A program made the position numbers and the translations under genes. Of a stretch of 64,000 bases of DNA, positions 1-64,000 are shown one piece after another. The stretch's first letter is position 1. Every line of letters starts with the position of its first letter. The notes under the pieces were generated by a model. That model had not been told where the DNA came from, did not search any database, and saw only the letters and a list, made by a program, of their open reading frames with translations. The stretch is from Schizochytrium sp. TIO01 (Eukaryota; Protista; Bigyra: Labyrinthulomycetes), in contig SMSO01000031.1 of the NCBI GenBank assembly GCA_004764695.1, positions 3,944,436 to 4,008,435 of the forward strand. Direction: 5' to 3'.

Positions 1-2565
1 TGCGAAAACGCCAGGACATGCAGAGAACGTGGACCCGGGGCAACGAACAGAGTTGTTTGGAAGTCATCTACAACGGCAGTCCTCAGGAGAATTCTCACAA
101 AGTGTAGATAATGTGAAAATGGTGTCCTCCTATAGGGACCTTTACATTGCCATTAAAAATGCTGGAAAGTTTCTTTATGATGAGGGGCTATCTGTACATC
201 ATTTGGCTCGAGCGAGGAACTATAGCATGAAGGCAAATAACATTGCCTCGAGCGCATAGGAGGCTGTCCATGAAAAGATGATACATCGAAGGGTCAGTCT
301 CAGACCTACAAATTACTTCTTCATTTTTTCACAATATCTTCTTATTAAATTACTACCTGCCTAGAAAGTATGCAAAATAAAATATAAGGTATAAAAAAAA
401 CACACAAACAGGTATATCTTATTTCCTCATAAGCTTGAAAAACTTGCAAGTTTCATGATGTCCCATTTCACGCATGATTTAATTGTGATACTTGTAGCCT
501 TGTAGTTTGATTGATCAAATTAGAGAGCATTTTCAAGTATCATATTGACATAAATACTTCTCTAAATTTGTTAGTATCCAAATTAGAATGAGGTTTTTCG
601 CTGGTCTAGCAAAAAAGAAAGCTTCAAGAAGTAAACAATGACCAAGGCGTGTTTTAAAATTTTATTATTCAGTGCTTTTTACCTTATGCCAAATCATTAC
701 GAGGGTCAAGAATGTATAAGTCTAACCAATGGTCTATGAGTCACACTGTATCCAGATAAACGGAAAATATTTGAGTCTTTGTGGCGTGAGTAATCTTAAT
801 AGGTTTTAGTCAGAGCTGGCACCAAGACAAAGAAATGAGAGGCCTGAGAGGGGCATTTATTCACATTTTCTATTAAATAGCTTAGCTGTTTTCGATTGGA
901 ACTACAATAATGGTATAGGTTTTGCTGTCAGAGACGTCAAAACTTTTGAAGGTAAATTCCTCGCCTTGTCCGCTTGTCAACATTTGTTGGTTGCATTTTG
1001 TCAACTAAATACAAAAACAAGAGTTTTAAGCATCCTATTCAAAATTACTCCTATTACTTGAGTATTTTAAATAGTTAGAGGCCCACTCTCAGTACAGGCT
1101 AATCTTCTTAATCTTAAACCTACATTCAGTTACATAGGTACCTGTTTTTAGTATCTAATATATACCAATTATAATAGGCCCATTGCGCAAACCATTAGAC
1201 CATTTGCCCATGTAGACGTCATCATTGTTCAGTAAGGAAAAATAAATATTAACATTAGCTTATACACTGTTTATACTGCTGTTAATATTACTAGTATATA
1301 TATATTTTTTCTTAATTTTTAAATCCCTCCCCCAAAGAATAAATAAACAAATTAATGTGACCTTATTTTTATAGACTTATTCATGTCAATGTTTCCGAAA
1401 CAGGGTAGATATGAACTACATCTATAGAAAAGTACCTGACCTGTTCCATCATGGTTTGCCTTCTTCTTCTCTACCATGGTCTATTCATGATGTCTTTTCA
1501 GAAATGGCATCAGAATGGCATTCTGTATTCATCATATTATGATGAACGAATATAGGAATAGACAATATAAATAATTCCTTTTTGACGCGAGCAACAAAAA
1601 AGGTCTGTATACACGAAAGACCAACATACTCTGCTTTCCATTAACCTATACAAAAATATTGGCCCTCTAGCTCAGTCAATGAAACAATCTAGCTGTCAGC
1701 TATATAGTTATAGCTGTTGGCAGACATGCATGCTCTAGAAACCACATTTTGAGCGCAGCTGAAAGATGTGACGCGTACTATAAGTATTTTTGTTCTCACT
1801 TTCTGCTGAGTCGAGATTTTTATTTATTTTTTTAAATCTTAAAATAAAACAAAATAAATATATAAATTAATTAAAACATTAAAACATGAGTTTTTTTCTC
1901 GCAAGATGTATGTAATTCAAAACAGAGTTTGTTTGTTGATTGACATCGCCGGAAGGAGCTAAGTAAGACAGGTTAAAGGTATACTTACGTTTTTATAATG
2001 GTGCATATCATGGTGCAGTTGTTCTCTATTTTATTGTCCTGTTAAACAAGCCTGCCGTTCTTTGCCAAAATCAGAGTTGAGCAATAGGTCTAGAAAGAAA
2101 AAGGTCGTACCAATAGAAGTACACAGACCTACCTAAATAGGACCTATATACTTATTACTTTAGTATAGAGTTATTGGTATTCTTATATTAAAGACAAAAC
2201 CAAATAACAACAATTAAAAGGTTACTGCTATGCTAATTAGTTAGGAGTTAGAGTTGAGAGTAGTAGAAAATGAAAAAATGAAACAAAAAACAAAAAACAA
2301 AAAATACTGATATGATTGTGTAACAATCATAGAAGGACATCACTGCCCAGGTGGCAGGCAGTCACCGATTGTGTGAGCCTAGTAGGGCGTTGGCGAGGCG
2401 CTGGCCTGCATTGACATCGGAGTCGTCACAACGACTCTCATACGCATTTTGGTCTCTTTTTGCTTCTAAAAGATCTCGAAGAGTGAAGGCTCGTGAGTCG
2501 CAACTTCTTTCTGCTTTGTGTTTGCCCCTCACTGATTGTTTGCGCTCTTGTGCGCACAACAGAAC

Positions 2566-4614
2566 ATGTCAATGTTGGACTTTGGTGTACCCCTGCTTGC
2601 TCTTGTGGTCTTTGGCGTTCTTGCATTGAGTGCTGTGAAAACACTTCGATCAGCCTCCCCTACGAAGAGCATTGCAGGAGACGGGAACCCTGCTGAGAAC
2701 GGTAAACAGCTTGCCAAGGAAGAGAAGGATGACCGCGTTCCTGTGCACGTTTACTTCGGTAGCCAGACCGGCACAGCTGAAGGATTTGCTAAAGAGGTTG
2801 CCAAAGAAGTGAACGCAACGGGTCGGTTTAAGGCTCGTGTCGTGGATCTTGAAGATGCTGAGCGTAGTACAGACAAGATGGCCTGCCCTAAGCTTGCCCT
2901 GTTCTTCATGGCGACCTATGGTGAAGGTGATCCATGTGATAACTCTATTGACTTTATGCAATTCATCTCGAAGGACGCAGAGAACGGAGGTCCGCAAGAT
3001 GGCTGGGCCTCTGGCATTGGTTTCGCTGTGTTTGGTCTAGGCAACACTCAGTACGAGAAGTACAATGAAATGGGTAAGCGCGTGCACGCTCGCATGACTG
3101 CTCTTGGCGGTGTTGAGGTACACCCTCTTGGACTGGGCGACGATGACGATGATCTCGAGTCAGACCTTGAGAAGTGGCGCGAGGGCTTGATTGCCTCTAT
3201 GGCCAAATTTGCTTTTGGTGGTGATGATGCTGCAGCTATTGCGAACGGTAATGCAAATGGCCAAGGAAACCAAAACGGAGGCTTGCCTGTCGCCTCTTGG
3301 CACGCCACGTATGTCCCCAGCCCTGAGGATGCAACCCTTGCAGCTCGCCAGGGTCTGCTTGATAAGCCTGCTCCTGGAAACCAAAGCAGCCATGTAGACA
3401 TTTCTTCCCGCCCCTACTATCAGTGCACCCGTGCCACTGTGGTTGAGAACCACGAGCTTCGACAGGATACCTCCTCAGGAAATACAATCCACATCGAGTT
3501 TGATCTTAAAGATACTGGGGTTTCTTACAATACTGCTGACAACCTGACTGTTTGCGCAGCCAACGCCGATGCGCTCGTGACAAACACTGCTAAGCTCCTA
3601 AATCTTGATCTGGACCAGTGGTTCACCATGCAGCCTGTTATCATCGATGATGATAGCGGAGCTCCCAAGCCCCTCTTTCCTTCTCCGTGTACTGTTCGTA
3701 CTGCATTGACTTACTTCACTGACCTCAATGGTGCACCTGCGCGTTCTCTCCTGCAGCGTCTCTCTGGTTTCGTACGCCTTCCGGAGCATCGCGAACGTCT
3801 TCTTCACCTTGCTTCCCGTGACGGAAGCGCTGACTTCCACAAGACTGTTGTGGAGCGCAAATTGAGCATTGCCGAGATCTTTGAGACTTTTCCGAGCTTT
3901 GAAGTTAATGAAGATAACCTCGGAGTATTCTTTGAGGTTATGCCTCGCCTCAAGGGCCGTGAGTTCACTATTGCATCTTCCTCATCGAGCCATCCTAACT
4001 GTGTCGCTCTTACGGTGGGCATTGTCCGCGAGATGCGTAGTGAAAACCGTCCTTTCGATGGTGTGGCATCGACGTACTTGCACGGTCTCGAAGTTGGGTC
4101 GAGCGCTCTTATTTTGATCAAGGAATCAACATTCAAGATGCCAAAGGATCCGAAAACGCCCATCATTCTGATTGGACCTGGTACCGGTATTGCTCCAATG
4201 CGTGCATTTGTGCAGGAGCGTATCCACCAACGCTCTGTATTGGGTCTCGAGACTGGCGAGACTGTATTGTTTTTTGGCTGCAGGCGCGATGACGAGGATT
4301 TTCTGTACAAGGAAGAGCTCAAGCGGGCAATCGAGGCTGGTGCGCTTACCCGTCTTCACACTGCCTTCTCTCGTCAGCAGGCTGAGAAGGTTTATGTGCA
4401 GCACGTAATGGAACGCGAGCATGAAGAGATCTGGCGCTTGCTTGAGGCTGGTGCGCATGTTTATGTTTGCGGTGCTACATCGATGGGCAAGGATGTGAAC
4501 AGTGCCCTTGTTAAGGTTGCAAGTCAGCACCTCGGCGATGGTGCTGCAGGTGTTAAATTTGTTGCTGACATGCAGACTGAGCACAAGTACATCCAAGAAC
4601 TTTGGTCGTCATAG
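2566..4614 (+). CDS. CPR: NADPH-cytochrome P450 reductase (diflavin reductase)
   Basis: N-terminal TM anchor (FGVPLLALVVFGVLAL); FMN motifs FGSQTGTAEGFA, ATYGEGDP, FGLGNTQYEKYN; NADPH/FAD motifs IGPGTGIAPMRAF, FFGCR, AFSR, KVYVQ, YVCG; C-terminal ELWSS. First ATG at 2566 (the ORF track starts at TTG 2536). Confidence 0.95.
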   Translation: MSMLDFGVPLLALVVFGVLALSAVKTLRSASPTKSIAGDGNPAENGKQLAKEEKDDRVPVHVYFGSQTGTAEGFAKEVAKEVNATGRFKARVVDLEDAERSTDKMACPKLALFFMATYGEGDPCDNSIDFMQFISKDAENGGPQDGWASGIGFAVFGLGNTQYEKYNEMGKRVHARMTALGGVEVHPLGLGDDDDDLESDLEKWREGLIASMAKFAFGGDDAAAIANGNANGQGNQNGGLPVASWHATYVPSPEDATLAARQGLLDKPAPGNQSSHVDISSRPYYQCTRATVVENHELRQDTSSGNTIHIEFDLKDTGVSYNTADNLTVCAANADALVTNTAKLLNLDLDQWFTMQPVIIDDDSGAPKPLFPSPCTVRTALTYFTDLNGAPARSLLQRLSGFVRLPEHRERLLHLASRDGSADFHKTVVERKLSIAEIFETFPSFEVNEDNLGVFFEVMPRLKGREFTIASSSSSHPNCVALTVGIVREMRSENRPFDGVASTYLHGLEVGSSALILIKESTFKMPKDPKTPIILIGPGTGIAPMRAFVQERIHQRSVLGLETGETVLFFGCRRDDEDFLYKEELKRAIEAGALTRLHTAFSRQQAEKVYVQHVMEREHEEIWRLLEAGAHVYVCGATSMGKDVNSALVKVASQHLGDGAAGVKFVADMQTEHKYIQELWSS

Positions 4615-6031
4615 ACTCTTTTTGTTTGGGACCAATTTTATTGTGTTATTCAATGGTTTCTTGTATGGTTGATTTGAATTCTTGATCCTTTTCTTTTTGG
4701 AACCAGAGCTGCCTTCTTTACTTCTATTTTAGATATGATATGTGCAATCGCCGTCAAGGCACTATATGAATACAACATCACATCTCACTTCACTCTATGA
4801 AGGATTCAGGTTTCTTTAAAGGAAAATAAAGAGCGCCGTAGTTTTCACTTAGAGAAAAATATATTCGATGATGTAAGGTATCATCCTCGACAGTAGGTAG
4901 CATGCCAGCTTTAATGCGAAGTCAATATTTCTCTAAAATATAATGATAAATCCTATCTCTCCTCAAAGATCCTCCGCTTAACGCGCCAAAGATCCAATCT
5001 TAGATTATCTTCCTCGAGCACAGGTTCTTTCTGCTCAACAATAGCGTTGAGGCATTGCATTTGTACGTTAGGTTGTTTCAATACTAGACTTTTTGTTTTA
5101 CCTGGGAGTACAGGGGAGACGAAAGAGGTCTGGAGAATATGTTTCGTATCATGTTGGTAGATTTTGCCCAATTCTAACCAATGCACGTATCCTGTGAAAT
5201 AGAAAACCATCAGACCATTTTCTTAATATGAACAAGTTCATCTCATTATAGAGAACAAGAAAACTACTAGTAGTTTCAATATGAAAGCGAACATACCACT
5301 GAAGTTGCGAAAAGGTGACATGTTTCCTAGGTTTGTTGATCCCTTGGCGATTGATTATTGCAGAAAAACTAATAGAGGGAATTCCAAGGAATCAAATTTT
5401 ATATTGGATCAATTCGAATTAGTAGTCGTATGCGTGTCTCGCCTAGTGTTGCGCATAGCGGAACTACTCTCCCTTTTAAATTATTTAGAAGAAATTAATT
5501 ACATAGGTTTTAGGTTTTGGCTTTTGTAGGCAATAACAGGGTTATTGCGAGCAAGTGAGGCAAGGTTTAGTAATTGCAGTTTTCTCTTGTTTATCATGCC
5601 TTCAGAAATCTCACCATTTACGAAAAAAGTACAGCAGTATGAATATTGTGACCTATGTTGGGAAGAAGCTTGGGCGAAATCAAATATTCCAATATCTATA
5701 ATACTGACATCTTTCTAAATTAGAAGCGGATAAGTTTCATAGGAGGGATACCTGACCACGACATGGAGTGATAGGTTTTCAGAAATAGTAGTTATTAACT
5801 ATTTTCGGGCCTGGGCCTAGGCCTAGTTGTGGATGATCCCTTTGAATGAATAGGGTAATTTGACCTGAGTTTTTGCCCAAGTTAAATGTAGCAATGATCT
5901 TACCCAGTAGGTGGTTGGTAGTCCCTACTAGTGCTATATATCCAAGTAGTGGGCTGGTAGAAATAGGTAGAGTAGGTAGTACCTAGTCTTCTATCTGTTA
6001 TCATCTTTAGGCTGGAGAAAAACAGAAAAAC

Positions 6032-7306
6032 ATGTGCAAGCAGACCAAAGACACAAAATCAAAGCAGCGTGCAGTATCAGTAAGCACCAGCATGATGTTC
6101 TCCGGACTGATGGGTAGTGGTGACGATTCATCAAAGGAGTGCAAGAAACATGTTTCTGCAGTAGTAGATGAAGACATAACAACCGAGGCTTCTGCATTGC
6201 CACCAGTCGTGGAGACGAAGCCGAAGATGGCCAAAACGGCCGCAGGCGAGAAGTCTGATGAGGAGCACCCTTTTTTCCACTACTATGGGCAACTGGCACA
6301 TCAACAAAACATGTTGCAAGACCATACGCGCACAGGAACTTATCAGCGCGCTATTTACGAAAACCCCAGCGACTTTGAAGATAAGGTTGTCTTAGACGTG
6401 GGAACAGGTTCTGGTATTCTTGCAATCTTCGCAGCACGTGCTGGAGCTCGCAAAGTCTATGCAGTTGAAGCAAGCGATATGGCAGAGTCTGCCAAGCGTT
6501 TGGTGCAGGCCAATAACTTAGAAGGTGTAGTAGAGGTCATCAAGGGAAAGCTGGAGGATGTTGACCTGCCAGAAAAGGTAGATGTGATTATCTCGGAGCC
6601 CATGGGGTTTTTACTTGTCCACGAGCGCATGCTGGAGAGTTACGTACTTGGGCGCACACGCTTCCTTCGCGATGGCGTCGAGCCTAAAATGTTCCCGTCA
6701 AGAGGCACAATGTACTTTCTGCCTTTTTCTGATTACGGACTCTACGCCGAGCAATATGCCAAGGCTCAGTTTTGGGCCACAACAGACTTTTATGGCGTCG
6801 ATTTATCATCCCTGGTTGATGAGGCTGTAAAACAGCATTTTTTGCAGCCGGTAGTTGGTGTCTTTGATCCCTCCATTTTAATTTCGGATCAAGAGCGTCC
6901 CGCAACTTCGACAATTGATTTTGAGACTTCAGAGGTGGAGGAGATGCTTGATATCACAATTCCATTTGAGTTCCTTATTCACACAACGACTCTTTTGCAT
7001 GGTATTGCAGGCTGGTTTGATGTTGACTTTATTGGGAGTCACAAGACTATTACCTTAAGTACAGGGCCCTTCACACCTTTTACGCATTGGCACCAATGCC
7101 GTATGCTCCTTCCCGAGCCCATTGCTGTAAACAAGGGGCAAACCGTTGAGGGGACAATTCGTATGGTTGCCAACGAGAAGTTTTCTTACACTATCCACCT
7201 CGATGTACGCCTTCAGGGAACCAGTGTGCAATCTTCCAACACAATTCTCTTACAAGAGCAGTATTACCACTACCTTCAAGGATCACCTACATACAATGGA
7301 GAGTAG
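6032..7306 (+). CDS. CARM1: Type I protein arginine methyltransferase, CARM1/PRMT4-like
   Basis: YYGQLAHQQNMLQD..RTGTYQRAI (CARM1-type), motif I VLDVGTGSGIL, VYAVEAS, double-E loop IISEPMG..ERMLESY, THW loop THWHQ. The start could also be ATG 6092. Confidence 0.9.
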   Translation: MCKQTKDTKSKQRAVSVSTSMMFSGLMGSGDDSSKECKKHVSAVVDEDITTEASALPPVVETKPKMAKTAAGEKSDEEHPFFHYYGQLAHQQNMLQDHTRTGTYQRAIYENPSDFEDKVVLDVGTGSGILAIFAARAGARKVYAVEASDMAESAKRLVQANNLEGVVEVIKGKLEDVDLPEKVDVIISEPMGFLLVHERMLESYVLGRTRFLRDGVEPKMFPSRGTMYFLPFSDYGLYAEQYAKAQFWATTDFYGVDLSSLVDEAVKQHFLQPVVGVFDPSILISDQERPATSTIDFETSEVEEMLDITIPFEFLIHTTTLLHGIAGWFDVDFIGSHKTITLSTGPFTPFTHWHQCRMLLPEPIAVNKGQTVEGTIRMVANEKFSYTIHLDVRLQGTSVQSSNTILLQEQYYHYLQGSPTYNGE

Positions 7307-7937
7307 ATATCACGCGAAGAAATTGAGCCTTGCATGGCTAAGAGCAGATCTGTTTTACACGACGCAAAGGGTAGCTCGATTTCTTCAGTAGGTACCTTCA
7401 ATTAGGTCCACCTAAAATTAAAAATAGATTATCAACAGAAATGCAGTAAGTCCTTCACATGAAGTTTGTAGCCTAGTGCAGCAGGAAAGAATTTACGCAT
7501 AACTTCGACCTATAGGTTGCATCGACTGTCTATGTATAGATCATTGTACCTCACGGTACTGTACAAGACATTATTTTGGAATTCGGTTTCCCTCATTCTT
7601 TTCTACTACCGCCTTTCGAAGCAAAGAGGTTTACATTAAAATAGAGGGTCTTCAGCATAAGTTTCTATAGTATACGCTAATGTTCGTACAGAAACAAAGA
7701 TTTTCATCTATTTTTTCTTTAAGTTACCATGGTGCCTTGGTAGTAAAGCAAAGAAAAGATATTGTGAGACCTTCAGATTTATCTTGGATTTATAAATTTA
7801 TGAAATTGTTAACTTTCTCTGTTCGACGCAATCAATGCAAAAGATCTTTGCATAGGAGCTATGGTAGCAATTTGTCTCGAGCAACGAAGTCGAGTTTAGT
7901 TCCTTGGAGGTTCTTCAAATGTTCCTTATAACTATTC

Positions 7938-7945
7938 TTTATATA
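7938..7945 (+). promoter_or_regulatory. TATA box (TTTATATA) of a type-3 Pol III-like promoter for the U6-like gene
   Basis: TTTATATA lies about 30 nt upstream of the predicted G start of the U6-like RNA, the spacing typical of U6 promoters. Confidence 0.6.
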
Positions 7946-7968
7946 GTAATCATTCTTTCAATTGTTCT

Positions 7969-8077
7969 GCCTCTGGATTTCCGGAGGCACCAATGATTGG
8001 TATAAACACAGAGAACATCAGCATGGCCCCTGAGGAAGGACGACCATTCTAGACCTGAAAGTTACCTGCTTTTTTTT
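7969..8077 (+). ncRNA. U6: Divergent U6-like spliceosomal snRNA
   Basis: 5' hairpin GCCTCTGG-ATTT-CCGGAGGC; conserved ATTGG; ACAGAGA box 8008-8014; AGC triad 8020-8022; ISL ATGGCCCCT-GAGGA-AGGACGAC (canonical ATGGCCCCT-GCGCA-AGGATGAC); T8 terminator 8070-8077. Length about 109 nt, similar to U6. The exact 5' end is uncertain (7964-7969). Confidence 0.8.
8070..8077 (+). terminator. Oligo-T Pol III terminator of the U6-like gene
   Basis: Run of 8 T at the expected U6 3' end. Confidence 0.65.
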
Positions 8078-8542
8078 CCTGGTCTAACCTCAAATAGGCC
8101 ATTTTAATACTTCACTCACTAAATAGACTTCTCTTCATTCTTTAAATAATAACAGTAGTTTGGGATGCTTAGTAAGGAGAAAAGGATGTACAGGACAAGG
8201 TGTTTATTCGCCCTAACTAGTCGATCTTATTACGCCAAATCTAAAATAATGAGTGACTTTCTGATGGCAAAAGTGATAAGTTCATCTTACAGCGTGAGCC
8301 TTAATTGCAAAATTGAGATAGGCTTCATGAGAAAGTGTTTGACCAGAAATCACTAGGTTAGCCTGCCTCTATCAGATGGCACTTTACTAACATTTTTTTC
8401 TGTTTCTCGTGTTTTATTTTTGTTTATTCATTGGCAGGTTAATTTTATTATTTAATTTATATATGATGTATATATGATGGGTCATATATATCTTAAATAC
8501 TACTAGTAGAATATAGGCATATGCACTTAATTTTTTTAAAGT

Positions 8543-8546
<4 letters not shown>

Positions 8547-8573
<27 letters not shown>
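8547..8573. repeat. A27 homopolymer
   Basis: Directly visible. Confidence 0.95.
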
Positions 8574-8575
<2 letters not shown>

Positions 8576-9719
8576 GACGTAAACCCTACCACCTTAAAAC
8601 TACTCTTCGGAGTTCGCTGTTATATTGCTTTTGTTTACAAATTCAAGTATTCAGGATATCTCTGCTGACTGCTGACGTGAGCCAGAAACTTGGATGTAAA
8701 TCTTAACGCAACTCGGATTTATTTTTACAGAGTTTCTCTAGAATTGTTGATTGGATTGAGTGATGCCCTCCATGGAGAAAATTGGTTTAGGAAGATGATG
8801 TGTTGTTGTATTTCTGGGGATAATTGTTGTGTTTGAGTTACTCGTTCAAATAGAATGAACGGCCGGAGTAATGTGGACAGCGTCGAAATCCAGAGACATG
8901 GTAAGAAATTCCTAGGGCAAGTTCGTTCGAAAGTCTAATATAGTTACTCGTGCGTTGGAATACGGTCTTCCACAGCTTTGCACGGACCCCCGTGAATAAA
9001 GGGGCCTTTGTGCCTAATCTATGTCATAATTGGATCAAGAAAACTCAGGTAGTCCGTATCTACAGGTATCTTCCCCCCTAATTCATCAAATACCAAAAAT
9101 TGCATCTCACTTAAGTACAATGAATACCTTGATTCGAATCTTGATGGCAATTTCATTCATGTACCTATATTGTACAACGTTTCGTAAGCCTAAAGCTATT
9201 TATTTACTTATTTATTTATTTATTTTTCTCCAAAAGATAGTAAGATAATAAACTGCATCTATTGAGAAGTATTGTCTCTTGATACCTTTGATGACTTCGT
9301 AGCTTTTTTGTGTGTCATTTTGAAACAATTATACAAAAAAAAAAAAAAAGATTAAGAAGGTAAAGAAGAAGGACATGTGAGACATGAAGGATTGAAGTTC
9401 GTTTTCTTGATTATGACAGTGTTTTAGCTAAAACAAAAAATATGAACCAGAGATCTGGCCCCAGCTAAGTTAACTCTTTTTGCGTAGGAAACCAGGTTTT
9501 CAGCGTTCCGAAACGCATTGTTTGAGAAAATATCCGAGAGCCTTTTAGTTTTTACTTATATCTTTTTGCGAACGCACACACATGTTATCCAGGCAGCGAT
9601 CAATGATTCTATTCCCCTTTCATTCGTAGAGATGTGCCAAAGCAACGACAATGAGTTGTTGGCATGTGTTTAAAAAATGTGAAACCGAAATTTGACAGCG
9701 AGCTTCTTAGGAGACGATC

Positions 9720-11483
9720 TTACAGGGTCATTGCCACAAGCTCTCGTAGCATCTGTTCATCCTCTTTGCGCACAAACCTCCCCTTGACACGCAAGCGAGA
9801 GTCTGCAAAGTTCTTGCGTACATCATATTTGACCTTTTTCATCCATACACGGTTTTGACGCTTCTGCAAAAACTTTTCAATTCGGCGGCGGCGAGAATCT
9901 GGGGAGTATCCACCAATATGACCAGTCTGGTTGATGTTTGCAGGGTCTGGCTTGTACACAAAGGCAGGTGGTTGCTCAATTGGAACAGGGGCTGATGTTT
10001 TGTGGTCATTGGTTGTAGAACGAGGGTGCAGGGGAGGTTGTCCTCCCCTGACACTGTGATGCTGATGTGCTTGATGGGCTTGTTGCTGTTGTTGTTGTGC
10101 TTGTGGTTGTTGAATTGGTGGTTGCTGTCTTGAATGCACCTGGGCTTGCGGCGCAGCATGCTGATATTGTTGATATGTTTGCTGTTGCTGAGGAGTTTGT
10201 TGATGCTGCACAGGTTTGACGGTAGGTTTAGGTTTACTAGGCTTAGCCTGCTGTGGTTTAGACACCTTGGGCTTAGAGTTGCGAGACTTGGACTGTGCAC
10301 TACCAGGCGAAGCATCCTCGCTCGAGTCTTGGTGCCGAAGGGGCACCCGGGTTCCGCGGTTCCGCGTGTCGTATTGGCTTTGGTGCGGCTGGTTCGGGAG
10401 CGTGGCTATGCCTCCAGAACGTGTTCGAGCGGACCTTCCGTTGTTTCGCATGGCCCCAAAGGAAGACAGCGAGGAAAGTGAGGAAAGGCGTGGCTCGTTG
10501 CCGTCTCCCATCATATCGGCGCCATCTAGAGCGTCGAATCCAGGGAAGCCTGCGCTGCCGTAAGAGTTAGGTGCTCTACCAGACCCTGTGTTGGCCAAGA
10601 TGTCTTCGACACATCCGATAGAGTCTCTGTGCAAAGGGCGGTTAAGCAGGTTCGAGGTAGAAAGGTTAGAGCCAGGACGTGCGAGTAGATTAGACCCGCT
10701 GCTTCCCGCAACACCGCCGTGCATCGCACTGCTGCCTACAGAGCCCATACTCCGTGACGGACTGTGAGACATCGGCGAGTATGGAACCTGCGGCGCGCTG
10801 GGGTCGTCGAAGATGTCCATGCCAAACACCTCCATGAGAGGTGCGCCGAAGGAGATGCTACGATCCCGATTGGAGGCGCCGTTGACAGGAATGGGCTTGA
10901 CATCTGGTGTGATGAGGGGCCCTGGGCGCGAGGAGGAGAGGGAAGAGAGAGAGGAGTTGTTGCGGCGACTGCGTGATGATGGGTCTTGTTTGAAGGGAAT
11001 GGGAGCCGGCGCGTGTAGAGCGCCGGGAGCGAAGTCATCAGCATCGTCGTTAAAGGAGAACTCGAACTGGCCTCCACCGTCTTCCTCCTCGCCGAGGAAA
11101 GGGTCTCCGTGGCGATCCGAGGTGACGGAACCCACATCGACGTCACCCACGTTGAGGAAGTCCAAATTGAGGTCGCCATCCTCGCCAAGAAGGTCATCCA
11201 TGTGCTGGCGTCCAAGGCGGAGAGTGCCTGAGTCAATCATTTCGCGCAGGACTGAAGGGTCGCCATCCTCAATGCGCTTCATGAGAGGCTGCAGAGAAGG
11301 GTCATCACGGATGATAAGGTCCTTGAGAGCGCCTTTGGTGTCCTTGTCCAAGTTGCTCTCCTCACACAGTACCGAGGCGCTGCGCAGTCTGTTACTAATG
11401 CTGCCGCTGCGAGGCCGCTTCATCTTGGGCGGCTCCAAGCTGCCCACGCCATAGGCAGGCGGCGTATGAGACAGCAAATTCAT
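9720..11483 (-). CDS. CCT-domain (CONSTANS/CO-like/TOC1) protein with Q-rich low-complexity region
   Basis: C-terminal CCT motif GGYSPDSRRRRIEKFLQKRQNRVWMKKVKYDVRKNFADSRLRVKGRFVRK. First ATG at 11483 (MNLLSH..). Confidence 0.88.
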   Translation of the reverse strand: MNLLSHTPPAYGVGSLEPPKMKRPRSGSISNRLRSASVLCEESNLDKDTKGALKDLIIRDDPSLQPLMKRIEDGDPSVLREMIDSGTLRLGRQHMDDLLGEDGDLNLDFLNVGDVDVGSVTSDRHGDPFLGEEEDGGGQFEFSFNDDADDFAPGALHAPAPIPFKQDPSSRSRRNNSSLSSLSSSRPGPLITPDVKPIPVNGASNRDRSISFGAPLMEVFGMDIFDDPSAPQVPYSPMSHSPSRSMGSVGSSAMHGGVAGSSGSNLLARPGSNLSTSNLLNRPLHRDSIGCVEDILANTGSGRAPNSYGSAGFPGFDALDGADMMGDGNEPRLSSLSSLSSFGAMRNNGRSARTRSGGIATLPNQPHQSQYDTRNRGTRVPLRHQDSSEDASPGSAQSKSRNSKPKVSKPQQAKPSKPKPTVKPVQHQQTPQQQQTYQQYQHAAPQAQVHSRQQPPIQQPQAQQQQQQAHQAHQHHSVRGGQPPLHPRSTTNDHKTSAPVPIEQPPAFVYKPDPANINQTGHIGGYSPDSRRRRIEKFLQKRQNRVWMKKVKYDVRKNFADSRLRVKGRFVRKEDEQMLRELVAMTL

Positions 11484-14400
11484 GGCGCCAGCACGCAGAG
11501 ACGGAAGGTTCCACTCCACGCAGACCAAAGGAAAAGCGAAGGTATCCCACGAAGGCAAGCAGGAGAGACTTGAACTAACGCTTCTATCAGTCTGGGGGTG
11601 CGCCACAGCGGGAGCGAGAGGGGCCAGGCGATCAATCGATGCGCAGCCAACTCGCAATTTATGATTTCTTTCGCATACCTCTTGCCCTCTCTGATCCTTC
11701 TTTCTCTCTCAATGGAATATGTTAGCAACACTAGGTGCTATCTAGCGGCTGCCTAATAGGTAAATATAATTTTCTTTTTCTTTCTTTCTTTATTCTTTCT
11801 GTCTTTGTTTCTTTCTTATGTATTGTCACTATTCTATTTTTTCCTTCTTTATGGGTAGTAGCATTAGTGTCTCCTTCTCAGTGATGTGTAGAAGGCCTTT
11901 ACGTGTCGAATTCCGTACACCTATGTTTTATGCTAGACTATGTCCTAGTCACTGTGCTTCTTTAGGCTGACTCCGCGGCTCCGAGCGAAAGAGAGAGGGA
12001 AAAAAGATGGAGAGGGCGGAGAAAAATCAAGAAAAAGCTGAGAGGAAGAAACTCAGAGAGAGAAAGCGCCCTCAGTGAGGAGAGGGGGGAAAAATGGGAA
12101 TCAGAGTGACCATCCAGAGGCAGTGGAGACTGAGGCAGAGGGAGCAAAGTGAAGGGGAATGGCAAGAGGCAGTGATCTGTGAGGGCGGCTGACTCAACAT
12201 AGCAAAGACTTCTCCCTCTCCCACACTCGCCTAAGAAAAAAGAGAGAATCATGAGGAGTAGTACTAGGATGATAAGGGTACTGTACAGGAATAGGCACCA
12301 ACTAAGTACTGAAGGCCGCATTTTCATCATTTTCTTTCTGCATTATCAATTTTTATTTTCGTTCATTTTTGTTAATAAAATTAATTAAAAAATAAAAAAC
12401 TAATAAATAAACGATAAAAATTCACATTTTCAAATAAAATTCTAAAAGCATGGTAATGCTGAGAGACTTCGCATTCAACACAACACAAGAATAAGGTGAA
12501 ACGGAGGTTATTAGTAGTCCGAAGCACGGCCTTCGAAAGTCAGACGTCTGTCATAAGCAAGCTATAAATGATACATTCAGATTGGGCTTGAGATTTGAGG
12601 AATGCAGAAGGGCTTAAACAGAGATTTGCAACTTAGGTAGGTAGGTAGGTATCATTGTACTTGGATAAAAACTCAAGTTAAAACATCTCAGACTGAGAAA
12701 TTTTCGCTAATAGTTACTTATACGCACCGGAGGTGGTGGTCCGTGCAAGGCTCACTCTCAAAATGCACTCCTCTCCAAAGGGGAAACCACATCGATCTTG
12801 AACAGACAGACACCCAGTATTCAACAAAATATCGACCCTATGGAGGTCCAGCTAATTCTCGAAATGGTCAAAGAATCGCCCAATCGCTTAAATAGAGATA
12901 TATCACTAGTAAATAATGGTTGTCTTTTTTTGTTGTTCTGCATAACTCTGCAAAGTGGAGTGGAGTGCCCTCGCTAGCTAGTTATTATGCAGTTCTATTC
13001 GAGTTGCCCTTAAGCCTGGTGTGTGCATGTACTAGGTAGGGTAGGCGCATGCTACAGAAAAGCTAGGTCCCTACACTAGAGGGCCTAGTCTGGCTAGAGG
13101 AGAAAATGAAAAAGAACGAAGGGAAGAAAGAAAAAAGAAGAACGTGGCGCGGAGTGAATAGAAGATCCCCGAGCGCAGACTAGGAGACGGCCAGAGCTAA
13201 CTTGGAGGAGAGCTAGCTCGTTAGCTATACGCCATGATTCACAACGATCTTTTTGAGGGTAGGAAGGCGGAGGCCAAGGTCTTATCGAAGCGGGCGGTGG
13301 CAGAGACACTTCTCTTGTGACGAACTTGAACAGAACCGGAGAAAAACCCTCTAAAGCACTTCAAGTTGTAGGCTATTTCTTGACCTCACCATAGTAGTGG
13401 TTCTTTTCATTTCAGAAAAGAAATAACTTGAACATATATGTAAAATAAAAATAAAAATATAATGACTCTCCATAGTAATAGGTAAATAGTAGGTAGAGAC
13501 AATCCACACAATGCAATGTTTGAAAGCCTAACTATTGAGAGGAGTGGATAGAAAAGACAGGGAAAGTAAAGGCTATCTGTTTTCTTTCATTTCTACTATG
13601 TGTCAAATTAGTAGATACCCTACCAACTGCCCACGATCATGTGACAGAGAAACTATAAAAAAACTTGACCATAAAGATTCACCAAACCAAACTCTCAACA
13701 TTTGATTCCTAGGGACTTATTAACTAGGGATTGGTTTGAAACCTCAATCCACTTTGGCAGAAAATATTGATCAGTATCAGTTATGGTCTTATGGCTCTGG
13801 TTCATTACTATTCTTTGACTCGGTTTTCAAATATATTCCAAAATACACACATGCCTTGTTTTTTTGATTTATGCTGGTTTTTCGAAGCCGCTGAGAAGAA
13901 TTTATATTCAGAATAAGTACTAAGATTTCACAAGCTCATCTATTGTTGCACGCAAAAAGTGCTACTCAGTGGGGACCTACAAAAATTAAATATGCTTATT
14001 TACATCTTCTTTTCTTTTTGTAAAGTTAGGCCTAGGTGCGTAGGTATTACATTACTGGACCCATTACTAGGGATGGTGCTTTCTACAAGTAGTAGATAGT
14101 TGTAGGGAGGTACCTGATCTATTAAGGAAAGCTTTTTGAACATGAGACAGAAGACATCCAAGAAAAATGGAGTCGCGCTACGGTGATAAATGTTATTAAG
14201 AATCAATACATAAGCTTTAAAACAAAGCATGATCACAAAGGTACTATGAGAGGCCAACTTCTTACTAAAAGCTTGCCATGGTGCAACGTGAAGCACAGAA
14301 AGCTCCAGCTCGCAGGTGTTCTCCCTTCTCTTGAAAACAACAAAAAATTGATTTGTGAGGACCTATTAGTCTCTGGCTTTTGTGAGTGCGATGTTGCAAG

Positions 14401-16040
14401 AAAAACTTTAAAGCCGGAAATGGGAGAGCAGAGATTGCCATTTAGTTTTAAAAGAGGGGTAGAGTAAAATAACGATGAAGAAAGAGGACAAATAAACTGG
14501 CCTTCAACTTAATACTGCAGCTCAAATACAGTAATCCACATTTTAAGTTATAACCTGTCAACGCTTTTATTGCATGTCTTCTTTTGTGTCTCGTCAGTTT
14601 TGAGGTGCGAAAGAGCATAATACTTGCAATTTTAGACGTAACGTAGGTGATACTTCAATACGTCAAACTTATTTAAATTCTAGTACGCAGCATCAGAAAC
14701 ATATTTGATCAGACTCGACGTAGCACCTACCTATGTAGTAGGTAGATTCAAACAAATCATTTAAGATTTTAATTTAAAGTTCACAATACCTGTAAGCCTA
14801 AGTGATTATTTGTAAGCATGGGAGCTTCCTACCAAATTCATATGCTACTCTGAGTTGCAAATTCCGACAGTGCATCTTAAAGAACAGGCAGTTGAAATTT
14901 CTATATCTATTGAAAGCAAATGGTTATGTGGCAAAAGGCAGGTTCTGGTACTGGGATTTCAACGAGGCCTACTCTTTGATAGGCTAGTCCGATCAAATTT
15001 TTGACCTGAGTAAAGTTTCAAGTCACAGCAATAAATCAGCCCGCATTCTCAGGATCTCGGCAAAAGCGCATGCTTTATACTTTGTTAAGCCGATAGGTTT
15101 TATAATAGTTTAATCTATTCCAAACTCTACTTCGAGACCCGAATAAGTTTCTCTATATCCTTTAGCAGAGTGCTCATTTCAAAAGATGAAAACCGGCAAT
15201 GCTGATACTCTATTTGAGTGAAAACTGTTTCAATACTGGAAACTAATACAGAATTTGCGTGGTGGACCCTCCCGATGAATGAATACTCTCTCTAAATTGG
15301 TCAATCATACCCTTGATCCATGGCCACTAGAGAAAGCTCAAGCTATTTTGTAAAATTGCTATTGAATTAGATTTTCCCTCTATAAACCCCTCACAGCAAT
15401 TATAGTTTCTAGCTCTTGTACTACGGAAATTAAAGTTTTATCAATGATAGAGGCGGACAAAATTCACAAAGTCGCTCAAACTAGGCTTTCCATGGCTCGG
15501 ACAGCATTGAAGTTAGTTGGTCCTGAGAGAACAAATATAGACTAAAACTCGAGCTCTCTTTGCCAATGTCATATGCTCAATGATATCTCGTGTAGTACTA
15601 CCTATTACCTCATATCAGCTTAGACAGAGATGATGAGCAATCCTCTTCTTTAGGAATTTATTTTGAAATTTATTATTTCATTTTTAAATAGAATTAATAA
15701 TAGTAAAGAAGCAGAAGAAGAAAGAAAGGAGTAGATACGATAGTTTTCTGTTAGTGACCTTCTAGTACCTACTTAGGTACGGTAGACACGCATATTTTCT
15801 ATTAAATATTTCGTCTCACTCAAAATCATATACTGACAACCTTCAAATGAAACACGTGCTTTCTTTAAACCTAGGATTGGACTCCTATTATTTTGGTTAG
15901 TTATAAGAGTAGCAGCTACGCACCCAGAGACGCACGAAGAAGCGCCAAACTCGAGCGGGGGAAGTCCAATACGCTGCACAAGAGCTCACGTGCGAAGCGC
16001 TGCATTGGTAGGCGTGAGGAGAGAAAGCCTTCAAGTCAAA

Positions 16041-16514
16041 ATGGGGTCTGCAGCCACATGGCAGCAGTACCTTGAAACCCAGCTTACAGAAACTGGAAAT
16101 GTGGACGAAGCACTCATGGTGGGAAAGCAAGATGCCGCTGTCTGGGCCAATACTCCAGAGTTCTTGCCTCGACAGTATGAGGGCAACGTAACTCAGGATG
16201 ACGGCACTGAGGTCAAACAAACTATCAATGAGGCTGTGATTCTTGTTTCTGTAGCACAGACATTACGTAAGCCTGCAGAGGGCCTTCGTGTCAATGGTGT
16301 AAAGTACATGCCAGTCCGTACGTATCCAAATGGTTCCGCTGATGACGGCCTTGCTACCATGTACTTTAAGAAACCAAAGGGTGGCGGCTGCCTCGTTGTG
16401 ACAAATCAGTCGCTCATCCTCGGTACCTTTGACGAGGCCAAAGGTCAGTCAGCAGCCGCTTGTAACTTTGCAGTTGAGGCTCTTGGCCGTTATCTCTACG
16501 AAGCTGGCTATTGA
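16041..16514 (+). CDS. PFN: Profilin
   Basis: N-terminal TWQQYL, VWA, GLRVNGVKYM, KKPKGGGCLVVTNQSLILGTFDE, C-terminal LGRYLYEAGY. 157 aa from ATG 16041. Confidence 0.92.
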   Translation: MGSAATWQQYLETQLTETGNVDEALMVGKQDAAVWANTPEFLPRQYEGNVTQDDGTEVKQTINEAVILVSVAQTLRKPAEGLRVNGVKYMPVRTYPNGSADDGLATMYFKKPKGGGCLVVTNQSLILGTFDEAKGQSAAACNFAVEALGRYLYEAGY

Positions 16515-17478
16515 TCACGACTAAGAAACTTCAGCGATTTCAAACCGAGGTTCCCTATAATTTCGTCCAATCTCGGTTGCTGCTGCTTACTAGTTTTGTC
16601 TATGATTATTCCTGATGCAATGCCATGCCATGAATCTTGATGATATTTTCTGTGTTCGTTCTCACAATTGTTTTCATGTGCATTGCAGAGCCAAGAGCTT
16701 CCAGCGTTTCTTCTTACTCCCTCCAACTCTTTCCATATACTACTCTCCTTTTCTACTCTCTGCTCATTAGTTTGATCATTTAACATTTGGAAAGAGCACA
16801 CTAGACATGCATGGCTGGCTGATTAGTGTGCAAGTCTTTAGAACTAAAAAAAGTTTTGTTTGTTCGTGTGGTTGCTTGATTGATTGCTTTGCTTGCTAGT
16901 CCTTTCCTATATTTTACTGGCGTCACCAGCTTGTCGTCTTTTGAGACAATCAAACTTTTCAAATAGGCTTACGAGGTATAACATTGTCCCTAGTGCATTA
17001 ACAAGATAAGATACAAATTGGCCAGAGCAATACTGTAAGGAAAATTTAGACACCCTGTTGATCACGACAGCAACAAAATTTCTAAATTTGAAAATAAAAA
17101 AGAATCAAATACCTTGATCATGCGAGGTAATTTAATTAGTTGGCATTGCAAAGGGTTCCCTGCAACCCATTTATCTTTTGGTTGATAAACTCGTTCTATT
17201 TAGTCAAGGTCAAGGCAAGAGTGGTAGATTCAAAAGTTAAAGGGAAATGATGTCAAACTTTGCCGTAGTTTCAACGCTCAAAATCGAAAACTTTAAAGAG
17301 AATAATTTGCTTAGATGAGGCAATTCGGCATTCGCCTTGAATAAAGGCAAACTTGCAAAGAGATGGAGAAAATGCGATGCCAACAGAATTTTATGCAAGG
17401 TAAACCATTAGCCAATCCTGGACATCAGAGATTGCAATCAATATTGCTCACATGAAATTGATACTGCAACTGTGGAAC

Positions 17479-18375
17479 TTAAGCAAGTACTTTCGGAGCA
17501 GGCGGACGGTACAGTCCTAAGGAAACAAAAAAGGAAATGAGCGCACGTGTTGTGAATGCCTGGATCTTCTCCTTGACCATAAGCATAATTGACATGGACA
17601 GAACCTGTTGGAAAAGCTGCGCCGAAAGACCCTTGAAAAGTCCCTGAAAACCTTCAGTCTTAATGATATGAGCCATTGCCTGGAAAAGGTTTTTCTTATC
17701 TGGACTATCCTCAGACTCTGTCTGAGCAATGCAGCGACACATATCCATGGGGTAGGCCGCCGTCACGGCGATGCAACCAGAAAATGTTGCCAAGGAGAAT
17801 GCCTCAAGTGCAGTTAGATCACCTGGGCGGTTACGAAGCATCATACGGCGGACTTGATCATAGACCGACATTTGGATTGCTGGTTGAGCAGCGCCTAAAA
17901 TGTAAGCGTCTAGAGAGACATAGAAGCAGCTGAGACCTCCTTTCTTATACATTTGCCGCGCTACCTCAAAAGCGCTAACAGAGGACTCCTTAGAGGCCTG
18001 AACACGAGACACAACAGCCTCCATAGGCATAACGATAGGGAGTTCAAATACTTCAGAAAAGTACCCAACTACTAGATTCGACAAAGTATCTAATCCCTTG
18101 CTCGGATCGGCCATCATGGATAGCCGAAGCTTGCTGAGAATGGTGTAAAGGTAAAAGTAAAAGAATTTGCCTGTCACAGACTTCGCAAGCTTAGGTCCAA
18201 TGCCCTTGTATAAACCAGCAGGACCACCTCCTTCCTCTTGGAGGGTATCCACAGTCTCCTTAAATCCTTTACCCGTTGTAGCCATGCGGGTCTTGATTAG
18301 ATCGAAAGGATAAACAAGAACCTTTGAGCAAGCGCTGCCAACGCCTGCATTGGTAGCTTCGATAAATGCCTCCAT
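17479..18375 (-). CDS. Mitochondrial carrier family (SLC25) protein, peroxisomal adenine nucleotide carrier-like
   Basis: Three repeats with PX(D/E)XX(K/R)-type motifs (YPFDLIKTR, MPMEAVVSR, YPMDMCR); GLYKG and GLFKGL; FFYFYLY and QPAIQMSVYDQ resemble the PNC/ANT1/PMP34 subgroup. Confidence 0.85.
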   Translation of the reverse strand: MEAFIEATNAGVGSACSKVLVYPFDLIKTRMATTGKGFKETVDTLQEEGGGPAGLYKGIGPKLAKSVTGKFFYFYLYTILSKLRLSMMADPSKGLDTLSNLVVGYFSEVFELPIVMPMEAVVSRVQASKESSVSAFEVARQMYKKGGLSCFYVSLDAYILGAAQPAIQMSVYDQVRRMMLRNRPGDLTALEAFSLATFSGCIAVTAAYPMDMCRCIAQTESEDSPDKKNLFQAMAHIIKTEGFQGLFKGLSAQLFQQVLSMSIMLMVKEKIQAFTTRALISFFVSLGLYRPPAPKVLA

Positions 18376-20965
18376 TGTGATGATTTAATCCTGTTCTACC
18401 TTGATTGATCTATGTACCCAACTTGCAAGATTTGGTTCTCAGCGAAGTATTTTTTCTACAAACCTTGGCAACCTGTGAGGAGACCTATCAAAGTCCAATT
18501 GCCGCAGCTCAAGCGAGGGATAATAGTGCGACAGACGGATGTCTAGCGTTGCGTTCCTTCAGTTTGTTTTTGGAGAGAATGGAATGAGACGAGTCCTACC
18601 CTATTCTTAACGTTGGTGCACCAGCTTTCACAACCCAAGCAAAGCAGAGCGTTGCTTGACCCTATTAGGCCCTCTTGCAACCTTCACTCAATCACCCTGG
18701 ATAGGATAAGCTTTATATACAGTTGCAAGCCTTCCTGTGCCACACCCAGCTTACAGAGTTTCCCAAGGCTCTTTCACGAACTGGTTTCACCGCCTGTAGG
18801 GAATTCGATTACTACTTCTAGTTTTGTTTTTGCTCGCAACACTACCTTGCTATTTTAAATCTGCTTTGATAGGGTATTACCCGAGGTTACTCTCTATGCC
18901 AAGAATGAGGATAGTAGTGGTCCTGTCAAGACATACCTTTAACCCAGCAAACTGCTTTGTGAGCACGTCGAGGAGCCCGTAATGGACCTTTTGTACATTG
19001 TCTTTCCTCCCTCTGTGTTTCTCATAGGTAGAACCCGCCCCATAGCTTAGCGATACCTCTACAACATTTACTACTAAGCATAGCTTACCTAGCAATACAT
19101 CTAGTACTAGCTGCGGTCGGTATGACCTTACATGTCATTTTGTATTCTCTTTCCTTTCCTCCTTTGAAGTACTACCAATCGTACTAGTACCTATGTAGCA
19201 GTCAGTGATTTGCGTCTCTGAATGATATACTTTTCAACTTTTCAACTTTTCAACTTTTTAAATTAAGTAAAACAATTTTAATTTTAAAAGAAATGCCTAA
19301 TCATTGCAGGTACTATGGTACTACGAGGATGATGAGTGCTAGCAAAGTAAGAAGATAGGAGTACCTATTATGTTGTTCAATTCCCAGATACCTTCTACAT
19401 GTAAGGTGCAAGCAAGAGCTGTATCCCTCACATACGGCTTAATCACTTAGCTTCATATAATAAAAAAACTGATGCATCACTGGCAATCTCACTGAGTAAA
19501 AGGAAGATTTTATGCTTATTAGCATCGTCTGACACTTCCTAGTTTTCCAATGCTATTTTGCTCCTTCCCTACTTGAAGCGGCGGACTGGCCTATGAGTGA
19601 ACTAGTAAAAGGTACGAACTAGGAAGAAATAGAGATCCATTTTCTACGGAAACGTGAGCCAAGAAGGGCTCTTGGAAAATGATTCAAAGTTATCAATACT
19701 TCGATATAAAATAACTAAGATATTGTGATGAACCTTTCAATCATAATTATGCTATTATTAATGAAGTAAGCATCAGTTTCGTTAAGATCGAATTAGGAGT
19801 TATGTTCCATAGCAATTGTGATGTATAGAACAAAATTGATAGCAGAGTCCTTCACCAAACTGCTAGCACAACTTAGGCACTTAGGTTTGCAAGATGATAA
19901 ATTTTACCTGGGATTCTTATCGCTCTGCTTAGTAATATACACGTTTCTACCCTTGCTAAGCTGAGTATACAATGATGTATCATTGAGCTGCACTTAAATC
20001 TATCTGGCGGGGAAATTGATACATCTCGATTTGGTCAGATTTTCTAAGCACCTCAATAAGAAGGCTAGCTACATTCTCATAAATGCCGTGCTTGCGTCCT
20101 CGGCATCTTGAAACAGTTTCTCTTCCCACGTCATGTATTAAGATGCATCATGCATCAACTATCTTTTAGTTTCATATTTGATTTTCACGTGGAGAGAGAA
20201 TTATCAACCGCGATGTTCCCCCGATTTCTTCTGTTTCTCAAACTTTGATTTAACTCAACGCCTTTGTGCTTTCCTGGTTTGGAACGGCTTTGATTTGAAG
20301 GATTACAAATACACTACGTACATATTTTTATTCATTTTTATAGCTGACCCACATTTTATGAGCTGACATCACCCAAATAAGCTCGCAACATTTTAATGAA
20401 AATTGTAGTGAACAGACTCAGTATTGTAATTTTAGGTTATGTGTGTACGTTGGTGCAATTATTATATTAGCATGGACCGGCTGGCACCACAACTAGTAAT
20501 AGAAAAAAGTTCTTCACTGTCAATATAATCCATTCCATTCTGTGGCCGCCTGAGGTTATGATGGACAAAATGTCACATAATTCTACACTGACAGTATCTC
20601 TAGAGAATTCTGACCATACCAGAATACCAATATCCAGAAAATAATTGTTCTATCGTGTTTAAATGTTCATAGTACCTATCGTCAGTCTGATTCGGTGGGA
20701 GGTTGTGGAGAGTTAACAAACAGCTGCTCGTGGGGGGGGGTGGTGCTTAGCTAGATAATCCTCTCTGCCAACACGACACACGACCTTACTCGCTCACCTA
20801 ATAAACTTGTCAAAGCTGACCTGGCAAGCCGGAGATTTCACTTGGAGTAAAACCACTCCAGGCAAGAGAGGCTGTGCTTTCAGGAGCCGCGCCTTGACAG
20901 TATCTCATTGCCCTTGCGATTGAAAGGGGTGTGAGGCATCGTAGTAGAGTGTATTGAACATCACA

Positions 20966-21724
20966 ATGGACGGCGAGGACCTGTATCTTGTGCTCGGAGT
21001 AGATCGAGGAGCAGATAAAAAGACTGTACGGGCTGCTTACTTACGACTTGCAAAGCTCCACCACCCTGATCGTGGAGGCACTGAAAAGAGGTTTCAACAA
21101 ATTCAAGAAGCCTATCGAGTTCTGTCAGACGCGGAAGAGCGCGCTGTTTACGATCGTGCAGGTGATCGCTCTTCATGGGTTGCTCAACGCTCAACAGAAG
21201 ATGACCACTTTGCAGAGCATTTGCGAAAGCAGCGTGAGTTCGCTAACCAGTTTGCTGATGCCCAGGCTCAGAAGAAACCCTTCTCGAATTATAATATTGA
21301 TGAATGGGAACGTGCACATGGTCTTGGAAAATATGCGTCTGACCAGCGCTTTACACCTGAGAATCTGCGAGACTTTTATGTAGCGATGAATATGGCACAG
21401 GAAAAGGAGAACCGAAAAAAAAATGAGCAAAACATGTCCAAACATCAAGCTTTTTATTATCGCCAACAACAGCGAGACCGTATCGAGAAGATCCGCGAAC
21501 TTTGGGAAAAGGAGCATGGGAAACGATCCATGCATACCAGCGCAAGATTGGCAGCTGATCGAAGCTGCGGTTCCTTTTCTAGTTTTCAATCACCAGCTCT
21601 AAATACAACGCAAGAGGCTGGCGGACAACAGCTGCAGCATCGTGGAAGTGCACGAGCTTCAAATTTGACAAATAAATCATCGTTCATGAGAGGATTACAA
21701 TACTTCTTGAAAAGAGTTCGCTAA
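20966..21724 (+). CDS. J-domain (DnaJ type III) protein
   Basis: DLYLVLGV..VRAAYLRLAKLHHPDRGG..FQQIQEAYRVLSD..RAVYD with an intact HPD. ATG at 20966. Confidence 0.9.
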   Translation: MDGEDLYLVLGVDRGADKKTVRAAYLRLAKLHHPDRGGTEKRFQQIQEAYRVLSDAEERAVYDRAGDRSSWVAQRSTEDDHFAEHLRKQREFANQFADAQAQKKPFSNYNIDEWERAHGLGKYASDQRFTPENLRDFYVAMNMAQEKENRKKNEQNMSKHQAFYYRQQQRDRIEKIRELWEKEHGKRSMHTSARLAADRSCGSFSSFQSPALNTTQEAGGQQLQHRGSARASNLTNKSSFMRGLQYFLKRVR

Positions 21725-23373
21725 TGAGTCGTTTTACGCCGTGTGTTATTTCCCTCTCTATCCTCGCGGTCATGATGTTTAGAGCGCTTGTTTTGCAATA
21801 TATGGTCTTGCAATACCGGAGCCATCTCTTTTGACCGTCGCAACTCTTTCTCATCGGCATCCATTATAAAATCTTTCAAATCAGATGTTGCTGATCTTTG
21901 TACTCCATCTTTCCCCTGATGTACAGAGAGTTCTTCTTTCCCTGCTTGCTTGCCCTTTTCCGATTCGAACTTCTGTGCATCACCTTTAACCTTTAAAAAA
22001 CCAGATGAGTTGCTACTTTGGATCAAGCGATTATTCGTTTGGATAGAAGACATATTATCAGAAAGTCTCTTCTTTTTGGAATCGTTGTTTGTATCTTTAC
22101 TGAGGCCTAACCTCCGGAGGTCAATCGCCATGCAAGTCAAGTTGTCATCTGAGCCTCGTTCAAGAGCAAGTTTCGTCAAATGATTTGCACCGCCTTCAGG
22201 CCCATACTTGAGAAGAATCTCCTGTGCTTCCTCGTTTGAGATCATATCCCATACACCATCTGAGGCAATACAAAGCACTGCGGCCTCATCGCCCAGGGGC
22301 ACCTCGCAAGTTGCCATTTCCGGGGTACCAGTCACAAAGGGTTTTAAACCAGCATCACCGAGCGCTCTACTCACAGCAAGGCAACCCTGTACACGTGCCA
22401 ACCCACCACACATGATTACCATCCCTCCTTGGTCTCGAATGCGTTCCGCTTCGTCATTGAGGCCAGGTGAATGATCCCTGGTAAGCACTTCAACTCTTTG
22501 TCCAGCACGTGCAAGCACACAGCGAGAGTCACCAACGTTGCCCACCGTTAGACTTAATCCCTTTTCTGGATCGCATTTAACAATTGCAACAGTGGCTGTG
22601 GACCCATCCTGCAAGCTTCTCTCATGCGAGAGCTCGCAAAACACATTGTCTAAACACTCGAATGCAGCTTGCATTGCACGTTCAGGTTTTGACTCAACCT
22701 CTGCGTGGTTTGCTAAAATTTTGAGGAGCTCTGCAGCGCAAAACTCGGCGCACAAGCTACCACCATGACCGTCATACACACCAAAGAGATGCAAATCCTG
22801 GTCATTAACACAGAGCTTGGTCGAAAAACAGTCCTCCATATACTCGCGATTCCCTTGCATTGCAACACAATAAAATTGGCCATGTGGTCCGCATTCAGTG
22901 CGCTCTCTTGCTACTTCATGGTCTGTGTTTATGGGTTGTTGCCCTAGTTCGCCTTGCTTGCTTCCGTGGGCACTACTATTAATTTCATTACTGTGAGAAG
23001 ACTCAGCGTTTAGAGATCTACGATCAAGATGCGCTTGGAGGCTTGTGCGGACTCGTTCCTGTTCTTGGCATTCTGTTTGATTAGATCGTGCTCTATCCTC
23101 TTTCTGCTGTGCATAGTAGAGTCTTGTAACCTGTGCTGCGGTCATTAAGCCCTGCAGTTGCCGCCACATGTCACGTTCACGCTCATTTACACCATCTGTT
23201 TCTGCACGCCCAATCACTCCGGCATTATTCAACTCCAGACTCTCTGAAGATATTGGCAGAGCTCTACTTATCCCATGAGCATGAACTTCTGGTGTTGTGT
23301 TTGTCGCGGTTTCTGCGTCTTCACGTGCACCAGGTTTCGCCCTTTGAGGCACACTTTGTTTCTGCCGCCCCAT
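21721..23373 (-). CDS. PP2C/PPM-family protein phosphatase
   Basis: Motifs MQGNREYMED, FGVYDGHGG, DGSTA, NVGDSR, DH, LAVSRALGD, ASDGVWD, SDDNLT. Confidence 0.95.
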   Translation of the reverse strand: MGRQKQSVPQRAKPGAREDAETATNTTPEVHAHGISRALPISSESLELNNAGVIGRAETDGVNERERDMWRQLQGLMTAAQVTRLYYAQQKEDRARSNQTECQEQERVRTSLQAHLDRRSLNAESSHSNEINSSAHGSKQGELGQQPINTDHEVARERTECGPHGQFYCVAMQGNREYMEDCFSTKLCVNDQDLHLFGVYDGHGGSLCAEFCAAELLKILANHAEVESKPERAMQAAFECLDNVFCELSHERSLQDGSTATVAIVKCDPEKGLSLTVGNVGDSRCVLARAGQRVEVLTRDHSPGLNDEAERIRDQGGMVIMCGGLARVQGCLAVSRALGDAGLKPFVTGTPEMATCEVPLGDEAAVLCIASDGVWDMISNEEAQEILLKYGPEGGANHLTKLALERGSDDNLTCMAIDLRRLGLSKDTNNDSKKKRLSDNMSSIQTNNRLIQSSNSSGFLKVKGDAQKFESEKGKQAGKEELSVHQGKDGVQRSATSDLKDFIMDADEKELRRSKEMAPVLQDHILQNKRSKHHDREDREGNNTRRKTTH

Positions 23374-24173
23374 ACCTTCCAGGCACCTTTTGACTTTACG
23401 CTGGTGGCTTTTTATGTCTTGACTCTTAGTACGGTGACCTTGTGTCTTTGACGTGGGCTTTGATAGTGCTCCAACTGCTGTTACTGCTGGCCTTGGCCCT
23501 TGACTACAATATTGTGGTCTCTGTTATTTCCGCACAGACGTCTCAGACGCTCGTTACAGGTGGCAGCTGTTTGCGATGCCCTCCCTAGCAACGCGATTCT
23601 AGATCCTCCAGAAACAAAGAACCTATGTATTTCTCAAAGAGATCTTTAAAGAGGGCCAACGTCGAGGCGTTTGACCAATCACCGCCGATTCTCTGACACG
23701 CCGTCCGGTGTTATGCTTTTGATCAGATCATTCTATAGATTCCTGTTCCCGAGCCGGTTTGAATCGAGTAGTAGTACCCATTTAGGGGAAAAGCTTAACT
23801 ACGACCATGATTTAGTCATTTATCTATCTATGTATTTATTTAGCAAGCAAGATTTCTTTGAAGACTCGGACATACATGACAAGAGCATTCGATAGCCTAG
23901 TACTTCGCCTTTCATAAACAGGATTGTGTCTAGCCACTTTCAAAGCTCAAATGTAGAACCAGAAAGAGTATATTGGAGTTCAGCAAGCAGGCCCAAGAAG
24001 ACCCAACAGTATATGGATAGTATTAGACAAGCGAATCAGGTTGACATAGTCATAGTCGCTTACCAACATTTGTACTGCTTCTATTCTTTGAAGCATACAA
24101 AGATACTTTATGAGCTTTCAAATTTTGGCGCCTGGTAAATAAATCACTGCCGCGGTAAGGGTTTCAGCTTGGT

Positions 24174-24268
24174 CAATACAATACAATACAATACAATACA
24201 ATACAATACAATACAATACAATACAATACAATACAATACAATACAATACAATACAATACAATACAATA
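24174..24268. repeat. (CAATA)19 pentanucleotide microsatellite
   Basis: Directly visible perfect tandem array. Confidence 0.95.
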
Positions 24269-24978
24269 TAATTGGGTAGACTAAAATGTTCTTGTTTTCA
24301 ATAATCCTGCACTTTAGAAAGGACCCTCCATTCCTCCCATTTAAATCAACATTTTATTTGCAGGGTCCGTGGTGGTAGCGCAAATATTTGACCAAAATGT
24401 TGAGCAGCGTGTGTGTAGCGATTGATATTCAGGCTAGAGAAGTTATGTTCTCCTTTATAGTACCAACTACTATCCACGTACTCTTTTAATTTTAAAGTTT
24501 TAATTGAGAAGAAGAAGAAGAAGAATGCCTCGTAGTATTGCACAGAGTCATTTTACAGAAAAAACCAACTCCTTCTACTTAAAATTAGTTATACTCCGAA
24601 TCGGGTAGAAACTTGAACTTATGTAAAAAAAATCACTCATTCATTAACTTGTAACATGGTTTGAAAACAGTGATCTAACTTTTACATAGGTAGGTAGCAG
24701 GTATATACCTCCATTCCTATGTAGTGAAAGAGGCTTTTAAACTTTGAAAATTAAGATAGACAACGGATCATTTTATACAGAAGATAAGTACACACCGTCT
24801 TGAAGATTTTGTTTTGAATATCGCACTCTACCAAGTTCTCCTTGTTAGCTGAGCGGTTGCATCTCCCCCGATTATCAGGCACGAGCACAAACCCACACGC
24901 AGAGCCTAGGCAGTCACCACGGGCTCTACATACGTGCCACAATCCTGTGGCGACGTCAAGGTTGCGGGTAGGAAGAAG

Positions 24979-26013
24979 ATGCCGTCGAAAATCACAGCTG
25001 GCACCAAGAGATACGCAGGACCTAGCTCGAAAGATAACGCAAAGGTCTCTGGATGCAAGGTATACTCGGAGGTACTTTTGGAGAGCATTGTTCGAGACGA
25101 TGACAAGAATAATCTTAGCAGGTTTGAGGGTAAGAGTCAGTTGCCTGGCAACGTAGATAAGAGACGTAACAGCCTTGCACGTCAGAAAAAACAACTTGCA
25201 GCGGCGATTGAAGAGAAGAAAGTTTTGCGGAATCGAGCATATTGGGCAAAGATGGAGCTGGTCCAAGCCCAGTCGGAGAGAGCAGTGAGAGACCGACTCG
25301 AGCACCTACGAGCTAAGAAAGAAGCTCACTTTCAGAAAATGTACCATGAGGTCCTGGATACGAAGGAATATACTCGTCATGTTGACGAAATGCTTGATTT
25401 TCATGATCAAATGGAGGAACGCAAAAAACAGCAGCGTTATCAAGAATGGCATGATAAAGTTTTTTCTAAGATTCAAGCCAAAATTGCGAACGAGATGTCT
25501 TCTCGTGACCCTGAGGAGTTTCGTCGATTGCTACGTCTTGAATACGAGAAATATTTGCAAGCAACGAACGAACAAGATACAATATTTCTAGATATCGTCA
25601 TTGAGAGTGCTTACAACCCATTCACAGTTAACAATCACACTATACAAGTCGCATTAGGTGAGCTAGATGATCCTACTCAAAGCGTTATCACAAAGTTTCG
25701 TAAAGAGCAAAATATGATCCCTAGCGCAAATGGACCTCGTTCACGAAGGAATGCAAATCTCGCTTCAAGAGGAGCACTAGAGGTTGGGATGTGGGCATCA
25801 GGTAAGATTGAAAGTACACCCCACGGATACTTTTCGAAGCTCATAGGATCTGCTGGCAAAGACTCGCACCCTGTCCCGGCCAATGCAAAATCGCGGGTTC
25901 AACTTGATCACTTCACATACCCAACTGATCGTGCCGCTGTTGACGCCGAGTTTCCCAAAGGGAAAAGAACGGACTTTTCGCACCTCAAATATCACCCCAG
26001 CAACAAAAAGTAA
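24979..26013 (+). CDS. FAM228-like coiled-coil protein (putatively ciliary)
   Basis: VDEMLDFHDQMEERKKQQRYQEWHDKVFSKIQAKI and FLDIVIESAYNPF resemble FAM228 family motifs (recalled). ATG at 24979. Confidence 0.6.
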   Translation: MPSKITAGTKRYAGPSSKDNAKVSGCKVYSEVLLESIVRDDDKNNLSRFEGKSQLPGNVDKRRNSLARQKKQLAAAIEEKKVLRNRAYWAKMELVQAQSERAVRDRLEHLRAKKEAHFQKMYHEVLDTKEYTRHVDEMLDFHDQMEERKKQQRYQEWHDKVFSKIQAKIANEMSSRDPEEFRRLLRLEYEKYLQATNEQDTIFLDIVIESAYNPFTVNNHTIQVALGELDDPTQSVITKFRKEQNMIPSANGPRSRRNANLASRGALEVGMWASGKIESTPHGYFSKLIGSAGKDSHPVPANAKSRVQLDHFTYPTDRAAVDAEFPKGKRTDFSHLKYHPSNKK

Positions 26014-26419
26014 CAAGGTATCAAATTAGATTTTAAAAACAAATGTGATTATTGCCCAAATGGATGCATCATTACCGAAAAGGGTAGAAACATAAATTGT
26101 CAGTTCCTGGACCATTAAGGTTGTGCCCTGAAAGTTCACTTTTTGGGAACGATATTGGTTTGTTGTTTCCTTTCCCGAATTTATTATATATAACAACCTA
26201 CACTCCTATAAACGATTTTTACCTTAGCCGAAGTAAAATTGATGAAGTGTAGCATTATCTCCATAAGCAACATCATTGTAAGCAATGCACTTCACCTACA
26301 TAGCCTAGTCATATTGGAAGACTCAATGTTGATCAGATCGGAAGCACAAACCAATCAAACAATTCGGGGGTTAATTCATATTCACCACCTGAACTAATCT
26401 AGGATGCTCGAATACCTGC

Positions 26420-27664
26420 TTAAGTTGAATTTTTGGTAAGAAGACCCCACCTTTGCGCAAGCTCACCTTTTCCCTCATTCCATTGAAACTTTGCCAGACG
26501 CTCTGTCCAGGCTGGATCCGTCATTTTCTTGCCAGGAAGGTCTGGGCGCGTAGCAAAATCGCGCAATCGCTTCACTAGCTGTCTTTGCGTCCGATACAAA
26601 CAATCAGAAGGAAAGAGCTCGGGATAACTCAACCGGTTTGGACATAAAGGAAGGCAGCCACATGTCGCTGCTTCGAGCATTGCAATTCCATAAAATTCGT
26701 GCCTTGCTGTTGAGACTGCAACGTCCATTTGGCAAAGAAGATCAATGTAGTCTTGGCGGGACTCAACTCTCCCCCATTGCTTAATGTGAACATTTGAAAG
26801 CGATTGCACTTTACTGCGAGCTTTGTCAGCTGCATCTTGTCCCGAGGCTGTGGTCTCTCCTAGAATATAGACCTCAATGACATGGTGATCATCGAGCTGA
26901 GAAAATTCCTCCAAGGTCGAGATCCACTCTTCACAGCCTTTGTCATGCTCGAAGCGATGAGGCCATACTACACGAAGAGGTTCTCGACGAACGTCCATCG
27001 AACTAAGAATAGCGCGACATTGTAGTTTGACAGTGATAGGCACGCCAAGAACTTTGGCTTTACTTCGCAACATAGAGATGTCGATAGCAGGAGGGCGGTT
27101 TTTTGATGGGATCTTATTTAAAAAGCTTGGAATCAGCTTGAAAAATGACTCCATGTTATATGTAGAATTAAAAACAATTTCGTCTACACAAAGACAGCTC
27201 ACAATTTGATTCCAGCCCAGGTTAAAAGCAGATTGGCCTATGCTCTGCTTGGCATTGCTTGACTGTCTTGGATACTCAAGCTGGTTTTCGTGAAAGTACA
27301 AAATTTTCTTAGCCTTTGTTAGATCGGGACGCAATCCAAGTAGCTCTGAAACATTCATCATCGCAGAGAAGATTATCGTCTCTACTTTTTCCCCATCATC
27401 TTTAGTTATTTCATGAGCGAAATAAGATGCACTCACAAGCATACGCCAGTGCCATTTTGCAGTTCCTGGCCAACCGACAACTTTACAAGTTGTTGGTGCC
27501 TGCTTTAGAGTCTCGCATAGCTGAGCATGCGATCCACTAAGAAAGGGCTCCACGATGATAGTTGATGAGTTCAGCTTTTCCATCTCGAGTCCTTCTTTCT
27601 CCTGCGAACAACGATTTGTGAATGGTGGCTCTTCTTCAAGGACAGCCTTATCAACCTTGTCCAT
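26420..27664 (-). CDS. GTDC1: GTDC1/QTMAN-like GT-B glycosyltransferase (DUF3524 + GT1); candidate tRNA-queuosine mannosyltransferase
   Basis: EPFLSGSHAQL, KWHWRM, YFHENQLEYP, FNSTYNMESF, WPHRFEHDK, DVAVSTARHEFYGIAMLEA, PNRLSYPELFP. First ATG at 27664; 27583 is an alternative. Confidence 0.88.
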   Translation of the reverse strand: MDKVDKAVLEEEPPFTNRCSQEKEGLEMEKLNSSTIIVEPFLSGSHAQLCETLKQAPTTCKVVGWPGTAKWHWRMLVSASYFAHEITKDDGEKVETIIFSAMMNVSELLGLRPDLTKAKKILYFHENQLEYPRQSSNAKQSIGQSAFNLGWNQIVSCLCVDEIVFNSTYNMESFFKLIPSFLNKIPSKNRPPAIDISMLRSKAKVLGVPITVKLQCRAILSSMDVRREPLRVVWPHRFEHDKGCEEWISTLEEFSQLDDHHVIEVYILGETTASGQDAADKARSKVQSLSNVHIKQWGRVESRQDYIDLLCQMDVAVSTARHEFYGIAMLEAATCGCLPLCPNRLSYPELFPSDCLYRTQRQLVKRLRDFATRPDLPGKKMTDPAWTERLAKFQWNEGKGELAQRWGLLTKNST

Positions 27665-30373
27665 GATTTGTGGTATATTGAAGCAGCACAGCCGAGCGGT
27701 TTTTGTAAACACTTGGCTGGGCTCAACAACTGTGTTTGGTTGCCGCTGATCTTAATATAATCACTACCTAGACATACTACCTAGTAGTACCTTTTTAGAA
27801 GTACAAAGTTGGGATTCTAAACTTTTGAAGTCTCTGTTTTGCATTCTCTTTTTAAAAAAGATCATTTTCCAATATTTTCAATCTTATTAGCCATAAGAAC
27901 TATGAGTTCGATGTTTCACGTTATTGGGTGTCATAGTATTGGTTTTAAAGTTAGAAACATGTATGAGTCCGTACAATTTTCAAATTCAGATATTTTTCCT
28001 TTAAATATAGTGAAATTTTGTAGCTGTTTAAGTTGCCGCATTTCATGTCAAGCCCAGATTGTGGAATTGCGATAGTTTGGAAGACTTGAATAGATGATAC
28101 CAAATTCCAAAGACTTAGAATTTAATTAAGAAAGGAGAGAGGAATTAAAGGGAACAAAAGAGCGTGGATATATAGTCTCTACTATGTTCTCTTCATGAGA
28201 TGATCCTGCAAACACTTCAGCCGCGTGTTGGAGTGAAGTAGTCTAGAACTTCTACTTGGGAGAGGTTCAACTCACAAGATATTGTTGCTAGTGATTCAGG
28301 CAATACATAACGGAAGACAAAGACTATGAATTAAATGCTTATTGACTAATCCTTTCTAATCTTTAATTGTCTAACTGCAGTAGTGATTTTTGCAGAAAAT
28401 GTTTTTGAGCAGAATAGGAGAAGGTGCCTCCTTCACTCTTGGGAAGTGTGGAAGTCATTGGGTGGCAGTTCAGGCGAAGGCACAGATCAAGCGAATATAT
28501 ACATGCTAGTGCAAGACAAACAATGCGGAAATGAGTATATAAACTGAATTGGTACTCGTACACTAGTAAACACCCATAATGAATAGTGTCAAAGGATAAA
28601 ATTGATATTGGGGCAGAAACTTACAGCGTTGACAGTGCATCTTCAATGAACAAGAATGTATGCCAGTGCAGTATTTATGCATTTTCTTTTTCTTCCTTTT
28701 TGTGTTGTAATGATTTTGAGAAAAACACCATGTGAAAGAATGAAACAACAAGAAGAAGAAGTTCTCGAATTGCTCACTATTTCAACCATTCCAGGGAGGA
28801 GATATGATGCAGGTTTATGTTGCATAAAAATTAGTGAGATGTAACGTCTCAGCTGGTCTCGAGAATCAGTATTTTAAATAGAAACTTCACTCAGATTCTC
28901 AAGTTTACGGAGTTGATATTACCATAGTAACTAGCCTATTGTTAGACCAACCACAATTGTAAGAGTTAATAAAAGAAAGTTGGAGAGCGTATCTTAGGTG
29001 TAGCAGGCATCTACATACATGGTCACTCGTATTTTTTTGCGCCCTTGACATGAATCGATAGGTGGCTTATCACCTATCCAGTTGCAAAAAATATTCTGAA
29101 AGAAATTGACACAGCACATAGGTAATATTATTGACGCCATGCTTCCTCCTGCTGGGTTGTTTACTTAATTGTTTTCGTAGCCTCTCAAATCTTTCAGATA
29201 TTTTCCTAATACGAAGCTATATGCTAAGGTTTGAAGTTTTCTTATTTTGTTTGTCGGTAGTAAGCTCGTACTTCAATTCTAAGAGGATATATACTAGTTA
29301 TCAACAGTTATAAAAAAGATAAATAAGCAATTAACTACTTCGTTATTTTTCAAGTTGTAAACAATTTATGGTAGTAGGTACCTGGTGGTCTTAAAGGGAA
29401 TAAAGAAAATGCTGCATCCAACGGCTCTAAATAAAATGTTATGCCATGTTGAGGGGATACCACTTTCGTCGCATGAGGCCTTGTGAAGTATAAATATGAG
29501 GCCTTCTAACAGATAGGAAACACAGAGATAAATCTTCACCAGTATTGCGAGTGCCCTTTACAAGTTGCCGAAGTTAGCTTTCCTTTTTTCAAGTAGTATC
29601 AGGCCGGGCCGCACCTTTTCATTCTTTTTACTTTGTTCTATGTAAGTATTTGAAAAGCTACCTACTGAATAGTAATATGGAGGAAACGATTCTCAACCAG
29701 TGATCGTACCCTTGTGTATCAAGAGAACGCGATCTAGATCCTACACAAAAAGACTTTGTCTCCGTTGTTGTGTATTGTGCTCGAAGCTTTGTTTCTCCTT
29801 CTTCACTGCCATTTTTTTTTTTTAAATTGTAAAAAAGGAATTAGCACGTTTCATTATTAGTCCTTGAGTACACATAATTAGAGTAGGGAGACAAGCAATT
29901 TCGACCATCATAAGACCTACATTTGTTCCCAAGGAGCGCAGGGGCAGAGTAGTGCAAGGCGAAACAGCGCAGGTGACCAATCTAGAGCGTTCGGACGTGG
30001 CTACGGTCTGTGGCTTGCTTGGAGCTAGCTTGGGGCTATCTTGCAAAGGCTATACACGACAAGACAACAAGCTAAGTTTCCTCTCTGTACTGTAGACCTC
30101 GCCCAAAGTAAAAGGCAGCAAGCTCAGAAAACTACTCAACACCGTCGAGCGAAATTTTAGCGGTACTTTTTGGAGACAAATTATTCATCGTGGACTTATC
30201 TTCCGGCTACAACGCGAGGCTGGGAAGGCAGTCTGCTCTTCTTTGGAGAGCGTTAATTTAGTTGATCAGCGATATAGAGTAGAAGAAAAATACAGCAACT
30301 AACGCAGCAGATTACGCTTCAGGCGAGGTGAGAGCTAAGTAGAGTTTGTGGATCTATCCATCCACCGAGCGAA

Positions 30374-33300
30374 ATGTCCACATCGTCAGAAAATGCCAGT
30401 GGTGAAGGCCTTGTGCCTGGATGTGAAATTTGTACTCGTGATGATTTAATCGATCGACAATTTCACTATAAACCAACAATGTTCTTTGAGAATACCACAA
30501 TTTTGCCCTGGCAAACGTCACAAAACATCCGGTAGAGGAGCTCGATGGCCTCTTGAGAGTGGTGTGATTGGTAGTCAGCAATCTGCAAAGATATGCCTTC
30601 GAGGTGACGAAATCTCACCAGAGCATGCTGCAATTACTTGGGATGGGGACTCAGACACATTTTATTTAGAGTCGCTCCACGAAAGGGAGTCATATTTGCT
30701 CCTGAGTTGCGCTAGAGCATGTCGCGAGGCAATTAAACTCAAAGATGGTGATGCTTTTTTACTTTCTTATTGTAATGGACAATCATCAACCCGGCTTAAT
30801 GACCTCTACTCAAGAGCAACATCATTTACGAGGCTGAGCACTAAAACTGATTTAAACTCTTCGAATAAATCAGCATCAGCAGAACAACTTCCTGGAAAGG
30901 CGCCTACCTCAAGTGGTGTGGACCCCGCTCACTATATTCGTATTCGCGTGCGTATAGTACAAAGCAATAAACAGGGAGATCACCGTGCACCACTCGTTCG
31001 GAAGCTTTCTAAACGAAGAACGTATACAATGCTGCGTGCAGGGGATAGCCCCTCCCTTCCAAGTCTGACTATGCAAAAAGCTGGTGATCTCCACCTTGAG
31101 GAGCTTTTGCAAGGCTTTCAGCAGGCCGCACAAGCTTATCAGCCGGATTCTGCAGGTTCTTTGCTTACAAATGAGCAGGCAGATATTGTAAAGAAGGAAC
31201 ATAAGGGTCACCATGTCGCATTCGCCAAACATATTGAAGGTGAAGTTACGGAAACAACAAAGGACCTTGCTCAAGATATGTCAAGGCTTCAGCGTAATCT
31301 TTTTGGTGGCTCTAGTGTTATCGAAGACGAGGCACTTCTAGATGCTGTTTGGTGTGATACAGATATAACATCAGAGCAAATGCGACTTGCTGAAGCTGCC
31401 ACTAGTCGGGTCGGTGTACAAATAAATCTGGACCTGAGCAAGATTCTGAAGAGAAGGAATCAAATACCTTTGAGGATCTCCTTTCTTCCGGTGCTGCTCA
31501 AGCTCAGCACGAACTTGATTCTTTATTTAATTGTCGTATTGAGCTTGAAATCGAAAATGGTCCAGAGGGATACAAAGGCCAAAAGTTTTCTTTTGGAGTT
31601 CATGATATTTCGATGGGCTCACATCGAATGAATGATGTTCATATTGATGGATTAGCAAACTTTCATGCTCGTATAGAACGGGACAAAGACAACCAGTATT
31701 GGCTGAGGGATCTCGCAGGTGGACGCACCCTATCTACACTACTGGTGCTTCGAAATGAACGGAAAGTTCCGATTTTACCTGATGATATTTTTCGGTTTGG
31801 GACACACCAGGAAATCACAGCTCGGACGACTACTGAAAGTATGGGGGCAGCTAATGAGATTTGGGACGCTATTGCGGTATGTGTTTCTAAAACCAGGAAA
31901 TCTCTAAGATATCGTCAGTTGGATGATGATAGTGGTGAACCATCTATTCCTGCCTTCTTCGTAATGACGTCAAGCGTTGAAGACATTGTTATTGGCCGAA
32001 AGGTGTTAGAGTGCGACATAGCTGTTAAAGACTACGAGATGCCTCCTTTTGCAGCTACAATCTCAGCCTACGAACGCAATTTCTATGTAAGTGCAATGCC
32101 GGAGAGTCGAAAGAAAGGCGTTTTCATTGAGCTGAGTCGCCGTGAAAATGATCCACATGGATTCAATGGTAAAGCCAAGAATCCTCTAGGTAGACTTCAT
32201 CCTCTTAACAAAGGAGACACGTTTAAAATTGGTCGCTCGCAGCTCACAGTGGCTGCCAAAAAGGTTGAACACTCTGACGCTATAAATCGAAGACATAGTG
32301 AGACATTTAAGGCATTGAGACGTGTTAACTTATTCAAAGGACTTCTCGATGACGAGCTTCGGCAATTGGCATCAGCTGTTTGTATAATCAAATTCAAAGA
32401 GGGGGATGTAATTATTCGGCAAGGAAGCAAAGTTACTGGAATGTTTGTCGTAGCAGAGGGTTTAGCTCATGTCTTTCATGAGAACTCGCCAGACAAAATA
32501 CTAAACAAAGTTTCAGTCGATAACGTACTCGGTGAAATGGCTCTCTTTGCAAATGCACCTGCTACGGCATCTGTGCGCGCCTCAGGAGATATGACGTGTC
32601 TCTATATTGACTTTTATCTGGCAAAGGCAGTTATCCACCCGTCTAACTTTGAGGTAATTAAAACATTAGTGGATCATCGACGTACCCAAGCCCATGTCCA
32701 CGATCTGCAAAATGTTCCAGAACTGCAGGATCTTGATAACTCTAAGCTTCTTATGCTATCAAGACGTTTGTTTCGAGTAGTTATTAATAGCCCTTCTCAG
32801 CTCTTTAATATCGGAGATGAACATGAATGCATGTACATTGTAAGCGTCGGAAAACTTTACATATCAACCTCCCCCGAATCTAACCGGCGTCAGCGCTCGT
32901 TTAAACCGCTGTCACGACGGAACTCATATGTCCCAGTTCCGGGTGGAGGACACATCTTTGAAAAAATGTTACAAAACGCACTTAATGAACCAAGAAAACC
33001 ATTTAAATCTCCTTATTCTGTGGCAACAAATGAGGAGGTTGTTCTGTTTGGTTTACATCGTGATGATTATGTCAGTGTTATGAAAATGGACGAAGCCAAA
33101 ATTAGGGAGGAGTTGGAGACATCTCGGGTTAAAATCAATGATCTCTTGCCAGAGCATTTTGCTTCGGACCGTATACTTTCTGCCAGACACCTAATAACCC
33201 CAATTTCATCTCCACAAACACGAACAGCTCCAGTTGACATAACGGCGCAATCTAAAGGCTCCGTGACAGACACCGGCTCTGTGCTCTCAAATCGCCCAAG

Positions 33301-34141
33301 CACTGACTCTTTTAAATTTTCCCCCATTCAAAAGAGTACAAAGTCGAAATCAGTGGCAGCTTCTCTTCGAATTTCTCCAGATGATCTAGTCACTATGGGG
33401 GGCTCTGAGCGTCTTCGGCTTGGTCGTCGAAACTTATCAACATCCAAGAGCCAAAGTGTCGATGAGGGCTCTGAAGGCGATACTCTTGCATACCTTGAAC
33501 GGCTCGTCTCTGGGAACACTATTTCAAGCGAACCTGACTCTTTACATTCGAATGCAACAATGGACATAGATAATGATGATGGTGACACCATTTCATTAGC
33601 TTCGACTGAAACAGCGGAAATGTCCGATCTTGAAAGTGCAGAAATTTTGACGGATGATGAGACCTTCGATATGGAGCTTTTTTCAAAACGAACAGAGCTC
33701 GAAACTCGGCTACATGGCATGTCTCTGGGACAAATTGAGAATGAGCTTGCTAATGAGCCGTTCTATTTAATTCTAAAGTGTATTGCAGGACCTCAAAAGC
33801 GACAGCTGTTCATTCTCACATCCTCTGTGACTATCATCGGTCGGTGGACATCTACGAGTCGTGATGAGGAGTTGTCCGACCCGCTCCCTGGTCGGCGCGT
33901 AATTTCTCTCAATGACCGTACTGTGAGTCGAGTGAACTCTATTGTCCAGTACCGAAATGGAGATTTCTTCTTGCATGATGTAGAAAGTAAGTATGGTACT
34001 CATATTAAACTCAAGGCAAATGAGGACCTTAAACTTGAAATCGGGGATATTATCTCTTGTTCTCAACATGAGTTTAAGATATATGCACGAGCGAGGGTGA
34101 ACTTGTCGGCACAAAAGTCTGCATGTTGTTCGATATCATAG
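30374..34141 (+). CDS. Large multi-FHA + cyclic-nucleotide-binding-domain protein with C-terminal CaaX; reading frame broken twice in this sequence (about 30485 and 31405-31414)
   Basis: Three segments join into one frame (about 1253 aa): ATG 30374, the ORF at 30486, and the frame of ORF 31613, which is open from about 31406. FHA-like motifs IGS..ISPEHAAI, IELEIENGP..MGSH..HARI..LRDL, IGRK..GDTFKIG, IGRW..VSRVNS..LHDVESKYGT. CNB motifs GDVIIRQG..GMFVV..GEMAL. Ends in CCSIS. Confidence 0.75.
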
Positions 34142-34440
34142 CAAAAGAAATGGGAGACAAACAAGTGCATGATGACAATAATTAATTGAAAGTCAAGAAA
34201 GTTATGCTTATTCATTTTGCTCAATTCACCTACGACTATATAATTAGATCAATACTCACGGCTTTCCTGCAAGTCGGGTTCTTTCTCTAGACACGACGAC
34301 AAAAGAGTCAAGCTTAGAAATATATTCTATATTACAAGACTGCAAACTTAAATAAAAGTCGCACAATCCGAAATAAAAATTTCTTTGATACCAAAATCAT
34401 TTTCAGGTATAAGATAGTCAGCGGGCAGGTTTAGGTGGAG

Positions 34441-36255
34441 TTATGCGCTCTGAAATACTGCTTCGGCGATTGCATCACACGACGTAAGAACATCGATTGA
34501 AACTTCTTGTACAAAACCTTCATAGAGAATATCAACAATACTTTCAACAATCTGATACTGCGACATCCCTGTTCCTTGAAGTGATGCTTCTATAATCTGT
34601 CGATGACGAATGTGGCGCGATTTGCCTTTCTCTATACTTTCCAAAAATGCCACTTCATCTATTGAGGAACTAGGGGTTTGAACCCGAGATATACTGGTCA
34701 TGATGAAAGGCTGCTGACCCTGAGCCGTGCCATTTGAAGCAGAATAATGAGGTGCTTGAAACTCTGCTTCTAAAGTTGGCATAATATCTTCTGTTGAATG
34801 GCGATGGATTGTTTGGCCAGTGCGTACTTGTTCAGAATTTAAGATTGAAGGCGAGGTATCCTGGAATACCTTTTCCCATTTCTTGCGAATTGCATCTTCA
34901 CGAGCCATTAGCATCTGTAGCTCGGATTGAACGGCAGCAGCTTCCGCTTCATCATGTATTTTCAATTGCGATTTCTTTGGTTGTTTAGCGCCTCGTTGCG
35001 ATCCTGCCGTAGCGTTAGATTGTATTTGTTCTTTCGAAGCAGCTCGATTTTTATTTTCGGACCTAACAAGACTACGCACCAGTTTCTCCAAGTGTTCTCG
35101 CTCCGATGCCATGGCCTTAGCAACGATCATGTCCAGTTGGGCTACTTGATTTCGCATATGTTCTTTGCTAGCTGCCCCATACTTAGAACCAGTTCGTGAT
35201 ACTCGCTCCTGGCGAGCAACTCCTTGTGGTAAATCAGGGCGAATGCTTGTTGGTTGATCCGTTAAGATTTGGATTTGTCCTGAGGCCTCCTTGACCAATT
35301 TTGCATCTGGAGAGGTTCCCACCGATACAAGCTTCCTAGCGTTGCGCTTAGGAATACGCCCTTTCTCATTGGAACGGAGAGCTTGAGTCGGCTGCGTTGG
35401 CGAACCCAATCGAATCTGTGTTGGTTTTCTTACTTTTGATCCAGAAGGAAGAGCTCGATGAGATCTTGTTTTTGCTCCTGCTGCTATAGAATGAGGTCTT
35501 GCTCGCCAATGTCCTGGTTTAGATTTCTTTCGCCTTTGTTCAGCAGGCGAGTTTAGTTTTTTCTTTGGGACGGGGGGCGGCTCTCCAAAAACTCCTTTCG
35601 TATTAATCGTGACATCCTCATTCCACTCTGGGCGAGGTTGGATTGATTGAATTCGATTTCGTAGTTTCTTCTCATTCGAAGCTTTCTGTTTGTCAATCAC
35701 AAACTGTCGTCGTAGCTCATTTGTTCGTAAATTTTCATCAAAGAGCCCATTCTTACCGCTATGATTCGGTCTTGCATCAAAATTTTGTCGTTGTGCTACA
35801 TTCCGAGATTTTTTCAACTCTAACTTCTGCTGCTCATATAGCTGCTTCTGCTTTTGAAGAGAATCTTTTCTCTCTGGTGCTACTGTCTCTGTAGCATTGT
35901 TATCAATGTGGCCCAGAACTACAGGTTCTGGATTGTGCAAGAGGATTACACCATGACTCTCGCGGCTGGTTGGTCTATGTGGATCTCCTTCTTGGCTTAC
36001 TTTCCCATTTAGTTTCTCAGGGTCACGGCGCATTTCAGAGGTTTGCAAACTTCGAAATACTCGAGACCGTTGTTGAGCACTTGCCAGACGCTGCTGTAGC
36101 CTCATGGAGGCAGGAAATCGTGACCCTATGCGAGATTGGCCACTCTCATGATGTGTGGAGTTCTCCCTATCGTCCAAGCCAAAGCCAAGTTGTGGACCAA
36201 ATGAAAGTCCAAGCTCCATAGTTGCTGAACCTGTTCTTTGCGAATCCGCTCGCAT
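34441..36255 (-). CDS. Moonraker/KIAA0753 (OFIP)-like centriolar protein
   Basis: C-terminus YQIVESIVDILYEGFVQEVSIDVLTSCDAIAEAVFQS and LMAREDAIRKKWEKV resemble the recalled KIAA0753 C-terminal region. The rest is low-complexity or coiled-coil. Confidence 0.6.
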   Translation of the reverse strand: MRADSQRTGSATMELGLSFGPQLGFGLDDRENSTHHESGQSRIGSRFPASMRLQQRLASAQQRSRVFRSLQTSEMRRDPEKLNGKVSQEGDPHRPTSRESHGVILLHNPEPVVLGHIDNNATETVAPERKDSLQKQKQLYEQQKLELKKSRNVAQRQNFDARPNHSGKNGLFDENLRTNELRRQFVIDKQKASNEKKLRNRIQSIQPRPEWNEDVTINTKGVFGEPPPVPKKKLNSPAEQRRKKSKPGHWRARPHSIAAGAKTRSHRALPSGSKVRKPTQIRLGSPTQPTQALRSNEKGRIPKRNARKLVSVGTSPDAKLVKEASGQIQILTDQPTSIRPDLPQGVARQERVSRTGSKYGAASKEHMRNQVAQLDMIVAKAMASEREHLEKLVRSLVRSENKNRAASKEQIQSNATAGSQRGAKQPKKSQLKIHDEAEAAAVQSELQMLMAREDAIRKKWEKVFQDTSPSILNSEQVRTGQTIHRHSTEDIMPTLEAEFQAPHYSASNGTAQGQQPFIMTSISRVQTPSSSIDEVAFLESIEKGKSRHIRHRQIIEASLQGTGMSQYQIVESIVDILYEGFVQEVSIDVLTSCDAIAEAVFQSA

Positions 36256-38076
36256 TTATTTTATGCACGTGTGGCCCTTTCGTTTGGAATGACGAAGAGA
36301 GATATGTGGGCATACAAGAATGTCGATCATGCATTGACTATCCTGATTTCGAGTTTTTTTGTGGTAGTCTTTCCACGCTCTAGTGAGGCAGATTCACTCA
36401 GAACTTCGTCACCACAGAGGAGATACGCAAAGAAGCAGTGCAGAGGGATGTCTGTGCCTGTTTTGGTATTAGTAGGAGTCTAATTGCCAGACAGACGGAA
36501 ACCGTCGCAAAACGATCCCACCAATCCCGCAAGTGACGAGGTATAGGCGGCTAACTAACTAATATGCTCGCTCAAACTCGTACTCGCTTGGTCATGCTAT
36601 TTTCTCGTGGATTAGCTCCGAACTTATGAGCGAAGATGGCAGAGTAATGAAGGATGCAGGAAGAGAGATATGCCTTTCCAAGACAAAGCCCAAAGATGCC
36701 ATGATAGAAAAAATAAAATGGGTAATATTACATTTCATCTAAATATAAAATAGGTAAAATACTCTAAGCGATAGTATGTAGGAGGGGGTGCAGTGAGTGG
36801 TCTCGTATAACAGCCTTTTTCAGCTACTGCACCAGAACTATCGCAGGAGGTGTTAACATGGCGGGTTGGTTGAGATTCAAAAGCTGCGTGAACACGGATG
36901 CCATCAACATTCTTCTCTTTTACTATAATCTATTGTTAGACAGAAGGTGAACCTAAAGTAACAGCCGAATTGATTGGCGACAACCGTTAAATACTTTTTG
37001 ATTCAAGAAAGAACTTTCTGCTCTGTCCCTTCCTGTCCCTTACTGTCGTCCTTATACGTTTCCCTTTTTTCTCAATTTGCGAGAAGAACTCGCTGTCCAA
37101 CGGCTATTTATTCATGCGTGTTAAGCGGATAAAACGTCAATGGGAAAGTACTTTAATCGAGCCTAAATGAAACAATGTTTTCAGGTCCATTAGCTACGGT
37201 GCATGGCGCCACGAGCTTAAAGTTGCCTTGTTTCCAACTCGTAAAGGCGCCACGTGCGCAGAGGTGGATCAATTTACGTGAAGGTTAGTAAGAAGTAGCA
37301 ATCAGGATTGTATAGCTCGAAATCATTTTTGCGGGGCCTCAATCGACAAAAATTTAACAGCCGCCTCAACATTATTAGATAGAATTTACTCTTTCGTTTA
37401 GTATATATAGAACAATGCTATATATATTACACTGCAGCTTTGGGAAGCGAATATCCTTGACCAGGCAGGTACAAGTTCATGGTCACATTCTAGACAAAAA
37501 AATATATATACCTATTACTTGATTGATGCTATGGAAGTCAAGAAAGGAATAACTTCGTATCGGCAGCTAACGTTACTTGACCCATAGTAACACCTTTAAA
37601 TAAATAAGCTTAGGGAAAATACCGAAAGCGAGGTGTTTAACTAATTCGTGAGCGATGCTACTTTGAGGGCATACCGGATAACTAAGTAGTACCCAGGCAT
37701 CCGCTCAATACAGCTTATTGATTAAAAAAAATCAATTACACATTAGCAGATAAGCGGACGGGAGCAACAATCATACCTTGGACCTTCAGCTTGCCGAGGG
37801 TTGCCGTGGCAAAGGCGCCAACGTTTGAAGTATATAGAAAACTTTTCACTCAAGGGGTTGAGAGATAAGGTTTCCATGCATACGACTTCATCCACTGGAG
37901 GTTGGACCAAGGAGAAGCCGCTACTTTCAAAAATCGTTGACAGGCTTTAGTTGATGCAAAAGAATCACCCGCGTTAATTCCCGGTTTGCTTGATTCTGCT
38001 CAAGTCTATTTTCTTTGATTCACACCATTTTGCTAAAACAGCAAAAGCAAAGACTTAGGTGGCTTTGGCATAAAGG

Positions 38077-41000
38077 ATGTCATGGACGCCTACCCAAAAG
38101 TCAAAACGAAGAGAACGGCATTTGTCAAGCTTTGCAAACCTTGACGATACATCAAACTGGGAAGGGTCACCACTTGCTTCTCTTATTAGTCCTCAGGGCA
38201 AAGGCTTTCCCAGGGACCCAAATGAGTCAGTCAGACTACGAGACAGTATTTTCTCTAGGAAAAACAGCAATCCAGGTGGCCGAACTAGTTTCGGATGGCG
38301 TCGAAAAGCTCCTGCAGATAAAATAGATGTTCAAGATTCTGTACTGTCAGATGATGACGCCCTGGACGACATTAGCATGCAGATGGGACGAACGGAAAAC
38401 GATGCACTAATTCGAATGCCCTTGCAAATCCAAATTCGAAATTATCTTGCAACAAGTACATTAGGTGTTGCCATTGATGTTCTCAGTAGTGCTCTCTCGG
38501 TAATTGCGTGCTTATTATATGTTTGGTCCACCTATGAGCCAACCTTGGAAGTAACCTTTTTGTATGCAGAGTCTGGCATTTGTTTGTTCTTTTTATTTGA
38601 GTACATCCTTCGTTTCTATGTGACTAGAAACCGGATATTGTACATGATTAGTTGGCTTTCCATCATTGACATTCTGACAATTACACCTGTGATAGTGGAT
38701 ATTGTTTTGCACATTTCGTCGACGGCACAAGGTAGTATCTCGGTTTTACGACTCGTGCGGATCTTACGAGTCCTCCGGATTGTGCGTATGCTCCGTATCC
38801 ACAGAATGTTTACCTATTTTACCACAGAGGTTATGCGAGAAACTGCAAGATTTATTCTCAACATGCTCTCAATTACTTTTATCACCGCGGCATGTATTCA
38901 TGCTTTTGAAAATAGTGTCCGTGAACGGTTATATGTAGAAGATCTGACTTTTCATGACTCATATTACTTTACAATTGTCACTGTGTCAACGGTTGGCTTC
39001 GGAGATATAAAGCCTTACGCCGGAGCTTCGCGTGTTTTTATTACAGTTGTGATTATCATATCACTTGTCTACATTCCCATGTCTACAAATACGCTGATCC
39101 GATTGTTATCAGAGGACTCGATGTACAGAATTCGAAAATACAGGCCACGTATGGCCAAACACGTTTTAGTTCTTGGAGATACACATGCTGATGGAGCACT
39201 AAAGTTTCTTCAAGAATTCTTCCATCCAGATCATGGTGGTCAAGTTGAAGTACATGTTGTATTTTTGATGGAGAGCCTTCCTTCTGTAGAGCTCAAGACT
39301 GTGATTGAATCGCAGCGCTATGAAGGATCTGTAACTTACCTTCAGGGCTCAGCCCACTCAGTTGAAGACCTAGATCGTGCACATGCCTGGGATGCAGTTG
39401 CCTGTTTTATTTTGGCAAGAAAATTTACGATAGATGAGCGCGAGGTTGATCGCTCAACCATGATGATTGCTCTAGCAATTAAACAATATCATCAAGAAGT
39501 GCTTGGCTCAGAAATTCAGCTTTGCTTACAACTCATTCGTCCTGAGAGTCAAAGGCAATATATGATAGCCTTCAAGCAAAAACCTGTAGCTCAAGAAAAC
39601 AATCGGCAGCCTTCTTTAAGAAACCTATTACGGAAAGACCAACCCTCCGCGTGTTTTAAGCCAAAAGAATTTACAGATCCATATGGAAATCTGCGTTCGG
39701 TAGGTCCTTCAAAAATACAAACTAAGCAGACCGCACCGCGCGCATCTGTTAACAGACAGGATGTTGTGCTTTGCACAAACCTGATAAAAATGCAGCTCAT
39801 GGCTAAACATTGTTTATGTCCAGGGATCGCCACGTTCGTGTCAAACTTAGTCATTTCTCTTGATGACGATCTAGTTGACAGACAAGGTGGGGCGTTGCCA
39901 CCTTGGCAAAAAGAATACAATGCAGGCTGCGATTTTGAACTTTACCGTACGAAGCTGACCAGTGCATTCAGCAACCTGTATTTTGAGGACCTAGCTTTGG
40001 CAGTTTATATGGAAACTAGGACGCTTATTATTGGACTTGAAATTAGTGCAGCTGTTCAAAGCGATGATGGTTCAATCGACGTTGTATCGAGATTATTGCT
40101 CAATCCTGTTGGCTTTGTCATCCCCAAAAGTAATGACTGTTCAGTACATGCAGTTGTGCTCGCTGAGGATCGAGTAAGCGCGAATCTAGACTCATGGAAA
40201 TCACGAAGCGCGGAGCCTGCAAACCGAGTCGTTGGAGTTGTTGGATCCGCATTCTATAATTTTGGAGCTAGCGCAAGCCCATATGACAGTGTAAAGAGCA
40301 ACAAGAGCTCCAATAGTTTTAAAACCAATCAAGCACAGTACAGGGCTAGTTCTATTGCAGAGCTTGTGGAGCGTTACAATCCTTCCAATCAACGTCCAGG
40401 GAATTTATTCAAGAGCGAGAAATCAAATTATTCAGAGACATTCTCGTCAAATAGGTCTGCCCGGAAAATTGAGAACAGTAAATATAAGAGGCATGAAAAA
40501 AGTTTTGCAAAAGCTTCTGCGAGTTTGAGGGCTGCTAAGATTCACACTCATCTGAGTATGGAAAAACCAGATGTGAAAGGTCATATTGTTTTTATTGGGT
40601 CCACGGCAGATTTTTCTGCCTTCATGGCGATCTTGCGAGATCAAGGTGGGTCTCACCGTGACAAAGAAGTTGTTATTCTTGGGAAGACTCCACCGACAGT
40701 ACAAACATGGATTTCGCTTCCTGAGGAAGGTCGGAATGTTTTCCTAGTCGAGGGTTCACCATTAGATACACATGACCTTAAACGAGCTGGTGTAGACTAT
40801 GCTAGCTGTGCAGTAGTTTGCACAACTCAGGGGCAAATGAAACAGGCTGGCCAGGCGTTATTTTCATCAAACCCCCATGACGACTCTGAGGCGTTGGCGG
40901 TCGCAGATGCTGATGCTATTTTTGCTCATCAAGGGATTCTTCGCTTGAATCCGGAAATTGAAATCATTACGGAAGTGGTTAACACCGAGAATGTAATTTT

Positions 41001-42225
41001 TCTTGAGACCAAGTCTCGACTTCTTCACAAAGTCGAACAGCATTTTTCTTTTCATGCTGATCATGTGCCCAAAAGAGAAGAATCCAAGCTGCAAAAACAG
41101 TTCACGCAAATCAATCCGATAAGATTGCATTCTCAGCTAACTCAGCAATTTAAACCCATGAGGAAGCCGACAATACAAGCTCAGCCAGATCCAATATTAA
41201 CAACAAAGTGGCAGTCTAGACAAGTAGAGCAATCCGAACCTCAATCTCAATTACAAAACACAGCTGAACAACAAGATTTACAGAAAGATGACGTCGAGGC
41301 CGAAAACGAAAGCATTGACATTAGCACAAATGATCGGCATACCAAAGGACTCCTTGCTTCTGGTACTATTTTTACAATGTCTCTTTTGGATGCACTCTTA
41401 GCGCAGTCGTTTTATAACCCCAGAATACTGAGTACAATCGAAAGACTCATTGCTGGAGAACCCAAGGCGGATCGGTTGAACCAAACCTGGAGAGATATAT
41501 TTGGTGATGCAGAGTCTAGCCTATTGCATCTTGTTCCAGTTCCAGAGGATTTTATCGAAGACCTTTATGGCAATGTTTTCCGCTACTTTTGTCTTGAAAA
41601 GGGAATGCTTCCAGTCGGCATCGCTCGTGGCGTTGCAGCAAAGCGTGCTGGTATTAGCAACCTCGGTAATCGGCATCGATACGTTTTGACTAACCCTGAG
41701 GCCGATACAGTTTTGCACAGACACGACAAGGTTTACGTACTTTCTTTGGTGGAACCTGAGCAGCCAAAACTAGGAAACGGCATGTTTGATTTAATCAGTG
41801 TGCTCAAACAGGGCGGGGGACAGCCAAATCAGAAAGATAGGATCATGGACATGAAATCACTTGCTTCAGATATGTTAGAGGAGGGAAACGAAGATGATGA
41901 TGAAGAAGAACACAAAGAAGAGAGTGAGTTTGATCCAGAGGTCGTTGCTAGCGAAGACTCAGCTATACCATTCATGCCAAATAGCAGCAACAATGTTGCA
42001 AAAACGCTGGCCTTTGGTGTGAAGATAGGAGTGAACAATGTCTCGAACGATGTTTCCAGGCTTGGAGAAACAACTTCTCCAGCTGAATTCTATAATTTGC
42101 GACTTGAGGAGTTTGGTGCACGTGAAAGTAGCGTCACAAATGCTGAAGGAATCGCGACTATTGAGCCGGAGATCCGCCAGTCTGAAAACCTGGATGCAAT
42201 GAAAAAGTTAAGCTTTCTAGACTAA
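38077..42225 (+). CDS. Slo/BK-family potassium channel (6TM + two RCK domains)
   Basis: S4 LRLVRILRVLRIVRMLRIHR; selectivity filter TVSTVGFGDI; RCK1 KHVLVLG..FLQEFFHPDH..YLQGS..DLDRA; CLCPGIATFVSNL; RCK2 GHIVFIG..VEGSPL..DLKRAG; ITEVVN; LAQSFYNP; YVLTNP. Confidence 0.93.
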   Translation: MSWTPTQKSKRRERHLSSFANLDDTSNWEGSPLASLISPQGKGFPRDPNESVRLRDSIFSRKNSNPGGRTSFGWRRKAPADKIDVQDSVLSDDDALDDISMQMGRTENDALIRMPLQIQIRNYLATSTLGVAIDVLSSALSVIACLLYVWSTYEPTLEVTFLYAESGICLFFLFEYILRFYVTRNRILYMISWLSIIDILTITPVIVDIVLHISSTAQGSISVLRLVRILRVLRIVRMLRIHRMFTYFTTEVMRETARFILNMLSITFITAACIHAFENSVRERLYVEDLTFHDSYYFTIVTVSTVGFGDIKPYAGASRVFITVVIIISLVYIPMSTNTLIRLLSEDSMYRIRKYRPRMAKHVLVLGDTHADGALKFLQEFFHPDHGGQVEVHVVFLMESLPSVELKTVIESQRYEGSVTYLQGSAHSVEDLDRAHAWDAVACFILARKFTIDEREVDRSTMMIALAIKQYHQEVLGSEIQLCLQLIRPESQRQYMIAFKQKPVAQENNRQPSLRNLLRKDQPSACFKPKEFTDPYGNLRSVGPSKIQTKQTAPRASVNRQDVVLCTNLIKMQLMAKHCLCPGIATFVSNLVISLDDDLVDRQGGALPPWQKEYNAGCDFELYRTKLTSAFSNLYFEDLALAVYMETRTLIIGLEISAAVQSDDGSIDVVSRLLLNPVGFVIPKSNDCSVHAVVLAEDRVSANLDSWKSRSAEPANRVVGVVGSAFYNFGASASPYDSVKSNKSSNSFKTNQAQYRASSIAELVERYNPSNQRPGNLFKSEKSNYSETFSSNRSARKIENSKYKRHEKSFAKASASLRAAKIHTHLSMEKPDVKGHIVFIGSTADFSAFMAILRDQGGSHRDKEVVILGKTPPTVQTWISLPEEGRNVFLVEGSPLDTHDLKRAGVDYASCAVVCTTQGQMKQAGQALFSSNPHDDSEALAVADADAIFAHQGILRLNPEIEIITEVVNTENVIFLETKSRLLHKVEQHFSFHADHVPKREESKLQKQFTQINPIRLHSQLTQQFKPMRKPTIQAQPDPILTTKWQSRQVEQSEPQSQLQNTAEQQDLQKDDVEAENESIDISTNDRHTKGLLASGTIFTMSLLDALLAQSFYNPRILSTIERLIAGEPKADRLNQTWRDIFGDAESSLLHLVPVPEDFIEDLYGNVFRYFCLEKGMLPVGIARGVAAKRAGISNLGNRHRYVLTNPEADTVLHRHDKVYVLSLVEPEQPKLGNGMFDLISVLKQGGGQPNQKDRIMDMKSLASDMLEEGNEDDDEEEHKEESEFDPEVVASEDSAIPFMPNSSNNVAKTLAFGVKIGVNNVSNDVSRLGETTSPAEFYNLRLEEFGARESSVTNAEGIATIEPEIRQSENLDAMKKLSFLD

Positions 42226-42924
42226 ATTTGAGCAGTTGTAATAAATTGCCAACCTGTAGAGAAAGAAATGTATTTGATGCCAATGTTGTTAGTTTGTAAC
42301 ATCTATCGCAAATTTGTCTTAAAAAATTGTCCTTTGAACCAACATTTCAATTAATGCCAGAAATCTTGTAGAATAACGAAATGAATTTAAAGGAATATAT
42401 TTTACAGATTGAACACATCTCCAGAAATGACAAATAAGGTATGTGTGCAGCTTGCCTTCAAGTTTGCGGAAATCAAGATACTGATTCATCTTGACCAGTT
42501 ATCGAGGAGCTTTTGAAGACTGGTCGCATGCTGCATCTGGATAAATTAGCTTTCGTGCGTTGTTGTGTTTCATTTCCCTTCATTTCTTCCATGTCCTCCA
42601 TGTCCTTCATTTTCCCATTTTCTGTTCGTACTGTTTGATTCGGGTACTTAAACCGATGGTCGCGATAGACGTATACTTGGTATCCAGGTAGGTAGGACCT
42701 TCTGCAGCAAACCAAAAATTAGAAAGTGACTTTTTGATGCATCATCTCATCATGTCTCAGCGTGATGGCTGTCTGACTCTCCGAATAGTGTGCCTTTTGC
42801 AGCCTTCGTCGGGATAGCTTAGCACTTCAATGAAGAGGACAGAACGACAACGCCGAGCTGCGCTGTGCACCCAGTGAGGCCTAGGAAGAGAGAGAGCTGA
42901 GTCAGCTCCATTAGTCGGTGGGTG

Positions 42925-42972
42925 GGTAGGTAGGTAGGTAGGTAGGTAGGTAGGCAGGTAGGTAGGTAGGTA
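42925..42972. repeat. (GGTA)n tetranucleotide microsatellite
   Basis: Directly visible. Confidence 0.9.
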
Positions 42973-44384
42973 CTAGGTACACCATTAGGAACAGAACATT
43001 TAATTTTCGAGAACAAAGTAATGAAGCCTCAAAGTATAAAAAGTTTTCCAAAGCGATTTATTTCCCTCTAGCTAAACATACCTATTTGGTGTTTTACCTG
43101 CCATCTTAGAAGACATTTGCAGAGTGAAACGAAAGCTGAGCAGAGCGCCTGAAGACGTTTCCAAGATGCCCCTATGCGAAGCAGTTGCATCAGCAAATCC
43201 CATGGAACTTGCAAACACTCTGCTTCCCTGTAGAGATCTAATACCGAGCTTCAAACTCGAGAACTTTTGCTGGGCTCTGCTCGTCGAACTAGATCATCGT
43301 CCATCTGGTGGCCCGGTATGGTTCCCCTTCTTTGGTTAGCATGTCTGCTGTCTTCTTGGTCGCCTTGAAGTAGATTGGCAGCAGATTGGCAGCAGATTGG
43401 CAGCACCCCAGCCTTTCGGTTCCCGGTGCAATGCGAAGTCGTGCTTGCTCAGCTCCCGAGAAGCGAACGACGCCGATCTTTGAGCGAGGAGCCTTTCCTT
43501 CAACCCTGAGCTCGCTCCAGGGAAGATCACTAAGCCCGCTTCACGTTGATTCTGTATTATTCGAAGATGGAGGCAAACTCAGAGCCGGGAATGAATGGTC
43601 TTCATCCCAAAGGCCTCTTCGTAGCATTTGTCTGTCCGTCTGTCTGTCTGTGCAGACAGATGTGAAGATCGTGGCACGTGCAAGTCGTGCATTGGACGGC
43701 TTCGCGAGCAGGCTACGAAGCATGTCTCTCTCTCTGCTCTGCTCAGGATCTAACAATTCACAGAGATCACGAGGTCGGCCCTAGAAGCTCGTGCGATCTC
43801 AGGAATACGTCGGCCCTCAGCAAACTTGAAGCTGCGGAGCGATTGATTGCCGCCGTCGGCAAAGGCGCACACCGTCGCACACCCTTGGGAACTCGGCTCT
43901 GAATATCTCAAGACGCAGCGGCATTGGAGCTGCAAGTGCTGCTTCGCTGCTTTGCTCTTGCGAGAAGGAGGACAACGCCATTCTCGTTGTGGCAGTGCCG
44001 CTGTTTGTTGCCCGTGCCGCCACGGACCCAGCGCACCGCCGCTCGAAGAGCAAAATGCCTGAGCGAATGGATAGATGGGTACGTAGGCGCCACTCACTCA
44101 CTCACTCACTCACGCACTCTATTGCCACTCGAAATCAAGATTTCGAGTCCACAAACCCAGGAGAATAGAGTCGCCGAAAGGGAGGAAGGGAGAGGCGGCG
44201 GCGGTAGGCACATTGTATTCTGCCTCTTGGTTCAGACTCTTTGCTCAGATTCTCTGGGATGGAGATATGGGATCCACTGCCTAGCTAACCTGCAGTTCTT
44301 TCTGCATTGCGAGCCTCAAGTACAACTTGACAGTTGGTGGCAAGCAAGCTGGGAACTGGCTACCTGGCCACCTAGCTAGCTGCC

Positions 44385-44385
<1 letters not shown>

Positions 44386-44417
<32 letters not shown>
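44386..44417. repeat. (CAGA)n microsatellite
   Basis: Directly visible. Confidence 0.9.
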
Positions 44418-44799
44418 TAAAAGCCCACCAGCGGAGGTGCGTATGTCGTTCGAGATCGCCGACGCTGGTGCTCTTGAGGTTCTTTCGTTTGGAGGCACGC
44501 CTACAGAATGAATGAGCGTATAGAGTAGGTGGGCGGTAACAGTGCCTAGTGCCTTCCTAGGCTACGAAGAAAGAAGACGAGAGACTCACTCACTCAGTCT
44601 GAGTGATTGATTCATTGATTTGCAGGAACGAAAGAAAGAGAGAAAGAGAGAAAGAAAGAAAGAGAGAAAGAAAGAAAGAAAGCCTAAGAGGTTCGCTGCG
44701 GCACGCGCGGAACAGGTGCGGCAGAACCTCAAGACAGAAGAAGGGAAGAGGCGCAGCAGCAGAGGCAGGGAGGCAGGAGGGCCGCTCAGGCACGCGAAA

Positions 44800-47240
44800 A
44801 TGGTGTCCCCGTCGGCCTGCGCGACACTGCGAGTGACAGGTGAGTACTGCAGGGTTAGAGCTTCGGTTGAATGAGGTGCCGAGAGAACGATGAAATGGAC
44901 ACAGATTCAGTCATTTCGTTTCGAACGATGAGAGAGAAGAGAGAGCTAGCTTCCTTTCGGCTTGCAAACTCAAGTTGCTCGATCTGTTTGTTGCCTTGCT
45001 TCAAGCAGAGCTTGCTTGATTTCGGGTAGATTTCATGATGTTCTTGATTTCTATTTAGCAGCCTGAGGGCCGAGCAGGACGATCAGCCTTTTCAGCTTAT
45101 TCGTAGGAAAGGCTTGTGTTTTTTGTGTGTCTTGAAAAAAAATGAAAAATGGTGTCTTGATTTTCGAGTTGTTAAACCTTGAACACGAGAAGCATCATTT
45201 TAGGTCTTTGGAGTGAGTATGGTTCTACGAGTATGCGCGTGGTGCAGCGTGTGCGGGAAGAATGGCGTGGAAGCAAGCACACTCTTCTCTTTCTGACTAG
45301 CAGACTCAGGACAACCTAATGTGTGTGCATTCGTGTGCGGAATAGTGATTAAGCATTTGGTAGTGTCGAGTTGGGGTGAAATTGGCATGCACATGCACGA
45401 ATGAGAGCATAGAAAAACTGACAAAGTACGGTACGTGCTGATGTGTTTTGTTATCGTGACTGGTCTTCCCTCGCTCCCAAATGGAGTTGGTTTCTTGTGT
45501 ACTCGTGGCGCACTACGACATTGGTATCTGATGGCTACATCGATGCCGTGAATTCACTCACCTGTGAAATGTTTAGCGAAACGAGCGGAAAACCTCAAGA
45601 ATTTGCAGACAATAATCGATCAAGATCCCTTTGTGAGACTAACAATTCTTCCGTGGGGGGATTCGGAGGAAACCAAGGCTGCTAGTGGTACTGATCCAGA
45701 ATGGAAGGCCAAACACCGACCAGTAATCGAACTTCCATACCCGGGACGGCCTGTTCCACCTGAAAAGGCAGAGCTCCTAGTAGAAGTCTACGACGCAGAG
45801 GTAACTCGAGCAGACCGTATTATTGGCAGTGCCACCGTTGACCTTGCGGACGAATTGCGTAAATCTGCTCTCGAAGAGCCACACGAGATTTCTTTGGAGC
45901 TCTCAGACCCCAAAGGGAAAAGCGCCGGCACCGTATATCTTGACTTCGAAGTCATCATGCGCGGTACATTTGATGTCACGGTTAACTCGGGTCACAACCT
46001 AAAAAATATCCATACTGTTATGGATCAGAACCCATACGTACGTATTACCTTCCTACCTGTTGCTGAAGGCGCAGAAAAACAGGTGTTCTCCACCAAGTCG
46101 GCCAGTGGCGCTAATCCGGTTTGGACCAAGAAGAATGTCCTTACATTTGAGTACGATGGAGAGGAAAAGCCTCGTCTTCTTGTTGAGGTCTTCGATGACG
46201 AGCTCTTTCAGAAGGATCGCCTTGTTGGCACGGCCGCGGTTGATCTTATCAAACGCGTCCTCAATAACGGCCCGGGTTCACGCGAGGTGAAAAAGGAGCT
46301 CATAGTTGAGCTTGTCGATGAGGAGTTTGTTTCTGCAGGTAGGCTTGACCTAACCGTACACTTTGTTAACGAGGCCTGGGATGACTCCAAGCCAATTCTC
46401 CGCGCTCTCTCGTCCAAGGAGCTCCATGTTGCGGATCTCAACGCTATGAGTGGGTCTGAAATTTGGGATGAGCTACGCCGTGTTTTTTTTCAAATTGAGA
46501 GCGAAGTAAGTTGCACGTTTTCATGTAAGAGTATAAGAAAGAGGAAGAGAGTCGAAGAGAATTCTGGAAATGGTACATTGCTTAAGCTTTATGCATTCAC
46601 AACATGTATTTTCCGTTTCTTATTTGCAATGCGAATTTCGAAGGTTTGATGAAATAAACGCTTTTACTAACAGTCATTCGGGCAAAAATTTCTCTGTAGC
46701 TGGAAAACTCTGCGCCAGGATTCTTGAACGAGTTTGTAAGGCCCGGTCTCTCTTTAAGTGGGCTCTTTGCAATCATGTGGCTCTTTCTGGGCATGGCTGG
46801 CATGTATATCTTCATCAAACACGGTGCCAAGCTCTTGAGCCTTTGCGTAGGTGTACTTTATCCTTGCTATGCTTCTTTCAAAGCTATCGAAACCGAAGGC
46901 AAGGACGATGACACCCAGTGGCTTACTTACTGGATGATTTTTGGGACAAGTATGATTCTCGAAGAGACGGCCCTTAAAGGTCCCAGCAATGCTTCAACCT
47001 GGTCTTTTTTTTATTTGCAAGATGGCCTTTCTTATTTGGCTCGCCTCACCAAAGTATCAAGGCGCTGCGTTTTTATACAAGCGGTTCGTTGCCCCTCTTT
47101 TGCGGAAATATGAAAGCCACATTGATAAGCGTATCAAGTCAGCTAGGCGCGCTGTAAAGGAGATCGACGAGCGCGTGCGTCTTGAACCTTCCGCTGTGCA
47201 CAGCGATGATAGTGACGCAAGCGATGACGAAGACCATTGA
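44800..47240 (+). CDS. Spliced gene: two C2 domains fused to a TB2/DP1/HVA22 (REEP/Yop1) domain. Exons 44800-44839, 45577-46505, 46700-47240, with a +1 frame break in 46956-47013
   Basis: Exon 1 MVSPSACATLRVT joins via G|gtgagt...tttag|CG to AKRAENLKNLQTIIDQDPFV, completing a C2 strand. Second C2 has DQNPYV..EVFDDE..DRLVG. Intron 2 is gtaagt..TACTAAC..tgtag. REEP motifs YPCYASFKAIE..DDTQWLTYW and KMAFLIWL..QGAAFLYKRFVAP lie in different frames. Confidence 0.8.
44840..45576 (+). other. Spliceosomal intron 1 of the C2-C2-REEP gene
   Basis: GTGAGT donor, CACTCAC branch-like motif at about 45555, TTTAG acceptor; splicing restores the C2 beta-strand in frame. Confidence 0.75.
46506..46699 (+). 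other. Spliceosomal intron 2 of the C2-C2-REEP gene
   Basis: GTAAGT donor, perfect TACTAAC branch at 46665-46671, TGTAG acceptor; phase 0, in frame. Confidence 0.85.
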
Positions 47241-47914
47241 TTTCTTACAATGGTTTCATCGATTTGTGTCTTGTAAGTCTTGTGTTGTGATGCTTCCGTC
47301 AAATTGAACATGAATTCCACCACTTGCTGTACAACCATCTATACACTTCTGTTTCTCAGGGAGAAAGAGCAGCATGGACACATGTTTTTAACGCACTCTT
47401 CATGTCAGCTTTGGTAAACAACTCGCGAAAAAACAACACTGGGAAGCAGCTCTCCTTCGCTATTATATTAGGGGAATTAAAAAAAGAAAATACCTTTATG
47501 TTTGTCTTCTTTAATTTGTTCTTCGGCGCTGTAACGCGATTATCTCATTCATTCGTGGAGATCCCTAGCAGTCAAGGCTTATAGTCTCACTTTTGAGACA
47601 CATGAAAGTACATACTAGTACCCACTATTCATAGGTAATAGTTACAAAATTTCAGAAAAACGTGCTTGGCCAGTTGAATACACCACCGTTATGATTTTTT
47701 GCTTACAAGTATACTTTTTCAAGTACCTACTATGAGACAATATTTTTTTAAAATAAATCCTGCAGTGCAAGTCTATCTCACGCGCTCTTGTGGACGAATG
47801 CAAAATCCTGTTCCCTGGATGCTTTCTCTGTTTTGTCATTAATGCTTAAAAAGCCCACAGGCAGGGTTTAGGTAAAAATCGAATAGTTATATTTTTTGTT
47901 GCCACAAGCTTGTC

Positions 47915-49054
47915 ATGCAGCGCAAACTCAAGCCCGCGTTGAGCAGCGCGGAAGATGACGAGGACGAATATGGCACTACGCGAAGCAAGCAAGTGGATAA
48001 TAGCTTACCCCGGAACTGGCTAAGTGCTACAGGAGTTTACTTGCCTGCAGGGGTATCGTTCTCAGAGCAATCTCTATCGAACCTGCGCACTTCGAGCTAT
48101 ATGTCAAGCGATCAAGAAATGGGCGAAGACGACAGTTATCTCGGGGCAGGCGCACCTCAGGGCTTCAATGGCAAGATTGAGGGATGGGTGCAAGCATCTG
48201 TGGGGAGCTGTGGACACCATTGTCTCAAGGATCGCCAGGAAGACATCCTGGAGAGATTGCCAGTTGCAGATGAGTCGTGGAAACTTTGCTTAGCTCAGCT
48301 TGACGCGCTCAATCTCAACTTGTATGAAGAAAATCAAAACTTGTGGCTTCGCTGTGATGTATATGATGCTGGCAGATCTGTGACTAGCGCACAACCCGAA
48401 GTACTGACATTCACTTTTACAGATGGCCTTGGACGCAGGAAACGAGTGTTTCTTAAACTCAGATCTGAAAAGTCTTGTTACCTCTGGATCGAGGCCCTCT
48501 ATCAAGCACGGGCTTGCAGACGCACGTGGACTTTAACACCTTACCCAAATCTGGAAATGGGTCTTTGCTGTTGTGCATTTGGTAACAATATCCTTTCACA
48601 TATATTTTGGTTTGTGGTATGCAACTTTACTAATGTAATGTTCGACCTAAGCGATTTACTGTGGACTCTCTTTTTCGATATTGCGAAAGAGCCCAATGAC
48701 GAACCCCGCAGACGCTTGCAAATCGAGATCTCGTTTATTAATAATGGTGTTCTGCTGATTGCTTCATTCTGCATGCTAGCTGTACTTTATAGCTCACAAC
48801 GACCTATGCATGTTGTGCTACGCCGAACTCGAATTCTTTGTTTTGCTCTAGCATTGGCTTTCCTTGGTGAAATTATTGTGAGTTTAGTGAGCCTTGGTGA
48901 GCATGATGAATTCTCACGGGCCATGCAGAAGCGACTACTCTCAGTGGTAGATGTAATGCTTTTTGTCACTTGGCTCAACGGGGCATATTTATGTACTCGT
49001 GGTCTTGCTATATTAAAACAAGACATTACTGATATGTCTTTGTGCCATGTCTAG
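47915..49054 (+). CDS. Uncharacterised protein: PH-like domain followed by about 4 TM helices
   Basis: IEGWVQ..WKLCLAQL..LNLYE and RVFLKLRSEKSCYLWIEAL (PH C-terminal helix with Trp), then hydrophobic segments. Confidence 0.65.
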   Translation: MQRKLKPALSSAEDDEDEYGTTRSKQVDNSLPRNWLSATGVYLPAGVSFSEQSLSNLRTSSYMSSDQEMGEDDSYLGAGAPQGFNGKIEGWVQASVGSCGHHCLKDRQEDILERLPVADESWKLCLAQLDALNLNLYEENQNLWLRCDVYDAGRSVTSAQPEVLTFTFTDGLGRRKRVFLKLRSEKSCYLWIEALYQARACRRTWTLTPYPNLEMGLCCCAFGNNILSHIFWFVVCNFTNVMFDLSDLLWTLFFDIAKEPNDEPRRRLQIEISFINNGVLLIASFCMLAVLYSSQRPMHVVLRRTRILCFALALAFLGEIIVSLVSLGEHDEFSRAMQKRLLSVVDVMLFVTWLNGAYLCTRGLAILKQDITDMSLCHV

Positions 49055-49434
49055 CTTGTAAACCTTACTTTGCATAAAATCGCAACTCAGAGCACACCTA
49101 ACACCTGATAGAACTATTATTCCAAAAAATAGTAGATTTATGTGGAATGGAGCTGAACTGAGGTCGTTCTTAAAGAGTTTTTTTGTATTAATATTTGAGA
49201 AAGACTTATCATTTAATTAATACGAGTCACACATTGAACTGCAACATAGATGATGTAGAACCTGCTACATCAAGACAGGCGCAAAAAAAGAGGGGTAAAA
49301 GGAGGAGTATATACTATGTGTGATAGAAAGTAAAAAAGAATATTAAAAATGTTGGCGCATCTCATGCCAAATTTAATCTTTCAAGAATCGAACATTCCGG
49401 TACAACAAGCTTGAGTAGATTAGTCGGGATGAGG

Positions 49435-50850
49435 TTAAACAGAAATAGCTTGAACTCGAGGAATAGAGGTAGTCCGGTGCCAACGAATGAACAGGCGTCG
49501 TAGAGCAATCATGATGGCGGGAATTGTGACGATCGTAACAAAGACTAGAGTAGATTCCATGGTCTGCTCAGGATGGCTCGAACGCATGACAGGGAGTGCA
49601 ATGAGAAGGGAAAATAACATGCAAGCAGCTGCAATCAAAAGAGCGAAGCCTTCGCAAATATGTGACAATGTGGACAGAGTGCATAAGGATTTGAGGTCTA
49701 GTTTGAGACGATGCTGGAGAGATACTGAGTACCGAGTATGGCAAATTTCGCATTCCAAATTATCCCCTGCTGCGCGGTTGCCAGGGCGATTAAGGATCCA
49801 TTTCTCTAAACATTCAACATGGACCTTGGAGATGGAGCCTGTACATGCACACGGGGCAATGAGGGGATTTTGTTTTGTGCATTCGTCATCACCACATATA
49901 CGACATTCGTCATAGCTTGCCGAGCTCGCTCCTCCAAGAGAATTCGTACGCTCTGGACGAATGCTGAGAATAGTACTTTCATCAGTACTTGCATTCCCAT
50001 GATGGGACAGCGTCGAAGGTACCAAAGATGGCACAGTTGCGAAAGAACATGCATCTCCTTCACCATGCGCACTTGTCAAAAGTGGTTGTTTACACTCGTC
50101 CAAAGTTTCTCCCGAAAGGGAGAAGTCAGGCTCACCTGAGGATACTGGTGTTGTGTCTTTGTATGAGAGAGTGGGCGTTCGTTCTAATTCATCACTATTC
50201 ACCTCTTCAAAGTCATCATCATCTTCTTCATCGTTGTTCTGATGAAACCGACTATATATGTCAGTATCACAATCCATATTGCGGGAATATCGGAAATCAT
50301 TAGCAAGCCCACTCCCGCGACGACATTCATGTGGACCCCAAATAGCCCCCGCAGCAGCTGGTGCCGAGGATGACAGTGCCACTCGAGCTGTTGCACCTGT
50401 GGCAGACCTCGATTGGCAAGAATATGTGTTGTCCTCGTACAAGGCTTGAGCAATCTGCTCACCTGAAGCGCGGACCCCTTTTTTCGCAGGGGGTTCGTCA
50501 ATCGTTGTTTGCATGGCACTCGGGTTATGATGAGCTTTGAAATTGGAATTTTCAGAGTCTATGATAGTTTTTCTCGTAGCTCTATCTGGATCTCTGTCTT
50601 CTCGAGAGATTACATATTCAACTGCTTTCGAAGAGACATCTCCAGAATTGGGACTGAAATTACCATCGATGCTCTGATTGGAAGTGGCTATTTCAAGACT
50701 TTGGCCAAGTGCTACCTCGCCTGCATTGCCATCAATGTCGGCACCATTATCTTCAGCAATTTCACCCTGAGTCATTTCAGTAGATTCGTTCTCGCGGAAG
50801 AGCTCCACCTCGTTACGTTTGGCTTCGTTGAGAGGAGTTATCTGCGCCAT
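49435..50850 (-). CDS. RING-CH (RINGv, MARCH-like) membrane E3 ubiquitin ligase
   Basis: C4HC3 CRIC..PCACTGS..VHVECLEKW..CEIC followed by two TM helices. Confidence 0.92.
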   Translation of the reverse strand: MAQITPLNEAKRNEVELFRENESTEMTQGEIAEDNGADIDGNAGEVALGQSLEIATSNQSIDGNFSPNSGDVSSKAVEYVISREDRDPDRATRKTIIDSENSNFKAHHNPSAMQTTIDEPPAKKGVRASGEQIAQALYEDNTYSCQSRSATGATARVALSSSAPAAAGAIWGPHECRRGSGLANDFRYSRNMDCDTDIYSRFHQNNDEEDDDDFEEVNSDELERTPTLSYKDTTPVSSGEPDFSLSGETLDECKQPLLTSAHGEGDACSFATVPSLVPSTLSHHGNASTDESTILSIRPERTNSLGGASSASYDECRICGDDECTKQNPLIAPCACTGSISKVHVECLEKWILNRPGNRAAGDNLECEICHTRYSVSLQHRLKLDLKSLCTLSTLSHICEGFALLIAAACMLFSLLIALPVMRSSHPEQTMESTLVFVTIVTIPAIMIALRRLFIRWHRTTSIPRVQAISV

Positions 50851-52174
50851 ACTCGGCTACAACCCACACAAATTACAACGCGACCTTTATTTTTACAATA
50901 AGTACAACAGGGCTAATCACAGTGGATTTTGATCGTAGCCAAAGACTGCAGCTTCGGATTTCTTGCTCTCAACTCAGTACGACGGAATTGCCTTTGATAC
51001 TGGAGCCGTTTGACGGCTTTAATCAATAGATACAATCGGCAATAGTGCAAAGGAGATGGCAATACGACAGCAACTGCTATCGTGATTCCGGGCCACCTTG
51101 AATTTCTATATATCCTCAGCAGACGTGAGATCACCCCCGGTTGGATGCGCAACGGCGTGCTCCGGCACGCCAAAGTGGAGAATATTGAGCGCAGAAAACC
51201 TCAAACAACTTTTAAGGGAAGAAACGATGTGGCAGCGAGAAAAAGGGACTTGCGCAGCTCGGAGGCCGTCGCAAGCAGCTGTCGCCAGTCTCAGCAAATG
51301 CGTGGAGAAGAGATTGCCCCAGGCAGGCCTCTGCTACCGTAAGAAACCTCGCCGCGCACCGTCACGCACGAGCAGCTTCGGGGGTCGGTGTCCGGACTGC
51401 CGCCCGTCCGGACTTCAACAAGTGGAACCGGGTAGAACATATGGAACGTTTCATTATAGAACATCTGGATTCAACAAGGAACATTATGGGAACTTTTGAA
51501 TAACGATACATGTTGGTTCTGTGGTGGTTCCTCTGTGCAATGGAAAGAAGGGGTGGAGAAACTCGACTTGGAGTGAAATTGCGCGGCTTGCAGATTTGCG
51601 AAACCTGTAGAGTAGAAAATCTCAACGTGCAGCATCCTTGTTCACTGTGAGGTTCTGGCTACGGGTGGTGCCATCTTGATGGCGATTGCCTTGCCTGAGT
51701 GTACTCAAGATGTCAGGGTGACTCTGACTGGACAAGGAATTGCGGGAGCTTGCTGCCCCGTGAACACCGGCAGGATTTTAAACCACTCTTGCATTAGAAT
51801 AACTCTAGTGCTACGAAGTAATCATCTAAGGCATCCTATTTCATATATAGGTAAAAGTCTAATGGCAACTAGAACTCAAAATGAAGAAAGAGGCCATCTC
51901 CTGCAGAACTTGATCTTTGGGGTCTGCGCATCAGCTTGACTCGCGAGCACAGCTTGTACGGTGAGTTTGCATGGCGCGAGTCTTGAGCGGAGGATTTGCT
52001 CATAAGCAGCATCTAGCTAGTGCTGATGAAGTAGGAGTTCGTTTTGTGGTTGCTGCTCAGATCAGGGACCTCAGGGACTGCACACAAGGTGAAGCGCACG
52101 AAGGAGTCGTTGCTGCAGGTTTGAGGCCCTTGAAGCGTAGTGAGCGACTTTACTCTCAAGGTGCAGTCAAGCAG

Positions 52175-52259
52175 GTATGATCTATTAATGTAAAGGAAAA
52201 ACTGTCGGCAAACTCAAAACTCGCAAGCTAACCAAGTTTGATTTGACGATATAAAACAG
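52175..52259 (+). other. Possible 5'-UTR intron of the SDR gene
   Basis: CAG|GTATGA donor, GCTAAC branch-like motif at about 52227, AACAG acceptor. The in-frame TAG at 52334 means the upstream exon is non-coding. Confidence 0.35.
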
Positions 52260-52351
52260 AAAAACATATCGATTCGCCAGAATAAGCAGGGAAGCTAGTA
52301 CCAGGCGAAGCTTTCTTCGAAAACAACATCAAGTAGGGCCACACAAGAAAT

Positions 52352-53359
52352 ATGTTAGGCCGATTTACTGCGTTTTACAATTATGGTCGCAAGCACTTCA
52401 ATCAGAAGGGTCTTGCGGACTCAGAGAGACCCAACTTGAGCTCAGATCTGTCGGGCCGCGTGTATGTTGTGACAGGGAGTAACAGTGGCATCGGCAAGGA
52501 GGTAGCAGACCATCTATTCAAGAGAGGAGCGCGAGTATACATGGTGTGTCGTAGTCAAGAGCGTGCTGAAGATGCACGGAAAGAAATCTGTGCATCACAC
52601 GAATCTCGCTCTCCGGATGACATCCGTCTTGTGATAGCTGACATGTCCTTGAATAAGGGTGTCTCTCAAGCAGCATCTGAGGTGGCCAAACAAGAGCAGA
52701 AAGTGGATGGTCTTGTTTGCAACGCTGGTGCTCTGCTTGATAAGAAAGTTATGACTGACGAGGGCGTGGAGCTAACCTTTGCATGCCATTTTCTCTATGG
52801 CACGTACTTCTTAAGTAAATACATGCTGCCTCTTTTGGAGAAATCGGATGATCCTCGAATCATCGTGACAACAAGCGGGGGTATGTACAATGCGAAGCTT
52901 CATAACTTTAAGGAGCTTCTTCATGGTCCGGAAAAGAAATTTGACGGCAACCTTGCATATGCCAAGGCCAAGCGAGCACAGGTTTCGTTGGTAGAAGAGT
53001 GGGCCAAGACGTTAGGCAAAGTTAAGATTGCTGCAGTTCATCCAGGTTGGACTGCTACCCCAGGTGTTGAGAAAGCATACGGTCCTTTCATACGCTGGAT
53101 GCTATCGCCTATGCGAACGCCCTGGGAAGGCGCCGAAGGAATTGCGTACCTAGTAAGTACAGAAGGTAAGAACATCGAGTCTGGCCAGCTTTACTTAGAC
53201 ACATTGCCGCAACCTAGACACCTGCACAAGTCCACCGAAACACCTCCTGAAGTCATGGAGCAATTCATGAAAGATCTGATGGCATACAAGCCGAAGGATG
53301 ATGTCACCTCTTCGTCACCAAAGGCAGCTTCTCAGGGCGAGCAGGTGGCGTCGCAGTGA
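52352..53359 (+). CDS. Short-chain dehydrogenase/reductase, DHRS12-like
   Basis: VTGSNSGIG, LVCNAG, TTSGGMY, YAKAK (YxxxK), HPGWTATPGV, MRTPWEGA: DHRS12-type motifs. Confidence 0.88.
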   Translation: MLGRFTAFYNYGRKHFNQKGLADSERPNLSSDLSGRVYVVTGSNSGIGKEVADHLFKRGARVYMVCRSQERAEDARKEICASHESRSPDDIRLVIADMSLNKGVSQAASEVAKQEQKVDGLVCNAGALLDKKVMTDEGVELTFACHFLYGTYFLSKYMLPLLEKSDDPRIIVTTSGGMYNAKLHNFKELLHGPEKKFDGNLAYAKAKRAQVSLVEEWAKTLGKVKIAAVHPGWTATPGVEKAYGPFIRWMLSPMRTPWEGAEGIAYLVSTEGKNIESGQLYLDTLPQPRHLHKSTETPPEVMEQFMKDLMAYKPKDDVTSSSPKAASQGEQVASQ

Positions 53360-53440
53360 GTTAAACTACATTATGATTGAAAAACAAAACTGGTGGCGGG
53401 TTTCAGTTTCAAATGACTTTGGTGCAAAATGTTGTATAAC

Positions 53441-53585
53441 AATAGCCCCAAAGTTTCAAGTCTTAACTTCAAGCTCGAAATGTTTGTGGTAGTATATTAT
53501 TAGTCCTAAATTTTAAGTCTTACTTCAAGCGCAGAATCTTTATGGTAGCGTAATAGTCCCAAATTTTAACGTTTCAAGTTCAAGG
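53441..53585. repeat. Degenerate tandem repeat of about 55 nt (2.5 copies)
   Basis: Units start TAGCCCCAAAGTTTCAAGTCTTAACTTCAAGC / TAGTCCTAAATTTTAAGTCTTACTTCAAGC / TAGTCCCAAATTTTAACG. Confidence 0.7.
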
Positions 53586-55881
53586 TAGGTGCTTGAAGCT
53601 TCCATTCTTTGACTTGTTTTTCCTATATTTGTGGATTGTCCCCTGAGTTAAACTTAGGTGTAACCGCAGTTGTTTGCATATTTTGCATGTCTCAAAAACT
53701 TGCATTTAGTTAGTGTTCTTTCGTGCCAACCGGTTTGTTCTATTTACGCTTCAGTTGAAGCGGAAGATTGGGAGGTAGAGGGGGCGTATGTATTGTCGTT
53801 ATTTAATATTGTAGCACTAGGACATATAAATCAACTCGTTCACATGTAAACTGAGAGGTTCTCTCGGCCAGGTATTGTTGTGACGTTGATCTTGTTCAGC
53901 AAACAAATAAAACTACATGAGTGACGAAACCAGTGCTAACGTTGTCGGAAGTGTGCGATACAATGATGAAGTAGATTTTGAATTTAATGTGGGGTTCCCA
54001 GCTAAAACTTTCTTCCTGGAAGACTAGCTAGCTCTCTGCAATCCCTTATAAGTTTTTGCAAAGAATACGTCATATCGATTTTCCTTCTGGAATTTAACTT
54101 TAATACAAGAAAACTTTTTTCTTATGCTAAGATCCGTTCATGGGTCCTTGCAAACCACTAATTTTTTATTTTTTGTTTTTCAAAAATCAGCATGAAACGT
54201 GGTCAAACAGCAGTAGCGGACCTCGTTCAACTAGCGGTTCTTTTGGCCAACGTCTTTGTTGCACCCGTACGTATTCCATGGTGCTTGCACGGAAGAAGCA
54301 ATCTCAAAATAACGCGATTTAGTTTTTTTCTTCGTTAGAATAACTAAAGCGACGTTACAAGCTTCTCATCACCGAAATTACTCAACCAAATGAATTCACC
54401 TTAAAAGTGTTGCAATGAATGCAAAATTAGCCTTCTTACCTTTCAAACGAATATACTATGCAACAACCACGAGTGTCCTCACAAAATGCGGATGTCTTTT
54501 AATTTTAATTTCAATAGATAAATAGAAGATCTTGAAGAATAGTAAGTAATAAATTATAGGGTGAATATTTTTTAGGATTACAATTTTAAAAATAGTACTG
54601 GTAATTGAAGCACGTGTGCTGCGTGCACGTGATAGTTTCTGCGCCTCCATGCATGTCGTTTTCCTGCCCCGCTCAGCCGTGGGCCTAAAATAGTACAAGC
54701 ACCTACTTACCCACCTACCTACCACTATGATGGTGAAATTAAAATAAAGGAAGGAATGTGCAAGGAAAGCACAAAGACGGTTGCACTTGTGACCGCTGCG
54801 CAACGCATTTACATGTGCCTTAAGATGATGTCAACCCGAAGGTTTTGAGGCTGTTTCCTAGCGAGGTATGGCCTATAATCTGCTGTGAAGAAATTAGGTT
54901 TACAATTATGTCGAGCTAGACGTGCTGGGTGTTGCGGAGACTTCGAGGTAGAGTTTGGCGCGGATGTGCTGGTCATATTGCGCGTGCTTCTTAGCCTGTG
55001 GAAAATATTTGCAGTAAATGTAACTTAACGGCGCTCACTGTTCGTTTGTGGTGGCAAGTGACCGTTCGGCTGCTGATACTGTAAAAACTGATGCTGGAAT
55101 ACTACAAATGCGCCGTTTGACTTGGCGGAAACGAGCGAGTGGATAAATCTTTACGTTCTTCCTTGCATCGCACGCGTCGGTATAGGTAGCATCAGATTTG
55201 GCGAGTCGAGGTATTATCGTATAGCAGCAAGGGTGATCCAATTTAGTTTGTATTTCGGAATGCACGCAAATTACAAGACAGCGCATGGATGACCAGGAGC
55301 ATGCTTCTGTAATGGAGACATTCCGAGTTAACATTTGAGTCTTGGCTTGAACGAACTCGAAGCTTTAACGATGCACTTTGCCTTGTTTTCTTCAGTAGGA
55401 AAGCTCCTCGCGTTCTCAAGATTTCTTCTCCAGCAGGAGCCTCTTCCTTTCAGGAGAAGTCTTCGATATATATATATATATATACATATAAATTACAAAA
55501 AATAGAAAAAGCTAAAGATCAGTTGCGATCACAATTACCCTAAATTCTCTTGTTTAGAAACCACAGGTTCTCCTCTTCCTCGGAACCCAAGCTTGCTCCC
55601 CCAAAGGCCACGCAAGCTGCGGCTTCAAGGCTTGCACCGTCCACATCCTACGCGCTGGAGGTTCCAAGCCTCCCGGTCCCCGCGCTCGTGCTCGATCTCA
55701 CGCAGTGCTGGCAAGGCAGGCTTCTTTCTTTCTGTTCGCGCTGTCCATTCTCTCCGTATCTCCGTTCTGACACCTGCAGTAAGTAGCTGTCAGGCGAGCC
55801 CTACTAGACACGCCACAATCTGCATAATTTTACACAAAGTTCTCCATCTCATTCTTCTCTTATCATGTATGATGTTTTCTC

Positions 55882-55882
<1 letters not shown>

Positions 55883-55948
<66 letters not shown>
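55883..55948. repeat. (CTTT)n microsatellite
   Basis: Directly visible. Confidence 0.95.
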
Positions 55949-56061
55949 AAGTTACTAAAGTTAGAAATGTGAATAAACGTAGAGCCTAGCTACGTTATTC
56001 ACCAGCGAGAGCGTACAAGTTATCCCTTTCCTTTCATCTGCTCTCTAAGTATCAAACTGAC

Positions 56062-56109
56062 CAAACAAACAAACAAACAAACAAACAAACAAACAAACAA
56101 ACAAACAAA
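56062..56109. repeat. (CAAA)n microsatellite
   Basis: Directly visible. Confidence 0.95.
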
Positions 56110-56588
56110 TGAAGAAAAGCTGATCAAAAAGAGAGAGGCAAGAGAGAGCGAATGCCTCTGCGAGAAGAAAGATTTGGTCCAAGATCCACTCAAGCGAAGC
56201 CAGCCTTCGAGTTTCCCAGACCCAAGAGGCCGCCTCATCCGGAGCGGCACTCAGGCCACCGGCACTTCGCCTGCGGATGGCCTTGCCTTTGCGCCCTTGT
56301 GTAGCTCCCTCAGATCGCGCGCGCGAGAGAGAGTCTCTGCGGCCTTTCCAACGGGCTCCGAAGACCTCCATCAGAGCTCCTCTGTGCCGGTTCAAACGAA
56401 TACCTACGTCCTCGAAGAGCGCCGATCTACCGTTTCACCTATGTGAGCTCCTACCAGCGCACTGTGAGCCGATAGTTACTTTGTTTGTTTATAATTGTTT
56501 GTTTATAATTGTTTGTTTGCAATTGTTTGTTTGTTTAGTTTCATTTCATATGATTGTTTGTTCGTTCGTATTGGTTTAGTTTCTCTTC

Positions 56589-56689
56589 GTTTGTTTGTTT
56601 GTTTGTTTGTTTGTTTGTTTGTTTGTTTGTTTGTTTGTTTGTTTGTTTGTTTGTTTGTTTGTTTGTTTGTTTGTTTGTTTGTTTGTTTG
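56589..56689. repeat. (GTTT)n microsatellite
   Basis: Directly visible; degenerate copies extend upstream to about 56480. Confidence 0.95.
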
Positions 56690-56997
56690 CTCATAAAGAG
56701 CGCTTTTCGTTTCATACGTGATAGTTCTGCACCGAAAGGAGAGGAGACAGAGGAACCCCACCATTTTTGACTGCCTAATTTCTCGAGAACTGCGAATGGC
56801 CTTAAAGCACAGCCGAAAGAAAGCCGTGCCTCTCTCCAGTCCGGCGGCCTGAGGGGGGCGAGGCGCTCCTGCCTGCCTACACCGCTGATTGCAGGCGCTC
56901 AAAACCCCGGTTCTTGCGAGCACAGATGCCGCTTTCCCGCGGTTTCCGCAAAGATCATCGCCGCAGCTTTTCTCTCGAGGTAGAAATAACGCTCCTG

Positions 56998-57028
<31 letters not shown>

Positions 57029-57607
57029 TGCGCCAGAGCCTACAGTTAACACTAGCGGGCCATAGGCTCGTGTATAAGTAAGGCACGCTGTGCTACTAGT
57101 CAGGCGGCTACCAGAAACTAGTAGTAGCTAAATTTGAATTTGAGTTTGAGTTTGAATTTGAATGTTTTGAATGTTTTGAATGCTATTACTATTTTCTAAT
57201 ATAGAAGCGGTGTTGCCGCAGGAGTGTGGCAAGGTAAAACGGTAAGAGTTGCTTCCGAGACCGCTCTTCAAACAAGCCTTGAAAGGGACTAGCTTGGCGC
57301 TAGTACTTCCTACTGCTAGTTGTAAACACTTCTTTTAACTGTCTGTATACATAATGGTGGATTATGTTTTTTGTATATTATACAGATAGTATGTGATAGT
57401 ATATTTACTGGGAAAGAGAGAGAGAGAGAGAGAGAAGGAAAGAAGCAATCACTCAATCGATCGAGGACTCAGTCACTCAATCGCTGCGCTTGATCTCGCG
57501 ACCTCGTGTGTCTCTTCTTGGCGGATTCCAGAGGGGTTTGTGGACGATCGAGGGAAGATAAGAGCAGCGGGAAGCGGCGGCGCCGCCAGTCCATGGTCAA
57601 GCGGAAG

Positions 57608-59277
57608 ATGAGCGTAAGTTTGAGCAACTCCGCTGGAGAGGAACCCAGCGAGGCGATGGAAAACAACATTGATTGTTCAACAAAGGTGTAGTGTTATAGG
57701 TATACATACTATGGACATTAGGAGCCAATGAAGGCACATAGCGGGAACAGTAAGAAAGAGAATGGTGTAACTGACGGCGACTGAAGCGCTTTGGCGAGGT
57801 GGCCTGCGAGGGTGTGGAGCTCAATGCAGGACCTTGGGTACTTGTGATGAGAACAAGACACGGGATCTTCAGACCAATGCACAGAGAAAAACCTAGGATA
57901 TAATTGTTCCCAGCCGATGAAGAACTTCGTGGAGGGGGACGTACAAACCAGCAGTGACAAGCATACTTGTTACCTGTTCGAAGGGATGCATAAAATGTGC
58001 AATGTTTAAAACGAAAGTACTGGGTTTTATCTTTCTTAAACAAAGGGGCAAACGAATGTAGATGAATACATATGTTGAAATATGCGCGTCCTCGTGGGAA
58101 TAAGGATCTGATATGTTGTCAGCAACAAGAGCCAATGTAGAATTTCGCAAATATTTTTAGGTTTGGCAAAATCTCTATTTTGCGGAATTGCAACTGCACA
58201 TTGGCACTTCATTTTGAGGAGGAGAGTTCGAACTTTCACTCAATTCTCTTGCTTAGTGTTGCGCAATATAGTTTCATATTAAGAACCCAATTACCATCAT
58301 GTCTATCTGGATTTTTTACGTCATACTGAAACCAAAGGTTTTTCTGTGTCATAAGACATCTATGCTTAGCATCTCGGCTGGAACTTAATTGACTCCATGT
58401 GTTTCAACACCCGCACGTTCAGTACACTGTCTGATTTGTCGGCATATTCTCCCGGAGGTACCCCCCCCTATTCATCGTAATACCGTGTCCTTTTTCTCGT
58501 GGTTGTCTGGTTTCCTGTATTTTCTTTCTCATTACGAGCAGTAAAGGTTTTGTTTAAAATTGAGCATCACACCTTGCGCGAGCAACACTGTCGACAGCGT
58601 TTGATGGAAACCCCTTATTCTATTTATTAATACGTACACAGCAATTATCGCACGAAAACCTTGCACCCCAGGTGCTTCAGCGGATTGCACGGGAGCTCCG
58701 CAAATTGGCCATTTCTCCATTGGATGGGATCAATGTGATTGTCAACGAGGAAGATTTGACAGATATTCAGGCAGAGATTGCTGGCCCGGCAGAGACTCCC
58801 TACCATGGAGGAGTTTTTAAGTGCAAACTTGTGCTTAGCAATGACTTTCCCAACACACCGCCACGTGGCTTCTTCTTGACCAAAATATTCCACCCTAACG
58901 TGTCTGCTAATGGCGACATTTGTGTAAACACTCTCAAACGTGACTGGGATCCAAGCCTCGGCATGTCGCACATTCTGCAGGTCATCCGTTGCCTTTTGAT
59001 TATTCCATTCCCTGAGTCCGCGTTGAATGAGGATGCTAGCAAGCTCTTTTTGGAGAGCTATGATGATTACTTTAAGCGTGCACGCCTCATGACGAGTATT
59101 CACGCCATGCGTAAGTGCTCGGCCGCTGGGAGCTCACGCGAGATTGCCATTGAGACCAAGGAGAAGGAGAACGCGGGTGGTGCTGATGGTTGCGAAGGGC
59201 AGCGCCAAGGTGTTGCGCCCAAGCCCAAAATGACAAAGAAGAAGTCTGAACGGAAGAAAAATCTCAAGCGCCTTTGA
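57608..59277 (+). CDS. UBE2S: Ubiquitin-conjugating enzyme E2 S (UBE2S/UBC22). Micro-exon 57608-57613 (or from ATG 57593) plus exon 58642-59277
   Basis: [46 protein letters not shown] (catalytic Cys), [11 protein letters not shown], Lys-rich tail ending KKNLKRL. No ATG in the main exon; ATGAGC|gtaagt...acacag|CAA gives an in-frame start. Confidence 0.85.
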
Positions 59278-61191
59278 ATATGTTCTCTTGGTGACCAGAG
59301 TATCTTTCTTTTCTTGTTTTTCCTCATCCGTGAATTATACGCCCGCTCTGAATGTGTTTGTTGAATCAAGAAAGCGCTTCTTCCCACTGCTAACAATATG
59401 TAGTGGGCCAGCGAGCACAAAAACTGGCTAATCTGCTAGCTTTGGAGTAGTCTATGATATTTGGTGAGCAGAATGCATGCCTTTTCTGCAGAACGTGTTT
59501 GGTTTGTTTCTTTTAGCGCTTACGGCTGCGTCTGCCTATTGCTGCTTCTACCTGCTTCCCTCGATGAGGTTGGACATCTTTTAATCATGCCCTGTTTACT
59601 CTTCTCTTTACTTAATTGAGCGAATTGTAATGATCTGATCTTTTCTACTTTGTTTTCATGCGCAGTTAACAGAATGCCTCACATTCTTCTTTTCTTTTCC
59701 AAGGTGCAAGGAGTTATCGTGGTTGTCCTGCATCTACTACCTTCTCATCCATCTATCGCAAAATATGCGACTAATTCTTCGAAGCTAAATTCCGGGCTCT
59801 GAAATTTTCCTGGTCCACTCTCACAATCAAAATGTCTTACTCTTACATCTTCATTAGTTGCATGCTGCGATAATAAACCAGGCGTTGCAGCCTTGCAAGT
59901 TGTTATAACGAATTAAGTATTTTGAAGAGTGTGCTTTAAAGTCAAAGGGGTCTGTGGTATCTTGTTTCCCATCACGATATTGCTAGGAGCCAATTTCGCG
60001 AGTGATATTAATGTTTACAGATGCTTTCCTTTGTTAGAATAGTGCTTCTTGTACCAATTTGAGTTGCCATTGTTTTTTCGTTTGCTTCGTATTTAGCTGT
60101 ATCACTCGTCTGTACATCAGGTCTATAAGGTCACGGTTACCAGAGTTAGCATATAAACAATGAACAGTGATAAATAGCTTATAAAACCTGTTGCGCAGAA
60201 AATGTTTGTATTTATGTATTACTGGTGTTTTGGCAGAGTTCGCATTTTCTTGCTTCTTCTGTATGCATGTCTGAAACCACTTCTGAAGGGCATCTGTGTT
60301 GACAACGAGAAAGAAAGTAGTTTTTTTTTCCAGTCTTAGAATATATCTATTGTTTTTTCATTCCTTTTCAAAAAGTTCTATTAACTTACCGTGCTGTCAT
60401 TCATTCTTAAGACACTGCAACTCTAGAATAGTTATAAAGATGTTCTTAACAAATACACCTTTCATCATATATTAGCTGCTAAATGATCAGCTGAGCACAT
60501 GGAACTCGCTCATTTGAAGCAGCAAGGGAATCTAATAGAATCGCTATGATGCAAATTAACAGAATCAAAAGTTCAAGCCTCTCTGTGAAGCATATTGTGT
60601 TCAAAGTTTGGAGTGTACGTGATCTCAGCGCCTATGTCTAACGCATGGCAGCTTTCTCAGTTGAACAGTGGAAAAAGAAGAAATGTGCTTGGCCTGTTTC
60701 TGGCAAATCAAGGCCTACGAGGCTACTTATTAGCCAAATTGACATGGGACAGGGGTGCGATGAAAAGGATGTTGAAAAGATGTAAAGAAAAGTATAATGT
60801 ATTTATCAAAAGAGAATAAAGTCAGGATAATGACTGAGCTTTCTAATAAGCTCTCATTACCAGCTCTCGAAGAAAATCAGGTGTTGAGACAGCATGTGAT
60901 CCATACAACCGCTTCTTGTTGAGTGATTATGTAAGATAAATTCAACTTGCAAGTAGTATGAATGCACGAGTGTCTACAGCTGACAAAGAATCAACAGAGA
61001 GCGCAATACAGAGTGATGTGAGAGAGAGGGTACTAATTTTCATGAGGTACATGTGTGTGTGAGAGTGATGTGTGTTTAGCAAATCAAATATCATCGCATC
61101 ATATAGACAAGCACCGTAAAGAAACAGAACAGATAGAGGACAATACGGTTGGTGCGTCATTTTTGCGGGTGAGATGATTGATTTGGTGAGC

Positions 61192-62007
61192 TTAAGCCTG
61201 GGGCTTTTCTTCATCGCTGGCATTGCCGTTGATGTTGTTGTTGCTAATATTATTTGCAACCTCGACAAGACGTTCCAAGACGCGAGGGTCAGATTTAAAT
61301 CCGAATGGGGATTCAGAGATCGCGGCACTGACAAACCGGGGCACGGTATCAGTATTGAGAGTGTGCTTTGCTTGTGCTTTAGCAGAGCTAAGAGTGTTTG
61401 CAATAAGCTCGCGATCATCCTTAGCGAGAGCATCCTCAAGGTTATTCGCCAAGGTGGGGCAAAGGCAGACCCAGTCGGGAGCATCGTTCTTGACATAGCG
61501 AGAGTTAATGTCGTTTGCTGCGTTCATCCATTCATTTTTGCATGTGATATCATTTTCGAGTTGCTGCACAGCACGCAGGCAACGTAAGTTTTCACCACAA
61601 AGATGTGCTTCGCAGAACTCGGTGAGGGCCTGAGTAAGGACCTCATCCTGAAGCAAGTCATTAATAGTAAAGCGAGCAGCCGCAATAGATTTAAGAACCT
61701 CTTCCTTCTCCAAGGTTTGAGTTTTGCTGTCCTTGGCTGGGTCACTGGAGGAACGGGTGCGGTTGATGGCAGACCAGGAGCGCAGACGGCGACGGCGGGC
61801 CGGGGCTGTTGCCTCCTCCTGAAGGGAGGACTCCCTTCGGAACGTGAGCAAGTTAATAATGTCCTTAGTGACACTCATGGTCCTCTGACGGTATGAAAAA
61901 GTTGTGTAGCTGCTACGCGAGGAGGTTGTGGAGACAGGGGAGAGAATGGGCTCGTCATCCAAGACGGGCTCCGTGCTGATGAGGTGCTCCATGCTGTCGG
62001 TCGTCAT
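61192..62007 (-). CDS. RGS-domain protein
   Basis: DLLQD..ALTEFCEAHLCGENLRCLRAV..AANDINSRYV..AP..V.L..TLNTDTVPRF matches the RGS box pattern. Confidence 0.85.
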   Translation of the reverse strand: MTTDSMEHLISTEPVLDDEPILSPVSTTSSRSSYTTFSYRQRTMSVTKDIINLLTFRRESSLQEEATAPARRRRLRSWSAINRTRSSSDPAKDSKTQTLEKEEVLKSIAAARFTINDLLQDEVLTQALTEFCEAHLCGENLRCLRAVQQLENDITCKNEWMNAANDINSRYVKNDAPDWVCLCPTLANNLEDALAKDDRELIANTLSSAKAQAKHTLNTDTVPRFVSAAISESPFGFKSDPRVLERLVEVANNISNNNINGNASDEEKPQA

Positions 62008-64000
62008 TGTTATATGAAAGTAAAGTTGCGTTTCTGCTTTGCTTTGCTCGAGAAGGACTCCGTCTCTTCAGTGAACAAAGGACAGAGCTGCCTCACCACG
62101 AGAGTTGCTTCTGATTCCTGAGAGGCTAGACACCTAGCTGCCTATCTCTTTGCTTCACGATCGCTTTCTTTACTCTTTGTTTCTTTCTTTCGGCTGTCGT
62201 CGGTGATGCCGGAGTTGCGATTGGGGTTTGCTTTTGCATCCTTTCGCATCGCTCATTTCATTCTCTTTCTCTTTTCAATTTCTTTTTTAAGCGTTTTCAA
62301 TCGCTTCTTTTTATGTCAGATCTTAATCAAGCATCTATATAGTTCTATAAAGCATGATATTCTTTTCTCCGTCTTTTCTTCCTTTCCTTTCAGCTTGCTC
62401 TCATCCCTTTTAAAGCTTTCCTCTCATTCGTGACAACTTCCTTCTGGGTCTTCTCATCATCCTCTCCTAGTCATTGGCTAAGTATATTGCTACCCGTCGA
62501 ATGCTAAACTATAGTTCGCTTCAGCAAATTAACATTTATATTTTGTATTTTTGTTTTAAAAAAAATGGCCAAAATAGTATTCAGAACATTATTCATAACA
62601 AAAGTAATCACTGATCTGAAAGTTTCTTTTTGAGAATTACAATTGTAATGTGATAGCACCCCCGAGCTGAATGAGACGGCCTTCTTATGTTGCTTTTACC
62701 ATCATGGTCCATTATTTGAAAGAAACAAGGAACAACAGTACGCATATATATACTTCTGTTAGTCGACATAGTATTGCCAGTTCCCCTGATCCTCTGGAAA
62801 ATGTATTTTAGTGGAGAAAGTAGTTAAAGTAGTTATAGTAGTGGAAATAGTGCTTACTTACTTCTATGTCCTCCTTTTAAAAAAGAGCGTCCTTCTTCTT
62901 CCTTTGTTTTCAGCGCAGCTCACCATCCCAACTGCGCTTCTTTCAGTATTCGCATTATTTATCCCTTTAATTAAAAAAGAAAAGAAAAAGCAATTTCCTG
63001 TGGATTGCTTCACTGTTTAATTAAAAGCTTTTTATTAAATAATAATAGATTAATAGATATGTGGTAGATTTTCAAGAAATCTACGAAAAGCATTCGATTA
63101 TTCGCTCAAAATCAATGTTTTGAGGCACGTAGGCTCTGTCCTTTCGAAGAGGCCTCGTAGAGGGTGAAAGGTAATGAAGGGAACGAAGAAAGCCAAATTT
63201 TTAAAGGGGCGAATTATTCGATACTGAGAAGAATCGATCGAACTAGAAAATTAGGAAGAAGTGAAAGTGCAAACAAAGAAGGCTCGGTGCGTAACGTCCA
63301 CTTAGTGAGAATTCCAACTCTGCTAACCTACCTACTAACCGCCTATCACCGATGGGAAGTAAGTAAGAAGGAACATTATACAGGCATTAGTGAAGTAATG
63401 ATGCTGGAAAGTATCAATTTGAATGCTTATTACCAGCCTCTTCAATTTAAAACAAATTACTGAAATATAAATAATAACAGCCTCAAGTTTTCAGTTTATC
63501 ATTTTAATTTTTTATTGTTATTTTAAAATCAAGCAAACAGTACTAGAGAGACGGAGAGAGAGAAGAAGGAAGGGACTCGAGAACCAAATTGCCTTTGTTC
63601 ATCATTGATGTTTCCATCGCGCACTGTCGAGGAAGAGTCTGCTCTTCCTGCTGCTACTTGCAGGGGAAAGAAAGCCTTCTCAAGTCCACGAGCCTTTGCC
63701 TCATCTCTCTTCCCCAAACTGCTCCTAAATCTAGAAAGTTGAGCAATCAAAGAGAAGAAGAGAAGAGAAGAGAAGAAGAATGCACCTCCAGCCACACTTT
63801 TTGGATTCTGTCTGTCTGTCCGTATGATTGATTCTATTCGCCATTCTGATTCTCTTCACTTTAGAAAAGGAAAGAAGAAAAGAGTTATAGTTTTATACAT
63901 GAACAAACAGATAAACAAGAATAGACAACAGATCATTTTAAAATACTGTACCTACCACTATCTCCAGCTCGAGAGAACTTCTGTGCTCAATCAATCAATG

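Follow-up and report, generated by a model that had tools for sequence, protein, structure and literature searches.

A single, divergent U6 snRNA gene in a Schizochytrium genome has very probably drifted together with its U4 and U2 partners

Canonical U6 snRNA (RF00026), as represented by human RNU6 and yeast SNR6, combines a 5' stem-loop and a U-tail with the ACAGAGA box, the AGC triad and an internal stem-loop that carries a C.A pair and a single-base bulge. Its partners are U4, contacted through stems I and II, and U2, contacted through helices Ib, Ia and II; its gene has an upstream TATA element and a T-run terminator. The locus analysed here lies in a 64-kb window (G000:C30:3944436-4008435), the whole stretch of DNA under analysis, and has all of these elements in common with canonical U6. 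It differs in an ACAUC segment where AGAUU or UGAUC is otherwise found, a GAGGA loop instead of GCGCA, a C instead of U at the bulge, an altered helix II sequence and a new second hairpin at nt 21–33. The bulge invites comparison with domain V of group II introns, which carries an A-C dinucleotide at its bulge opposite the catalytic triad helix and is alike in this respect; here, however, the RNA is an snRNA that acts in trans, with U4 and U2 as its partners, and it does not belong to that family. U6atac (RF00619) also has the AGC triad and an internal stem-loop, but its box reads AAGGAGAGA, whereas this gene has ACAGAGA plus a 5' stem-loop and gives no match to RF00619, so that the view of the initial annotation that it is not U6atac is upheld.

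The two core positions of most interest have both been mutated in yeast. At the bulge, U80C and U80A had no obvious growth effect according to the review PMC5855946 (for U80C via McManus et al. 2007), while U80G was lethal unless compensated and U80 is base-paired within U4/U6 stem II (PMC5855946). At the helix Ia position, the yeast U2-C29/U6-G55 pair can be disrupted viably (PMC3923124), the G55 substitutions concerned being other than G55C. [quoted passage not shown] Compared with these laboratory mutants, the present gene carries changes at the same two positions that are fixed in nature and combined in one RNA, with a compensating G at U4 position 1 for the bulge C. A literature search on thraustochytrid snRNAs found nothing beyond gene counts.

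Bulge C was also found outside yeast genetics. A metagenome scan with C specified at the bulge, and the loop and helix Ia left free, recovered six U6 loci (L026-L031), all of them Rfam U6 matches of 51–85 bits (three at 84) that comprised at least three sequence types with otherwise canonical cores. These genes carry AAGGACGAC with the bulge C in common with our locus. They differ in that all retain AGAUUAGC, with G at the helix Ia position, and have GUACA/GUAUA, GCGCA or GCACA loops, none showing ACAUC or GAGGA. One of the contigs is GC-rich and its adjoining gene resembles chlorophyte proteins, a lead only. No U6 with a GAGGA loop was found in a separate metagenome scan for that loop, and in comparison with the metagenome scans the ACAUC segment together with the GAGGA loop was seen only at the window locus. 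Judging by the sequences of these loci, C at the bulge is a variant that recurs in nature. The suggestion that this base implies altered catalysis is thus not supported, given that yeast U80C is without growth defect (PMC5855946) and that six environmental U6 genes share the same C.

Identification of the gene was based on the Rfam U6 model, which in a whole-window scan aligned from position 1 to 105 of 105 with 7969–8074 on the forward strand at 54.3 bits (E=6.9e-11). The match is full-length and exceeds the gathering score of 44 bits, and is therefore far beyond chance; it was the only above-threshold Rfam match in the 64-kb window. With its T-run terminator the gene extends over 7969–8077 (+). 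A TATA-like element, TTTATATA, was read directly at 7938–7945 (+), which places it at -31 to -24 relative to the Rfam-aligned 5' end at 7969, the spacing found in vertebrate U6 Pol III promoters. The gene begins with a 5' stem-loop (7969–7988) of 8 bp, including one U.G pair, closed by an AUUU loop and folding at -13.9 kcal/mol. By sequence and Rfam alignment the ACAGAGA box (U6 nt 40–46; 8008–8014) is unaltered. It is followed by the helix Ia/stem I segment ACAUC (U6 47–51; 8015–8019), in which C48 at 8016 occupies the yeast G55 position, and by the AGC triad (U6 52–54; 8020–8022). U6 58–73 (8026–8041) spans both strands of the internal stem-loop together with the loop between them, and doubles as the U4/U6 stem II strand. 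Its CCCCU and AGGAC arms enclose the five-base GAGGA loop (8032–8036) and form the C.A pair, and the bulged pyrimidine is C, not U (C73 at 8041; yeast U80, human U74). Downstream lie the U2/U6 helix II strand CCUGAAAGU (U6 86–94; 8054–8062) and a T8 run at 8070–8077, which would act as the Pol III terminator and supply the U-tail, all on the forward strand. Every feature listed in the initial annotation (TATA, 8-bp hairpin, ACAGAGA, ACAUC, AGC, GAGGA, bulge C and T8) was found at its given place. The element at -31 and the T8 run are Pol III-type signals, and it is from these signals that the polymerase is predicted. A comparable TTTATAA precedes the U4 gene by about 30 nt; apart from the U6 and U4 TATA-like boxes, comparison of the 150 nt upstream of U6, U4 and U2 revealed no shared promoter element.

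The genomic surroundings were consistent with the source organism. Among named organisms, the closest homologue of a neighbouring arginine methyltransferase (PRMT) open reading frame at 6032–7306 is that of Hondaea fermentalgiana at 81% identity, oomycete sequences reaching about 55%, and this fits a thraustochytrid origin. The 3' end of the PRMT mRNA (7677–7787) lies some 200–300 nt upstream of the U6 TATA box. Elsewhere, upstream of the gene for cytosolic RPS2 (uS5), an 11-nt exact complement to U6 19–29 (ATCATTGGTGC) was observed at about L004 (-) 2809–2799, flanked by ATGATTA- and TGATTA-like motifs and followed by no CTGA D box. A U6-antisense snoRNA at the two uS5 loci (L004, L005) was considered and rejected, as there was only the 11-nt complement, no D box and nothing convincing beside any CTGA.

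The snRNA complement was surveyed across the 64 Mb genome (37 contigs). Genome-wide Rfam model searches gave one U6 (the window locus), one U2 (L002, 92.7 bits) and one U4 (L003, 54.3 bits; G000:C30:6032033-6032173), all three low-scoring against Rfam, and no U6atac model match. It is important to note that the genome model search scores the best candidates only, for which reason patterns were used as a second approach; absences based on models are weaker than those based on patterns, since the candidate-limited model search also missed U1 (RF00003) and U5 (RF00020). The U6 core pattern ACAGAGA-N5-AGCA-N3-CCCCTG, applied to the whole genome with up to two mismatches, had its sole exact match at the window locus. 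No second U6 emerged, as five checked two-mismatch matches lacked an Rfam match and the remainder resembled chance or a repeat. The U2 branch-site motif pattern matched the true U2 and one other place exactly (L032), the latter rejected as a second U2 and regarded as a chance occurrence within sequence that resembles a 3' UTR. The U4 5' stem-loop pattern matched the true U4 and three further places, which were rejected as U4 by Rfam or by eye. The U5 loop I motif GCCTTTTACTAAAG had no exact genome match, and 12 of the 13 one-mismatch matches were scanned, none with an Rfam match; U1 and U5 are either very divergent here or the search was too shallow. The survey also encountered a repeat sharing the 25-mer ACAGAGARTGTAACTACTGCCCCTG, unrelated to U6 and present at six or more sites, several of which lie close to a contig end (L010-L014 and L022, at G000:C5:1811596, C8:108029, C8:183452, C12:9994, C12:42024 and C34:47152).

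The initial annotation had raised the idea of a specialised U6/U4/U2 set operating beside a canonical one. Beyond the divergence itself nothing speaks for such a set. U6, U4 and U2 are each single-copy, U6atac is lacking, no U2 carries GAUG, and the check for a canonical U6 elsewhere with the Rfam model and the core pattern found none. Within the limits of the assembly and of the searches a second snRNA set is rejected on these grounds, and we consider it highly improbable.

Evidence that the divergence is shared with a partner came from U4. Duplex calculation paired U4 1–16 with U6 58–73 in a stem II of 15 bp with one C61/C13 mismatch at -27.6 kcal/mol, in comparison to a mean of -12.8 kcal/mol for shuffled U6, and none of 1000 shuffles was as good. 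Judged against the Rfam consensus of both RNAs, the strains compared being about 99% identical, three stem II pairs were changed on both sides: U6 A65 with U4 U9 and U6 G67 with U4 C7 (consensus C-G in each case), and U6 C73 with U4 G1 (consensus U-A). When the U6 loop was set back to consensus letters the duplex with its own U4 fell to -16.2 kcal/mol; the same change at bulge C73 gave -25.3 kcal/mol, and loop and bulge together gave -13.9, so that consensus reversions in U6 cost 2.3 to 13.7 kcal/mol of U4 pairing. As these reversions weaken the duplex, both the GAGGA loop and the bulge C fit this genome's U4. Stem I joins U6 49–55 to U4 56–62 in 7 bp (-9.5 kcal/mol; 86 of 2000 shuffles as good), with the AGC triad paired to U4 G57 C58 U59. 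One of its pairs, C51-G60, is U-A in the Rfam consensus and in vertebrates; the terminal position of the stem, C48/C63, is mismatched. A U4 complementary to the variant stem-loop had been anticipated in the initial annotation, and the U4 of this genome, which begins GUUCUUCCUCAGCGGC, comes close to it; the predicted UGCUGAUG is not there, and U4 has UGCUGAUC. The proposal of a lineage-wide rewired spliceosome accordingly holds in a mild form, in that the single U4 fits the variant stem-loop strand, and is not supported as a variant catalytic system.

Pairing with U2, whose numbering in this species equals that of yeast U2, was likewise retained in large part. Helix Ib is formed by U2 G21 C22 U23 with the AGC triad (3 bp), and helix Ia by U2 G26 A27 U28 with C51 U50 A49 (3 bp), followed by a U29/C48 mismatch after which an A47-U30 pair is possible; the predicted helix Ia is weakened but present. 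Helix II, whose region in U6 had been described as unrecognisable, is in fact present as a pairing with the genome's own U2: U6 86–94 pairs with U2 3–12 in 9 bp with one bulged A (-8.7 kcal/mol; 13 of 2000 local shuffles as good). The U2 itself (L002 (-) 1696–1501) shows a U run, GAUUUUUUUGUAGUA, at nt 24–34, where the linker from helix Ia to the branch-site GUAGUA has the consensus GAUCAAGUGUAGUA. Its helix I bulge is UC, with UA or AA otherwise found.

C48 is the exception to this matching. It opposes pyrimidines in both partners, C63 in U4 and U29 in U2. A G at this position would give a G-C pair with U4, taking stem I from -9.5 to -13.2 kcal/mol, and a G.U pair with U2, taking helix I from -3.1 to -6.7 kcal/mol. 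As G would pair with both, U4 and U2 look as if they still expect G48, and judging by these complementarities the U6 gene appears not fully attuned to its partners at this base. A U2 with GAUG had been expected to compensate the G-to-C change; U2 instead has GAUU, and C48 is unmatched in U2 and U4 alike. The uncompensated C48 can be interpreted as a mark of a pseudogene or decaying copy, with a working U6 elsewhere in the genome, and the low U6 score (54 bits, where three metagenome U6 genes reach 84) points in the same direction. Against this, neither model nor pattern detected another U6, the sole U4 is complementary to the variant U6 and not to a canonical one, promoter and terminator are intact, and an exact contig of high depth is present in an RNA-like run (see below). 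Decay of this copy is accordingly most improbable, and the initial description of an intact, functional-looking gene was borne out by its status as the sole U6 and by the U4 complementary to it.

The variant bases were also supported by sequence from other strains. A DNA contig from another study and under another organism label was identical over 7969–8074, with the nearest differences at 7960–7964 and 8166–8169, and contigs of four other runs (four studies, four organism labels) showed no difference in 7982–8074 and differed in the flanks; three RNA-like runs among these carry identical U6 letters. The reading that the variant bases are assembly or sequencing errors, which had been named as a ground for dismissing the gene, found no support and conflicts with this identity of other strains' contigs in the presence of differing flanks; its probability is negligible. 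At the flank rate, zero strain differences in 106 nt have P about 0.33, and since such an outcome is expected about one time in three, strain identity is no evidence of selection.

Presence of the gene in transcript data was examined in runs guessed to be RNA (here RNA-like), which consist of assembled contigs, so that true ends, strand and level are not readable from them. In three such runs there were gaps between transcripts, and contigs stopped at the methyltransferase mRNA 3' end at about 7677–7787. Run X19 contained an exact 93-nt contig (7982–8074) at a k-mer depth of 348 that ends five bases into the T-run, in comparison to depths of 125 for the neighbouring mRNA and 75 for the downstream sequence. 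A chimeric X19 contig of 695 nt at depth 1995 also places the 3' end at 8074. Expression of U6 is likely on the basis of these assembled contigs of runs guessed to be RNA.

In the X19 chimera, window positions 8045–8074, with five U, are joined directly to L060 (-) 1527–1498 (G000:C30:7084866-7084895; GTAGGTGACGGG), 3.1 Mb away. The genomic sequence before GTAGGTGACGGG is ATTATCGTAC, and the junction resembles the boundary between an exon and a 5' splice site, or else the start of a transcript, with a small open reading frame about 500 nt downstream of it. The contig can be read as a real U6-to-intron junction or as a product of template switching or ligation, the latter being most likely. Other RNA-like contigs run past the U6 terminator in the region 8045–8408, namely those of X19 (depth 75) to 8408, X16 to 8243 and X8 over 7826–8300, and reflect either read-through or an unannotated overlapping transcript.

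Our analysis therefore favours 7969–8074 as the genome's single functional major-spliceosome U6, which has very probably drifted with its U4 and U2 partners. The gene would probably be transcribed by Pol III from the TATA element at -31 and terminated in the T8 run, as predicted, like the exact RNA ends, from these signals. As with U6 in other organisms, the RNA would be bound to U4 on entry into the tri-snRNP, by stem I (U6 49–55) and stem II (U6 58–73). Once unwound, it would fold its internal stem-loop and form three helices with U2, namely helix Ib (AGC/GCU), helix Ia in shortened form, and helix II; its predicted activity in splicing would proceed through these steps. The odd bases would be lineage-specific substitutions, apparently thraustochytrid, most of which have probably changed in concert with the two partner RNAs: the GAGGA loop with U4 U9/C8/C7, C73 with U4 G1, C51 with U4 G60, and the helix II strand with the U2 5' end. 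The two core changes would be tolerated, as the bulge C keeps a bulged pyrimidine and its phosphate, and C48 would cost both helix Ia and stem I their terminal pair.

Alternatively, C48 and the group II-like A-C bulge may be functional in themselves, retuning how U4/U6 unwinds, how stable helix Ia is and how Prp2/Prp16-type proofreading operates in a single, kinetically rewired spliceosome. C48 weakens stem I and helix Ia both, U2 is also changed beside helix Ia (GAUUUUUUUGUAGUA in comparison to GAUCAAGUGUAGUA), U6, U4 and U2 all have low Rfam scores with U1 and U5 not found, and in yeast helix Ia disruptions and U80C suppress cold-sensitive prp2 (PMC3923124). The matching yeast mutations are, however, viable, U80C being without growth phenotype (PMC5855946), and the bulge C is present in otherwise canonical U6 genes of other eukaryotes, and we regard such retuning as quite unlikely. 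That the lineage operates its only spliceosome with a deliberately broken helix Ia/stem I end pair, a group II-like A-C bulge and a U-rich U2 linker, and with a shifted balance of U4/U6 unwinding and Prp2/Prp16-type proofreading, is an unlikely proposition as well; if true, nature would here provide a parallel to the yeast suppressor mutations.

In summary, a new splicing machinery is not indicated, and the divergent lineage has one U6, of the ordinary kind, encoded by this gene. What remains of interest is the natural, fixed combination of a C at the metal-binding bulge with a mismatched helix Ia/stem I end pair. The analysis defines the U6 gene and promoter of what is apparently a thraustochytrid in industrial use, and these lend themselves to expressing guide RNAs with Pol III. 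The locus also provides a clean natural case of three-way co-evolution of U6, U4 and U2, and indicates that two core positions usually drawn as invariant, the metal-ligand bulged U and the helix Ia-closing G, can vary naturally, in agreement with yeast genetics in that backbone and geometry outweigh base identity at the bulge.
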